Shown: one piece after another, positions 1-64,000 of the stretch
How positions within the stretch are numbered: position 1 is the stretch's first letter
How the letters are laid out: every line of letters starts with the position of its first letter
Assembly (NCBI GenBank): GCA_904063045.1
Contig: CAJFCJ010000010.1
Coordinates: 558,001 to 622,000, forward strand
DNA from: Dimorphilus gyrociliatus
Lineage: Eukaryota > Animalia > Annelida
DNA length: 64,000 nt
Direction of reading: 5' to 3'
The notes under the pieces: model-generated
The model's input: only the letters and a program-made list of their open reading frames with translations
Told to the model about the DNA's origin: nothing
The model's database searches: none
Position numbers and translations under genes: made by a program

Positions 1-932
1 TTTTGCTTTATTCATCGTTTATAAAATAAGATTAAATAATTAATAGAGAACTTTAAAATTTATACATACAACAAGTGTGAAGAAATGCGAGAGTTTGTGT
101 TTACTCAATTGATGTTGCATTGTTTATGAAAGAATGTTAAGAAAACATTTAAAAGTGTTAAAACAATTGTAGTTTATACGAAAACAAGTTTGTTTGATGT
201 TGTAGACTGGTTACGTGGTGTTTTGTTTATTTGATTGAAATGCGAAAGAGGGACAATTTAGTTTGCAAATATCATGCTAAATTATACAAAAGTTTGAATG
301 CAAAGACATGTAAAGGGAAACGTATATCAGCCAAATGATTTTAACATTGTATTAGTTATAATATAGCCTTTTAGGTATTTTCACACAAAACTTTTTTGAA
401 TAAATAATCTACTTTCGAGGTTTAAAACTTACGGCGGTAAAATTCTCCTCTGTGAGAGAGTTTTTGGAAAAACGGAAGAGACTTAAAGACTCTTTGGCCA
501 CTAATTAACAAGTATACAAATTACTGTTTGCCAAATAATTCAGGACAATGACCTAATCAAATATCAAAAAAAAAAATTCGTGCATTAGATGGCGCCATAA
601 ACGGCTATATAAATTAATCCTTAGACAGATCGATTGTAACCCGCCTATTTCGCATTTTTGCTGCCCCGATCGAATGTTCACCACAAAAGGTAAAATTAAG
701 AGGATTCATAGGCTATTTTTGTTGAAGAGATTGTAAAATTCTTGAATAATCCCCATTTTTTACGAATCTACCGAAGCTCTCCGGTGTGTTGATAGGCCTT
801 TCAATAAAGTCGTATTGTAAAGAGTCAAAGACTCGTTTTTTTTTCAAAACTAGGTCATATTGAACATCTTATCCAAGGCCCATCAAATACCGTTTAAAGC
901 TCGTTGAAAAAAAGCACTGTATTCTATAAATT

Positions 933-1271
933 ATGGAAAGAACTCGAGCGATTTCGTCTGATGAATTAATTCTCGAGCACATGAGAACAAAACGGGTAGT
1001 TGGAGTAATGAAAAAGGATGGAGAAGAGACACCCGCCTACTTGAAGAGGGTCGAAAAGACGTCAACTTCATCGGAAGATGGGGATAGCGTTCTTAAACTC
1101 ATAAGAGATAGTAGATTGACAAAGGACATTCAAGAGCGATATTTAAAAGGAGCGAGTAGTTCGATAGAGGAGAAAGACGATCAGGATTTAATGCTTCGAC
1201 ATATGAGAAATAATGGAGTAGTAAGGAAGAGTATTGAATATATCTCGAATTTATCAGTACCTTCAGAATAA
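933..1271 (+). CDS. Orphan single-exon 112-aa protein with three ~34-40 aa internal repeats
   Basis: ATG-to-TAA ORF with coding-like composition inside AT-rich DNA. Repeats: SSDELILEHMRTKRVV / YLK..SEDGDSVLKLIRDSRL / YLK..EKDDQDLMLRHMRNNGVV. YY1-like AGATGGCG upstream near 588. No family recognised. Confidence 0.55.
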   Translation: MERTRAISSDELILEHMRTKRVVGVMKKDGEETPAYLKRVEKTSTSSEDGDSVLKLIRDSRLTKDIQERYLKGASSSIEEKDDQDLMLRHMRNNGVVRKSIEYISNLSVPSE

Positions 1272-3790
1272 ACAGAAGAAATAGAGAACAACATAAACTT
1301 TTACAATATAGATTTAACTTTTTGCGTTATATTATTGGAAGAAAAAGAGGCAGAAAGGGAAAGAAGGAATGATTGGAGGAAATTACGATAGAAAGAAGGA
1401 TTTTAGTTACGCTACAACTTCGATTAATAGTGATTATTCTTGGAAAAAAAAGAAGAAAAGGTCCTTCTCCTATCAATATAAAATATCCAATTTATTTCAT
1501 ATTTCCCCCGTAACTAAAAGCTTTGTTAAATGCCTTAATCTTAGTTATTTTATAAATTTCTTTATACCATTCTCTTTCTCTCTATCATCTCTGTTTCTTT
1601 CGAAGACTTGAAACTTTTACAATCAACATTTCGTTATAAAAAAAGAGAGGAAAGCAAAGATAACGTTAGCTTATCTACTTTCCTGTTTTTGTTTTATATA
1701 TATATATATATATATAGAGTATATATACGTATATATTTTTTTGGAAAGATTTTATATAAATATAAATAGTTCAATAAGATCTGTTGCAGGAAAAAAAAAT
1801 AGATTTTCACCCAAAATGATGCTACTGATTTTTTTTTTTTTTGCTTCTTTACTATTAATACTATGAGTACGCTATTATTTCTATTATCAATTTACAATTA
1901 ATACTATAATCTCAATTCATTACTTAATATGCTTAATTAAAACCTATACATATATATATATATATATATATGTGTGTAGAGAAAGAAAGAATAAGTTAAT
2001 AAATTGAATATTGCTTTACGGACTTGTATTATATTTTATAAAAAAAGGGCGTAAACGAATAAGCTGTCAATAAAATGAATATCTGTGATTAGTTAAAGCT
2101 GTTAGTAGTAAAAGTCCATTTTTATTTTCAAAAGAACTCGAAGAGAGTTAGGCTTATTCTTTATTTTTTGTAATATTTTTTTGTTTAAAAAAAAAAAAGA
2201 AATAAGTAAATTTAGAGTAAAAAGTATTATTATAATTTAAGCTGTATATACTGTGGAAAAGTTTAGATTCTATTAAAACTTCTTTTATGTTAAGTAAAAG
2301 TTTAACTTATAAAAAAAAATCGAATGAATAGCCAACATTGTAAATATTTGATATATACACACATACATACATAGTCTGAGTGGAAAAATGAGATAGATAG
2401 ACAGATAGGCGACGCATAGTTAAAAAATTTTTATAGATATATTCGTGTACGCAATATTTTATAATTATATATATATATATATATATATATCTGTATAATA
2501 TGCGTGGAAAGTTGAAAATGCAAATATATCCAGGTCTATAAACTTCAAAGTTCAATAAATCAATAATGCAGGGACAAAATTTAAGAAGAAAAAACTATGT
2601 GTGGTTGAGATCCCAAGAAAAAATATCGATAATATTTATTCTATTTTGGCCTACTTTGATTGCTTTACGTACAAAATCGAAGTTAAAAAAAGAGTATATT
2701 TTAGATTACCTAGAAAAATAAAGGAAAAGAAAAATAGAATAGAGTGATTAAGTGATTATACACCCTCTAACGAGATAACATATAATGATGTAATAATGAA
2801 TATTTCAACTATCAATGATATACACTATTTCTTTTGCAAAATACCAATTCTTACCAAAGTACTGAAGTGTATAAATAAAAATAACAATAGCAATAAAATA
2901 GAAGATATAGATATAGATATTAAGAAATACTGGAAATCTATATTTATTTATATCTTCGTTTGAATTATAAGTGTATATAAATACATATCGGAAGAGATTT
3001 CGTACAATTGATAGAGCTTGGCCTATTCATTAATAGCTTTGAAAAATTATTGTTTGTAGAAATGATATGGTGAATAATAAAAAATCTTTTATGTGTATTT
3101 GCACGAAATATGGAAAGATAATAACAGAAATAAAAGGAATAAAAAGATAGAGAAGATAGATATTAATGATGTATAACTGGTATAGATTTTTGTTTCTTAC
3201 ATTAATGCATATCTATGTTGGTATTAACATATTTTATATTCAAACTTATTATCGAAAGTTAAACACTGCAGACAAATTAATACTTAGATACAAATGTACA
3301 CAAAACATTCGACGAATTAAAGATACCGTCACTCATAAAATGAAATAGCAAGCCCAATATGTCAAGTGCAAGATTAGAAGCTTTTTTAATACTTTTTTTT
3401 TCAATGTAAAGTTATTTAACAGATAGAACCTTTAGCAAATAGATTTTTGTAATAAAAATATAAAAAGGCCTCTCTCTTCGACAATGACAGATAAAAATAT
3501 TTAGGTGCTTTGTTTTTGCTTGAGTAATATAAAAAAATTGGGCAAGTAGCCGGTAAAGAAAAGAAAGTTGATAACTTAAAATTTTATCATATTTTCCACA
3601 CTAAAATCATATACTATATGTTATACATCTTTTAAAGCATTATATACAAGCTGAGCTACCTTATACCGTCTCTAAATTTGAAATATCAAATGTGGTTGCT
3701 AGAAAAAAAATAGAATTACATATGAAATGCATTAAAAGGAAAACAATTATTGAAATATAATACAATCAACAAACAATGTGCGCGCTTAAA

Positions 3791-3791
3791 G

Positions 3792-3824
<33 letters not shown>

Positions 3825-3826
3825 GG
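3791..3826. repeat. (GA)n microsatellite
   Basis: Direct reading. Confidence 0.9.
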
Positions 3827-4198
3827 GGCCAGTGAAATTAGAGAGCGCAGTGTGAATTTGTTACGTTATCTTAAAATTTTGCATATGAAGTATAAAGTAG
3901 TTAGTAACATTCTGAAAATAATAAAATGTAAAACGTATTCAAAAAAATAGCGATTGCGGAAAACTTGACTGAAAGTAGTAGGACGTTCTCTTTTTTTTGC
4001 TCCATAAAATTTCTCTAGAAGTTTCAACACCAAATTTACATATATATATATATATCAGCTGGAAGCATGATTCTTTTTATGGGCATAAACTTTTGATGTT
4101 CAGTCCTTTTCAGTACAGTTTTCTATCGCATTGTTTCTTTAGAATTACTGTTATCTGTAGACTTATGAATAATGAATAATTATATATCACTAGAATCT

Positions 4199-4597
4199 CT
4201 ATAGAGCATCACAGTCCAAATCGATGTCCAGCAAATCTACAGAGGTATATTCGGCATCTAAGCTAGGAAAGTCAGTTTCCAAATTTTGTAGAATTGTATC
4301 CAAATCATCCAAATTTGAATATTTATCTTTTGCAAATGACTTTATACTAGTAATTAATAGGTTTAACTGCTGATTTAACTTTTCTTTAAGCATTTGCTTC
4401 GTTTTCTTTAATATCTGATGAATACCGGTCATCTGTTTGGCGGTTATACTTAATCTTTGAACCAGCTCAAAGTTTTGCGATTGTTGACCCCTCAGTAATT
4501 CGGTTCTTAAATTGGCTGCACAGGTTTCTTTTGATCTTATAACTTCCGATATTTCTGTTAATTTTCGTACCAATTTAGAACAAACGTCCAGTCGCAT
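4199..4597 (-). CDS. Hypothetical 132-aa helical/coiled-coil protein with acidic tail
   Basis: Open ORF with heptad-like Leu spacing. ATG sits directly after an acceptor-like ttttacag. AAGATGGCG (YY1-like) promoter motif at about 4811-4819. No family recognised. Confidence 0.6.
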   Translation of the reverse strand: MRLDVCSKLVRKLTEISEVIRSKETCAANLRTELLRGQQSQNFELVQRLSITAKQMTGIHQILKKTKQMLKEKLNQQLNLLITSIKSFAKDKYSNLDDLDTILQNLETDFPSLDAEYTSVDLLDIDLDCDAL

Positions 4598-5267
4598 CTG
4601 TAAAAGCGATTATATTATTACAATTATTGCATTATCCAATTAGAAAGAATCACGTAATCATTAAGAACTTATTCCAACTTTATTGCCTATTAATTGCCAG
4701 ATATTACTATAACATTCGCTAATTTTGTTAATTATCACCGTCAGATGGCGATTTAATCCTACACGAGTGAACCTAATTTGGGATCACAAGGAGGCTTATC
4801 TGCTCGCTAGCGCCATCTTTATTTTTAACTGTAATAAAACAGATTTCCGACTATGACTTAAAAAATTATTATGATAAATAACAAAAGTAAACATTCAAAA
4901 AGGATAGATCCAGGTCAAAGAGTAGAAAAGAGTGGAAATTTTTGTGTTCTAAGACCTTTAAAGCTACATGACAAAGTTGAAAAGTGATAACGAAAAAAAC
5001 TGAACTCTTCACTTTTTGATCCCAAATTCAAAGTTGAACCACCAGGTACCAAAATGATGTCAACCTATAATTTTTTTATAGCATCCAAATTAGAGATAGT
5101 TGTCAAATAGAGGAAATTAAAGATTTATTTTTTGACCCACTTAATATAGATTAAAATCAACAAATATGTAACGTATGTAGTGCTCTTAAAGATACTTAGA
5201 CAGTATATATATATATACTTTTTTGTCCTAAATTGCTAATATATATGCTGCATATAGATGGGGCATA

Positions 5268-8200
5268 TTAAAAAAAGTTGCTCGTATTTACCTTATCCTT
5301 TTCTGATAGACAATCTATTGTTATACATGGAACTGAAATCTCTTGACAGATTTGTCTTAATAGTTCACTGTCAGAGCCAGGAGGGGATGATTGAATATCC
5401 ATATCATTAATATCTTCAGGTATATTTGGTGGGGCTGATGCTGGTCCCTTAATTATTTCCACAGCTTTTTCATTATTACAGCCGCAATCTGATAGTGTTC
5501 TTTTCACCAAAGAGTCGAAACACGGTTTTACGAAGGGTACATCCTTTTGAATACTATATTGCCCGGTATCAACAACAGTTTTTCGGCTTACGTTATATCC
5601 TTTTCTTGGAAATAGTTCTTGTCTAGTCAAATCGATTTTATATTTAGTCTCACCAACAACCACCTTAACCTTGTCATTTTCTGATTCCATATCGATTTCC
5701 GGTTCTGGATCCGAAACCTCAATAGTAGCTATTCGTTCCGTAATGTCCTCCAATTGCAGCCCGTTATCGCTGTATTTGGAAACTAAGAGGCTTTGTTCTT
5801 TTAACAACTTTTCACCTTCCTCTTTGTCAACTACTTCGTTGACGGAGATTATGTGTCTAGGTTTGGACGTCCACATGTCGACAACCATGTGAGATCTATT
5901 TTTAATATAAATCTGTTGTCTAGTTTTGGTGAACATCCGAAAACAGGTGTTTGGTATATCTCCAGTGGTCAGAACTGATTTAAAGCAAAAAACAAGAAAT
6001 ATTGAGCTTTCAAAGTAGATACTATATATATACTGTATATAAAAATATACATTTAAAATACATATATGCATGTATAATGAAAGAATAGCTATGTATATAT
6101 GCAGTATTAATATTTTATATATAGGGAGCATATCATAATACAAGGTATGTTTATTTTTTACCTATTTTTGAAGCACGTCCTTGCTGTTACTACGTTGATA
6201 GTATGGATAATATTTTTTTAAAAACTTATGTAAGCATTTGTGGAGGTAAGTATATCGACCTACTGCAAATTATGCAAATAAATCAATTAGCTGGAAAAAA
6301 TCTTAGTCGGCCTATTCGAATTGGATTTCAACTGTTTTTGCTCCTATTTATTATATATTGTTGGGCTATAGGCCTACAAAGCTTTCAGAGAGGATATTAA
6401 ATAACTATAGAAATCATCGATCAAGTATCTAAATGTGCTAGATTTATAAAAAAAAAGAATCGCAGTTGTTAACTTACAAATATTATGTTTTAAAACAATA
6501 GGTCCAATATCATCAGGATGAACCAGAGCGTAAGCTGAGAAACCAATCGATTCGGACGGGAAGAAGCCTGTTATGAGGCAACCCTTAGGATCGCTAAAGA
6601 TAATCTTTCCGTCCATTGAATGCTGAGTCACCCATTGATTAGATTCATCGGCAATCGGTAATAACTCGGTCGTTGGTTCATCTCCTGCCAAACGGCAAAA
6701 GCTTATCAAATAAGTTTTATGATTTTCTCTGGCGTCCAAGAAAGAAAAAAATTCTAATCGAACATATCCATTATTGTCGTTTCTAGCCAACCGAACATCA
6801 AAGTTTCGTTGTTTTTCATCAGTTACTACACGATAAGAGATATTAATAACTCTGCGTTGAGCAGTAAATAATAAATATTTGCCTATACCTTCTTCAAAAG
6901 CCCTGACAAATTTTGAATGGTCAGCAGGGTGTACAAAATTAAGGAGAGGGCATCCAAGGATGTCAGCCTGTGTAAATTGCAAAAATAGAATTCTTAATGG
7001 GATAAAGCACTATAGGTTCATGAAAGATTTACCAATTTGTAACCCAAAACATTCGTAATAGTATCAGAAGAGAAAACGATCTCGCTCTTTTCGTCACATG
7101 CTAAAATGAAACCATTAAAATTTTCCAGAAGGATATCAGTTAAATTCTGATTTCTTGGAAAACTTGGCCAGCGGTTTAAGTCTTTGCATCTTTTCAGTAA
7201 ATCTGTGTTAATTAAGATAAAACAAATAAAAGATAGTATTTTAGAGTGAAGACTTGAAATTGAGTAATAATTGTTGTCAGGAATAGAAAAGAGTAATTAG
7301 GGGCGTCCTCAAAGAGGAGCGCAAATGCATTTTTTTTGCATTTATATCGATTTCTATATACAAGGTGTACATATACTTAGCTTCACACTACTTAGTTATT
7401 ATCAATGTCAAACAAGGTAGATAAAGAACAGCTTATTCCTGGATGAAAAAAAAATAACTAAAAATACATTGGAGGGAATTGAAAATTTGTCCTTTTCTGT
7501 CAGTTTTTTTCCATCCCCACTGCTTAACATCCCGTAAAGAGGTCAACGAATTATTTCTAAGAAAACCTTGCGTGATATTATATAACATAAATAATTTCGG
7601 CATTAGTTGCTATCAAGTAGACGCTAATTATTAATGTCAATATCCAATTATTAATTTGAAAAATTGAAAGGAAAATATATTCATAAATGTTTTATCTGGT
7701 TACTTGGGATTTGTTCTGTAATTTAAAAACCAGTAACCTTTTTAAGGGGTACGGGAACAGTGTAGGGAAAAAGAGGAAGGTAGTATGAGTATTAAAGGAA
7801 AGAAATGATTGCATGTGGTATATGAAAATTTTAATAAGATTTGACGTCATTGTTAAATTGATGAAATTATTCATAGATAAAGTAATTTTGCGATAAAAAG
7901 ATGATCGATGGTGGTACATCTCCTAAAGATAGTTTGAAATCTTTATTTGTAATTAACAAATAAAGGCAATAATAGTAATTAATAAATCATTAAATTCCTT
8001 TTTTACATATAGCAGCTTAAATTTGACAATATAAACCTCATTAGAACTATATGTTCACATAATAGTAGAGCAGGCAAATACTGAAAAGCTTTCATAAATG
8101 GACATGTCCTACTTTAGTTCTTGATCTAATATTGCCTTTCAAAGACACTTTCTTATATTAAACTCAGGACTATTAATGGAAATGATATTTCCCTGTTAGA

Positions 8201-8668
8201 TAATTATGAGAAATATGCTACGTCTCCCCTTTTTAGAAGAAGATATTATATAATATAATAGCATTTTATATATCATTTCTTATCAGTTTTCACTCGTGAA
8301 TTTGATATTATAAATATTTCCTTAGGATGCTTATGATATTTTTACCTTGATGAACTTTTAAATAATTAACGGCCAATCGTAAAATTGATGTTTTATCCAA
8401 TCTTCTGTTAGATCTTTCCACAACTGGTAGTTGATTAGCCAATTCACTTATAAAATAGTTTAGCTTGTCTCGGCGTTGTTTCTCATTCTCCTTTCGAGTC
8501 AACCTTAAATCAAACAATTAATTTTGATATTTAAAAATCTATCGTTCGATATCAAATGTTATTGTTCGGAGAAAAAAAGAACAAAACATATATTAACCTC
8601 TTTGCGTCTTCTTCCTCTTCAGAATTGGAGGATACCCGACGTTTTCTACCCTTCCGATTCATCTCCAT
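5268..8668 (-). CDS. bHLH-PAS transcription factor, most similar to Methoprene-tolerant (Met/gce); Clock-family alternative
   Basis: Exons 8668-8598, 8503-8346, 7202-7033, 6967-6889, 6825-6478, 5974-5268 join in frame with GT-AG sites. bHLH RKENEKQRRDKLNYFISELANQLP..RRLDKTSILRLAVNYLK. PAS-A (FNGFILACDEKSEIVFSSDTITNVLGY..FVHPADH). PAS-B/PAC (TQHSMDGKIIFSD..VHPDD..FRMFTK..SKPRHIISVNEVV). Confidence 0.88.
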
Positions 8669-9478
8669 AGCTTCTCTAATAGTAGAGAAAATGATCAACT
8701 TATTAAGTTAACTTCCTTAGAATTCGATAGTAACTAATGAGAGCACATTAATGAGGCGTTATGCGATCTCTTATAAAACGATGTTTCAAGAAAAGAAAAT
8801 TGCAAACTTTTCAGGGCGATTTATTTTCTTGGAGCGAGGCATAATCCAGGTAATTGGTTAACATAAATTAAGCGTCGAACGACGCGCTTATAGCCTATAG
8901 GAGTTTAACGCCAGCTGTAGTATACAAGGTCAAGGACAAATGCAACCGGAAGTAGCCAAGGGCTGTCAATAACCGACTACAGTGAAGAATATTCTGTTGT
9001 TACCAGTATTTGTAGTCGAGTATAATAATGATAGAAAAATTATTTTAAGGCTTAATCAGTAAAGAAAAAAAATTCTACTGACCGATGTTGAAAATGTCCT
9101 GGATCAATTTAAAGGAACTTTCACGCACACTTTGTCACATTGATGATGCAACACATAAGTAGGTCATAAAACTAGATAGAATTACGTCTTATCAACGTCT
9201 ATACAACGTGCTTTGTTGATAAACTCTGCTCTAAAAAAAAATTATTCTTAACGGTCCAATTTGATCTTAATTTAAAAAGCGGGAAATTTAAAATATGTTC
9301 CAATCTATTGTGAATATTTAATAACATAGAAAGAAAAGGAAGTGATAAATGTATTTTCTTTATTAAGAATAGTCAAGATTTTTACCTTAGTAGTTTAATA
9401 ATACAAATATTACAATGAAACAAGAACATAAACTCTATATAAATTGTCAATTTAAGAGAGACTGTGGTAAAATAACAT

Positions 9479-9503
9479 TAATAATAATAATAATAATAAT
9501 AAT
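9479..9503. repeat. (AAT)n microsatellite
   Basis: Direct reading. Confidence 0.9.
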
Positions 9504-10418
9504 GTAACGTTTATAATTTGTTGGACGGTTATAATTATTCTTCAAATGATTTTTGTTTATCTTCTTTCCCTATTTCTATTTCTTTAGCTTGAACAGGAAA
9601 TCTTCCAAAAAAATGTTTCAAATTGAAGCATTACGTTTACAGTAACATCTATTAATTTCTTTCATGTTGACATAACGTTCATATCTTAACATAGGCATAT
9701 ATATTATTCATCAAAAGTGTAGACACACAGTATATAAATACATATATAAATTTATGAATATTTCTAGTTCGCTATCTATTGGTGAACCAAGATTTTTATC
9801 AGATCTATAAGGCATATACTTATATATTATAAACACACATGTGTTCTTTATATCTTAAAATTTTTGCTGTCTTATCGATAATACTTATCGCCCCGCCTTC
9901 CATAGATTGATTAGGTTGATATTTAGTCGTTTTTACTCAACATCTCAAAGTCTCAAACCAGACGGTTGAATTTATAGATTATTGAAAATAGTTATCATCG
10001 ATAGTTCATACATAGCAGGTCAATTCCTAGAAAAAGAAGCATGGCTTTTATAAAAATCTTCCTGTAATACTTCAAGTCAAGTTTCATTTTCAATAACTCT
10101 TTTGTTCTTACTAAAAAATATCTCAAAAAAATTCAGAATAGAGGCAATATGGGGTATATGCATACATGTATATATATATATATATACTAATATATACAGT
10201 ATATAATGTATATATACATGTATAGATAAAACTAGACTATGTTTTTATTATGCCTATTAAGCCATACTTACTTTCGTTGTAAATATACACGTTATAATGA
10301 TTATAATATTAATCAAACCATAATGATAATTGTATAATATTTTACGCAGACATAACAGAAGCTGTACTTGACATATATGTTTTTTTTTCTTTTCTTTTTC
10401 TTTTAAAGGACATTAAAA

Positions 10419-13400
10419 TTAAAACGTCCATATTCTAACTTTTTCGGCCACGAGACACCAATTACCGTGATCATATTTTGTGCTAATTATGTGTAAGTTT
10501 TTTATCTTATCCTCAATAAGAGCATTTAATTCTCCCTTTCTAAATACGTGATAGTATCTGCTAAGAGACGCCTCGTTATTATCACCGGCTTCTGAGTCGC
10601 TCTGAGAACGAGGTCTTGGTGACTTGTTTACGCATTCTATAGGCAGAGAGTCAGCTTTATGAACATGACGCCTTTCCCTCTGTTCTCTTTGATAGTCTAC
10701 GGCACTGTCTTCTGATTCTGTTGAAGAACCCGTTGACGAACGTACGAGTTTTTTTATTCTCATTCTATGGGGCCATCTATCGGTCGAGGGGAATCTTGCT
10801 GGGCGGATAGGAGGTGGAGGTGATACTTGTGGACCAGTTGGTCGCTTAACCGCAGTTTCCATCGAAACAATAGCATTTTTTGTTGTTTCTTGCCAACTAG
10901 CATTGACAAAGACTGAATCGTCGCCTCCGTCTAGAGACGTTTCTCGACTGCAATTCGGAGTTCCTTCTAGACTCTTTTGCCTTACAAGACGTGGAGGAAT
11001 TTTTTCAAACCGTTTTGCGCTGGCTTCCAACTCTGCAGCTCGAGAAGTCAAATCAGCCGGGTCACTAGTCGATAGATGGCGCTGCAAACTTTTCTTTTGC
11101 GTCCTTTGCCCGGGCATTCCCGTGCTACTTCTTGGAAAGTGTCGGACATCGAACCCGCTTTGTTTAACAGCTTTTTTATAATTTTCTACCATAGCTTTAT
11201 GAGGATCGAGAACGAATGGGTCTTGCTCTAGAACTTTCTCCATTAATCGCTTGTAGGCTAAATCCTGGAGAGCTGATTTGTCTGAGACTTGCAGCTGTTT
11301 AGTCGGCTGAGGTTGTTCATCATCTTGGCTCATTTTAGAAAACCAACCTACCAGTTTAGTCTTGACAAGATTTGGTAAACTACTACTTCGATTTTCTTCA
11401 CCTCCAGTGTTGCTTTCTGTAGAATCACCACGACTATTGCGCAAAGACAAGAAACCTGACATTCTTATACGATTAATTGTCGGAGTGGAGGGGGGTTTTT
11501 GAATAGATTTTATATATATTCCCGAATCTTGAGATCGGGCAGTTGAACCTGCCTGCATTTTTATAGTTGTATCAGAAGAACATCTCTCTCTAAGTGCTCT
11601 ATTTCGTCGAAGAGATTTCTTTTCTTCTTCATCCCCACTAGTTGAGCTAGCCGAACTTCTTATCCTCCTTTTACCAGGTGGCAGGCGCCATGGAATTAGG
11701 ACATCTTGGGCGTCGAATTTCCTTAATCGCTGTTCCAATGCCCAAACGTAAATCATCAGTTTACCGCCTGGACGTAATATTCTTGCTAGTTCTCGTATCG
11801 CCGCTATCCGCCTTTCAACATTGGTCAAATGATGTATAACGCCTATGGATATAACTGCGTCGAAAGAATCAGATTGGTAGGGCAAGTGCAAATTGTCTGC
11901 GAGACTGACATCGTTTCCCGTCCGAAGAGCTGCCAATGTAACTAGGGGACCACAACGATCGCTACCAGTTACAAATATCTTTGGATTGACACTTAAGTAT
12001 TTTCCATGTCCGCAGCCTGAGGAGATAAAGAAAGGATGAATAGAGCTATTCATAAAAAGAGAACTAATAAAAAAAATAGGTAGATAATTCCTAGAAAAGG
12101 AAGATATTTAGCCTTTCCTTCCTGTTTCCCCTATTTCTAATTTATAGCTAAGCACGTATATAGGAACACAAACACGCTTTCCGCCCTACGCTCTCTCCAA
12201 CTCCAATTTACTTTTTCTATTTCTTTTTCTTCATGTTCTCTCCTCCTTACCTTCCAAACAATAATGACATTTTCCTCTTTTTATTTATCTTCTTTTAGGG
12301 AAAATCTCTGATAAAGATTAAGATCCCTAACAATAGATGAAAAAAAGTTCTTTGGAGCAGTTTTATGGTTTGAATTGTGTATTTTCCTTTTTGAAGGGGA
12401 TCAAATTTACAGTCTCCCTTATGGATATGTATACCGGAAGAGGGGATGAAGAAGGAAATAAGGAATAGATAAAAATAGAAAATGAAAAACAAAACGTAGT
12501 AAATTAGCTTTTTCCGGTTATAAAATTAGGTGCTATCATATAACAATAATGACTTTTCATATACACGTAATAAATCATTCAGAGCAGCAATTTTTGTGCT
12601 TTGTTTTCCTGCCGTTTATAAAGCTGTATTTTACGTAAGTTAAGTGATAATAAATTAAGATGACGTCTAAAAAGTTTCAATTTGAAAGAACGTCACGAAG
12701 ATGTATTGAATTTCATATTAATATTTGCAGTTGAACTAGATTTTATTCTTCTTTTGGAATTAAAAATAGAAACAATTCTATGTATTATGATGAATAGATT
12801 TCAGAGGCTATCCAATGGAATTATTCATGTAAAAAAGACTTCTTAGAGGGGAAGAAACACTCTAAAGCGCTTCAAAGACTGAATTTATGCAACAAATCTT
12901 CTGGGTTTTTTTTTAAGAATAAAAGGGTCTACCGTGTGATGGTTGTGTTACGTCTATAAAAAAGAAATTTAATCGGACGCTCTTTTCCTAATTTGGTCAC
13001 GGGGTGACGTCAATAGAAACGACAATCGCCTTTCCCTACTGAGTCATTCATTCCACGCCCGATTTGCCATTTTCATTAAGATGTTGAAAATTACCGTCTA
13101 ATTTTTATCTAAAAATGCGCATGCGCAAGCTAGTCACGTAAAACGATTGTCAGCTTTATAACGTGTATCCACCTTGATGCATGTACAGATTTTAACAGGT
13201 CGACGAACTATTGTTTACACCTGAAGGCTTTGTTGATGCACTTCTTTTCAAATGTTTATTATGTTTATTCTCACGAAAGAAAACCTTCTTTGTTTGTATT
13301 TTTTTTCATCTGGATCAATCTTGAACTTAAACTATTAAATTATTCAAAATGAGAAATAGAGAGAAGTTGGAGCATATGACACATTTTCTTACCTTTGTTA

Positions 13401-14172
13401 TTTGTTTCCAAGCAATATTGCTTTACTTAATAAATAGCAAATTTCAATTACTGTAATATTTTATATAAATAGAAAAGTACGAGGTGAATTTATAGAAATT
13501 GGCAAAATGAATTAAGTACCATTTTTACCTAAATTAAAAAATGAGAGACACCCCAAGTGGCTTAGGGGAGCCAAAATTATCTCCGGTGTGTGAAATATTG
13601 ATTGGAAAGGCACAACTATAATAAACAATAAGCACTTAGAGTCTTTGTCCCATGGGAAATGCAGTAAATACAATCCAAAACTGTTTGGTCAAAGATATTC
13701 GCCGATCGGATCATGAATTACTTACTGAATATTGTCGTAAATAGATGATTCACAGTGCGTAGGAACAAAAAAAAAAAGCACGATGATGAGGAGGTGGAGG
13801 ATTTCCGCCTACATTGGGATTTTAAAACTAAGCAAGCCCGTCAATTTACGCTATTTCATTGGCTAATATTTTTATTCTCTCTTCCTTCCCGGAGATTATC
13901 TTCCTTTTTGTAATTCGACTAAAGTTTAAAGATTAGATTGACTTACCTACGTCGGCAACCACGCTCCCAACTTCTAACGAATTCAAAAATTGTACCACTC
14001 CGGGCCAAGGTTGTGACCTATAATCGGCAAATACCGAACCAAATTTATCATAAACTTGATGTACATGAGTTTTTTCTAAATTTGTGCACTCGGTTCGTTT
14101 GTCATTCTTTCTCTCTTCGCTTTTATTCATAATTTGTCTCTTATGAGAATCTATCAACTTCTTCTTTCTCAT
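10419..14172 (-). CDS. TRMT9B: TRMT9B/KIAA1456-like class I SAM-dependent methyltransferase
   Basis: Exon 14172-13947 (LEKTHVHQVYD..PWPGVVQFL..VADVG) splices across intron 13946-12017 to exon 12016-10419 (CGHGKY..DAVISIGVIHH..RPGG..IYVWALEQ..DVLIPW). A long Ser-rich insert follows, then C-terminal RYYHVFRKGEL..YDHGNWC. This layout is typical of Trm9/TRMT9B. Confidence 0.9.
13000..13130. promoter_or_regulatory. Promoter-like motif cluster (CRE TGACGTCA, NRF1-type TGCGCATGCGCA) inside the TRMT9B intron
   Basis: Exact consensus motifs within about 130 bp of CpG-rich sequence. Confidence 0.4.
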
Positions 14173-14709
14173 CAAATTCTTTTATTTTCTATTCTTAAGT
14201 ATATTACGGCTTCTTAATTTTATATTTTCCTATATTCTCTTCCTGTTCTCCCGTTGCTTTCTTTTCCGTTTGTAGTGAGTCTTTTTGGCACTTTATTTTT
14301 TCTTCCCACTACAACCATCTACTGTGAATAAGAGAATAAAATATTTGGTTATAAATACTTATATTTAAGTCGAATGTCTATATTCGACAGGAACAAACTA
14401 AACAAATTTTGCGGCCTCATTTGAGCTTTGGACGGAAATCGAAATTGTTTCGCATATGCTGACAGCACGTGTATATAATTATGCTTATAACTGACGCTTA
14501 ACATCGATTATTTTGTATGTTGGGATAAGATACACAGTTAATTGAATACCCCCCAGTAAACGTGATATCTGAAAAAACTGTGACAATCAATATAAACCAT
14601 TAGTCAATCATGTATGTAATTCCTTGAATACTTATAAAATGACCTAAAATTTAAACTTAAAATGTCCTCATTCTTCTCTTCTTCTATTCTCTTTTTTTCT
14701 CGCCATCTC

Positions 14710-14781
14710 CCACACACACACACACACACATACACACCCTCTATCTCTCTCTGTCTCTCTCTCTGCCTCTCTCTCTGTCTG

Positions 14782-14833
<52 letters not shown>
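14710..14833. repeat. Compound (CA)n/(CT)n/(CTGT) microsatellite
   Basis: Direct reading. Confidence 0.9.
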
Positions 14834-14836
<3 letters not shown>

Positions 14837-16881
14837 ATCCATCCATCAACCCATCCAATTATTTACCCATTCATTCGTTAGCCATCATGGGTATCAATAT
14901 GTGCACCTGTTCATATCGTACTACGAAAAACGTACCATAAATTCTATTCCTGTACATTTACTTTAACTTATAAGTGTTGACTGATCATAACAATAATTGT
15001 ATTCAAAGTAATTATTCAATTTTTATGTCGCATGTGAAATCTGTATCATATACTATAGATTATATGTGAGAGGCCTTTCACCGTTTAGATTCTATTTTTT
15101 CCCTATCTTTTAAACATAGAGAAGGGGAAAAAAATATTTGAGAGTTTTCATCCATGCATACATATTTATAAACAAGTTATATAACTGGAAATATTCATCT
15201 TACATATCTATATATATCCACATATTTCCCTTCTCTATCATCTATTCCCTCCCCCTTCCCCTCCTTAAAACACCGTCAGGGAGATTACTTTAGTTGACTG
15301 AATTTTGTATATAATTTACAAGAAATTTGAATAATTAGGATATATATTGAAGTAAGAGGAGAAATTCCAAAAAATTTCAGGAGGAGATGAATTCTTTCAT
15401 TTGTTTGTTTTTTTTTAATCTCCATCATTAATCCATATAACGATAAAATGGAAAAAACTAGTTTATCATAATGGGATTAAAAATGATAAAATAATAATAA
15501 TATTAAAAGGATAATATCTAATTTCTCATATTTTTAAGTAAATTATCTGTTTGTTTACTTTTTTGTTCTCTCATTTTGTCACTTTCAATTTCTATAAGAA
15601 AAAAAATAATAAAATTGAATTTTGTCCTGAAAATTTCACCTAAAATTAGGATCACTAGAGCTTCTTAATTAACCATAAGTTCTGTAATCAACTGATGTAA
15701 GCCCATTGAGAATTTTTAATAAAAGGAATGTACTGTTGATTTGTAGGCCTAATATGACTTTCTGGATAGAAAACATTAGCCGTTAGATGACGTAGCTGTT
15801 GGAATGACGCAGTACGTAGTGTACCACAGTGAGTTTTACATAAATTGATAAAATTTGTTTAATAAAAGAAGGTAGAATATTAATCGAAGGGTTAATAGAG
15901 TATGAAGAAAATTATCATTATACTGTATATAAAAGTGTGTGCAGTTGACGTATATTATCGACTGTTTTGTGTATAAATAAGGATACTTCTACTAGCAATA
16001 TATGTTATTATGGTTTACCTATGATACTGTACAACATAAAATGAATGTATACTTATAACAATATGATTTTATGACCCATAAACTATATATATATATATAT
16101 ATATATAATATTTAAATATGTTAATAAATATAATATACACAGAATGCCTACTATACTACAATACGTATGCGTCATATGAGAATACACCCAGTCAGTCACT
16201 CATTTACACACTTCATAAACGTACATAAATACTGTATATGCATATATACATATATGTATAGACATGGGGTACATATGCATATATATCTATATATATATAT
16301 ATATATGTACATAAGCCTACATACTTTCCAATTCATATGTTTCTTTATATACCTAGGTAATAAATATGTTATGTATCATGTGTACAAATAATAATCAAAA
16401 GCATACGTTTTTTTGGAGGGAAACGACAAACTGTCACCGACTGTAATAAACGTGATTAACGCGACGTGATAAGCAATAGAAAAAAATCCTACTATCCCTT
16501 AGACCTGAAAAGATTAATGTTTAATAAGACTATCTCCTTTTTCTTCTGTTATTTGTGTACACATACTAAAGCCAGAGAGGCCCGTTTCAGTTTGTTTGTC
16601 CGAAACCGTTCGTTACTTCCTGTTATTGCCTAGTGCAAAGTCATCCAGGGACGTCTTTTAGCAAAGTACTACACATCTATGTCATTATTATAATTTGCAT
16701 TATTACGTTGAGTCGTCCGAATTATGGTAGTAACAGATAATTTCTTTCTTCCTTTATGGACTTTTAGCGTCTTTGTTTGATAGGTCAGTTCCCTATTCTT
16801 TTCTTCACATTAACAAACTATGCGAAGAGACATACTTAAGAATATTCACTATATCTTAAATGGGTTTACAAATGCATATAC

Positions 16882-16885
<4 letters not shown>

Positions 16886-16932
<47 letters not shown>

Positions 16933-16945
16933 TTATATATATATA
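16886..16945. repeat. (TA)n microsatellite
   Basis: Direct reading; one of many (TA)n tracts in the window. Confidence 0.9.
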
Positions 16946-18419
16946 CATTTACATTTACATATATATTATATATTAAACATGCACCATCTAAGCCTCTAAT
17001 TTCTTTTAATGCTTTTTTTCGCTGGCAAGCCTTTCTTCCGTTTAGCGTCCTTAGTTTAAAGAGGATACAGTCGCAAATGTCTAAGAAGATAGGGGAGAGG
17101 GAAAGAAGGAGTAAAAAGTCCTAAGTCTATTAATTATACAGCGTCACGATATAAGCGAAAGAAAGTAAAGAGAAAATAACGAACCTGTCACCGTTTGGTC
17201 GACGTCAAATACGTATACGGCGAATGACGACGGCGTTTTTTATATAACGACGAAAAGAGCGCCCTCTATGGGAAAAGTTCTCTGCACGGTCCTTTTACAG
17301 CAAAGCGGACACTGAGAATAAATTTCTTTATTATAAGCACGACGTAATTCTAGATGAATGTAAATAATTGGAGGAAAACAAATATATTTTATGCACCTGA
17401 CGGAATAATTTGCCTACATATACATTTAGGATTATATTAAACGCATATAAACGATTATTTCCCATTTTTCTATATCTATCTATCTCTATATCTACCTCTG
17501 TTTCTGACTCCGTCTCTTTCTATTCTCTTCCTTTTCCTTTCTTTCTTTTTTTCTTTCTTAGTATTTATCTATGTATGTTTCTTTCTTATTTCTGACTCCT
17601 TTCTTTCTCTCTATTTCGTTTCTTCAATGCCTTTTTTTTTGTTTTACCATATCTCTAAGGAGGAAAAAGTCGTATATCAATTTAATACGGTTCTTAGCCA
17701 GACATGCACTCTCTATATAGTTAAATAAGAAAATATATATCATTATAGACCAATATGTATATTTTCTCTATTAACCATTCTTGGTTTTATTTAAATATTC
17801 TTACAATGTTAATTCGCATCATGATGGTGAGAAGTTTACAATAACATAGATGGCTTAAATGAAAAAAAAACCGAGAAGGCCATGAGTATTAATATATATT
17901 GGAGCATGATAGCAACACTTCAAATTGTATCGTGTTCTTTATTTTTTTTTATTGTTTTTAGCGTTTGTCAAAAAAAAATTCCCATCTTTCTTTGACTTAC
18001 GTCAATAGAAAATTGAAATTGTTTTTTTCTATAAAACGTATACTACTCATTTCCTTATCTAGTCCGCAATGTGTATAGTTTACTAATAAAATTAATAGGA
18101 AAATCTTTGTCTTTGTTTTTTAAAAAAAAAAATAAAAAGAAAAAACTTTAGATTCTAGATTTCAATTACGTGAATACTTTTTTTTCTATTATGTTTATTA
18201 TTATTCTCTTATGATTCATTGATTTATTAAGGAACAAAGATATCGAGTGAAATAGTTTGTTTTCTTTGGGTTTTTTAGATAAAATTCTCCAGAATATGAG
18301 ATAAAAATATTCACAAGTAAGAAAAATCCTATAGGAAGAGAGAGTAAGGTGATCCGGGAAGAAAGGAAAGGACAAAAAATTTTATTTGTATTAAACTGCT
18401 TTCTTTCACTAACTTTCCC

Positions 18420-18489
18420 TCTTTTTCTCTGTCTGTCTATCTGTCTGTCTGTTTGCCTTTCTGCCTCTTCTGCCTCTTTTTCTTTCTCT

Positions 18490-18521
<32 letters not shown>
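18420..18521. repeat. (CTGT)/(CT)n simple repeat
   Basis: Direct reading. Confidence 0.85.
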
Positions 18522-21500
18522 TTGTCGTTTACGCTTTTCTGTAATGTTTATGAAAAAGGATAGATGTAATATTTAGCACGCTAGTCTACACTTACCCATA
18601 CTTAGATTTTTTAATTTTACTCCTGGTAATCCTATATCAATTGCAAATACTTTTCTTAAAATTTTAATGTCTTATTGTATAAGATGCTATTTCTCTATTA
18701 AAATCGATTAAATGACAAAATGGATATCAGATTTTTTTTTCTCTGTTATTTTTTATGGGAAACTGTTGTTCTAATTCTTATTTTATTTGGTACACGAAAG
18801 CAATTCTAAATTTAGTAACGATAACGGTCATTCCTCTATTATGCGGGTAAAAATTTTTAATTAATAACTCGAAATAGATATATAAAATTTGTTAGAATTA
18901 TTAGAGAATAAATAAAAGAAGATGGAGAAAGAAGAGAGATAGAGAATAGTTTAAAATAAAGATGCATTAAAAATAAACTATTCTTTCATTGGAATTATTT
19001 ATAGATGAGGTAACTAGGAAGAGAGTTATTTTTATATTAATAGAAGTACAATTTATATATAGGCGATATTTCCATTACAAAATTAAAATTTTTTCTTTTA
19101 TTGATAGCACGAAGTCAGGTATATATTCCATTTAAAAGTAAATATATAGAATATTTATATAAAAATTAATAAAAAAGATATGAATAAAATAAAAAGAAAA
19201 AAGTGATGGAAAGGAGACTTGAAAGAATAGGACAGAGAGTGAGAGAAAGATAGAGTAACGCAAGTACAGAGACAAAGCAGAGGTAGGAGAAAAAAAGAGA
19301 TATTAATTTAATCACTTCAAAATATACTTTAAATTGGAGTTATTTATTTTCAATAAATAGAACCTTCTGAGAGGATCTTTTCAAGTTTTTCCTTAGAATA
19401 TAAAAACTAAAGACCTTGTAGCCTATATTAGTACACCAGTAGAGCTATTGTAAAATCCTCTTAAGAGGCCTATTATAAGACAGGTAAAAATTATTAAAAG
19501 AGTTCTTATACATCATTGCAAAGTATCGATATAAATTTTTTAGCGAATGTACTCGTTAAGAAACAAAATGCAACCTGGTCACATGATTATCTCTAACGTT
19601 AGAAGAAACATCATCTTAAGTTTAAAATCAATAAAGAAATGATTGAAGAATAAAGAGAAAATAAGCTGAATCTAGTATACTTGAGTTGACTAATTTATTT
19701 ATATTTAATTCTATAACAAACCAATGCAGAAACTTTTGTTTTTATGATTTGTTTTTACTATATTCCATCTCAACAAATCTCTTATTACATTTTAAATAAG
19801 AAGAAAACAAATACAAATTTGTTTCTTTTTCATTATTAGCCCTTTTATCTTTTCTATGTATGTATTTTTCCAAGTAAAACCCTAATGGTAAAGAAATAGG
19901 AAAGAAGTAAAAGTCAACTTTTTAGATTTACTGTCCTATTGAATTCTCATAAGAAGTAATATATACAAAATATCTAATATACTAATAATATATAAATATA
20001 ATTTTATTGTTTTTCTTATAAAAATTAATGAAGAAAAATTATTATCACCTAAATAAACAATAGAAAAAAAAGAGGCCGAGTTGCACGAATGAAAAGGAAT
20101 AAATAACTTTATAACAGATTAGTTAATCACTAAATGCACACTGTTGTAATAAAAAAGGGTGACGTTTGTGCTTCATTTCGTGAGTCCGATTAAATGTGTA
20201 AATAAGTCTTTGTAGTCATATAATTAGGGCGTAACTAGTAGAAGAGAAAAAAAAGAGAAATACGCTATTAATTACTTTAGTGATGAAAAAATTTGAATTT
20301 TTTGACTCTGCTAGCTAAAAGTCTAGGTGCTGTATACTGTCTTATTATCAATACATTCTACATTCTAGCTTATATAGAACATATACTATATATATATATA
20401 TATATATATGTTATTCTTCTTTCAAGTCTTAGCAAAGTTTGCATGACTCTCTCACAGTTAGGTAATCTGGCTCTAAGGATAATAGGATCAATTTGCTGAC
20501 AATAGACCCTTTTATAAAACAACGAAAAATTTATATAAACATATATATATATACAGTATATGTTTGTATATATAAACCTTTGTCTAATGCTACCCAACGT
20601 TTTTTACTTGTGTCTTTTTCCATCACCCCCCCTCCAAAGAATAAATCCGAAATGATCACGTGACACTACCGACTCACTAATGAATGTAGATTTAATGCTA
20701 TATACAATATACTATATAGTTGGGGATGGCAGTTAATGAGTTGACGAAACATAGTCTTTCATTACATGTGAAGGTACTGTTAAGACTTGTCCATTGGGAA
20801 TCATATATAAACTCTTCGAAATCGCCAGTAATTATAAATACAATTATAAGGCGTCGATTTTCAGTAGCGTAGTCAACAGAGGAGGGAAAGTAAACATTTA
20901 CTTGGAGAGAGCACTGGCTAAACGTGCTAGCAAACTGTAAAACAAAGCACCCTGTGTCGTCTATTAATCTTGACTGGAAGAAGAACAAACCATAAAAATA
21001 ACTTTCAACTAAAAAAACAAAGTATAAATCGTCATATTGATGAAAATTTGCAGGGTTCCACTCGTATACAATTCAAGGTCGTTGTTTGAGGGCAAGCTGT
21101 GACGTTCTGGGTAGAACTCGTTTAAGGGCGTCGAAAATGTCACCTAGTTAGGGTGGCAACGTCTATTTGAATAAACAGGAAGCCAACAAGAAGTCGGCTG
21201 TTTTTATAGGCTAGAGGCTTTGTTAGTTTTCTAATCCACTCGTACAGATTTGACGAACAGACCAAAGTGAAATTGGGGAAAATCAAGAGTTCTTAATAAA
21301 TAAAAGAACTATTAAAATATCAAAAATGTAGATAAACCAGTAACAGCAAAAAAAAAAGAGTGACGTACGAAATCTGTTTAATAATTTAAGATTACGTAAT
21401 TTATCGCGCGAGGGCATTAAAAGGATGATAAAAAAGGAGAGTGAACTCTAAAGCACGTTTAATGGTGACGATAATAGTAATTAGTATAACAATAAAATTC

Positions 21501-24182
21501 CAAGTACTAAGTGAACTCTTCCAAATCGATTCATCTCCACCTTGCAAGATCGTGCAATCAATTGCTAAATATTTACCAGTCCATAAGCATGGCATACAAA
21601 ATAATTTTTTTTGTCGCTCATGGTGTTTTCTCTACGCACAAGAAGAGGCCTATATGTTTTTCGTATATTGACATGCAAACCTATTTTCCTGTCATTCTTT
21701 AAAAAATAATCATTATATATATAAATATAAGACAGACATAGAATTACTCGGAGTACTACAACTGTTTATATACATATTTATTATAGGTTGACTCTTTCTC
21801 TTTTTTTACTCTCTTTATTAATCTCTCTTCCTTGGTTTTTTTTATAAACCCTCATTAGTATTTAGAGCCTTTTTCTTGCTAACAAAAAAAAATAAGGTAG
21901 AAAATATTCCATAATTCCATTTGTTTTTCTTTTCCTCTTATTAGTATACTTCTCTTGCGTTGTAAATACATTGTTCTGTCTCCGATCCTTTGCTCATTGA
22001 ACAGAGTTTACCTTTGTACGTAATTTCCTTGTTCTCTTTTTACTTTAGATGGGAGATATTCTATTTTACAATTATCAATTTACAACTATCATATTAGAAA
22101 TAAAATTGAAAATTACATCCCGAATCAGTGATGATTTTACAAATAAGATTAAAAGAGAGAAAGAAAGAGAAATATAGAAACAGTTAGAAATTGAGACACG
22201 AGTATAACTCAGTCAACAGGAAGTATTATTAATTTTTTCCATATTCGATTAATAAAAAAGCGATATGTTTTGCAATGCTAGTAAAAATCTTTAAGTTTAT
22301 TTTAAGTTATTTTTAATATTTCATTATTAGTCATCATTTAGTTAAAAAATTGAATGCTTTCAATTTGTTTATTGCAAGGATTCACTATTAATTTAGCTTA
22401 ATAGACGGAATTGAATACGCTCGGTGAATAAGCATGTAATATAAATACATACATATATATATATACATATATATATACTTGAGAATCTAATTGTATATGT
22501 AATATCAGACTGAAAAAAGAGGCATTTATCACTGAAAAATCGGATATAAGCTTCTTATTAACTAAAAATTAGTGTTTATCAACAACTATACATTAAATAA
22601 TAGTATATACTAGAATTCTAACTATATTCCCATTAAGTCATAAGCCAAAAAGTCTCTTCTCAAAATGAAATATCTCTTTTGGGCATCCTTAAAAATGTGA
22701 TATACCTTCCCTATCTATTTTCTCTCACCTTAAAACAATTACTTACAATTTTTACTAATGAAACAGGTAGCACATTTAAAGGCAATGGGGTGGGAGAAAG
22801 AGAGAATGAGAGAAAGAGAGAGAGAATGAGTGTGAATGAAGGTAAGGAAGTTTACGTAATTAAATACTAGGTCGTGTACGTTTGATACAGTTTTTGGTTA
22901 AGCGATTAGCTGTAATTCAGTAGAATAATAAAATGATGAAAGCGGAAGAAAAGTAGATGAGATATATTTATAAGTTCTTTTCTATAAATATATCTATATA
23001 CCTGTTTATATATAAATATATACTGTATGTATTTATATATATATCTATAATGTATATACAATAATTAAGAATAAGCAATTGAAAGCATTTAATACTTATT
23101 TTTAGAATATTACTCTGAAAAGATAAAGAGAAAAAGCTATAGAATGATACGGTTATTTTACTAATTAACAGGAGAAAATGATTCATAAATGGATAAGAAT
23201 ACTATTATTTCATATTTTATTTCTAAAAAAAGATTTTAATAAGGTCAAATTTTACTTTTAATTAATGTAGAATGTGCAACAAGATATAATTAGTCAAATG
23301 AATTAGTTTAAGAATTAACTGAGAACAAACAAAGCTAATTAGAATTATATGAGTTCGAATATCTTTACATGCTGTTGATGGTACTTTATCGTTGTAATAG
23401 AAAGATTAATTAATTGAAACTAACTAACGAGAAGCGTGGATGGCGAAGCTATTTGTATTTGATATTACTTAAATCAAGTTATTAGTATACTGTATATTGC
23501 GTATGGAATAATTTTTTATACTACTCTAGTTTTTAACCTTATAAAATAAACAAGACGAATACCATCGTAGGAAAGGGCGTCTAATACCATGCATTACCAT
23601 TTCAAAGAAATTTCTCAAATAAGCTCCACTCATTCACTCGTGTACATAGTATTACTTTATGTAAATTGGCCTACGTCATATATTCAATATATAATTTATA
23701 CTTTTGTTCGATTGCCATCTTAAACTGTGTAAATACTTTTAGAGGCGAACATTGCAGTTGTTTAATTAATGTATCAAAAACCTATTGTATCTTCATTACA
23801 TCTCATAAAGATAAGATTATTCCTACAAGTCAATATAAAACGTTAAAATAGATATAAAGTTATAAGACACGAACCAGAAAAAATTTTTCATTCTTCTTTT
23901 AATACTATATTTTTGAGTGTTCGAGTGTTTTGTTCACTTTTTATTCATTTCCCACAACAATACTACCATTTACTACAAAGAACCAGAAACAGGAAACTTT
24001 GGTATGGAAAAACTGGTAAAGTTTCTTTCAACCTATCACAGCGTTCACGATTCGCTTATAAGAAAATACTTCGTTTAGAATCTTTTGCCTATTTCATCAT
24101 CCATTGAATTTTAGGCTGAAAAGTAAAACGACTCTGACCGACACGTGAATGTCGGCATTTAGTGTTAGAAATCAAAGAAATA

Positions 24183-25368
24183 ATGAGGTAACGTCTTATT
24201 TGCACTTTTAATAAATGTTTTCAAGTTTATAATAAAATTTATTCGTTAAACAGTTTGTCAACAGCTGATGAAGGTGGTAAACCGTTCTCTAATTCACGAT
24301 ATTATTATGGGGCCGCTGTTGATTTAATAAGCGGATCTATGGGTGGAGCAGCATCAGTTTACGTCGGACAGCCCCTGGACACTGTAAAAGTGAAGATGCA
24401 AGCTTTTCCCCATATTTACAAGTCAAGTTATAAATGTTTCACCCACACATTAAAAAATGAAGGTTTAGTTAGAGGTCTCTATTCGGGAACCCTACCATCT
24501 CTAGCAGCACAAATCTCTGAAAATGCCATGTTGTTTTTGGCCTATGGACAATGTCAGAAAGTATTATCCCTGATTAGAAACAAAAATCTCGAGCAGTTAA
24601 CTGTCATAGAGAATGCAACTGCTGGGAGTTTAGCGGCCTTTTTTAGTTCGTTAACACTATGCCCTACTGAGTTAATTAAAAATAGGATGCAAACAGCTTT
24701 AGAAAATTTCTCAGCGGGGCAGAATGAAGTACAAAAGTATGAACTAATTAGACATTAACATCTCTAAGAACTAATTATAATATATTCACTATTTCTTTAA
24801 GAAATGCTATGGCTATTACTAGAGAAATATTAAAAAACGAAGGAATCTCCGGTCTTTACAAGGGTTTTGTTCCAACTGTCCTAAGGGAGATGCCCGGTTA
24901 TTTTTGCTTCTTTGGTGGTTATGAATTTAGTAGGTATATGTTGACTCCATCTGGTAAAAGCAAGGATGATCTAGGTTTACTATTATAATATAGAAAGATA
25001 CGGTGCATATTTGACTAATTGGATTAAATTCATTTTTAATAGGAGCTGGTAGAACAATGATTAGCGGAGCATTTGGAGGTATAGTGTTTTGGATAACTAC
25101 CTTCCCTATGGATGTTATTAAGTCTAGACAACAGATTGCCTCAACAAAGTCAAACTTAAACTTATTTACTGTTTTAGTTAATATAGCCAAAACAGATGGT
25201 ACGTTTCAAATTACGTAATACTATCATTGAAAAACATAATATGTCAATTCTATAGGCGTTCCTGCGTTGTATAACGGTTTGCTTCCAACCATATTTAGAA
25301 CAATACCTGCAACAGCTAGTCTATTTTTAGCCGTGGAGAAGACAAAAAAATTCCTTAATGGATTTTGA
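24183..25368 (+). CDS. SLC25A15: Mitochondrial ornithine/basic amino acid carrier (SLC25A15/ORNT-like)
   Basis: Five exons: ATGAG at 24183, 24254-24736, 24802-about 24981, about 25043-25198, about 25256-25368. Three carrier repeats with PLDTVKVKMQ, PTELIKNRMQ and PMDVIKSRQQ. LREMPGYFCFFGGYE and GKSKDDLG are ORNT-like. Confidence 0.9.
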
Positions 25369-25587
25369 ACGATCTGAATTTGATCTTTTTTGTTAAATTG
25401 AAATTTCTCAGATGCGAAATTTTTATTACTTGAAGAAAAAATAAAAAAACAAAGAAAATCTCTTAATCAATTAAATAACGATCATAATATACAATTTCAT
25501 TTTAAAATGAATCTTTGATAAAAACACAAAAGAATATAATTTATATGATATTTAAAACTATAAAAGGATTTGGTTTTAATCATAATT

Positions 25588-26564
25588 TTAACAAGGTAGA
25601 GCCGCTGATGTAGTAGCTCCATACAACTGAAGGGAACCATCTTTATTTTTACCAGATAAACTATTTAGTGTCTCTTCTTTCTTTGCCTTTTTTCTTTTTC
25701 CATTTGGAGCTACTTTCATCTCAGCTAATACAGGTGGATCATCAGGATTCATAAATTCTCCATCATCTATTATATATTCTAATTCGGAATCTTTCTTGAC
25801 ATTAAACTTTGCTGTTATATTTGCTATAAAAGAATAGAAAATAATTATTTATTAAGTGAATAACGGTCGAAAGTTTCTACTAGACCAACTAATGTTAATT
25901 TATCATGTCATATTATCCTTTAGTATTTCCTTACTGAATATACGTGATTATAATTTATTAATTGTATAAATCGGTGATTTCTACGTGCTCGAAACTTAAA
26001 ATCAATCTTCAATGCAAATAAAAGTACAAGTTGTATCAGATATAGATAAGTGATTTATATAGGTCGCACACCTAATTGATAAATAAGTTAAATACCTAAG
26101 TGTTTAAATCTTAATACCTATTGTATTTAATATAAATAATGTCACTCACTTTTCATTGCATTGCAACAATGCCGTTTGCCAATAATAATAGCAACTACTG
26201 CAACTGCTGCTCCAACAGCAACGATCACTAGAAATATTTTCAGTGAGACATGATTTTTTTTTTTTGATGGTATAAATTTAATTGTTGTTTCAAACGAGGT
26301 TGAGTTATTCGTTGTAACAAACGAGGTTATAGTTGTTGCGTCACTGAATGATTCAATTGTTGTTGAATTTTCTGTAATTGTATTATTAGAAGTGACGGCA
26401 GCGGTGGAGTTTTCTACAACTGTGGGACTCGGTTTCAAAGTCGAAATCGTAGATATTTCATTAGCCAATACAGTTGTTAAATTGGTTACATCATTAGTTT
26501 CTATACCAGATGGATAAATAGTGATGCAAGAAATAAAAAGAAATTTTGCCAATTGAGAGATCAT
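25588..26564 (-). CDS. Orphan mucin-like type I transmembrane protein (CD164/podocalyxin-like architecture)
   Basis: Signal-like N-terminus MISQLAKFLFISCITI, Thr/Ser-rich ectodomain with N-x-T/S sites, TM IFLVIVAVGAAVAVVAIII followed by GKRHCC. Donor gtgagt near 26148 splices in frame to a last exon from about 25823 ending GATTSAALPC*. Confidence 0.75.
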
Positions 26565-27742
26565 AACAAAGGAATAAAAATACGAGGAATGTAACAGATT
26601 AACAGTCAAAAAAGTTGATTATCATTAACAGGCAAACACTTCATAAATTCATAAATGAGTAGGTTATGGCTGTCTTGTTTTTTTTTTAGAGAAAATGCAG
26701 GATTAATTTCCGATCTTTGTCAGTCAAAATAAAATCTTCAATAATATCAATTCTAGTATCACAGAATTACGTTTGATCAATTGTTGTACGGAGGTTAAAA
26801 GACGAAAAAGTAATTCATTTTCACATGACACACCTGATGCGCGCGCATCAATTAACCGCCATTATAATAGCAGGTAATGTTATCTTCGTATTTTAGAAGG
26901 CTAATCCTATCAAGTTATCAAAAAACAATCTTTATTAACGCAACATTTTATATTTTTCAACATTAATACGAAAATAACTTTGTTCTTAAATATTGCTCTA
27001 TTGACAACTTTAAGAGTTCTACATATAAACGAACGCCTTTCTTCTGCAATAACAATAGACTTTCACTACTTTGCCAGTAGCATAATTATTACGTAATATA
27101 TGAGTAGTGAAAGTAGTTTTTATAGAACTCATCTTTAGATAAGATAGAGTAAAGATTTTAGATATATCTAAGATATATCTTTATATTTCTACATTATTTC
27201 ATTTAACTTAAAAGAATTATTTATAGATTAATAAGGAGATGTTAATTAATAATACCTATATATATATACTGTATATAAAGATATTTCAACAGTTTATTGA
27301 CTAGCCAATATGACTTATCTATACTTATAGAGTTTAATAGAGGCATTGCATGATATGAATAATCGATGCTTATAAATTTCTTTTAATCTTGACTTTTTAG
27401 CATTAAGAAACTCTTTATATCACTTAACAGGTAAACTAATTATTGTACTTTCTTAGGTTAAGCCTAAAATTCGCCAAGAGGCGATTACTTAATTTGTTTA
27501 TTGAATTAAGGTTTCAATAAAAGCTTGAATAATACAGTAAAATACGATGGTTAAAAAGGAATTTTTAAAATAATCAAATGGGAAGCATAAATCAGGGAGT
27601 AGTTGAGGAATGCCGAATATATTCTCAGTTCCTTTTTCTTTGTTTTCTCTTGTTTTATTTTCTTCTGTTTGTTTTTGTTAGCAAGGGAAAGATAAGAATG
27701 AAAATTTAGTCCTTTTATTTTTATATTGGGAATGTGAGTCAA

Positions 27743-30700
27743 TTAATCGTTATTCACGCTATTAACTTCGCTTTTCTCTTCGTTTGTATTCTCCTCTTTG
27801 ATTTCTTCCATAACTTGATCTTTTTTCGAGGCTTTGTTAAACCTTACAAAATCGCTATCGAAACTTATAAGAGCGACAATTTTTTCAATGTTTTTTTCGT
27901 TCTCTTTTTCCTTCTCAACTTCAAGTTGATCAAGGGCATGTTGTAATCCTGAGCAATAGTGAAGCATCAGAATACTCATAGCTTGGATTTTATCCTCGCT
28001 TTTCTGTATTATATCACCATATTTGGATTTTTTAAATGCATCCGTACAAATCCGTTGTTGCTGCAGAAAGTCGGTTTTTCTCTCACTCTCCTCATCTAAC
28101 TCCTTTTGCAGTTTATTTATCTGTTAAAAAGTAACATTATAGGTGTTTATGTGAAATTGTTTTCTACATCAAACACATTATCACAAGACGGTAATAAGAG
28201 CTGAAGGAAACATGTTTGAAAGAGTGCAAATTGATATCCTAATAACTTTTTACTCTAAAACCCGCTTTGAGGTATAAAAATTGCGGTAAGAAATAGAGTT
28301 AAACAAATAATAATAAATCTCTTTACCATGACATCAAGTTTTTGGCGTCTTTCATCTGGTGGCAAATCAGCTAATAGTTCAGCACCCATTTCTTTTGCCT
28401 TTATTACCGCTGTTTCCTCAGAGTCTTGAAATCGTTTCCGAGAGGTAATCTAATTTAAAAACATATATCTTGTACATAGAGTATACATTTTTATAGTCAT
28501 GACATACATTTGATGTAGGCAGGTCGTCTGCAGCTCTTAGACTTTGTGGTTTCTCGTAACTGTCAGTTTCCTCTAAATCGTTAGTACCCATTGAAAGTGC
28601 CTCATCAGTTTCTTTCTCAGTTTCCGAATTTTGTCGTTTCCTTTCAGGCATATGTTCTGGAATTATTAATTGCGAGTCGTCACCAGTTGCTGATAAATTG
28701 TCGTCGTCGTGAGTGACAATGATTTGTGGTTTCTTTCCATCTCTCTTGAACTTACTCAATAACGATCGTTTAATTGTTTCAGATTTAGATGAGACAGCTG
28801 AACTAATAGCTTGTATATGTCGACGCTCGTTGACTGGAGTTGATGGGGCAGTGAGTGCAGCCTCTGAGTTAGATTGCTGATATTTACATCTGAAAGAATT
28901 GTATATCATGTTTCTATAGTTTAACAAAACAACTTAGCCACTTACTTCTCACAAGATTTACTCAATCTGGCTCTTTCTACACATTTTTTGTGACAGACAA
29001 GATGACAATTTGAACATTTCATTGCATCTTTTAACCAAATCTAAGACAAAACCATTTATAAAAACATTGTTGTAATTGTAAAAACAATGCAATAGATTAT
29101 TTTATATCTTTTATTCTTTACCTTTTTTTCACAAATGTTGCAAAAAGTTCTAGTCTGGAAATGCGTTTGAATAAAGTTGTGACATTCTTGATTGATGGAG
29201 CTTGATAAAAAAACACTATTTTAATGAATATGTTCATTATACAAGCTTTATATTTGTAGACATTTACGAATAAATCAATTGTAAACAATTAAATAAAAAG
29301 TACTTTAATTAAGCCTCTTCCTAGTAGTATAAAATAATACCTTATTGTTTTGGCAGGAATATGTGGCTGTGTCGGTTTTTTAACTTGCTCAGCTGACACC
29401 CTCCTTCTTTCTTTCTCGTCAAATTTAGCATTCTGTTAAATATATTGTATTATTTAAGTAATGATTAATATTATTTAAATAACCTCATAAACGAATCCAA
29501 GAGTTATATCTCCACCTGTTAAGCTCTCATCGTATCCAGGATGATTACTTAGCGTTTTTTGCCTAATAGAAATTAATTTAATTATTATTAAAATTTGTAA
29601 ATATATATTGTATTTATACATATATGTTTATATATACACTGTATATATACCTATTTCCGTATTTCGATTCAGCAGCAGTAAAGGGATAGCGCAATCTGGC
29701 GTTTCCACGACTTGTGTGCATGCACTCTATAGCAATTGACATCAAGGGAATAGAAGCCTGGTTTTGGAAAAAAGTTCATTTTAAAGGGGATAGAATTATT
29801 TTCTATTTCAAATTAAGTTGCTTACATAGCCAAGCAAAACGTCATTGTCACAATTTAAGGAACGTTGATGTTGTTTGTCATCTTTTGAAGAAAGTTTACA
29901 CCACAAACAAACATTGAGATATTTATGTTCATCCTCCACATTAAACGTCATCTCATCATCAAACTGAGGATTCTTTTTTGATAAGAAAAAATGTTGTTAT
30001 AGAAATGAAACATCATTTGTATGTTATTTTACCTCTTTGAAAGAAACAACTTTGGTTTTTTTTACATCACATATATTGATATCCTCCAATTCCATCTCGT
30101 CAACAGATAATGTAGATGATTCACCTTGCTATGAATATTTGTAAATAGAGTTAATGAATCCATTAATTTACTATTTTAAATTATATAATCTAGAGATTTT
30201 GTACAAATGATTTCATATTCTGTTCTAAAATCAGTAAATTAAGTTTTTTAATCCTTTGATAAATTAATTATTTAAAACTATAAAAATAATATAAAAGTTA
30301 ATATTAATATAAATTACTTTATTTTGAGTTCTATTTTCTTCAGCTTCCTCATTTTTGCTTCTCTCTTTTCGATTCTGTCAAATTGTACAATTTTAGAAAA
30401 ATTTTTTTATCATTAAATGTTGATAAGAATTAAAATATTCGACTGAACATCAGATTATTTGAAGAGAAATAATGACTCATCATCAAGCCAGGTATATTCT
30501 ATGTGCCTTGTAGGCCAAACTAGCATGCGTCAACGCCGAATATCATATATCAATAACGTTTACTGATTAGAGGCCAGCTTTAGTGATAAGCTATCATTGG
30601 TTTATATATATTTGACTAAGAAATTTGCAGGTTACAAAAATTATTTGAGATCTAAAGAGATCCAACATATTTTTTACTTTAAAAGAGACTAATAAATTAA

Positions 30701-33700
30701 CAAGATGTGTTGTAGCAACATTGGAAAATGTATTATGCTTATCATTACTATTCCTCTCATTCTGTCTCAATTGGCTGCTATAATTGCTCCATTTTGGACA
30801 GCAGAAGACAAAGATGGGATTAAAACTAATACTGGATTATTTGATTTTTGTTCTGACAAATGCCAAAAATTATATGGTGTTCCAGGTTTGTTGAATTTCT
30901 TTTCAACCCTATCACACTTCCGTTTTTAACCATTTACATTAATAACTAATGATATCCAATTATCAATTTTAAATTAACATAATTACAAACATTTCATTGA
31001 GTTTCTTGTTTAAGAAAGAATAAATAACAACTTAATTATATATTTATATTTGTATACTCTGTAGATAGCATAAGATTATCATAATGATTATGATAATTTA
31101 AGTTTTACTTTAAAACTATCTCTCTTTCAGATTGGTTAAAGGCAGTTCGAGGATTATTATTCATTGGTCTTGCTATATCTGCAGCTGCTTTTGTTCTTTT
31201 AACTCTACTACTGACTTGTTTAACGGCTTGCATTCCAGACATTGTACAGAAAGTACTTTTTACAATTGTATACATTTGCGGAGGTAAGATATGTCATTAT
31301 TTCCTACTTAAAGCATATCAAATTATGACAAATGATAATGATAGTATTGATGATTAATAATTAAATTTTTCAGCCATATCTATTATAGTGGCAGTTGCTA
31401 TATTTGCCGCAAGAAGAAATGATAATTTAACCAAGGACTTGAAAAGTCCATGGTTTCCTGGAAAGCTTCACGCCTGCTTCGGTCTGTCATGTATTAACTC
31501 AGCAGCATGTGTTGCCTGTTTAATTCTTACTTGTATATTCATCTAATTAGGCCTCATATTTTAAAAACATTATATACATAGAACAGAGTCACATATTTAT
31601 TATTATATGCATTATCATGAAAATAGATATGATATATGGGTAAATCAAATTTTTTACGTACTGTTATGTTTAATTCATCAGCAGGACTTTGTACTAATTT
31701 TTTCTCAGTCATTGAGATTCCGACAAAGGGTTCTGATTTATTTACTCCACTTATCAATGTCTCCTATTATTCAATGATAAAATATGAAAAAGAACTGATT
31801 AAAATAAGTCATTAATAAGAATGGTATCATGACATACTTCAATTTCTATATCTGCTTCTCTTAGAGAGTTCTTATTTCTTATGCACCTTTCAATACGGAA
31901 TTGCAGTTTTTCACCACAATTTCGAATTAAATTAGCAGCATGTCGAGAATCTTTGATCTTAACATTGTTTAATGATAGAAGAAGATCACCCTAAAATAAA
32001 TCGATTAAAAATATTTTGTATATTATTTTTGCTGGGATAATAAATATCTCAAGTGTGTACTTTCTTAATCCCATGACTTTCAGCCAAACTTTCTTGGTTT
32101 ATAACTTCAACTTTTACCATTACTTCATATTTGTGAACACAAAATTCCTATAATAGAAGCACGTAAGAAATTATAAATTACTCAAATAAAATGATATTAT
32201 TCCTTCGTTTAAACATTTTTATCGAATTAAACTTGCCTCTTTAAAAATCATACCCAATTCTTCATTATTGGTTTTGTTTATTTCAATATTATGCTGAATC
32301 CAATATTGCTTCCTAGTTTGTATCTGATCCAACCATCTTTCGCTATCTTTACAGTTTGTAAAAATTATTTCGATGACTGATACGCTTGCATTCAATAATC
32401 ACAAAGTACTTACCAACTGCTAATGTACAATACAATTTGGATCCATTTCCCATTTGTGAAATTCGACTACATTCTAAGACTTTAACTTTAAGCGACCCCA
32501 CAGTGACCTTGATACTATTAACTATTAAGTCAGTTGGCTCAGGAACCTTCGTATTAGTTGGAATAAAAGGACTTTGCCTTATTTTGAAGCTTGGCAATGT
32601 ATGCTTTTTTCTAAGAACCCTTTTAATCTGCAAATAGGTGATATTATAATGATGGAAAATATACATTGGTTTACAGGTATTGCTGACAATACAAAAAAGT
32701 ATGTGCACATACTTCATCTTATTATTGAAACTGTGCGATTAGATAATAAATCATACAGAATGCTTAGGCTTAAGCCTAACTACAAAGTCACGAAATAAGA
32801 TAGGTAAAATGAATAATTCGCTACTTAACAAGATTTTATTAAATGATAAATGAAAATAATTTGAACAGACCTGGTTTTCTATTATTGACGCAACACTCAT
32901 AACCGGTTTGGCTTCCCAAAGAGGTTCAACTTTCAAATCTAGTTGCGGATCCTGGTTAAAGTACAATAAAAATATAGAAATACAAAATCAAACACAGATT
33001 CTTAACATTAGAATAAATGTTTTTTTTTAGCATTTTTACGTAATCTGAATTATTTCAGAAATAGAATTCTCTTTGTTTATTCATCTTTTTATTGTTACAA
33101 TAGAATTGTTTTTGAAGAGGTCGGTTTAAATAGAAATACTTACATCACAGAAAGAAAAGGACCAATGGGTATACGGTTGCCTGCTCAATTGTAATCTTGC
33201 CGTACCAGATAGTTTTAAAATCATCACAGATAAATGAACACAATGACCAAATTTCAAGTCTACGTCTAAGGACAGGGCAAAGCCGCCATCATAATCAACA
33301 TCGACAATAATAGTAACTTCCTCTAATAGCTTCGATTGCTCGTGTAATTTACAGTTTTGAAGTTTAGCGGACTTGACAATTGGTAGCAACTTTCCAACAC
33401 TATATTCCCTAACCTAAAAAATGTTGAAGTAATTAAAGTAGGGTATGAAAAGAACACGATCAGCTTATTAAGTTACTCTTTTGTACTATAAATAATTTAA
33501 CAAATCTGTTAAAGACAAAACAATTATTTTATCACTGCTCAGATGTGTAAATAAATTTAGGCCTAAACACCTTAGCCTGCGATTAGGAATGATCTTATTT
33601 ACGAATTTAAAGAAAGTAAACATTAGAAAACTAACTGCTATATTTTCAATTAGAACAGCACTTTTTCTTTTCAACATATCAGCAAATTCATTATTCAATC

Positions 33701-34269
33701 TTCTTGTAAGCCAGCTGAAATACAGAAAAACAACTTATTGAATTGTAAAAGTTTACCTAAAGGTTATTCTTAAGTATACAGATTCAATAAGAACTATTGC
33801 GTAATCAATGATAAAATTGAATCAATTTTGAAAATTATTTTGCTATTGATTTTGGTAGCCTAAATAAATATTCCTCTTGGAGTAGGCCATCAAAGATGGT
33901 TTTAAACAATGCCTTTAAAAAATGTAATCAATAGACCACGTGGCGTTAATGAAAATACTATGAAATAATGTTAAAAAAGAAAATCTTTAACAATCACCGT
34001 CTTAACTCTGATGTGTCTCTCCATTCTCTGAACAAGAATTGTGCAATAAGATTTAAACAAATGCAAGTGTTGTCATATTTTTTACGATTTTCGTCCAGCA
34101 GTAATAAATTCATAATATCCGATGGTAAACTGAAACCATCGTGTAGACAGAATTCTGTAGGTTTCTTCCTAGGTTGGGCTTTAAACCATTTTCCAAAAAT
34201 CCAAATTTGCAGGCAAAGTGTCAATAATATTCCGATTGCAAGTCCGAGGATTATAGAAAGAAATTCCAT
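27743..34269 (-). CDS. PDZD8: PDZ domain-containing protein 8 (TM-SMP-PDZ-C2-C1-coiled coil; ER membrane contact tether)
   Basis: Many short exons: N-terminal TM; FLFREWRDT; SMP (YDGGFALSLDVDLKFG..QPYTHWSFSF; RKKHTLPSFKIR); PDZ (ELGMIF..GDLLLSLNNVKI); C2-like (KYLNVCLW); C1 (HNFIQTHFQTRTFCNICEKKIWLKDAMKCSNCHLVCHKKC); C-terminal coil (IQAMSILMLHYCSGL). Confidence 0.93.
30705..31546 (+). CDS. PMP22/EMP/claudin-superfamily tetraspan membrane protein, nested antisense in a PDZD8 intron
   Basis: Exons 30705-30885, about 31131-31283 and about 31374-31546 join in frame (G|AT, G|CC). Four hydrophobic segments. Loop motif W..TGLFDFCSDKC followed by DWLKAVRG. Confidence 0.85.
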
Positions 34270-35101
34270 TTCATCAATAATTCGACCTTGTTCTTGATTA
34301 TCTCATCAAGACACGAAGAGTTTTTTTAAAAATGTTTAAAATCGTATTTAATAAACAAAGAATAGACGTTCAATCCATCTTTTAGGTGGATGATTCCCTA
34401 TTTTTGAAGTTGGTGTTTATTCTTCAATTGATACTGTGGCGTGACGATTCATTAATAGCATAGCGCGATCTCCGAAAAATGTAAAGCCTACAAAGCAGAT
34501 GTTACTGTACCTACACTGTTACGAATATATAGCTTATTGATTAAAATAGAAGAATTTTATAAGAGGAAAACTCTTTAAAAAAAAGTGATCGTTGAGTAAA
34601 ATTATAGTTATATAAATAATTGACGATATGAGATATAAGCCAATCCGTTCGTTGCTTTTCTTTCGTGCGTAAATGCGTTGATCGATTTGTTATATAAAAT
34701 GGGCCTTTGAATAAAACAAAACAAGATATTGACTTTTTCCTATTTTGCATATATTATAAACAAACCGTAGCTTTTATTCTAACCCTAAAACAATATTTGT
34801 TATCCCAAGAAAACGTTAACTACAAAGAAAATAATTGAAATGTCAAAATTTTTTATCACAGTAATGTCGTTGGAAGAAGAGAATTGAAATAAGTAAAACA
34901 AGAGACTGACATTATTACATTTAGAACAATTGATCTAAGCCAGAAAAGAATATTTTTGAAGAGAAATGAAAAGTCAATGGGAAAAAAATACAAAAAATAT
35001 AGATATGAAACAAAATAAAGAGAAAGAAAGTTTTTGACTAATAAATATTTTATTTCGCTGTGAAGAAGTAAAATACAGGCGTGTTTGGTTTCATTTTTTT
35101 G

Positions 35102-36618
35102 TTAAACGTGACCATTTGATAAGGTTCCATAGCCATTTTTTATTTTCATACCAACAACACGAACGTGGTAACCAATTTCCAAAAGTTTGTCAGAATTTAG
35201 AATACTTCTTCCATCGAAAATAAATGCAGGTTTTAGCATTGAATCATATATTTTAGCATAATCGTAGTCCTATTGATTAAATGAGTATAATGAATATATT
35301 TATCTTGTAATATTAGTTATAATTGTCAGGTAATTAAAACAACTACTTACGATAAATTCATCCCATTCCGTACAAATAACTATTGCATGAGAATCTATCG
35401 CGGCTTTGTATGGATCTTCGTGTATTTCTACTAATCTGTCAACTTCATCAGGATCAGAGCATATACTCGGATGAGAAAGATCCGCTCTTATCTGGGATTT
35501 TTCTACTTTTGGATCATAAATGCTTATTTTGGCTCCCTCGTCCATTAAGTAACGACAAACTTGTATTGCTGGAGACTCTCTTGTATCTCCTGTATCTTTC
35601 TTGAAAGCAAATCCGTATATAGTGATATTTTTTCCGGTAACAGTATTAAACAACGCTTGTATTATTTGATTGGCAAATCGTTTCTTCTGGAATTCATTCA
35701 AGTCGATAACTTGTTGCCAATATGTAGCAACTTCTGGCAGACCCAAGCATTCGCAAAGGTAAACTAGATTCAAGACGTCTTTTTGAAAACAGCTTCCGCC
35801 AAAACCAACGGAGGCTTTCAAGAATTTTGGTCCTATTCTTGTATCTGTTCCAACGGCATGAGCGACTTCGTTGACGTTGGCTCCAGTGGATTCACATATC
35901 GCTGATATGGCATTTATTGAAGAAATTCTCTGTGCGAGAAATGCATTAGCAGCTAATTTTGATAATTCCGAGCTCCAAACGTTCATTTTTATAATTCTCT
36001 CCTCAGGAATCCAATGCTTATAAATTGAGCAAAGAGCTTCAACTGCTTTCCTACCTTCGTCAGTCTCTTCTCCACCAACCAATACTCTATCTGGACGCAT
36101 AAGATCTTTAACGGCAGTTCCTTCAGCCAAAAATTCAGGATTAGATAAAACCTGATATTTAACATCCTGTTTATGATTAGCCTTCAAAATCCTAATGATA
36201 CTTTCAGCAGCCTTTACGGGAACAGTTGATTTTTCAACAACTATTTTATCAGTGACAGCAACATTAGCAATTCGACGAGCAGCAGCCTCAATATATTTTA
36301 AATCAGCTGCTCTACCCTATAGAAAAAAAAATAAAATACTAAACGTAAGATGGCGCACTATTATTGGGAAATTAAAAAATGTATTACTTTTCCAATACCA
36401 AAATGTTTAGTTGGTGTATTAACTGAGATAAAGATAAGATCAGCATCTAAAATTCCTTGATCAATATTTGTTGTAAAGAAGAGATTTTTTCCGCGTACTT
36501 TGCCAACAACATCGTCCAGACTGGGCTGTACAGATTTATAATAAAAATTACGTATAATACATTGAAGGAGGCTAAATTATAGATTTCTTTAGAATATATA
36601 TGTATTTTAGACATGACA

Positions 36619-36654
<36 letters not shown>

Positions 36655-37206
36655 GCAAATTCGTTGTTCTTTTTTTATCATTTTATAACACAGATACGGC
36701 CAACATGTTCAATACAATAGTAATAATTAGAAAAAAAAAGAGCTAGGGGTTGTGGGAGAAACAGTGACAGATTCTATCTATACTATAAAAAAATGTGCTT
36801 TTGTTTAAACAATAAATTTTAACAGTACTCTCTGTTTTCAAGTGATATTTGAATATTGAATATTAAACTATACTTTTACATATTGTTATTAAATATTTCG
36901 CTACGCCAGCCATAGAATTGACAAAAGACAGAAATTATTTTTTGGGCGGTTAAAGTTAAGAGAAGTATTAGTCATCTCTTTTTTGCCAAAGATAATATTT
37001 GATTGTTTCTTCAAATTTCTATTTAAAATATTTACCTCAAAAATGGGTAGATTATCAGAATTCCACTGATCAATTCTTGTTTGACTTAAATCGACTACCG
37101 TCACTTGAATTTCAGGGCAGTTTGCAGCAATAACAGCACATGTTGGTCCTCCAACATAGCCTGCACCAATACAGCAAACTTTCTTAACTTTGTTTAGATA
37201 AGCCAT
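35102..37206 (-). CDS. UGDH: UDP-glucose 6-dehydrogenase
   Basis: Four exons. [64 protein letters not shown]. Confidence 0.97.
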
Positions 37207-37571
37207 TCATGCAATACTATCTTATCTACAAGGTAGGAAATTTACGTTTAATATCATTTTTTTGAAGAGAACATTGATGAATCAACATTTTTTCAACAAT
37301 TTTTAAGAGAATTTTAAATAATGAATAAAGTATATTTACCAGTTGTGTTATAAGAAAATATTTATGAAATATTATTATTTTCTATTTTTTTCAAGCAGTA
37401 GAAAAAAGCGGTAGACTGATAAGAAAATATTTTACTGATAAATTAAACAGTTGAAGCTGATTATCTTCGCCACGTTTCCCCGTCTGCCATTGGATGAGTC
37501 CAAGAATCTTGACGGGTGTGTCAACTGTCGGAAATCACCGATAGATGTCAGTATATATCTTAAAAACAAGT
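37207..37571. promoter_or_regulatory. Compact bidirectional promoter region UGDH/EIF2B5
   Basis: Divergent start codons 365 bp apart, with a GC-richer core at about 37460-37550. Confidence 0.7.
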
Positions 37572-40500
37572 ATGGCGGCTAAACGAAAAAAGAATACCGG
37601 TACTGATTTAAAACAGGAGGAAATTCTACAAGCGGTCGTTATTGCAGACAGCTTTAATGTCAGATTTGCACCCATTACAACCGATTTACCTCGGGTGCGT
37701 AAGATTTATTTTTAAACTCTCATTTTTAAGAGAGAAAAAACTAATGATTGATTTCCTTAAATTTCGTCAGACTCTAATTCCAGTAGTAAATCGACCATTA
37801 ATCGACTATACTTTGGAGTTTCTTTGTTTAAATGGAGCTCAAGAAATAATCATCTTCTGTAGATCCCATGTGGACCAAATTCAAAGACATGTCGAGTGTG
37901 TATTAAAAACTTTTACAAAAGTACTTTAATTAACCACGTGTTCAAATTATCAACATATTTTTAATTAATATTGTCACATGGCAAACTCTCTTTGTCAATT
38001 TATCTAATTTAAATTTATGCCAAGTAAAGTCTCTTTCAATTTTATTCACAACTTTAAATGACAATCAAACAAAATAAGTAGAAATGTGTCTTATTTCTTT
38101 TAAACCTTCTAAAAGAAATCTAACAGTTTTAGTTGACTTTTTATAAATATTCTTCTTTTTTACGTGACTTATTTTAGATCGAAATGGATTAGAAAATCTA
38201 ATCCATGCACAATAAAGATATTCTCATCTCAAGAATGCGTGTCTTTGGGAGATGCACTGAGGGATTTGGATAAGAAGAATATAATACAAAATGATTTTAT
38301 TTTAGTCAACGGAGATTTAATCTCCAATATGACATTGTCTCCAATTCTCCAAGAACACAAGTAAATATTTTATTAATATATCTATAGATGTAATTGAAAA
38401 AAGAACCATAATTAATTAAATTATTTTATTTTACATTTTTACAATGTCAACCAATGGCAAAATTTGTGGTCTTTCCCTTTTCGCTAGGATAATTAAATCT
38501 GTCATAAGGTTGCTCTGCAAAAAGTCAATTATATAAATTTTCTTGCGGGATTAATTAAGTTCCTGAATATATAACATATCTATATTTATATATATATAAT
38601 CTTTATACGCTGATGCTGAATACTTTTTTAAAGGGAAAGAAGAAGAAAGGAAAAATGTATGGTAATGACAATGATTATGAAAAAGACAAACTCTCCTCCC
38701 AAGATGAAATTTAAAGATGATGATATTCTCTTGGCTGTAAATAATGATACAAAGACTGTCTTATATTACAAGAAACTTCAAGAAAATAGAGTAATAGGAT
38801 TTCCACTGGTAAGTTAAATTACTAATACATATATTTCATAAGCATTTTAACATAGTAGATATTAATATACACAGTAGACTCTTTGCTCGCTACTCTTAAG
38901 AATAATAGGTAAAGCTACTACTATAGACTAGATGCCTGGTGGAGGTGCAATCAAATTATAACTTTTTCCTTTATAATAAACCAAGTAATGCTTAAGGCGC
39001 TACATCCCATTTTCGAGATGGGTTGCTGTCAATATACCATATAAACAGAGTAGACATATAACATTCATAAAAAATGATATAAATTTACAATTTCTTAGAT
39101 ATCACTTCAAAGTTTAGTAATATATACATTATGCTTTGCAGAGTATTTTCAAAAGTAATCCTAACGTTTCCATACGAAATGATTTGATGAGCACTGGAAT
39201 AAGTATATGCTCGGCTAAGGTACTATCCCTATTTGGAGATAATTTTGATTATGAATGCAGGGACGATTTTATCAAAGGAATACTAATTGATGAAGAGGTT
39301 TGACCTTAGCAGAATAAACATTTTCCTATTAGCTAACGTTGTATTTCTTTATCCAATAAAGATATCCGGTAATACTATAACAGTACATATTGAAGAGAAG
39401 GAGTACGCTGCAAGAGTATCGAATCTGAGAACTTACGAATCGATTACGTTAGTTAATACCAAGTTTATATTTGGTAAATTGCTATGATTTGATTTTTTTC
39501 AGTAAAGAAGTAATCGATAGATGGGCTTTTCCGATAGTCCCAGATGTAAGTTTTGATATAAATGATCCGAAATATTCATATCGCCGACACAATATATATC
39601 TGGACGATGATGTTAAACTTCACAGGTAAAATTTGTATAGATTTATTATCCCATAGAAACTTACCAAATTAGTTAATCTATAAATATATTTCTTTTTTAT
39701 TACATCAGCAATTGTAAACTAATAAGAACCGTTGCCATTGGAAATAATTCTCAAATATCGGAGAACGCTCAAATATCTAATTCAGTTATTGGTAGAAATT
39801 GCAAAATAGGTAATTCATATTTTTATTTATATTTATTCAATATAAATTATTAATTTTAATAATTGAATAACAGGCAAAAATGCTTTAATACAAAATGCAT
39901 TTATATGGGATAATGTAACAATAGAAGATGATTGCTGTTTAAAAACCTGCATATTAGCTAACCATGTTACGGTTTTTAGGGGTGTAACTATAGAAGAGGG
40001 ATGCGTTCTTTCCACAAATGTAAGATGTTTCTTCTATACCAGTCTATAATTATATTGTAGAATGTGGTCTTCGAAAATGTCAAATGTTAATTCAAAACCT
40101 ATATAATTAGGTCACTGTGGGACCGGAAGTACCTATTCCAGGAGGAACTTTATTGTGCAAAAGCGAGATCAAAATTAACTCTGCAAATGAATTTGGGTTA
40201 CAATCGAATGCAAAAGTCTATAAAGCTTTCGCAGAGGACGGAGAAGATGTGCCCGATATTCCGTGGTGTGAACCTGAGCAACCCGATGATATTTCTTCTG
40301 ATGAGGAGAGCGTCATATCTGAAATATCAGCAGTCGAACAAGATGATAGAATAGGTATCATTATAGCTTTTTTTACATGAAAATCTTAGGAAAAATATCA
40401 AGTTGCATTTGTATCCTTCAAAAAGGAAAAAAAATAATTACTTCGCTTACAATTAGGCTAACCGGATGTGCAATATCCCGAGAATGTAAACAAATCTCTC

Positions 40501-41241
40501 CTTTTTTTTTTTACAGCTTTCTATGATGAATTGTCAGGTCTTTTGGAAAGCTTAAATGAAAACGTCTCCGTTGATAATGTTAAATTAGAAATCAATTCTA
40601 TAAAGTTAGTATCTTTTCCTTTCAATTAATTTCATTAGATTTAAATGTATTCATTTTCCTTTTAGAGCTGCTTACTATATGGAAATAGACGATGTAATTT
40701 TTCAACTTGTTAAAGCTATCTTACTGTTTCCTTTACGGAACAATGAGCAGCTCTCCATAGAGCAGTACAAGGCCAGCTTTAAAGAAGTAATTGCATTTTG
40801 TCATTCCTTCAACTTTTTCTTATTTAAATAAATATTTTATTCCCCCTAATAGCTTTTTGGGAAAACAGAAGAACTCCTAGTCTTCTACATAAAAGACTCT
40901 TCAAACGAAAAATCATGCATAAATTCAATAGAAGTAGCTTTTAATAATTATGTCTTAAACGTTTTACTAATTCATTTATTATATTTATAGGAAACAGCTG
41001 CTAATAATACTTTAGTTTCAACATACCTTATAAAAGTAATTGAGTCATTCTACGACAGTGATGTATTAGCCGAAGATACTATATTATCGTGGTATTCCAA
41101 TTGTGAGAATACTGATCTAAAAAATAGGGTAAATAAATATTGTTTCTTTAATTAAGAATTTAGACTATAAAATATAAAAAACAGGTTAAAAAGCTTATAG
41201 AATGGCTTGAAGAAGCTGAAGAAGAAAGCGATGAAGATTAA
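37572..41241 (+). CDS. EIF2B5: Translation initiation factor eIF-2B epsilon subunit
   Basis: LQAVVIADSFNVRFAPIT, SLGDALRDLD, DFILVNGDLISN, YAARVSNLRTYE, hexapeptide LbH exons (IGNNSQI..NSVIGRNCKIG), W2 domain ending KLIEWLEEAEEESDED*. About 15 short introns. Confidence 0.95.
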
Positions 41242-44200
41242 TGAAAGAGTTGCAAATGTTCTAGTTGTTTGATCATCTTCTATTATTGTGTTTAATTCAA
41301 ATAATTAATAATATATAGTTCTACGAAGAATAAAGAAATAACGAAAGAAAAGTTACTTGTTTTTACTTTATAGTATTCAATTTAAATGGGAACTATTCAA
41401 TTGAATTACTTACTAATTAATCAAGTCAAGAAGTTATTACGTGATCCATATTTTAATAGAATTTATGTTACTTTGCGCTAAAAGGCTTATAGTAGGTTGA
41501 TATAGAATTTTTATTGTATTTTATGAGTGTCTGAAGTCATTAGCATCCTTTGCAGATTTTCATAAAAATCTATTCATGAAATATAAAATGGTACGAAAAT
41601 AACGTTAATAAAAAAGCCAAAACTTGTTTAAGCAGTTTTTATTAATGTAATTGATTATTAAGTCTTGATATTTTTGTCAGTTGAAACTTTGACTAGATTT
41701 TTAAGTAAAACTTTCGCCTTTAAAAATAGATTGACTATCCTGTATAAAGATCAACTTCCGCCTATATATTACTATTTAGTTGCTGAATATTGTAGTTTAC
41801 CAGGGTGGCAGTTATTCAACATAATTTATATATTGAAGACTTGTACGTGAAATTCCTATAGTAGACGATAGAATTGCTATTTCTAGAAATTAATTAAAGC
41901 AATTGCCCTGGAAATGTTTGGAACAAAACATCCAAGTATTTCTCAGTTTGCACTATTTGTTATTTTATTGAATTTTATACCCCAGTCTCTCTTTAGTCCT
42001 GCAATAGTCACTGTATTGTTAAGGGGCAGCGGAAATGTAATTTTTTTACTAAAGGCTTCTCACCGTTTTCATTTGGTTCGTAATCGTTCAACTGTAAAAC
42101 ACAATCGGATGTTTAGAAAGACTGAAAAATAGAAAAGAAAAGCAAATAGTATTAATAAATAAGATAGAAATGGAATAAAGGAAATTGTAATTTGGTAACA
42201 TTGGCAAATGTTCCAATCTACATGTAATCAAATGACCCTCAGCGGAGGTCATGCGAAGGAAACCGATGGGACTTTTCCTAAAATTATGATTTGCTTGAAA
42301 GCCTACGGGTTATACTCGAACGGTTGATTGGTTTTCAATTGGTATGCCAAGGATCCTGTTAAACAAAATTCTATTTTTAAGCCTAATTATTTTTTTTGTA
42401 CTCCAAAATTGAATCTCTTCAATTACAATTTCTCATAATAAATATTTTAATAAGGCTTAAAATTAAAGAGATAAGCAGAAAAGGAGAAAGAGCGAGAGAG
42501 AGAAGGAAAAGAAGAGGTAAGGTGGGAGGTCTAATTTCTTCTCATTTAAGGTTTTTGTATTGTCACAAAAATAACTAAGCTATTTGTTGTTTTTTTCTAT
42601 TTCTAGAAAGCGCCTATTGATTTTGAGGACAATCGATCAAGACTATGAACTGGATTAAACTAGGAGAGAAAAGCGTTCCCTCTTTCCCAACCAAGTAACG
42701 ATTGCATCAGGCGCATAAAGCGTATAGATTATTTATAAGAAAAAGATGCACCGAGTAGAAAACTGCGACTGCGTTACTGTATAATTAAGAATTGGACAGT
42801 AGAGTAAACATAAAAGGAAAGGTTATAAGAAAGGGAAGAGAGAATGAAAGAAAGCAAAGAATAGCTGGGAAGAGAAAAGATCAATAGTGATTATTACATA
42901 GCATTCGCATAAAGACTATGGAATCGTTGCGTAATAGAATACAAAATAGGCAGCTTTTTCCCCCTATGATTTCTTGTATAAAAGTCGCATATCGTATTTT
43001 TTATATTTTTCTTTTATTCATATAGAAAAGTAATTTGATTTGTATATATGTAATTACATATACAGTATATATGCACTGAAGTAAAATACCATCTTTAATA
43101 TATATTTATTGGTAATTTTATTCGCAAGAACGAAAAAGCAGCATCCTTCTGACAAAACAAACCGTATACAGAATAACGTGAACTTGTATATATATATATA
43201 TGTAATAATAATAATAATGAATTGTTTATAGATAAAAAATACGGCATAGATATATTTAACTAAAGAAATTAGTATGATAATAATAGTAATAAATCATAGT
43301 TTTAACATATAATAATATTAATAAATATATATATATATATGTTTATATATGTGTAAAATTCTATTAAGCTAATCTTAACATATATGATATGCTGGTGGTT
43401 ACTGTATATTCATATTTTTTTAAACCATTCTTATCAGTTTTTTATTATCAATCTGAGTTTTGGTTTTTTTCCCCCATCATAGTAGTAAATAGATTAAAAT
43501 ATTAAATATATGAATTATGATTTATATATATATATATATATGCTACAATCACACCAAAACGACACACGTGACTATAAACAAATCACAGCTCGAGATATAT
43601 GTTATCAAAGTTAGATACGTAGCTTAATATAGGTTACGTTTCTTTGTTCTTTAAACATCATTATAATTCATTTATACAGTTAAAAATAATAATAAGTCAT
43701 TAAAGCTAACAACAACACACAATCAATAAATAAATAATAAGGAGGGTTATTTTGCTTTTTTAATATTCATATTTAGACTAGAAGTTTGTTAAAGGCGTAG
43801 GTGTGCGTGATATCTTTATAGGACGACGACATCGATTATTCTTATTTCCTTTTCTTTTTAAAAATTAAAATTGAGACAACCTCTAGAAAAAGAAATCCTA
43901 TAGATTTTTAGGTAAAGGTGTTACTTAATTCATTACGTTCTTTTCTTTGTTTTTTTCTTTTTTGTATAGAGAGATATAAAAGGAGTAGAAAGAGAAAAAC
44001 TAAACAGAAAGTTTACTTATCAACTATATGCCAAATTTTTTTTCTCTTGTAAAAAAATTCGTTAAGTAAAAGTAAAGAGAGAAAAAAAATACTTTTACTG
44101 CATAATTCTTATCTTGTTCTTTCTTTCTCTCTCTCAGATTAATGAATATATATTATATACTGCACCGTGAAAGTAATATGTTTTATAATGATATCTAATC

Positions 44201-44943
44201 GCCATCGCCGCCCCGCCGTGATCAATTTCCATTTTTTTCCTTAATTATAAAGAAAAAAAACGTTAGATTTGTTTTTGACAAACTTGACGCTTCCCTCTTT
44301 TTTTAGTTTTTAATATACATTAAGCATGCTGAGGACGAATGAACAAATAACTTAATGACTTTCTTTAAAAATCAACTAAATTGAAATAAATAACCGAAGA
44401 AATAGAGAAAGCAAACTACTCCATTTTTGATCATTTCAGCTTTGACATGTACAGTTAAGCCCAAAATCCTAAAACGGAACACAAAAAGTGCATCTGCAAC
44501 TAATCATAGGAGATCTTAATGAAAACTTGTATTCCTGTAAGGAGAATTTCTTTCTAACGTGTTATCTTTCTAAGCCGGAGAGAAGACATTTACAGATAAG
44601 AGATTGAGAGGAAGTTACAGATAGATTGATAGACAGTTGACAGTTAGGAGAGAGAGAGACAGCGAGAGAGAAGAGATAGATAGTAGAGATTGAGGAGTAT
44701 AGAGACAGAGAAAGGATGATGAAAGCACTCGTTCTATTTGCCGAATCGGCGTCCAAAAACTGTAAAGAAATAGTAAGTCAGATTCGATTTGACGCTAAGG
44801 TGCGTTTTTTGACTCTTGGTCGACGATTGGGTAGTGAAGAAAGTAGACGACCTGCTCATAGTCCAGATTTCGTCATCTTTCTTCGTCGATTCCAATACTT
44901 CGTCGAAATTTGCCATGATATGGGCGGAGGGCGGGCGGACTTG

Positions 44944-46978
44944 TCAGAGTTCCTTCCTCTTAATAACATAGGCGTTTGTCCATATATCAGAAAGGCAAAC
45001 AGCCGAATGGAAGCGGAAGAATATTATCATAGGTATACAAATATGAGATATTATGGACCAAGCTAAAAAGCCATAGTATTGAGTGTGAGCGGGCATTGAG
45101 TCAGCCTTTCTCGCCTCAAAAGCATTAAGAACCCATAAGCACAGGTTAACTAGTAGCAGAAAAGTAACCAAAGCTCTCCCAGGCTTCATCATTACTTGAC
45201 CATCATTAGCTGCACACCTTCTCATGCCGTCGAGTATAAAGACACTTTGTAACGCCGCCTCGACGAAAGCCAGTAACGACGATATTAGACTTAATCCCGA
45301 TAGGACGCCAAATTGGGATACAGTCGCAATCGAAGAAACAACAAGGAATATGTTGTACATGCATAAACCGGATAAACTAATAACCAAGAGAAGACTCTCA
45401 AAGCTAGCCTCTTCCAGCCCAAGAAACCTTAACTGTTGGAGTTTGAAAAAGGCAACAACGACGACACCTGCGCACAAGGACAATAAAGTCGTTTCCGTTA
45501 TGTAAAAGATGAAAGCAGCCGATTTAGCATTGTTGAGCTTTTTGTCAAAGACGAAGAAACAGCTCATAGAAATTAGGGTTAGTATCGCTATAAATAAGCC
45601 TAAGAAAAGACCCTTATTCGCTTTGTGGCATTCTGTCGGATTTGATAAACTTCTAGGATCTGTTTCAGTCTATTTTTAATTGAAAAGGAAATAATTAATG
45701 AAGTATTAAATCTGTTAAAACAAAAAAAAAACGAATCCTACCTGATGTCTCGGTCTGTGAAGCTTACCGACGCTACAATAAATTTTGTATATCATAGCCA
45801 AAGCGATTAAGCTGTATTGGGCAGTGCAGGGGAATAGGAAGGGAGCCGTATTCCTTGCCAGAGTTGTTGTCACGTAGCAGACAACATCTTCTTTAGGCGA
45901 ATCACCCGAGTTCTTAGCACCAATGCCAGCAGGTTTTGGCGTCGATGCTGACTCGACAACGTTATATTTTTGAGTTGCCTCATTATAGCGCCAATCCTCA
46001 TCCGTTTCATGTATAGTACAAAGCAACCAAACACAAAGGTTGGTTGCAGCGATATGAACAAGCCCAAATCTTGCCAAAGCTTTATGCATATTGATAACGA
46101 CCTACAAAGATATAATAAAGACTTGTAAGATAAATCATATATAAAAATAATGAAAGGCGGGGAAAAGTCGCTGACATGTCAGATGATAATGAAACGAACA
46201 AATATATATATGTATACTGTATATATATATATAATATTTAACATACAAATGTATATATATATATATTTAGTTTATGCATGTATACAGTTTATATAAGCAT
46301 ATACAGCCACGTATATGCAGTATATACTGAATATAAAAAATAATCCAATTACAGTAGCTTTATATGAGGATCATGCTTGATTTAATAAATTATAAGATTT
46401 CTTAAGTGCAACTTTGCATTATAGCTAATTCGTTAAAATATAACATATTCAATAATGTTAATAAATATTCAAGTCAAGATCCCTGTCTTAAGATTCCCTC
46501 TCTCTTTCTTTTTTTTCTATCTCTCTATCTCTCTCACTCTTCCACACACACACACACTCTCTCTCTTTCCTTCTTTCTCATCTCTCCCTTTCTGCATTTT
46601 TCTCTTAGCAATTCTCTTAAGCTCTTCATCAATTTTCACTACTATTTTCGTTTATAAGAAAAATATATTGATGAAGAATTTTTTTAAAAAAACAAAAGAA
46701 TATAAAAAAATAAATTGAAAACAAAATCACTAAAGCTAGAGAATGAAATTCAAATGAGATAAAATAAGGATAGGATAATAAAACAGAGGAGAGTGAAATA
46801 GAATTTAAGAGAAGGAAAGCGAATCTCTTTCATAATACGCATGCGCAATGACTAAGATTTGATACAATATAATTAGATATACTGTAAATAAAATACAATA
46901 TATAGCGTATTTGAATCTGAGGAAAAGTAGTAAAAGACGAAGATGGACAGAGTAGAAAAAGAAAAGAGAGAGGGACAG

Positions 46979-47018
<40 letters not shown>

Positions 47019-47632
47019 TAGATAGGAAAAGTAAATAAAAGGGCAGATGATGACCAGTTGAAGGTCCTTTTTAATTGCTCTTTAATTAAAAGAGAAACAA
47101 ATTAAGTCACATAAGCGTGAAACAAATTATACACACATGAAACTAATTCGTAGGCCCATTTCGGATACGATTGAAAGAACGAGTGGAAATAAAAAATTGA
47201 CGAATAATGTTGTTCTTTGTATGAAATGTATAAAATATAACCTACGAATTCACACATACGCACACACTTGCTTTATAGTATATACTTAAGAAAAAAAGAG
47301 GGAAGCAGGGAAAAGTGTTAAGGAAGAGAAAGTTTATCCAGAAGTAAATCAAGGGCAGTTAACGCAATTAACTAGGAGTCGCGTAATAACCTTCTGGATA
47401 AGTTTTGCGTAACCAAGCAACGACATGCACGAGTAGACTCAAGTAAAGAGCAAAATAGAACAATTTTCTTTCCTCTTTGGCCCTTTTTAATACTCATTTT
47501 CTTTATTCTATTCCATTGTAATAGTTGGAAAAGAGGAAGAAAATCCTTCTTTATTGTTTTCATCATGTTCAAAAGCCGAAAGTATAGAAGTAAATAATAT
47601 AATGATTTAGATATACTGTATATATAGTATAA

Positions 47633-47666
<34 letters not shown>

Positions 47667-50512
47667 TATTTGTAAGCTTTTAATAAAGAATATTTAAGCG
47701 CGTAATCAGATCAAAAGAAAGTCATAAAACAATAATATTCATTAATCTTGTAAAGATTTCTTTGACAAAAAGTATAAAGTCGCTATTTCTTCTAATGCAT
47801 TTTGAGAAGCGGCTTCTCTCCCCCTCGGCCCCCCGCCCCCTCCCCTGCACAAGTGTTTTCTCATCATCTATATGTGTCAAACGCAAAATATTTTTGCACT
47901 TACTTTTGACACTACTCTATTCTCTCAACCCTCTCTTTCTGTCTCATTCTGTCTGCCTGTCTGTCTCTCTCTCTAGCTGGTTTATCTTGTTCACTTTATT
48001 TCACTCTTTGTTTCCCCTTTTGCTCAACGATTTCCAGGCATTGATTTCAATAACTCTTTGATGTTTTTTCAATGCAAAGAAAGTTATGATAAGTGTATTG
48101 GGGGAAAAAATAGTATCGCGTATTATATTATAATAATATATACAGTATATCCTTTAGGCAACTAGAAAACCGATATCCAAACATTCGGGAACAGAGTGTT
48201 GATGGTAGAATAAAAATTAGGTTGCTTGTCGAATGTTTTATCTATGGTTATGCCTTGTTTCTATAATAGAGAGACTATGCAAAATTCATTTTCCAAATGA
48301 AATGGCCATTTTATATCAGTCGAGGGACTTTGAATAAAAAAAGAGAGAGAAAAAAAGCAGTATTGATTTGAAAGGAATGCATTAATCTTTGTTAATAAGG
48401 GAAATCTTACACTTAGGGAAAGAATCTTTTTAAACCCAGAAATGGTAATTTTTATTCAAAGACTAGACAAAAAAATAGCATTGAGATAAAGTATTTGGTG
48501 ATTTTCTTTTAAAATGGAAAAAAAACTGCTTCGTGTCATTCTAGAAAAAAAATGTAAAGAAAAAATTCTATTTTTCTCTTCCACACGCTCTTCCCTATTT
48601 TCCCTTTTTCCCCTCTCCCTCCATCCCTTCTCAATCTACTTCCTTCAAACTAAATATAGAATGTAGATGTAAAAAAAAGGTTTATCCTTTAATCCTTGCT
48701 AGATTTAAATATTACTGAGCACGTCTTAAAAGAACTATACGCAGATAGTCTTTTAAGGTACAGTAAAATCAATAAACAATGAATTAATATTTAATCTTTC
48801 CATCAATTCTTTTGATAGCTAATAATTATTTGGCCTCATGTAAGGTGACTTTATCTGGATTTATTAAGTGAGGCCTTAAGAAATATCTGACTATATATAG
48901 TTTGTTCCTTTTTAAAATCAAATGTAATATTTGTGACTTACTTAAACATCAGACAAGATTAATAAGAATAAGTTGTATATGACATTCTGTTGACAGGATA
49001 TATGTTGTCTATTGAATAGAATATATATCATTTATGTATATATATATATATATACTGTATATATGTGTATGCACTCCATAAACATTCGTTATGTTTATGG
49101 AAATAGTGTTATGCCTTTATAACAGGAGTAACGAAAGATAATTAATGATTTAATGAGGTTAGAAAAAAAAGCGCTTTTATGATATGTTATGTTATGAATG
49201 TTCGTATTAGCTTTATACGACAAGCGAAAATGATTGGAGTAAATATTTATACTACTCACATCATTCAAGCCCTTGTACACTGAGTAAATCTGGAAAAGTA
49301 AGAAGACGATAGACAGAAAGGCGGAGAAAACAAAAAAATAAATCTTTTTTCTGATTTCTTTTTTTTTAATAAAAAAAAGAGACTTTAATAAAATATATAT
49401 TAATAGATATATTTTGCTTTTTATCATAGCATCCCAGTTTTCAAATAGTAATAAGATATAAGGTACTTCTATTAATTATATACATTTTTAAATAATTATA
49501 TTTATATATATATATATATATATAAATTCTATATCATTCTTTTTCTACTATCATATGAATAAAAACACCCTTTTAAGCACTCATTCTTTCAATCTTTGAA
49601 GCGCCGCTAGGCCTACACAACTTCTAAAGCTTCGCAAAGATTGGCAGGAAGGTTAAAGGAGCAGTAATAATAATATAAATAATAATAATAATAATAATAA
49701 TAGTAATAAAGTAAAAGTATCAGTAATTAACAATCATCTTAATGACAAAGAAGAGAAAAAAGGAGAGATTATAGACAAAGAATAAGATGTCAATCAATTA
49801 TTTAAAAAAAGAAGAGTCTTGCTAATCAATAGAGATTCCCTTCTTCCCAACATTTAACTTCAATAGTTAAATCTACAAATGCTTCTTATGCAGAGATTGC
49901 AGTATTCTTTTACATCTCATAACAAAAGATTAGATTATAGGACTAGTTTGCATCCTCAAGGTAAAACCTAATGATAATAATTAAATAAGAAAAAGGAAAT
50001 TTAGGGAATTTCTCTAGCTGTCTGAAATCTACTCACTACATGTCCCTTGGGTAATTTTCCAACACTAATATCTTATAAAAGAAACGCATTTTCTACTTAT
50101 TAATTATCGTTGAATTAACATTTTGGGTGGAGAATACGACAAAAAACCGTCTTTGTTAATTCATTTCCTTCTTGATTTGTGTGGCAAAAGGCTAAATAAG
50201 TAAAGAGGTAGAGAAAGGGGGACGTAAAAAGGTAATAATGATAATAAAAAAATAACAAAAATGTCTATTAGTCACTTGAAAAAAAAGGAGGAGAAGAATA
50301 TTTAATAAAGACAGAAAGAAAATCATTAGGCAGCCCCCAAGACAAAGAACACAAAAGGACCTTAGAAGAACATTTAAAGTATTTAATTATCGTGCAATAG
50401 CGCGTACAAAGCTACGCTTTTAACATGAAAAATTTGTTAAATACGATTATAGGGGTAAAATTAATATAAAAAAGCCTTATAAGAACAAATGATGCCTTAA
50501 ATAAATAAGGAT

Positions 50513-50577
<65 letters not shown>

Positions 50578-52077
50578 TATATGTTAACGTTTCTCACATA
50601 TAAGATATAGATATATAAACATAAAAATAACTATGTGGTTGTATGGTAGCGAATGTGTATCTCTGTGTTCTACGTCCGTCATAAACAGGGATAAAGCTTA
50701 AGGAGCAAAATAATTGTACTGACCTTGTGGCTTTTAAATAAGAAGAAGGTCTGGAAAAACGTAAAGAGGAGATGGGTAACCGCAACGAGAATGTAAAGTG
50801 CTCCGTAGCAGTGTATTGTTGCTCCCGATTCGAATACAGACGCTATCTTAAAACCGTCGTGAATCATGGAGCCGGCGCTAAAAGCGATCGAGCCGATCCT
50901 CAAATAAAAATTGACGCCTTCGGCCTCGTAGGAAACTAGAGCTGACGGCTGATAGACGTCTAATTCCAAATCACTAGGCGTCCTCGATCGGCTTTGATGT
51001 CCGTCGCCTTCCTTCGGTAGATCTTCACCAGCGGCTACATCTCTCATCGAATGCATGCTCGAATACGTTTTATCAGCATCCAAACGGTTATTGCTAACCA
51101 AACGTATGTTCCTCACTCGAGATTCCTCTCTTCTATGACGAAGGACATAGGTGTGAAGATAGACTAAGAAAGCTATAGCCATTAAGTAGATGTAGAGGTG
51201 AAATATTTCCACATAGTAAGATTGGTCCCCACTCTTTCGGGTTAGAGCATCCGTTATGGGGAAAACTAGGCCTAAAACGACCACCAATAGGGCGTATATA
51301 CCGCATAATAAGTGGGTGATTGCCGATCTGCATATTTAAAATATCGGATTAGAATAGTTTTTTATGTTCAAATAGAGTAAAAAATTTTCATTCTACCAAT
51401 ATACTGCAACGTTTTAATTGCATTCCTTCGCCCTTTTTACGGCCTAATAAACTCGATCGAACTTATGCACGCGTGATGGACAAAAAAGAGAGAAAAAGCG
51501 GTGTGAATGAGGGATTGGAAAGGATGGGAAAAAATGTCAAAGCCATGTTGTTTTTTTAATTTTTATTTTAAAACTATGATAGACTTTTTCGCGCATTGCA
51601 GAATAAAATTTCCCACAGTAACTGACCGCTGGCGTTACAATCCATACTATTACGGGCGTCACCCAATACTATCTTACTTACATGTGCTCGAAAATAATAT
51701 TTATGGAAGAGAATATTAGACTATGTTCGTTTCCTTCGTAAAAAGAAATTCTTAGACGATCAGTTGCGATGCCGTTCAGAATAAATCTCTTTGCAAATTG
51801 CTGTCACGCAATTTTCCTACTTAATTGGCGGCAAAGTAAAATAGTATCTAAAACCCTAAAATGTAATTGTAGTCAATGGTGGCGCACCCCTTTTATTCTT
51901 CCATTTACTGTGCACTCCCTAATTATCCGATTTGGAAGAATTTAGAAATATAGAGCGTTCAGGAAACTAATAGACAGAATCGGAGCAAATATATATATGC
52001 AAATTAAATTAAATAAAAAGTATATAAGTATATATCTATAGACGATGAATAATTGAAAATCATATATATATATATAT

Positions 52078-52115
<38 letters not shown>

Positions 52116-52309
52116 TTCACAGCTTACTCGACTGCCAAGATCTTTTCCGAGACGGCAGAGGCGATAGACGCCGCAATGTTTTGTTGTTGTGTTGAATCCA
52201 AACGTGTTGTTTCATCAGTTGTCGCTGCGGTAACGTCGTCGGACGCTCCGACTACGCGAACATTATGCCACTTATTCCGAATAGTAGAGAGCATTTGGAC
52301 GACGGTCAT
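44944..52309 (-). CDS. OTOP: Otopetrin-family proton channel (isoform using the proximal N-terminal exon)
   Basis: Exons 52309-52128, 51327-50724, 46101-45742, 45669-44944 join in frame. GIYALLVVVLG TM1, NFYLRIG, FTFFQTFFLFK, ARFGLVHIAATNLCVW, PFLFPCTAQYSL, CHKANKGLFLG, KPGRALVTFLLLVNL, PMIIFFRFHSAVCLSDIW. Confidence 0.93.
46975..47025. repeat. (GAAA)n/(GA)n simple repeat
   Basis: Direct reading. Confidence 0.85.
50515..50582. repeat. Long (TA)n microsatellite ending in TA-CAG-TA
   Basis: Direct reading. Confidence 0.9.
52067..52113. repeat. (TA)n microsatellite next to the otopetrin exon donor
   Basis: Direct reading. Confidence 0.9.
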
Positions 52310-53353
52310 CTATATATCCAAAAAAATGCTCGGGGAAGCGTCTAGCGAGAAAGTAATCAGCGTCGAGGCGCTCGGCAATAATGCATTCCGGCCGCGAGGA
52401 CGCCTCGCATAATGCGCGGCAGCGCCGGCGTCTATCGGTAGCGTCACCGGTGTTGCGCTCTGATAAAAATACGGCCGCCTATCGAGGCGTCTCTACCGAT
52501 TTGCAAACGGTTAGATAAGCGTTGACTAAAGAAAAACAAACTTTTCTGTTTTTACGGGTGTAATTTCTAATTATCATAAAAGAATGTCGCGAGAGAATTT
52601 TACGCTCGAAGGAATCTGACAAACCGAGTGACGGCCCGATGTTCGTTACCAACGTCTCCATGGTAACCAAAAAAATCAGGCGAAGACGCTCTTGTTTGCA
52701 GACCGAGAAAGATTAAACGGCGCGAAAAGAAAAACTTATATAAGATTCCCTCTACCGCAATCCTCTTTAAGAATTACCCGCTTAAGACTTTGTGTAGAAT
52801 GCCTGTTTTCCATTAGGAAAAACGGTGCGGATGTTTGAAGTTTGAGCGGGTTTTTGTTTTCGTCTAAGGAATAAAAGGGACCGATTCTCCTTTTTCTATT
52901 ACTAACGTCTCTCTGATATTGCTATATATGGAAAAAAAACTCAACGGACAAGCTAAAAGGCAGCACTTGTTTTTTAGAGAGAAGCGTATATTTGTATATT
53001 TTATATATAGTGCATATAGGCTTAGCTTTACTTCTAGTAAAATCAACCTCTTAATCGGTAAACCTATTATTTCAATTAATCAAGTTTCACTTGGATGTTT
53101 TCAAATTTCTATGGTTTACCACTGACATATAATGGAATTAGGCCTTTTAAAATTCAAACCAAACTAATTCACCTCAAGGTATCTCCTACTTTCTCTAAGC
53201 TTCCAAGCAATTTTCATCTTGGGCCTACTTATAGACTTATTGTTTACCTCTAAACGTCTCCGATGACGTCAAATAAAATATGTAAAATTCACTCGACGTA
53301 AAATGTCAACTAAACGGAAGTTGTTTAGCGATAATACAGGCGCCTGTCTTTAC

Positions 53354-53385
53354 CTGACTAGTCTGTCACAATTAGTCGGCTGCAT
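53354..53385 (-). CDS. Candidate short alternative first coding exon of otopetrin (MQPTNCDRLVR)
   Basis: ATG followed by 10 codons plus 2 nt, then a strong donor TCAG|gtaaag. Phase 2. Confidence 0.4.
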
Positions 53386-54443
53386 CACCGAGACTTTACA
53401 GAGCACTTTCCATCGTAAAGCATCTAAATCGTCTAATGCGTAGAGAAATAGCTATTCTATGTATTTACGCGGTTTTCCTTATATAAACATACCGTAGAGT
53501 TTGCAGATATTGTCCCATGTACAGGCAGTCACAAAATCTGATTTATAGATATAACATACAACACCATATCCATATAAAGATGCTGTTTTTTTCAAGCCCT
53601 AACTCCTTCTCTTTTCTCACTTTATGCTTGTTCTCTCTATTATATTCATGAGCGATTGCTCTGCTTCGTTTGTTCCGCAATGGTTCACCGGGGAACTGAT
53701 TTGTTTTGCTTTAGTGCTTTTTAGACGCCCTACCGAGGAGACCTAAACCATATATAGAAGAAAACTGTGAGTCCAATTAGCGAGGCGGAAAATTAGAGTG
53801 AGATGAAAGAATCAGATATTAGAATTTGGTGCCATCATTCTCTTAAATTCTCTTCACGATACGTAATATATCCCCAATGAACGTATACTATACTAAATTT
53901 TATGGTGAATGAGAATGACACCCGGCGAAAACGCCCCTTAATGGACGTTGTTGACGGGAAAATCTTGAAAAGCTCAGCTTTCTATGACGTCACCGGGCTG
54001 ATCTGATTAGTCCTGACACTCGGTATTTTTTCAGCCTCCAACTTAACGAGTAGAATCTAGAAAGAGACGCCGCACCTGTTTCAATATATACTACGCGTAT
54101 TCGTGACGCGACAGAGCTTTTAGGCACAGAATTAAATCAGTCATCTCACTTGACGGATTTCTCTCATAATTGTATATACCCTACGTTTATGGAAGGGAAG
54201 CAGGGAAGGAAAAGGAATGATCACATGACCAGTTGCAGGGAATTTAAGTGACAGACGGCGCGACAAACGGTCAGTAATTGGTAGACGGGTGCTGTTTTAA
54301 TAATGTGAAATTGCACGAACCTGAATGCTTCTAATTCTTCTCTGCTTAGAGGAAAGGAAAACGAAAAGAGATGGAAAAAAATGCATTAGAACTAATTTCA
54401 GATCTGGAAATGTGAATAATTTATAAAAAAAAGCGTATCTTAC

Positions 54444-54566
54444 CTAAACGCCGAAGCTTTTTCCGGATCGTCCATGGATTGGTCAATAGCTACACCGAAG
54501 CAGCTTAAACCGAACGCTTGATGGGCTTCAATAACGGGATTTTTATCGCTCTGATCTCGCATTTTG
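54444..54566 (-). CDS. Alternative upstream otopetrin coding exon (123 nt, phase 2-2; ATG at 54562)
   Basis: Acceptor ttgcag|, strong donor TTTAG|gtaaga. Open frame MRDQSDKNPVIEAHQAFGLSCFGVAIDQSMDDPEKASAFR. Phase matches the 51327 exon. Confidence 0.6.
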
Positions 54567-54846
54567 CTGCAAACCGCATAATTTATCAGTCCACAAAAAA
54601 CAACAGAAGTAAACTATATACTTTATATCCATAAAAGCATATATATATACAGTATATATATACATATATGTCTATAAATACATGTAATATATACATGCAT
54701 ATGTTTAGTAATTTGATAAGCCAAAATAAAGCATTGTTTTAAAGCATAAAAAAATACATATCTAAAAAAAATGTCTGAAAATTTAACAATATCGAGTAAT
54801 TGTTGATGATACGTTAATTACTACGTTTATTAACTATAACCTCATT

Positions 54847-54878
<32 letters not shown>

Positions 54879-55412
54879 CTGTATATATACATATATATAC
54901 ATATACAAAGTAATACAATTTTTCTCTCTCTCTGTCGCTCTCTCTCTCTTCCCCCTATCATATAAAATCTATATAACTTATTTTTCCCATTCATACATCA
55001 AAGATAATAACAGTAGTTATGATCTTTGAAAACTTTTATGGAAAAACACTTTATATGATGAATTTATATGTAGATTGTTTGCTTTTTAAATTCTTCCCAT
55101 TAGCCGTCCCTTTCTCGTTTCTCTATCTATCCGTCTATCTCTTCCTCTCTGTTTTCTCATACTTTTCTAACTTTTTTAACTATTACCACGTGACTAGAAA
55201 AATTAAAATAACAATTTCAACGACATTAAACTTAATAATAAGCCGGAAAATTATAAAACGAAAAATAAACTCTATCCATAACGAGTTTTTGCAAGTTTTC
55301 TAATACTCTGTTTGTTTGTTTATTTGTTTTTTCCCCTGTTTAAAGCATTATGTACAACAAAACCTTACATGATGCAGAGGGCGAATCTAGACAGGGTTCA
55401 TGCCACGCTCAC

Positions 55413-55556
55413 CGTTCTTGAAGCAGATTGTGCAGGTTCTCGTCGTCCTTATGAACTTCGGCACCAGTATGCATAGCAGCAGCTGCTTGACCCGTAGCTA
55501 CCGGGAAAAGTCTGGATCTCAGTTGTATCGCTTTGCGGAACATATCTTGCCATAGG
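55413..55556 (-). CDS. Alternative upstream otopetrin coding exon (144 nt, phase 2-2)
   Basis: Acceptor tacag|, donor CG|gtgagc. Open frame LWQDMFRKAIQLRSRLFPVATGQAAAAMHTGAEVHKDDENLHNLLQER. Phase matches the 51327 exon. Confidence 0.7.
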
Positions 55557-56419
55557 CTGTACGTAAATAATATAGATAATTAGCTCGGGAACATATAAAT
55601 TAATACCGTCTGAAGAATACATTATACTTCTACTTTTTCCTCAAGTTACCACTTCTAACTTTATTCTACATGCAATGGATTTTTCAATCAATGAATATTT
55701 TAAAGAGTTAAGGATTGAGATATACTGTACAACTCGTATAAGGAAGAGAGAAAGGAAAGTAAAACGTCCTATAGTATAAGTGAACGCCCACAGAAACAAT
55801 AGAGATTGACACGAAAATTGGCGAATGGTGAATCATCCTTTCTCGGTACCCATGACGCTGATTGACTGAATTGGGTGAAAATTGAATGATCCTTCAGGCG
55901 AAATTTGCGTAAAAACGAACTTCTCTTTTCCAATTCAGTATAAAAAGAGGGTTTTTAGATAAAAGTAATAGTCGATGTCATCTTCACTAAATGAGAAGAA
56001 CAAACTGCCTTTCAAATTATATAAAAGTAGCACATAAAAACCAGAAACAAGACGAAAAGTAAGGAAGGAAATAGGAAAGAGAAAAGAAAATTAAAAAGAA
56101 ATTCTAGTTTTTTTTCCATCTTAAGCCTATAGCTTGACACTCAATTATAATTGACATAATTATCTTTAAAATAGAATTTCTGGCATCTTTAAGTACGGAA
56201 TGAAGGAGATTTTTACTCATTCTCTCTTCCCTTTATTTATATATATACTGTATATATAATATATATTTATATTACACAATTTATTCGTGTTTAACAATGA
56301 TAAATGTTGAAATTAATCAAATTCTCCTTCTTGCGTGTGTTCAAAGTGATTTTTAATAAACTTTATTTCCGACCGATCAAGCAAGAACTATTAAGTCGTG
56401 ACGTCGGCTCTATTTTATT

Positions 56420-56432
56420 TGACCTTTGACCT
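56420..56432. promoter_or_regulatory. Perfect DR1 nuclear-receptor element (AGGTCA-A-AGGTCA on minus strand)
   Basis: Plus strand reads TGACCTTTGACCT, within a GC-richer non-coding island. Confidence 0.5.
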
Positions 56433-59400
56433 TCGTTAAGACGGTGAAACGCATCTAAATTTGCTAGCACAATCTCACTAATAAAAAAATGCCATTCGCA
56501 GCGTCGAATATTGTCAATAACGAGGACGGGGAGAAAACGGGAGTAAACAAGTCTCGTAAATTCGCTTTTGGAAGCTTCTCGCGGCATCTCTTTTGGGCCC
56601 GTTCGATCGAATTGATTGAAGAGTTTATACAAAAAACGGGAGAAGCTCTGCTACGCCGATCGAATGCCTAATTCTGAAACGACCTCGTTTTTCGACAATG
56701 ACGAATTGGCAGGGGCGTCTACACGATAAAACGCAGTCTTTCAATTAATTTCTATAAAAGACATATCCCAGTCTTGCGAAAAATCGATCTGGCTAATAAT
56801 CAAAAGCGTCATTTTTACTCATTATCGATTCACTGATGCAGAGAGGAGAGAGTTCCTTGCTCCCTCTTCCGAATGATGTTAAAAATGGATCATATACTTG
56901 TTAGACTTGTTTTTTTTTTCTATACAGCGGCGCCATCTAGCGGATAACTTACAAGAACGCCAAACGAAAGTACGATTGTTGAGGACGTTATTGGACGCTA
57001 CTCCGACAGTCTCTAACTTCGAGATCGTTATAGAGTACTTCCTACCTATCGGCAAGGAAAAATCATGTTCACCAGAATCGTGTAATAGTGCCTGTTAATC
57101 TGCAGTATGGCTTCAGGTAACACGATATTAGCGACGACCAGGTGTATACTTTACCATAAAAAATCTTTATCCCTTTACTTAATGAATAATTTAAGAAAAA
57201 AGACAATAGCGATAAAAAGCAAACGGATTCTTCATAAGAGAAGTAGCTGATAAAAAAAAAGTACGGAAACAGAAAGGACAAGAGTAGATAGATTTTAAGG
57301 AGCTTCCATACTCAACAAAAGAGGCTTTGGTGTTTGGAGACGCATTTTCTTTATATACTCAAGATGCGCATTCGAATCATGACCGGTTTTCTCTTTATAG
57401 GCCCATGCATAATGTATACTGTAGACTCAGAGAAAGGATGTATGTATATATTCATGCTATGTACGTTATCCCTGTAACACGTGTCATATGTTATATTACA
57501 GAAAGCAGAATAATGGGGTCATTTATTATTTTCTATACAATATTATTGTTTTTTTTTTCAACGAATGCAGACTGCGTTTTCATGTATACAAATACTATAC
57601 AGTGACGTGTACAGGCGCCCTGGGTTTTTGCGTACGCGGTATGCATTATTAGACGCCTTTAGTCTATTCAATCGACCGCGCGGGAGGTTTATGCGAGAGG
57701 GAACCCTTGGGGACAGTTGGCGGCATATTTTTTTACGATAAAACGAGCCAAAATAATCCATATGATCTTTAAAAAGGATTTTCTGTCTATCAAAAATAAA
57801 GATATACAAGTTAAAAGATATTAAAGGAAGAATGAAGCGAATAAGTCATACAATTGAAATCCTTAGTACCTTCCGGCTACAAGCTAACAAAAAACACAAG
57901 CTAATGACGTCGACCACCTCTAATGTTTGTCAAACGTCTTACGGTAAAGCCTTCGTCGCCTCTGTCAATATTATCGTATGACACCCTCCTTTATAAATTA
58001 ATTAATCCTTTTACAGTCCTTTACATTCTAAGCAGTGTAGCCCATATACTGTAATATATATATATATATACTTATATGCTGTATGCTGTGAAGTATGTAT
58101 ATATATATATATATATAAGAAACCAGACAGATGAATCATAGCGAACTGTATGCACAACGAGATAAGTGCAAAAACGTGACGACGTTTGTACGATTCACCT
58201 GTCGAGCACCGATGTAATATATGTGTATACAGCATATATATGTATATGTATATACATATAAATGTGTTTTTATGTCATAAAGAGAATATTATATACGACA
58301 TTCAGTATATTAAATATATAATATACTGCATAGTATACGCATTCATAATACACATTTGTTGTACATTGCTCTGCCCAGCTGGTATTTAACTTCCTCAACA
58401 AATTATCCCTTTTATTTCTTAACCACCTGTTTATTCTCGTAATATGTAAACGTTGAGAAGCACACATCGTATCGCCTTTAATCTCAGCGAGTAAACGTGA
58501 GTCTCGTAGCGATAAAAGAAAATGGCATAGACGCCGGAGCGTCTCTGAGGGAACGCTGCGCTCGCGAAGCATCAATTCACACGTATCGGCCTTGTCTTCA
58601 TTATTCACCGTTTCTGGCTTACAAATGGGAGAAATATTATCGCGATTTTCTAGTTATTTGAAAAGTTAACGAAATGGAGATAGAGACGTGTAGCGGAAGT
58701 ATACGTCATTCTTTATACGATATTCTTAGACAAGTATATCAAATTGTATGGCACTATTACTCGAATGTTCTTTTCTTGTATTTGCCAGATAATTTCCTCC
58801 AAGAGCGATAATAAGTTACTTAGTATTTTTTTTATAATTTCTGAATCTCAAATATACATATACCACTTACAAATTACTATTTTCTTCGGTCTAATGCACG
58901 CTTGTACGGTTCATTAAAGAGAGTTTACTTCTGCGCATGCGTATTGTCTCCAGTTATAATTGCTTATTGATTATCGCCTATCTATTCGGTAATATCTGTA
59001 GTCTTCTCGCCTAACCAACGCTTAATCAATAACGTTGGAAGCGAGACGCTTTTAGCAAAAAAGGAAACGCTCCGAGCACGTCGTCTTTCCATTCCGATAT
59101 GACGCTCTTACATTCCAGTGTTTTGCGGTCGGCGAAAAAAATTTCTCCCTTCCCTCTTCAAAAAAATCCTCCTTCTCAGATTTCCCAGTGGAAAGCGGCT
59201 TTTTGAAGGCAAAAGTTTGCCCGAATCTAAATAGAATTTACGACGACGTCCGTCGGTACTTTTAGGCTTAATGCTATACGCATTTGTATTGAGGTATTAC
59301 ATGGCATCACGTGACTTTTTGGCCTAAAGCTCTGGGTACAAATTGCATCGCTGCGTCGATTTGGAATACATATATATGAAGAAATATATATATATATATG

Positions 59401-62400
59401 TCTATATATATTTCATATTGAGTGCATTCCATCCCTATTTAATACATCAAATACAGGGAATGTACTTTGTACGGAAAAAATTATTTTCTTTCCTTTTAAG
59501 TCTATTTGCAGGGGCGTCGATTCAGGCGTTTAATAAAGAAAACGTTTGTCACCCATTCTTCCTGTCCGATCGAATCGGGTAGAGAAATTTCTAATAATAA
59601 AACCGGTATTTTTCTCGTCACCGTCGTATGACTTTTGTCAGACGATCAATAGGCGTTTTTTTTCGATGCCCTTTGTTTTCCACGCTTGCCACGATCAAAG
59701 TTGAAAAATTATTGGAAAGAAAAGGAACACTTCAAGATAATATGAGAGGGAAAGCACTTTTTCTGCTTTTTCTTTTTTTCCTTTTCTTTCTAATTTACTT
59801 TTTTTAAAGAGACCGTTACTTTTAGACGCCAATTTCAGAGTAGTTTAAAATAGACTTTGTCCGACAGAATACGGGTATATGTGGGAGGCAAAACATATCG
59901 ATTAAAAGAATTGATGTTGGGAAAATCGTAATCAAGACTATTATTCATGTCTCCACTGCTGGTCGGTAGGCAAACTCGGTCACCATAACGTCAATAAGGT
60001 TTTGACGCCCTTTCCATGGGAGAATGAGGAAAAGAGTAAGAGTAGGAATAAAAAATACACAAAGGCCTATAGTCAGGGCCCAATTAGATTATATAGCCGG
60101 AGCGTATTTAACGACGTCAAATCCCCAAACAGTCGTAAGATAGCGATCGCGACGTCGGAAATAAATCGATAGAAACTTTTACGTTCACATTACTTATTTT
60201 ACTTGATTTCGTTGGAAAGCGGCGGAGCATCTCCTCTCTCACCTCTATTTCTATTCTCCATATTTTTGTATATCCTTCCGGGAAAGGTGAATAGTTCGGC
60301 TCTTCTTTATATGCACTATGTACACTACAGTGCATATTCTTGTTTCTGCACGTATTGTATGCATTAGACGTCCGTTAACAATGGAGACGCCCAGTGCACC
60401 TGCAAAACTAGTTTTCAACCGCAGAATCAATGTATCGATCTCTTCATTCTCCTGTAGACTGCCCTTCGGTTTTTAGCAGTAGTGCAGATTTGTATTTGTT
60501 TACAATCATTTTTCAGCAGAGATTAGTTTGATTTAACTTTTTATCTTGGTCTATTAAGTATCAATGTGTAGTTTACTCTAGGCCTAAACACTTATTTGCA
60601 TTGTCACGCCTTTGCAGTATATAATGTATCTAATACTATAATGTATACATTATAGAACAGTGTATATGGATAAAATGTTCCGTATTCTGTATACAATGTT
60701 ATATACATGCAGTATATATGAGATTGCGCCCAATATGAAATTGTGTATTGTTAAAGTATTGCAGTTTTTTCTTTCACACAATTGTTGCAGTATTTTCTGT
60801 ATAATATCAGTTCCGAAATGGTTGAGTGATTGAAGAACGATGCGGGCGGCGAGCAACCCTTTCTACTGTACTGTTTCTTTTTTTTTTTAATTAACATCCG
60901 CCGCCCCTTTTAGGCCTAAGACAAGTATTTCTTCGTTCTAAACCTAATTAAAAAGAAATGCATTAATTCCTTCATTCCGTAAAAACGAATTTGAAGACAG
61001 ATTTTAATTTATAAATTCTCTTCTTACTGCAGCCTTCCGTTATATTCTATCTTTCCTCACTTTTTTCTTTTTTTTGCAGCGTCACTAGACTGTGGCGTTT
61101 CCTATTTCGTCCGAATTTTCCGCTCGATTTGTTTGTATAGTTGAAGCTAACGAGCACAGACGCGATTTTTCTTTCCACATAAACTACATAGAAGGTTATT
61201 TCATAAGAAGCACGTGACTATAATCATGTGACAAACGTACCCTCTCTTAGCCCGCAGGAGCATCATATGTGCTAGCCGAGACAAATCCGATTCATTATAA
61301 AAGAATAGTAAAAGAAAAGGCGACGAGTTGGACGAAGAAAGAATATAAGAGCACGAGGGGCGTGGGAAGGCGGGCGAGAGGGGGGGGGGAAGGAAAACAA
61401 TTCTTTTGTTTTCATCTTATTTCTTTCTTCGCTTTCCTCTTTCTTTCCTTTTTTTTAGGTTTCAATTCTACAAGTCTACTTTTAACCTCCACCTCAATTT
61501 TCATTCGCATAGCGCCTAGTTTTTCCTCTTTTTATATTTTTCCTTTCTGTATAGAGGCTCTTTTCATTGGTACTGAATTTTCATAATTATCATTTTGCTA
61601 TTTTCACCTTTTCATAAAACTATTTCCATTACAAAAGTAGAGCTAATGTATTAAGACTAAAAATGAAAAGTAAACATATGGACGTGACGCATGCGGTCAT
61701 TGATCTCTTTAAAATTAGTACCGTTTTCTTTAATGATGATAAATTAGCCCCACAAAAAAGGAGTAATGATTTTTTATTCAACTCTATGAAAAGGCAGGCT
61801 GGAATAGTTATTTTGCAGTGTATAACATTTAATATATAGAATCCATGAAGGTAATTAATACCGTATAAGTTGAGTACCAGTTGTAACATGCTCAGGGATT
61901 AATCAATAAATGTATACAGTCATTTTTTTGTGCCTTTTAAGCAAATGTTACAGGTTTAAATCTCATGCTTAATAGAGATGAAATAGTATCGGATTTAAGG
62001 ATTAAAGGGGGGAAGAAAAGGAAGAGGTCTTTTTAATGAATAAGTTATTTAATTAAGAATAACTAGTCTAATGATCGATTGTCGTTTCTCAAACAGTCTA
62101 AAACGGCCAACGTTATTAAAGAATATTCAATTATATACGGCACATCCCATTTCGAAACATTCTTGATCGATATCCAACGCCTTTCGCCGAGATAAGCGTC
62201 GCTCGGGCCGTCGTCCATCGTATCTCTTTATCGAAATCGATTTTTCCCCCTTATACGGTAAGCTAAACTTTTTCCTTTTCCATGTAATTTTGTTTTTTTT
62301 CTTATTATTATAATTCCAATAATTTTTCCGTTAGTTATTCATTTAGTTTATCTATTATTAATAATAGAAAATTTACAGTTCGTAACCCAGTCTTTAATTC

Positions 62401-64000
62401 AATGTTATTCTATTATTTGTTTATTTATTAACTCTTTCTTTGATACGAAGGTCTGCTTAATCAAACGTCAATCGCCTCCCTTCTTGCAGTCACGGCCGAC
62501 GGAGGAAATGAAAAGATCGATCGACGCGAATATAAATGGTACAGAAATTCTCCCCTTTCTCTTTTCGACAACTGCAATAGCGATGAGCAATATCGAATTA
62601 GGCTCGCGGCCATAACTCTCTACTTAATACTTTACATAATTCCGCTTGCCTACTGCAGAATTTGACGGAATATATATGCTTTATGTGAAAAAGCTTATAA
62701 AAACACATATAAAGCCTTTATATATTTTTTATACATAGTATATCCTGACATGGTATACTAATATGCATTCATATATAAATTATTCTTTTCCTTTCCTTTC
62801 TGTTCCCTCTTGCTTTCCCATTCATTTCTCTATCTCTAAGAAAACTTGGCTGTATAAAGCTCGAAATTACAGAATCAATACGAATTGCGTACCCGCTTCA
62901 CTATCCTGTCTACGCCTTTCTTTCTCACTCCTCTATCTTTCCCGCGTAAGTGCAAAAGGTCGTAGACGCTTTTTTCCAGTTTTCCAGTTCCTTAGATAAG
63001 ACGCTTATGTCAATAAAAAAAATGGTAAAAGTGGGGAGGAAATACCCGAAAATTTAAGTAAAAAAGGAATTCACCGAAAAGGAAACGACATTAAAAAGAA
63101 TCTTGGGAATTCTTTTTCTATATTTTCTATATGTCATATCTGTAATTATCCCTTGGAAGATTATAGGCCGAAGGTGATTAGTAGCTATCGGATTGCATAT
63201 ATTTGACAGGAATCCCACCATACGTCGGTCTAATAGGCCTATAATTGTACTAGAGTGACTCTATAAGAGTTACGATTCTGCTTTTTTTCATTGATGCTTT
63301 TCACAAACGTGACATTCTGTTGTTTCATAATTTACTTGTTGCCTTAAAGAAAACTTTCTTAAAGTAAAAGTCATAAAATGAGAAATAGGCCTATAAAAAT
63401 ATTTCCGTGCAATATTGTATTCACAATTGGAGTTAATTTCTTTTCCACTTTTTTCCATACAATGTAATTCAAAAAGTCACGTGATGTTTTAAATAAAATG
63501 TTAAAATTAAACAATACATGCAGGCGCACCAGCCGTTTATGTCCAACAGTTTTCATATAATACAATGCTGACGGAAAAGTCTTCATCAGAACACTTGCCC
63601 GCCAAATGATCGTCTAGACGCCGCAAATAATTAAATGTATAGGCAGACAAAGAGTTATGCAAACGATTCTCGATTATCGAAGCGTCTCTTTGTTTAAATA
63701 GGCATATAAGGCAGAATAACTATAAAAGACCCCTTTTTCCTCTTAATTCAAGAATAATGGAATAGGCGTGTAAAAATCTGGGATGACGATTTCGAAATAG
63801 ATGTTCGACGTTTTTTACATTGATCTGTATATAGGTCTATATGCATAAATTATAATATGAACTAGTCTATTTATGGAACAATTTATTGGGCGTCGTCAAA
63901 AATCGATGAAAGAAGCGCTGAAAAACAAGTCAATTAGGCCTAATTGTATAAACCGTACCCTCTTCGTACCAGAGATTACCATGGTAATAGGTAAAAACAA

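What the first reader, a model, noticed from the sequence alone, without database searches (positions are those of the whole stretch)
44734..44946. Candidate stop-codon readthrough extending the otopetrin C-terminus by about 70 aa
Seen: the otopetrin CDS ends GAA CTC TGA CAA GTC. The same frame then stays open for 69 more sense codons (QVRPPSAHIMANFDEVLESTKKDDEIWTMSRSSTFFTTQSSTKSQKTHLSVKSNLTYYFFTVFGRRFGK) up to TAG at 44734. This stretch is GC-richer and more protein-like than the flanking UTR. Established: UGA followed by C is the leakiest eukaryotic stop context, and programmed readthrough is common in invertebrate neural genes. Inference: a fraction of channels carry a Ser/Thr-rich cytoplasmic tail. 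I saw no SECIS-like element, so readthrough is more likely than selenocysteine. An acceptor-like CTGAC..TTTCTTTACAG near 44760 allows 3' splicing as an alternative explanation.
Basis: partly seen in the sequence, partly recalled or inferred. Interest (0 to 1): 0.75.

Follow-up and report, generated by a model that had tools for sequence, protein, structure and literature searches.

The report
Conserved read-past tail on worm otopetrin
In the tiny marine worm Dimorphilus gyrociliatus, the 69 codons after the stop signal of an otopetrin proton-channel gene evolve like protein in the channel's own reading frame, so some ribosomes most likely read past the leaky stop and make a longer channel.

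Summary
The minus-strand otopetrin gene (100% identical to Dimorphilus gyrociliatus DgyrCDS8062) stops at TGA 44946-44944. Sixty-nine in-frame sense codons follow, up to TAG 44736-44734.

I used two diverged relatives from public read assemblies: L018, a spliced mRNA, and L019/L020, genomic contigs.
- TGA-C and TAG are conserved, and there is no indel in the 207 nt.
- 14 of 16 variable sites lie at codon position 3 (P = 1.2e-5).
- dN/dS is 0.04-0.08. The other five frames have dN/dS above 1 or contain stops.
- Right after the TAG, substitutions are spread evenly over the three positions and indels are not multiples of three.
- The relative's mRNA runs unspliced through the region.
- Rfam finds no SECIS element.

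More distant orthologues end at the same ...KRKEL position but have no similar tail. The canonical stop is therefore ancestral and the tail is specific to the Dimorphilus clade.

Stop-codon readthrough is the best reading (about 0.65). The main rival is a separate 60-codon downstream ORF that starts at a conserved, well-placed ATG at codon 10 (about 0.17). This is a new member of a known kind.

The scan has also noted readthrough candidates in three other genes of this genome (AMD1, ABHD17, KLHL5), but not at this locus.

The parts
44947..45671 (-). Coding part of the last otopetrin exon (acceptor AG at 45673-45672), ending ...IKRKEL
   Evidence: Pfam PF03189 E = 2e-55. It is 100% identical to DgyrCDS8062. 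The exon boundary comes from the relative's mRNA L018 and the GT-AG intron 45741-45672.
44944..44946 (-). First stop: UGA followed by C (UGA-C)
   Evidence: It is conserved in L018, L019 and L020. Orthologues at 50-65% identity stop at the same protein position.
44737..44943 (-). In-frame extension of 69 codons that evolves as protein in frame 0
   Evidence: There is no gap in 207 columns. 14 of 16 variable sites are at codon position 3 (P = 1.2e-5) and 12 are synonymous. NG86 dN/dS is 0.04-0.08, with Fisher P between 1.6e-7 and 1.4e-3.
44917..44943 (-). Nine codons between the UGA and the first in-frame ATG, C-rich and nearly invariant
   Evidence: 26 of 27 nt are identical in three lineages. 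The single change is a synonymous CAT/CAC at codon 8.
44914..44916 (-). Conserved in-frame ATG (codon 10) with A at -3 and G at +4; the possible start of a 60-codon downstream ORF
44734..44736 (-). Second stop: UAG followed by A
   Evidence: Conserved in all lineages. Past it, substitutions lose their three-base periodicity ([14, 8, 8]) and indels of 1, 2, 4, 11 and 14 nt appear.
44708..44796 (-). Block with one variable site in 89 nt across the three lineages: the invariant last 20 codons of the extension and TAG, plus 26 nt (one G/A change at 44730). It contains the acceptor-like CTGAC...TTTCTTTACAG (44781-44760).
   Evidence: P(no wobble change in 20 codons) is about 3e-4. This points to an extra constraint at the nucleotide level, of unknown nature.
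44182..44733 (-). Rest of the 3'UTR, as covered by the relative's mRNA
   Evidence: L018 positions 1284-2786 align to window 45671-44182 in one block. The proximal part is 91% identical to L019, against 63-69% for introns.

Best explanation
A fraction of the ribosomes that translate this D. gyrociliatus otopetrin mRNA decode the UGA at 44946-44944 with a near-cognate tRNA and continue in frame for 69 codons to the UAG at 44736-44734. The product is a proton channel whose short cytosolic tail after TM12 (...IKRKEL) is lengthened by about 70 residues.

Shown:
- The 69 codons are under purifying selection at the protein level, in the frame of the channel.
- The UGA-C and the second stop are conserved.
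- In a relative, the region lies in the mature mRNA, contiguous with the CDS.

Inferred:
- The translation arises by readthrough rather than by a fresh start at the ATG of codon 10.
- The tail has a predicted acidic helix, a Ser/Thr-rich linker and a predicted aromatic/basic helix, and it changes regulation or trafficking of the channel.

The lower synonymous rate in the extension, and the nearly invariant 89-nt block at its 3' end, point to a second, RNA-level constraint of unknown nature.
For: - Anatomy.
- Relatives: L018 (Logan SRR31837514) and L019/L020 (SRR23372229/8) are orthologues at 85-87% nucleotide identity.
- Extension: it aligns without gaps, with TGA-C and TAG conserved. Variable sites by codon position are [1, 1, 14], binomial P = 1.2e-5, and 12 are synonymous. 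dN/dS is 0.079, 0.037 and 0.083, with Fisher P of 7e-5, 1.6e-7 and 1.4e-3.
- Controls: the CDS tail gives [2, 0, 19]. The stretch after the TAG gives [14, 8, 8] with indels that are not multiples of three.
- Other frames: they have dN/dS above 1 or contain stops, including the open plus-strand ORF 44716-45066.
- Conservation: the extension is the most conserved segment of the locus, at 93% identity against 63-69% for introns.
- mRNA: L018 is a spliced mRNA. It aligns in five blocks and lacks the GT-AG intron. It is unspliced from the last exon through the TAG and for about 550 nt beyond.
- Selenocysteine: no SECIS at E <= 10.
- Copy number: the sequence is single-copy in the genome.
- Known hallmarks of readthrough are all present: a UGA stop, C at +4, raised GC, a long 3'UTR, a probably disordered extension and a conserved second stop (PMC13278127; PMC5100048).
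- Operons: D. gyrociliatus has no operons or trans-splicing (PMC7854359), which weakens a dicistronic reading.
Against: - There is no direct evidence of translation: no ribosome profiling, no peptides, no reporter.
[quoted passage not shown] Only one substitution, a synonymous one, falls in the nine codons before it, so coding immediately after the stop is not demonstrated. Under the rules of Jungreis et al. (PMC5100048) this is a borderline case between readthrough and dicistronic.
- Abundant readthrough has not been seen outside Pancrustacea (PMC5100048).
- No conserved RNA structure is supported: z = -0.96, no compensatory changes, and several predicted pairs are broken.
- Only three lineages were available.
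- The tail has no detectable counterpart in orthologues at 50-65% identity.
Confidence: 0.65

Rival explanations
1. A separate downstream ORF. The conserved peptide is a 60-residue product that starts at the ATG at 44916-44914. It would be made by reinitiation after the otopetrin stop 27 nt upstream, by internal entry, or from a short transcript that starts inside the last exon. On this reading, being in frame with otopetrin is a coincidence.
For: - The ATG is conserved in all lineages, with A at -3 and G at +4.
- All but one of the informative substitutions lie downstream of it, in codons 16-49.
- The 27-nt spacer is almost invariant, as a cis element would be.
- The criteria of Jungreis et al. 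treat a conserved in-frame ATG as grounds for calling a case dicistronic when the stretch before it does not score as coding (PMC5100048).
Against: - Frame 0 with no intervening stop has only about a 1-in-5 chance under this model.
- UGA-C, the leakiest context, would be a second coincidence.
- The one substitution before the ATG is a synonymous wobble change.
- Reinitiation after a 655-codon ORF is inefficient (general knowledge).
- This species has no operons or trans-splicing (PMC7854359).
- No gene caller or public annotation has this ORF as a protein.
Confidence: 0.17
2. Another route past the stop. Options are an alternative splice that removes the UGA, use of the acceptor-like site at 44760, A-to-I editing of UGA to UGG, or selenocysteine insertion.
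For: - A well-formed branch point, pyrimidine tract and AG lie at 44781-44760, inside a nearly invariant block.
- Editing at a low level cannot be seen in an assembled contig.
Against: - The relative's mRNA is unspliced across the whole region and reads TGA.
- The coding signal (codons 8-49) lies upstream of the 44760 acceptor.
- No usable acceptor lies between the UGA and codon 8. The only AG there follows a purine-rich stretch.
- There is no SECIS at E <= 10 in the window, L018 or L019.
Confidence: 0.08
3. Not translated. On this reading it is a conserved 3'UTR element whose open frame and substitution pattern arise by chance, or the decaying remnant of a longer ancestral C-terminus.
For: - The whole proximal 3'UTR is strongly conserved: 91% identity against 63-69% for introns.
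- The open frame alone has P of only about 0.02-0.06.
- Synonymous divergence in the extension is about a third of that in the CDS.
Against: - The three-base periodicity (14 of 16 variable sites at position 3, P = 1.2e-5) and the absence of indels have no non-coding explanation. Both stop exactly at the TAG.
- Orthologues across a wide range end at the same ...KRKEL position, so the stop is ancestral and not a recent truncation.
Confidence: 0.05

Closest known systems
Functional (programmed) stop-codon readthrough of cellular genes, as catalogued in Drosophila and Anopheles (Jungreis et al. 2011, cited from memory, and 2016, PMC5100048; 2026 preprint PMC13278127)
   Same: - A UGA-C first stop that is conserved.
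- A protein-coding substitution pattern in frame 0 up to a conserved second stop.
- Raised GC, a long 3'UTR and a probably disordered Ser/Thr-rich tail.
- A higher dN/dS in the extension than in the main ORF.
   Different: - The host is an annelid, outside the Pancrustacea, where abundant readthrough was reported.
- The gene is an otopetrin, for which I found no report of readthrough.
- A conserved in-frame ATG sits at codon 10.
- No supported RNA structure was found.
- Synonymous sites are themselves unusually conserved.
Dicistronic transcripts and translated downstream ORFs in animal mRNAs
   Same: A conserved ATG in a good context lies shortly after the main stop, followed by a conserved short ORF.
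   Different: - The ORF is in frame 0 with no stop between it and the main stop.
- The main stop is of the leakiest type.
- The species lacks operons and trans-splicing (PMC7854359).
[quoted passage not shown] 2014, as listed in the references of PMC5100048)
   Same: A short UGA context yields a minor isoform with a different C-terminal signal.
   Different: In those cases the extension adds a targeting signal. Here the idea, which is untested, is that the extension would bury a terminal K-x-K-x-x pattern. No targeting motif was recognised in the tail.
Selenoprotein UGA recoding
   Same: An in-frame UGA followed by conserved coding sequence.
   Different: No SECIS element is present in the 3'UTR of the window or of the relatives, and the site is not in a redox motif.

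Membership tests
Otopetrin proton channels (Pfam PF03189) | Significant match to the family profile through the C-terminal transmembrane half | tested here: met
   Last exon E = 2.2e-55, profile positions 229-434 of 434. Previous exon E = 9.5e-18. 1,234 homologues at E <= 1e-3.
Functional stop-codon readthrough (non-selenocysteine) | Open in-frame second ORF with a protein-coding substitution pattern specific to frame 0 | tested here: met
   dN/dS 0.04-0.08 in frame 0. All other frames have dN/dS above 1 or contain stops. 14 of 16 variable sites are at position 3.
Functional stop-codon readthrough (non-selenocysteine) | The coding signal starts directly after the first stop, not at an internal ATG or splice acceptor | tested here: inconclusive
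   Codons 1-9 carry a single, synonymous change. An acceptor is excluded, but the ATG at codon 10 is not.
Functional stop-codon readthrough (non-selenocysteine) | Conserved first stop in a leaky context | tested here: met
   UGA-C in all four assemblies. The context hallmark comes from PMC13278127.
Functional stop-codon readthrough (non-selenocysteine) | The second ORF lies in the mature mRNA, contiguous with the first | tested here: met
   Shown for a relative only: the spliced mRNA contig L018.
Functional stop-codon readthrough (non-selenocysteine) | Direct evidence that ribosomes pass the stop (footprints, junction peptide, reporter) | not testable with these tools
   No ribosome profiling or proteomics data could be reached.
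Selenoprotein | SECIS element in the 3'UTR | tested here: not met
   No SECIS family at E <= 10 in window 43000-45200, L018 or L019.
Dicistronic / downstream-ORF peptide | Conserved start codon, with a coding signal that begins at it and is absent upstream | tested here: inconclusive
   The ATG is conserved with a good context. The upstream 27 nt are too invariant to score.
C-terminal dilysine (KKxx / KxKxx) COPI retrieval signal | Lysines at -3 and -4 or -5 from the extreme cytosolic C-terminus | tested here: met
   Met as a pattern only. The canonical end K-R-K-E-L fits KxKxx. The pattern occurs in 35 of 124 otopetrin tails, against 8.7 in shuffled tails. Function was not tested, and no paper links it to otopetrins.

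The most novel reading that the evidence does not exclude
Readthrough acts as a trafficking switch. The canonical channel ends in a K-x-K-x-x pattern that fits a COPI retrieval signal, and such a signal works only at the extreme C-terminus. Reading past the UGA would bury it and add a 70-residue tail, so only the extended isoform would leave the early secretory pathway and reach its site of action. The nearly invariant RNA block at the end of the extension would set how often this happens.
Probability: 0.1. Interest if true: 0.8.

Novelty: new member of a known kind. Interest (0 to 1): 0.55.

Why it matters
- No paper in the searched library links otopetrin to stop-codon readthrough, so this may be the first evolutionary evidence for a recoded, C-terminally extended otopetrin proton channel.
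- It is one of few well-supported cases of conserved translation past a stop outside insects, crustaceans and vertebrates. With three other candidates noted in this genome, it suggests annelids deserve a systematic readthrough survey.
- It gives a precise, testable handle on how a proton channel with an otherwise fixed, very short C-terminus could be regulated or sorted.
- It shows that the public gene model needs a second product, or a second ORF.

Tried and rejected
- Searches for the extension peptide all came back empty. Pfam found no family. The own genome holds no second copy. The 5.8-billion-protein search found no candidate. The ESM Atlas gave no usable hit. Two JGI metagenome pattern scans found nothing.
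- The C-terminal tails of 189 fetched otopetrin homologues gave no significant match to the extension.
- The in-frame stretches after the stop in orthologues at 50-65% identity (L026, L028-L034) show no significant similarity (P = 0.17-0.95). A PPS[A/T]H match in L026 is noted but not significant.
- Selenocysteine is rejected, because no SECIS is present.
- The plus-strand ORF 44716-45066 is rejected, because its dN/dS is above 3.
- A conserved readthrough-stimulating RNA structure is not supported.
- I suspected that L018 might be a chimeric assembly. This is rejected, because exon 3 is equally conserved in all lineages.
- AlphaFold2 on the single peptide gave a low-confidence model (pLDDT 60.7) with two helices. 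I used it only as a hint.
The exons were searched separately by reference, and the relative's 655-residue protein P0153 was used for the full-length search.

Full report
**What is there**

The minus strand of the window carries the last exon of an otopetrin gene. Pfam PF03189 matches window 44947-45630 at E = 2.2e-55, up to the last profile position. The 228 residues are 100% identical to the C-terminal part of DgyrCDS8062 (CAD5119455.1) of the annelid Dimorphilus gyrociliatus, and that protein ends at the same stop. The assembly has 77.9 Mb in 349 contigs.

GC is 0.46 in the stretch, against 0.33-0.38 just downstream and 0.2-0.3 beyond.

As an open frame alone it is only mildly unusual. P is 0.025-0.059 in shuffles, and 1.7% of all stop-to-stop intervals in the window are this long or longer.

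**Relatives**

The cluster of DgyrCDS8062 contains proteins called on read-assembly contigs, and I fetched those contigs.
- L018 (Logan SRR31837514, 3,009 nt) has a 655-codon ORF.
- L019 and L020 (SRR23372229 and SRR23372228) are genomic contigs.
- They are 85-87% identical to the window over the last exon plus 650 nt downstream.
- The window genome has a single copy of this sequence, so these are orthologues from other lineages of the Dimorphilus complex.
- They are well diverged. Synonymous divergence in the last exon is 0.76-0.98 from the window and 0.48 between the two relatives. Introns are only 63-69% identical.

**The comparative test**

Across the 207 nt of the extension the three lineages align without a single gap. 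TGA-C and TAG are conserved. Sixteen columns vary: 14 at codon position 3 of the otopetrin frame (binomial P = 1.2e-5), and 12 of those 14 are synonymous. The protein changes are Q39H, K43R and L49F.

| Pair | dN/dS (Nei-Gojobori) | Fisher P |
|---|---|---|
| window vs L018 | 0.079 | 7e-5 |
| window vs L019 | 0.037 | 1.6e-7 |
| L018 vs L019 | 0.083 | 1.4e-3 |

Of the other five frames, most give dN/dS above 1. The only one with a low ratio shares the wobble position and contains stops. The fully open plus-strand ORF 44716-45066 has dN/dS above 3.

The controls behave as expected. The CDS tail gives [2, 0, 19] by codon position. The 234 nt after the TAG give [14, 8, 8], with indels of 1, 2, 4, 11 and 14 nt.

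The pattern therefore starts within the extension and ends at the second stop. This is the signature of translation in frame 0 that has been maintained in all lineages since they split.

**Transcript evidence**

L018 aligns to the window in five blocks: 55556-55413, 54567-54438, 51333-50721, 46103-45742 and 45671-44182. It lacks precisely the GT...AG intron 45741-45672, so it is a spliced mRNA. Its last block runs uninterrupted through the TGA, the extension, the TAG and about 550 nt more.

In that relative, at least, the extension is part of the mature mRNA. It is contiguous with the CDS, reads TGA, and is not spliced at the acceptor-like site.

**Alternatives**

- *Selenocysteine.* Rfam lists no SECIS family even at E <= 10 in window 43000-45200, L018 or L019.
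- *Splicing.* The acceptor-like CTGAC...TTTCTTTACAG (44781-44760) lies at codon 62, downstream of all the informative substitutions, so it cannot explain them. No plausible acceptor lies between the UGA and codon 8.
- *Recent truncation.* Orthologues at 50-65% identity end at the same position, many with the same ...IKRKEL end, so the stop is ancestral. What follows their stops differs:
  - L030: TGA-C and 33 open codons.
  - L031: TAA-C and 40 open codons.
  - L032-L034: TAA TGA.
  - L029: TAG and 12 open codons.
  - L026: TAA and 99 open codons.
  - None of these is significantly similar to the Dimorphilus tail, so the tail is specific to that clade.
- *Downstream ORF.* This is the one rival I cannot dismiss. 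Codon 10 is a fully conserved ATG with A at -3 and G at +4 (44916-44914). The nine codons before it carry only one change, a synonymous CAT/CAC. Under the rules of Jungreis et al. (PMC5100048) that makes the case borderline between readthrough and dicistronic.

Five points favour readthrough over the downstream ORF:
- Frame 0 with no intervening stop has about a 1-in-5 chance under the rival.
- The stop is UGA-C, the leakiest context and a hallmark of readthrough genes (PMC13278127).
- The one pre-ATG substitution is a wobble change.
- Reinitiation after a 655-codon ORF is inefficient (general knowledge).
- The species has no operons or trans-splicing (PMC7854359).

Two points go the other way. 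Abundant readthrough has not been found outside Pancrustacea (PMC5100048), and nothing here shows translation directly.

My estimates are readthrough 0.65, downstream ORF 0.17, other recoding or splicing 0.08, and not translated 0.05. The remaining 0.05 is left unassigned.

**Further features**

- The extension is the most conserved stretch of the locus: 93% identity to L019, against 88% for the last-exon CDS and 91% for the proximal UTR.
- Its synonymous divergence (0.24-0.33 from the window) is about a third of that of the CDS.
- Its last 20 codons are invariant, and the 26 nt after the TAG carry a single G/A change (P of about 3e-4 for the codons). An RNA-level constraint is therefore layered on the coding one.
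- I could not say what that constraint is. RNAalifold finds no covariation, several predicted pairs are broken, and the fold is no better than shuffles (z = -0.96).
- dN/dS in the extension is about ten times that of the channel core (0.006-0.008). [quoted passage not shown]
- A single-sequence AlphaFold2 model has low confidence (pLDDT 60.7). It suggests two helices (residues 7-29 and 54-67) around a Ser/Thr-rich linker.

**A hypothesis for function (inference only)**

Otopetrin tails after TM12 have a nearly fixed length of 9-12 residues. They end in KKxx or KxKxx in 35 of 124 fetched homologues, against 8.7 in shuffled tails. These sequences are related, so this is not an independent count.

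The window protein ends K-R-K-E-L. Such dilysine signals work only at the extreme C-terminus (general knowledge of COPI sorting). No paper links them to otopetrins. Readthrough would bury this end.

**Literature and novelty**

No paper in the library combines otopetrin with stop-codon readthrough, or D. gyrociliatus with readthrough. The held supplements of Jungreis et al. 2016 do not name an otopetrin.

The scan's own notes list readthrough candidates in three other genes of this genome: AMD1, ABHD17 and KLHL5. These are unchecked leads. I did not test them and do not count them as support.

I class the finding as a new member of a known kind.

**Limits**

- Only three lineages were available.
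- The window's exons were not joined into a spliced protein. They were searched one by one, by reference.
- No protein read through the stop was submitted to any search.

Noticed in passing
L026:3949-3990 (ENA ERZ26052449 ctg75718), compared with window 44934-44920: A distant orthologue (about 50% identity, stop TAA) has 99 open in-frame codons after its stop. They begin ..APPSTH, and 13 of 15 nt are identical to the PPSAH codons of the window, one codon further from the stop. The peptide similarity is not significant (P = 0.17), and the rest of the stretch looks non-coding.
   Followed up: partly
window 44708-44796 (-): Block with one variable site in 89 nt across three lineages whose synonymous sites are otherwise near saturation. 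It spans the end of the extension, the TAG and 26 nt of UTR. It holds a textbook branch point, pyrimidine tract and AG (44781-44760) and a 4-bp GCCG/CGGC hairpin. Its function is unknown, and the relative's mRNA is not spliced there.
   Followed up: partly
window 44500-44733 (-): The proximal 3'UTR has long blocks conserved at 91% identity (introns 63-69%), separated by a CT-rich stretch full of indels. These are probably dense regulatory sites.
   Followed up: no
window 50721-51333 (-): Exon 3 of the same gene is 93-94% identical among all three lineages, while exons 4 and 5 are 86-88% identical. Synonymous sites of exon 3 are therefore unusually constrained.
   Followed up: partly
window 46104-55556 (-): The public model DgyrCDS8062 (381 aa) starts inside what the relative's mRNA treats as an intron (50720-46104). 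That mRNA encodes 655 residues from exons at 55556-55413, 54567-54438 and 51333-50721, so the public model is probably truncated at its N-terminus. Two of these exons lie in the interval of the scan's note s1-082398.
   Followed up: partly
G000: C19:490003, C2:4209711, C9:1350236, C2:904615, C14:2225195, C23:309115: Six further otopetrin loci are present in the genome (24-33% identity to this last exon). Two of the matches contain in-frame stops, which could mean introns or pseudogenes.
   Followed up: no
window 44945-44956 with 44721-44731 (-): RNAalifold pairs the 12 nt around the first stop with the stretch just after the second stop. This gives about 10 bp closing the whole extension. There is no covariation and the fold is not better than shuffles.
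   Followed up: partly
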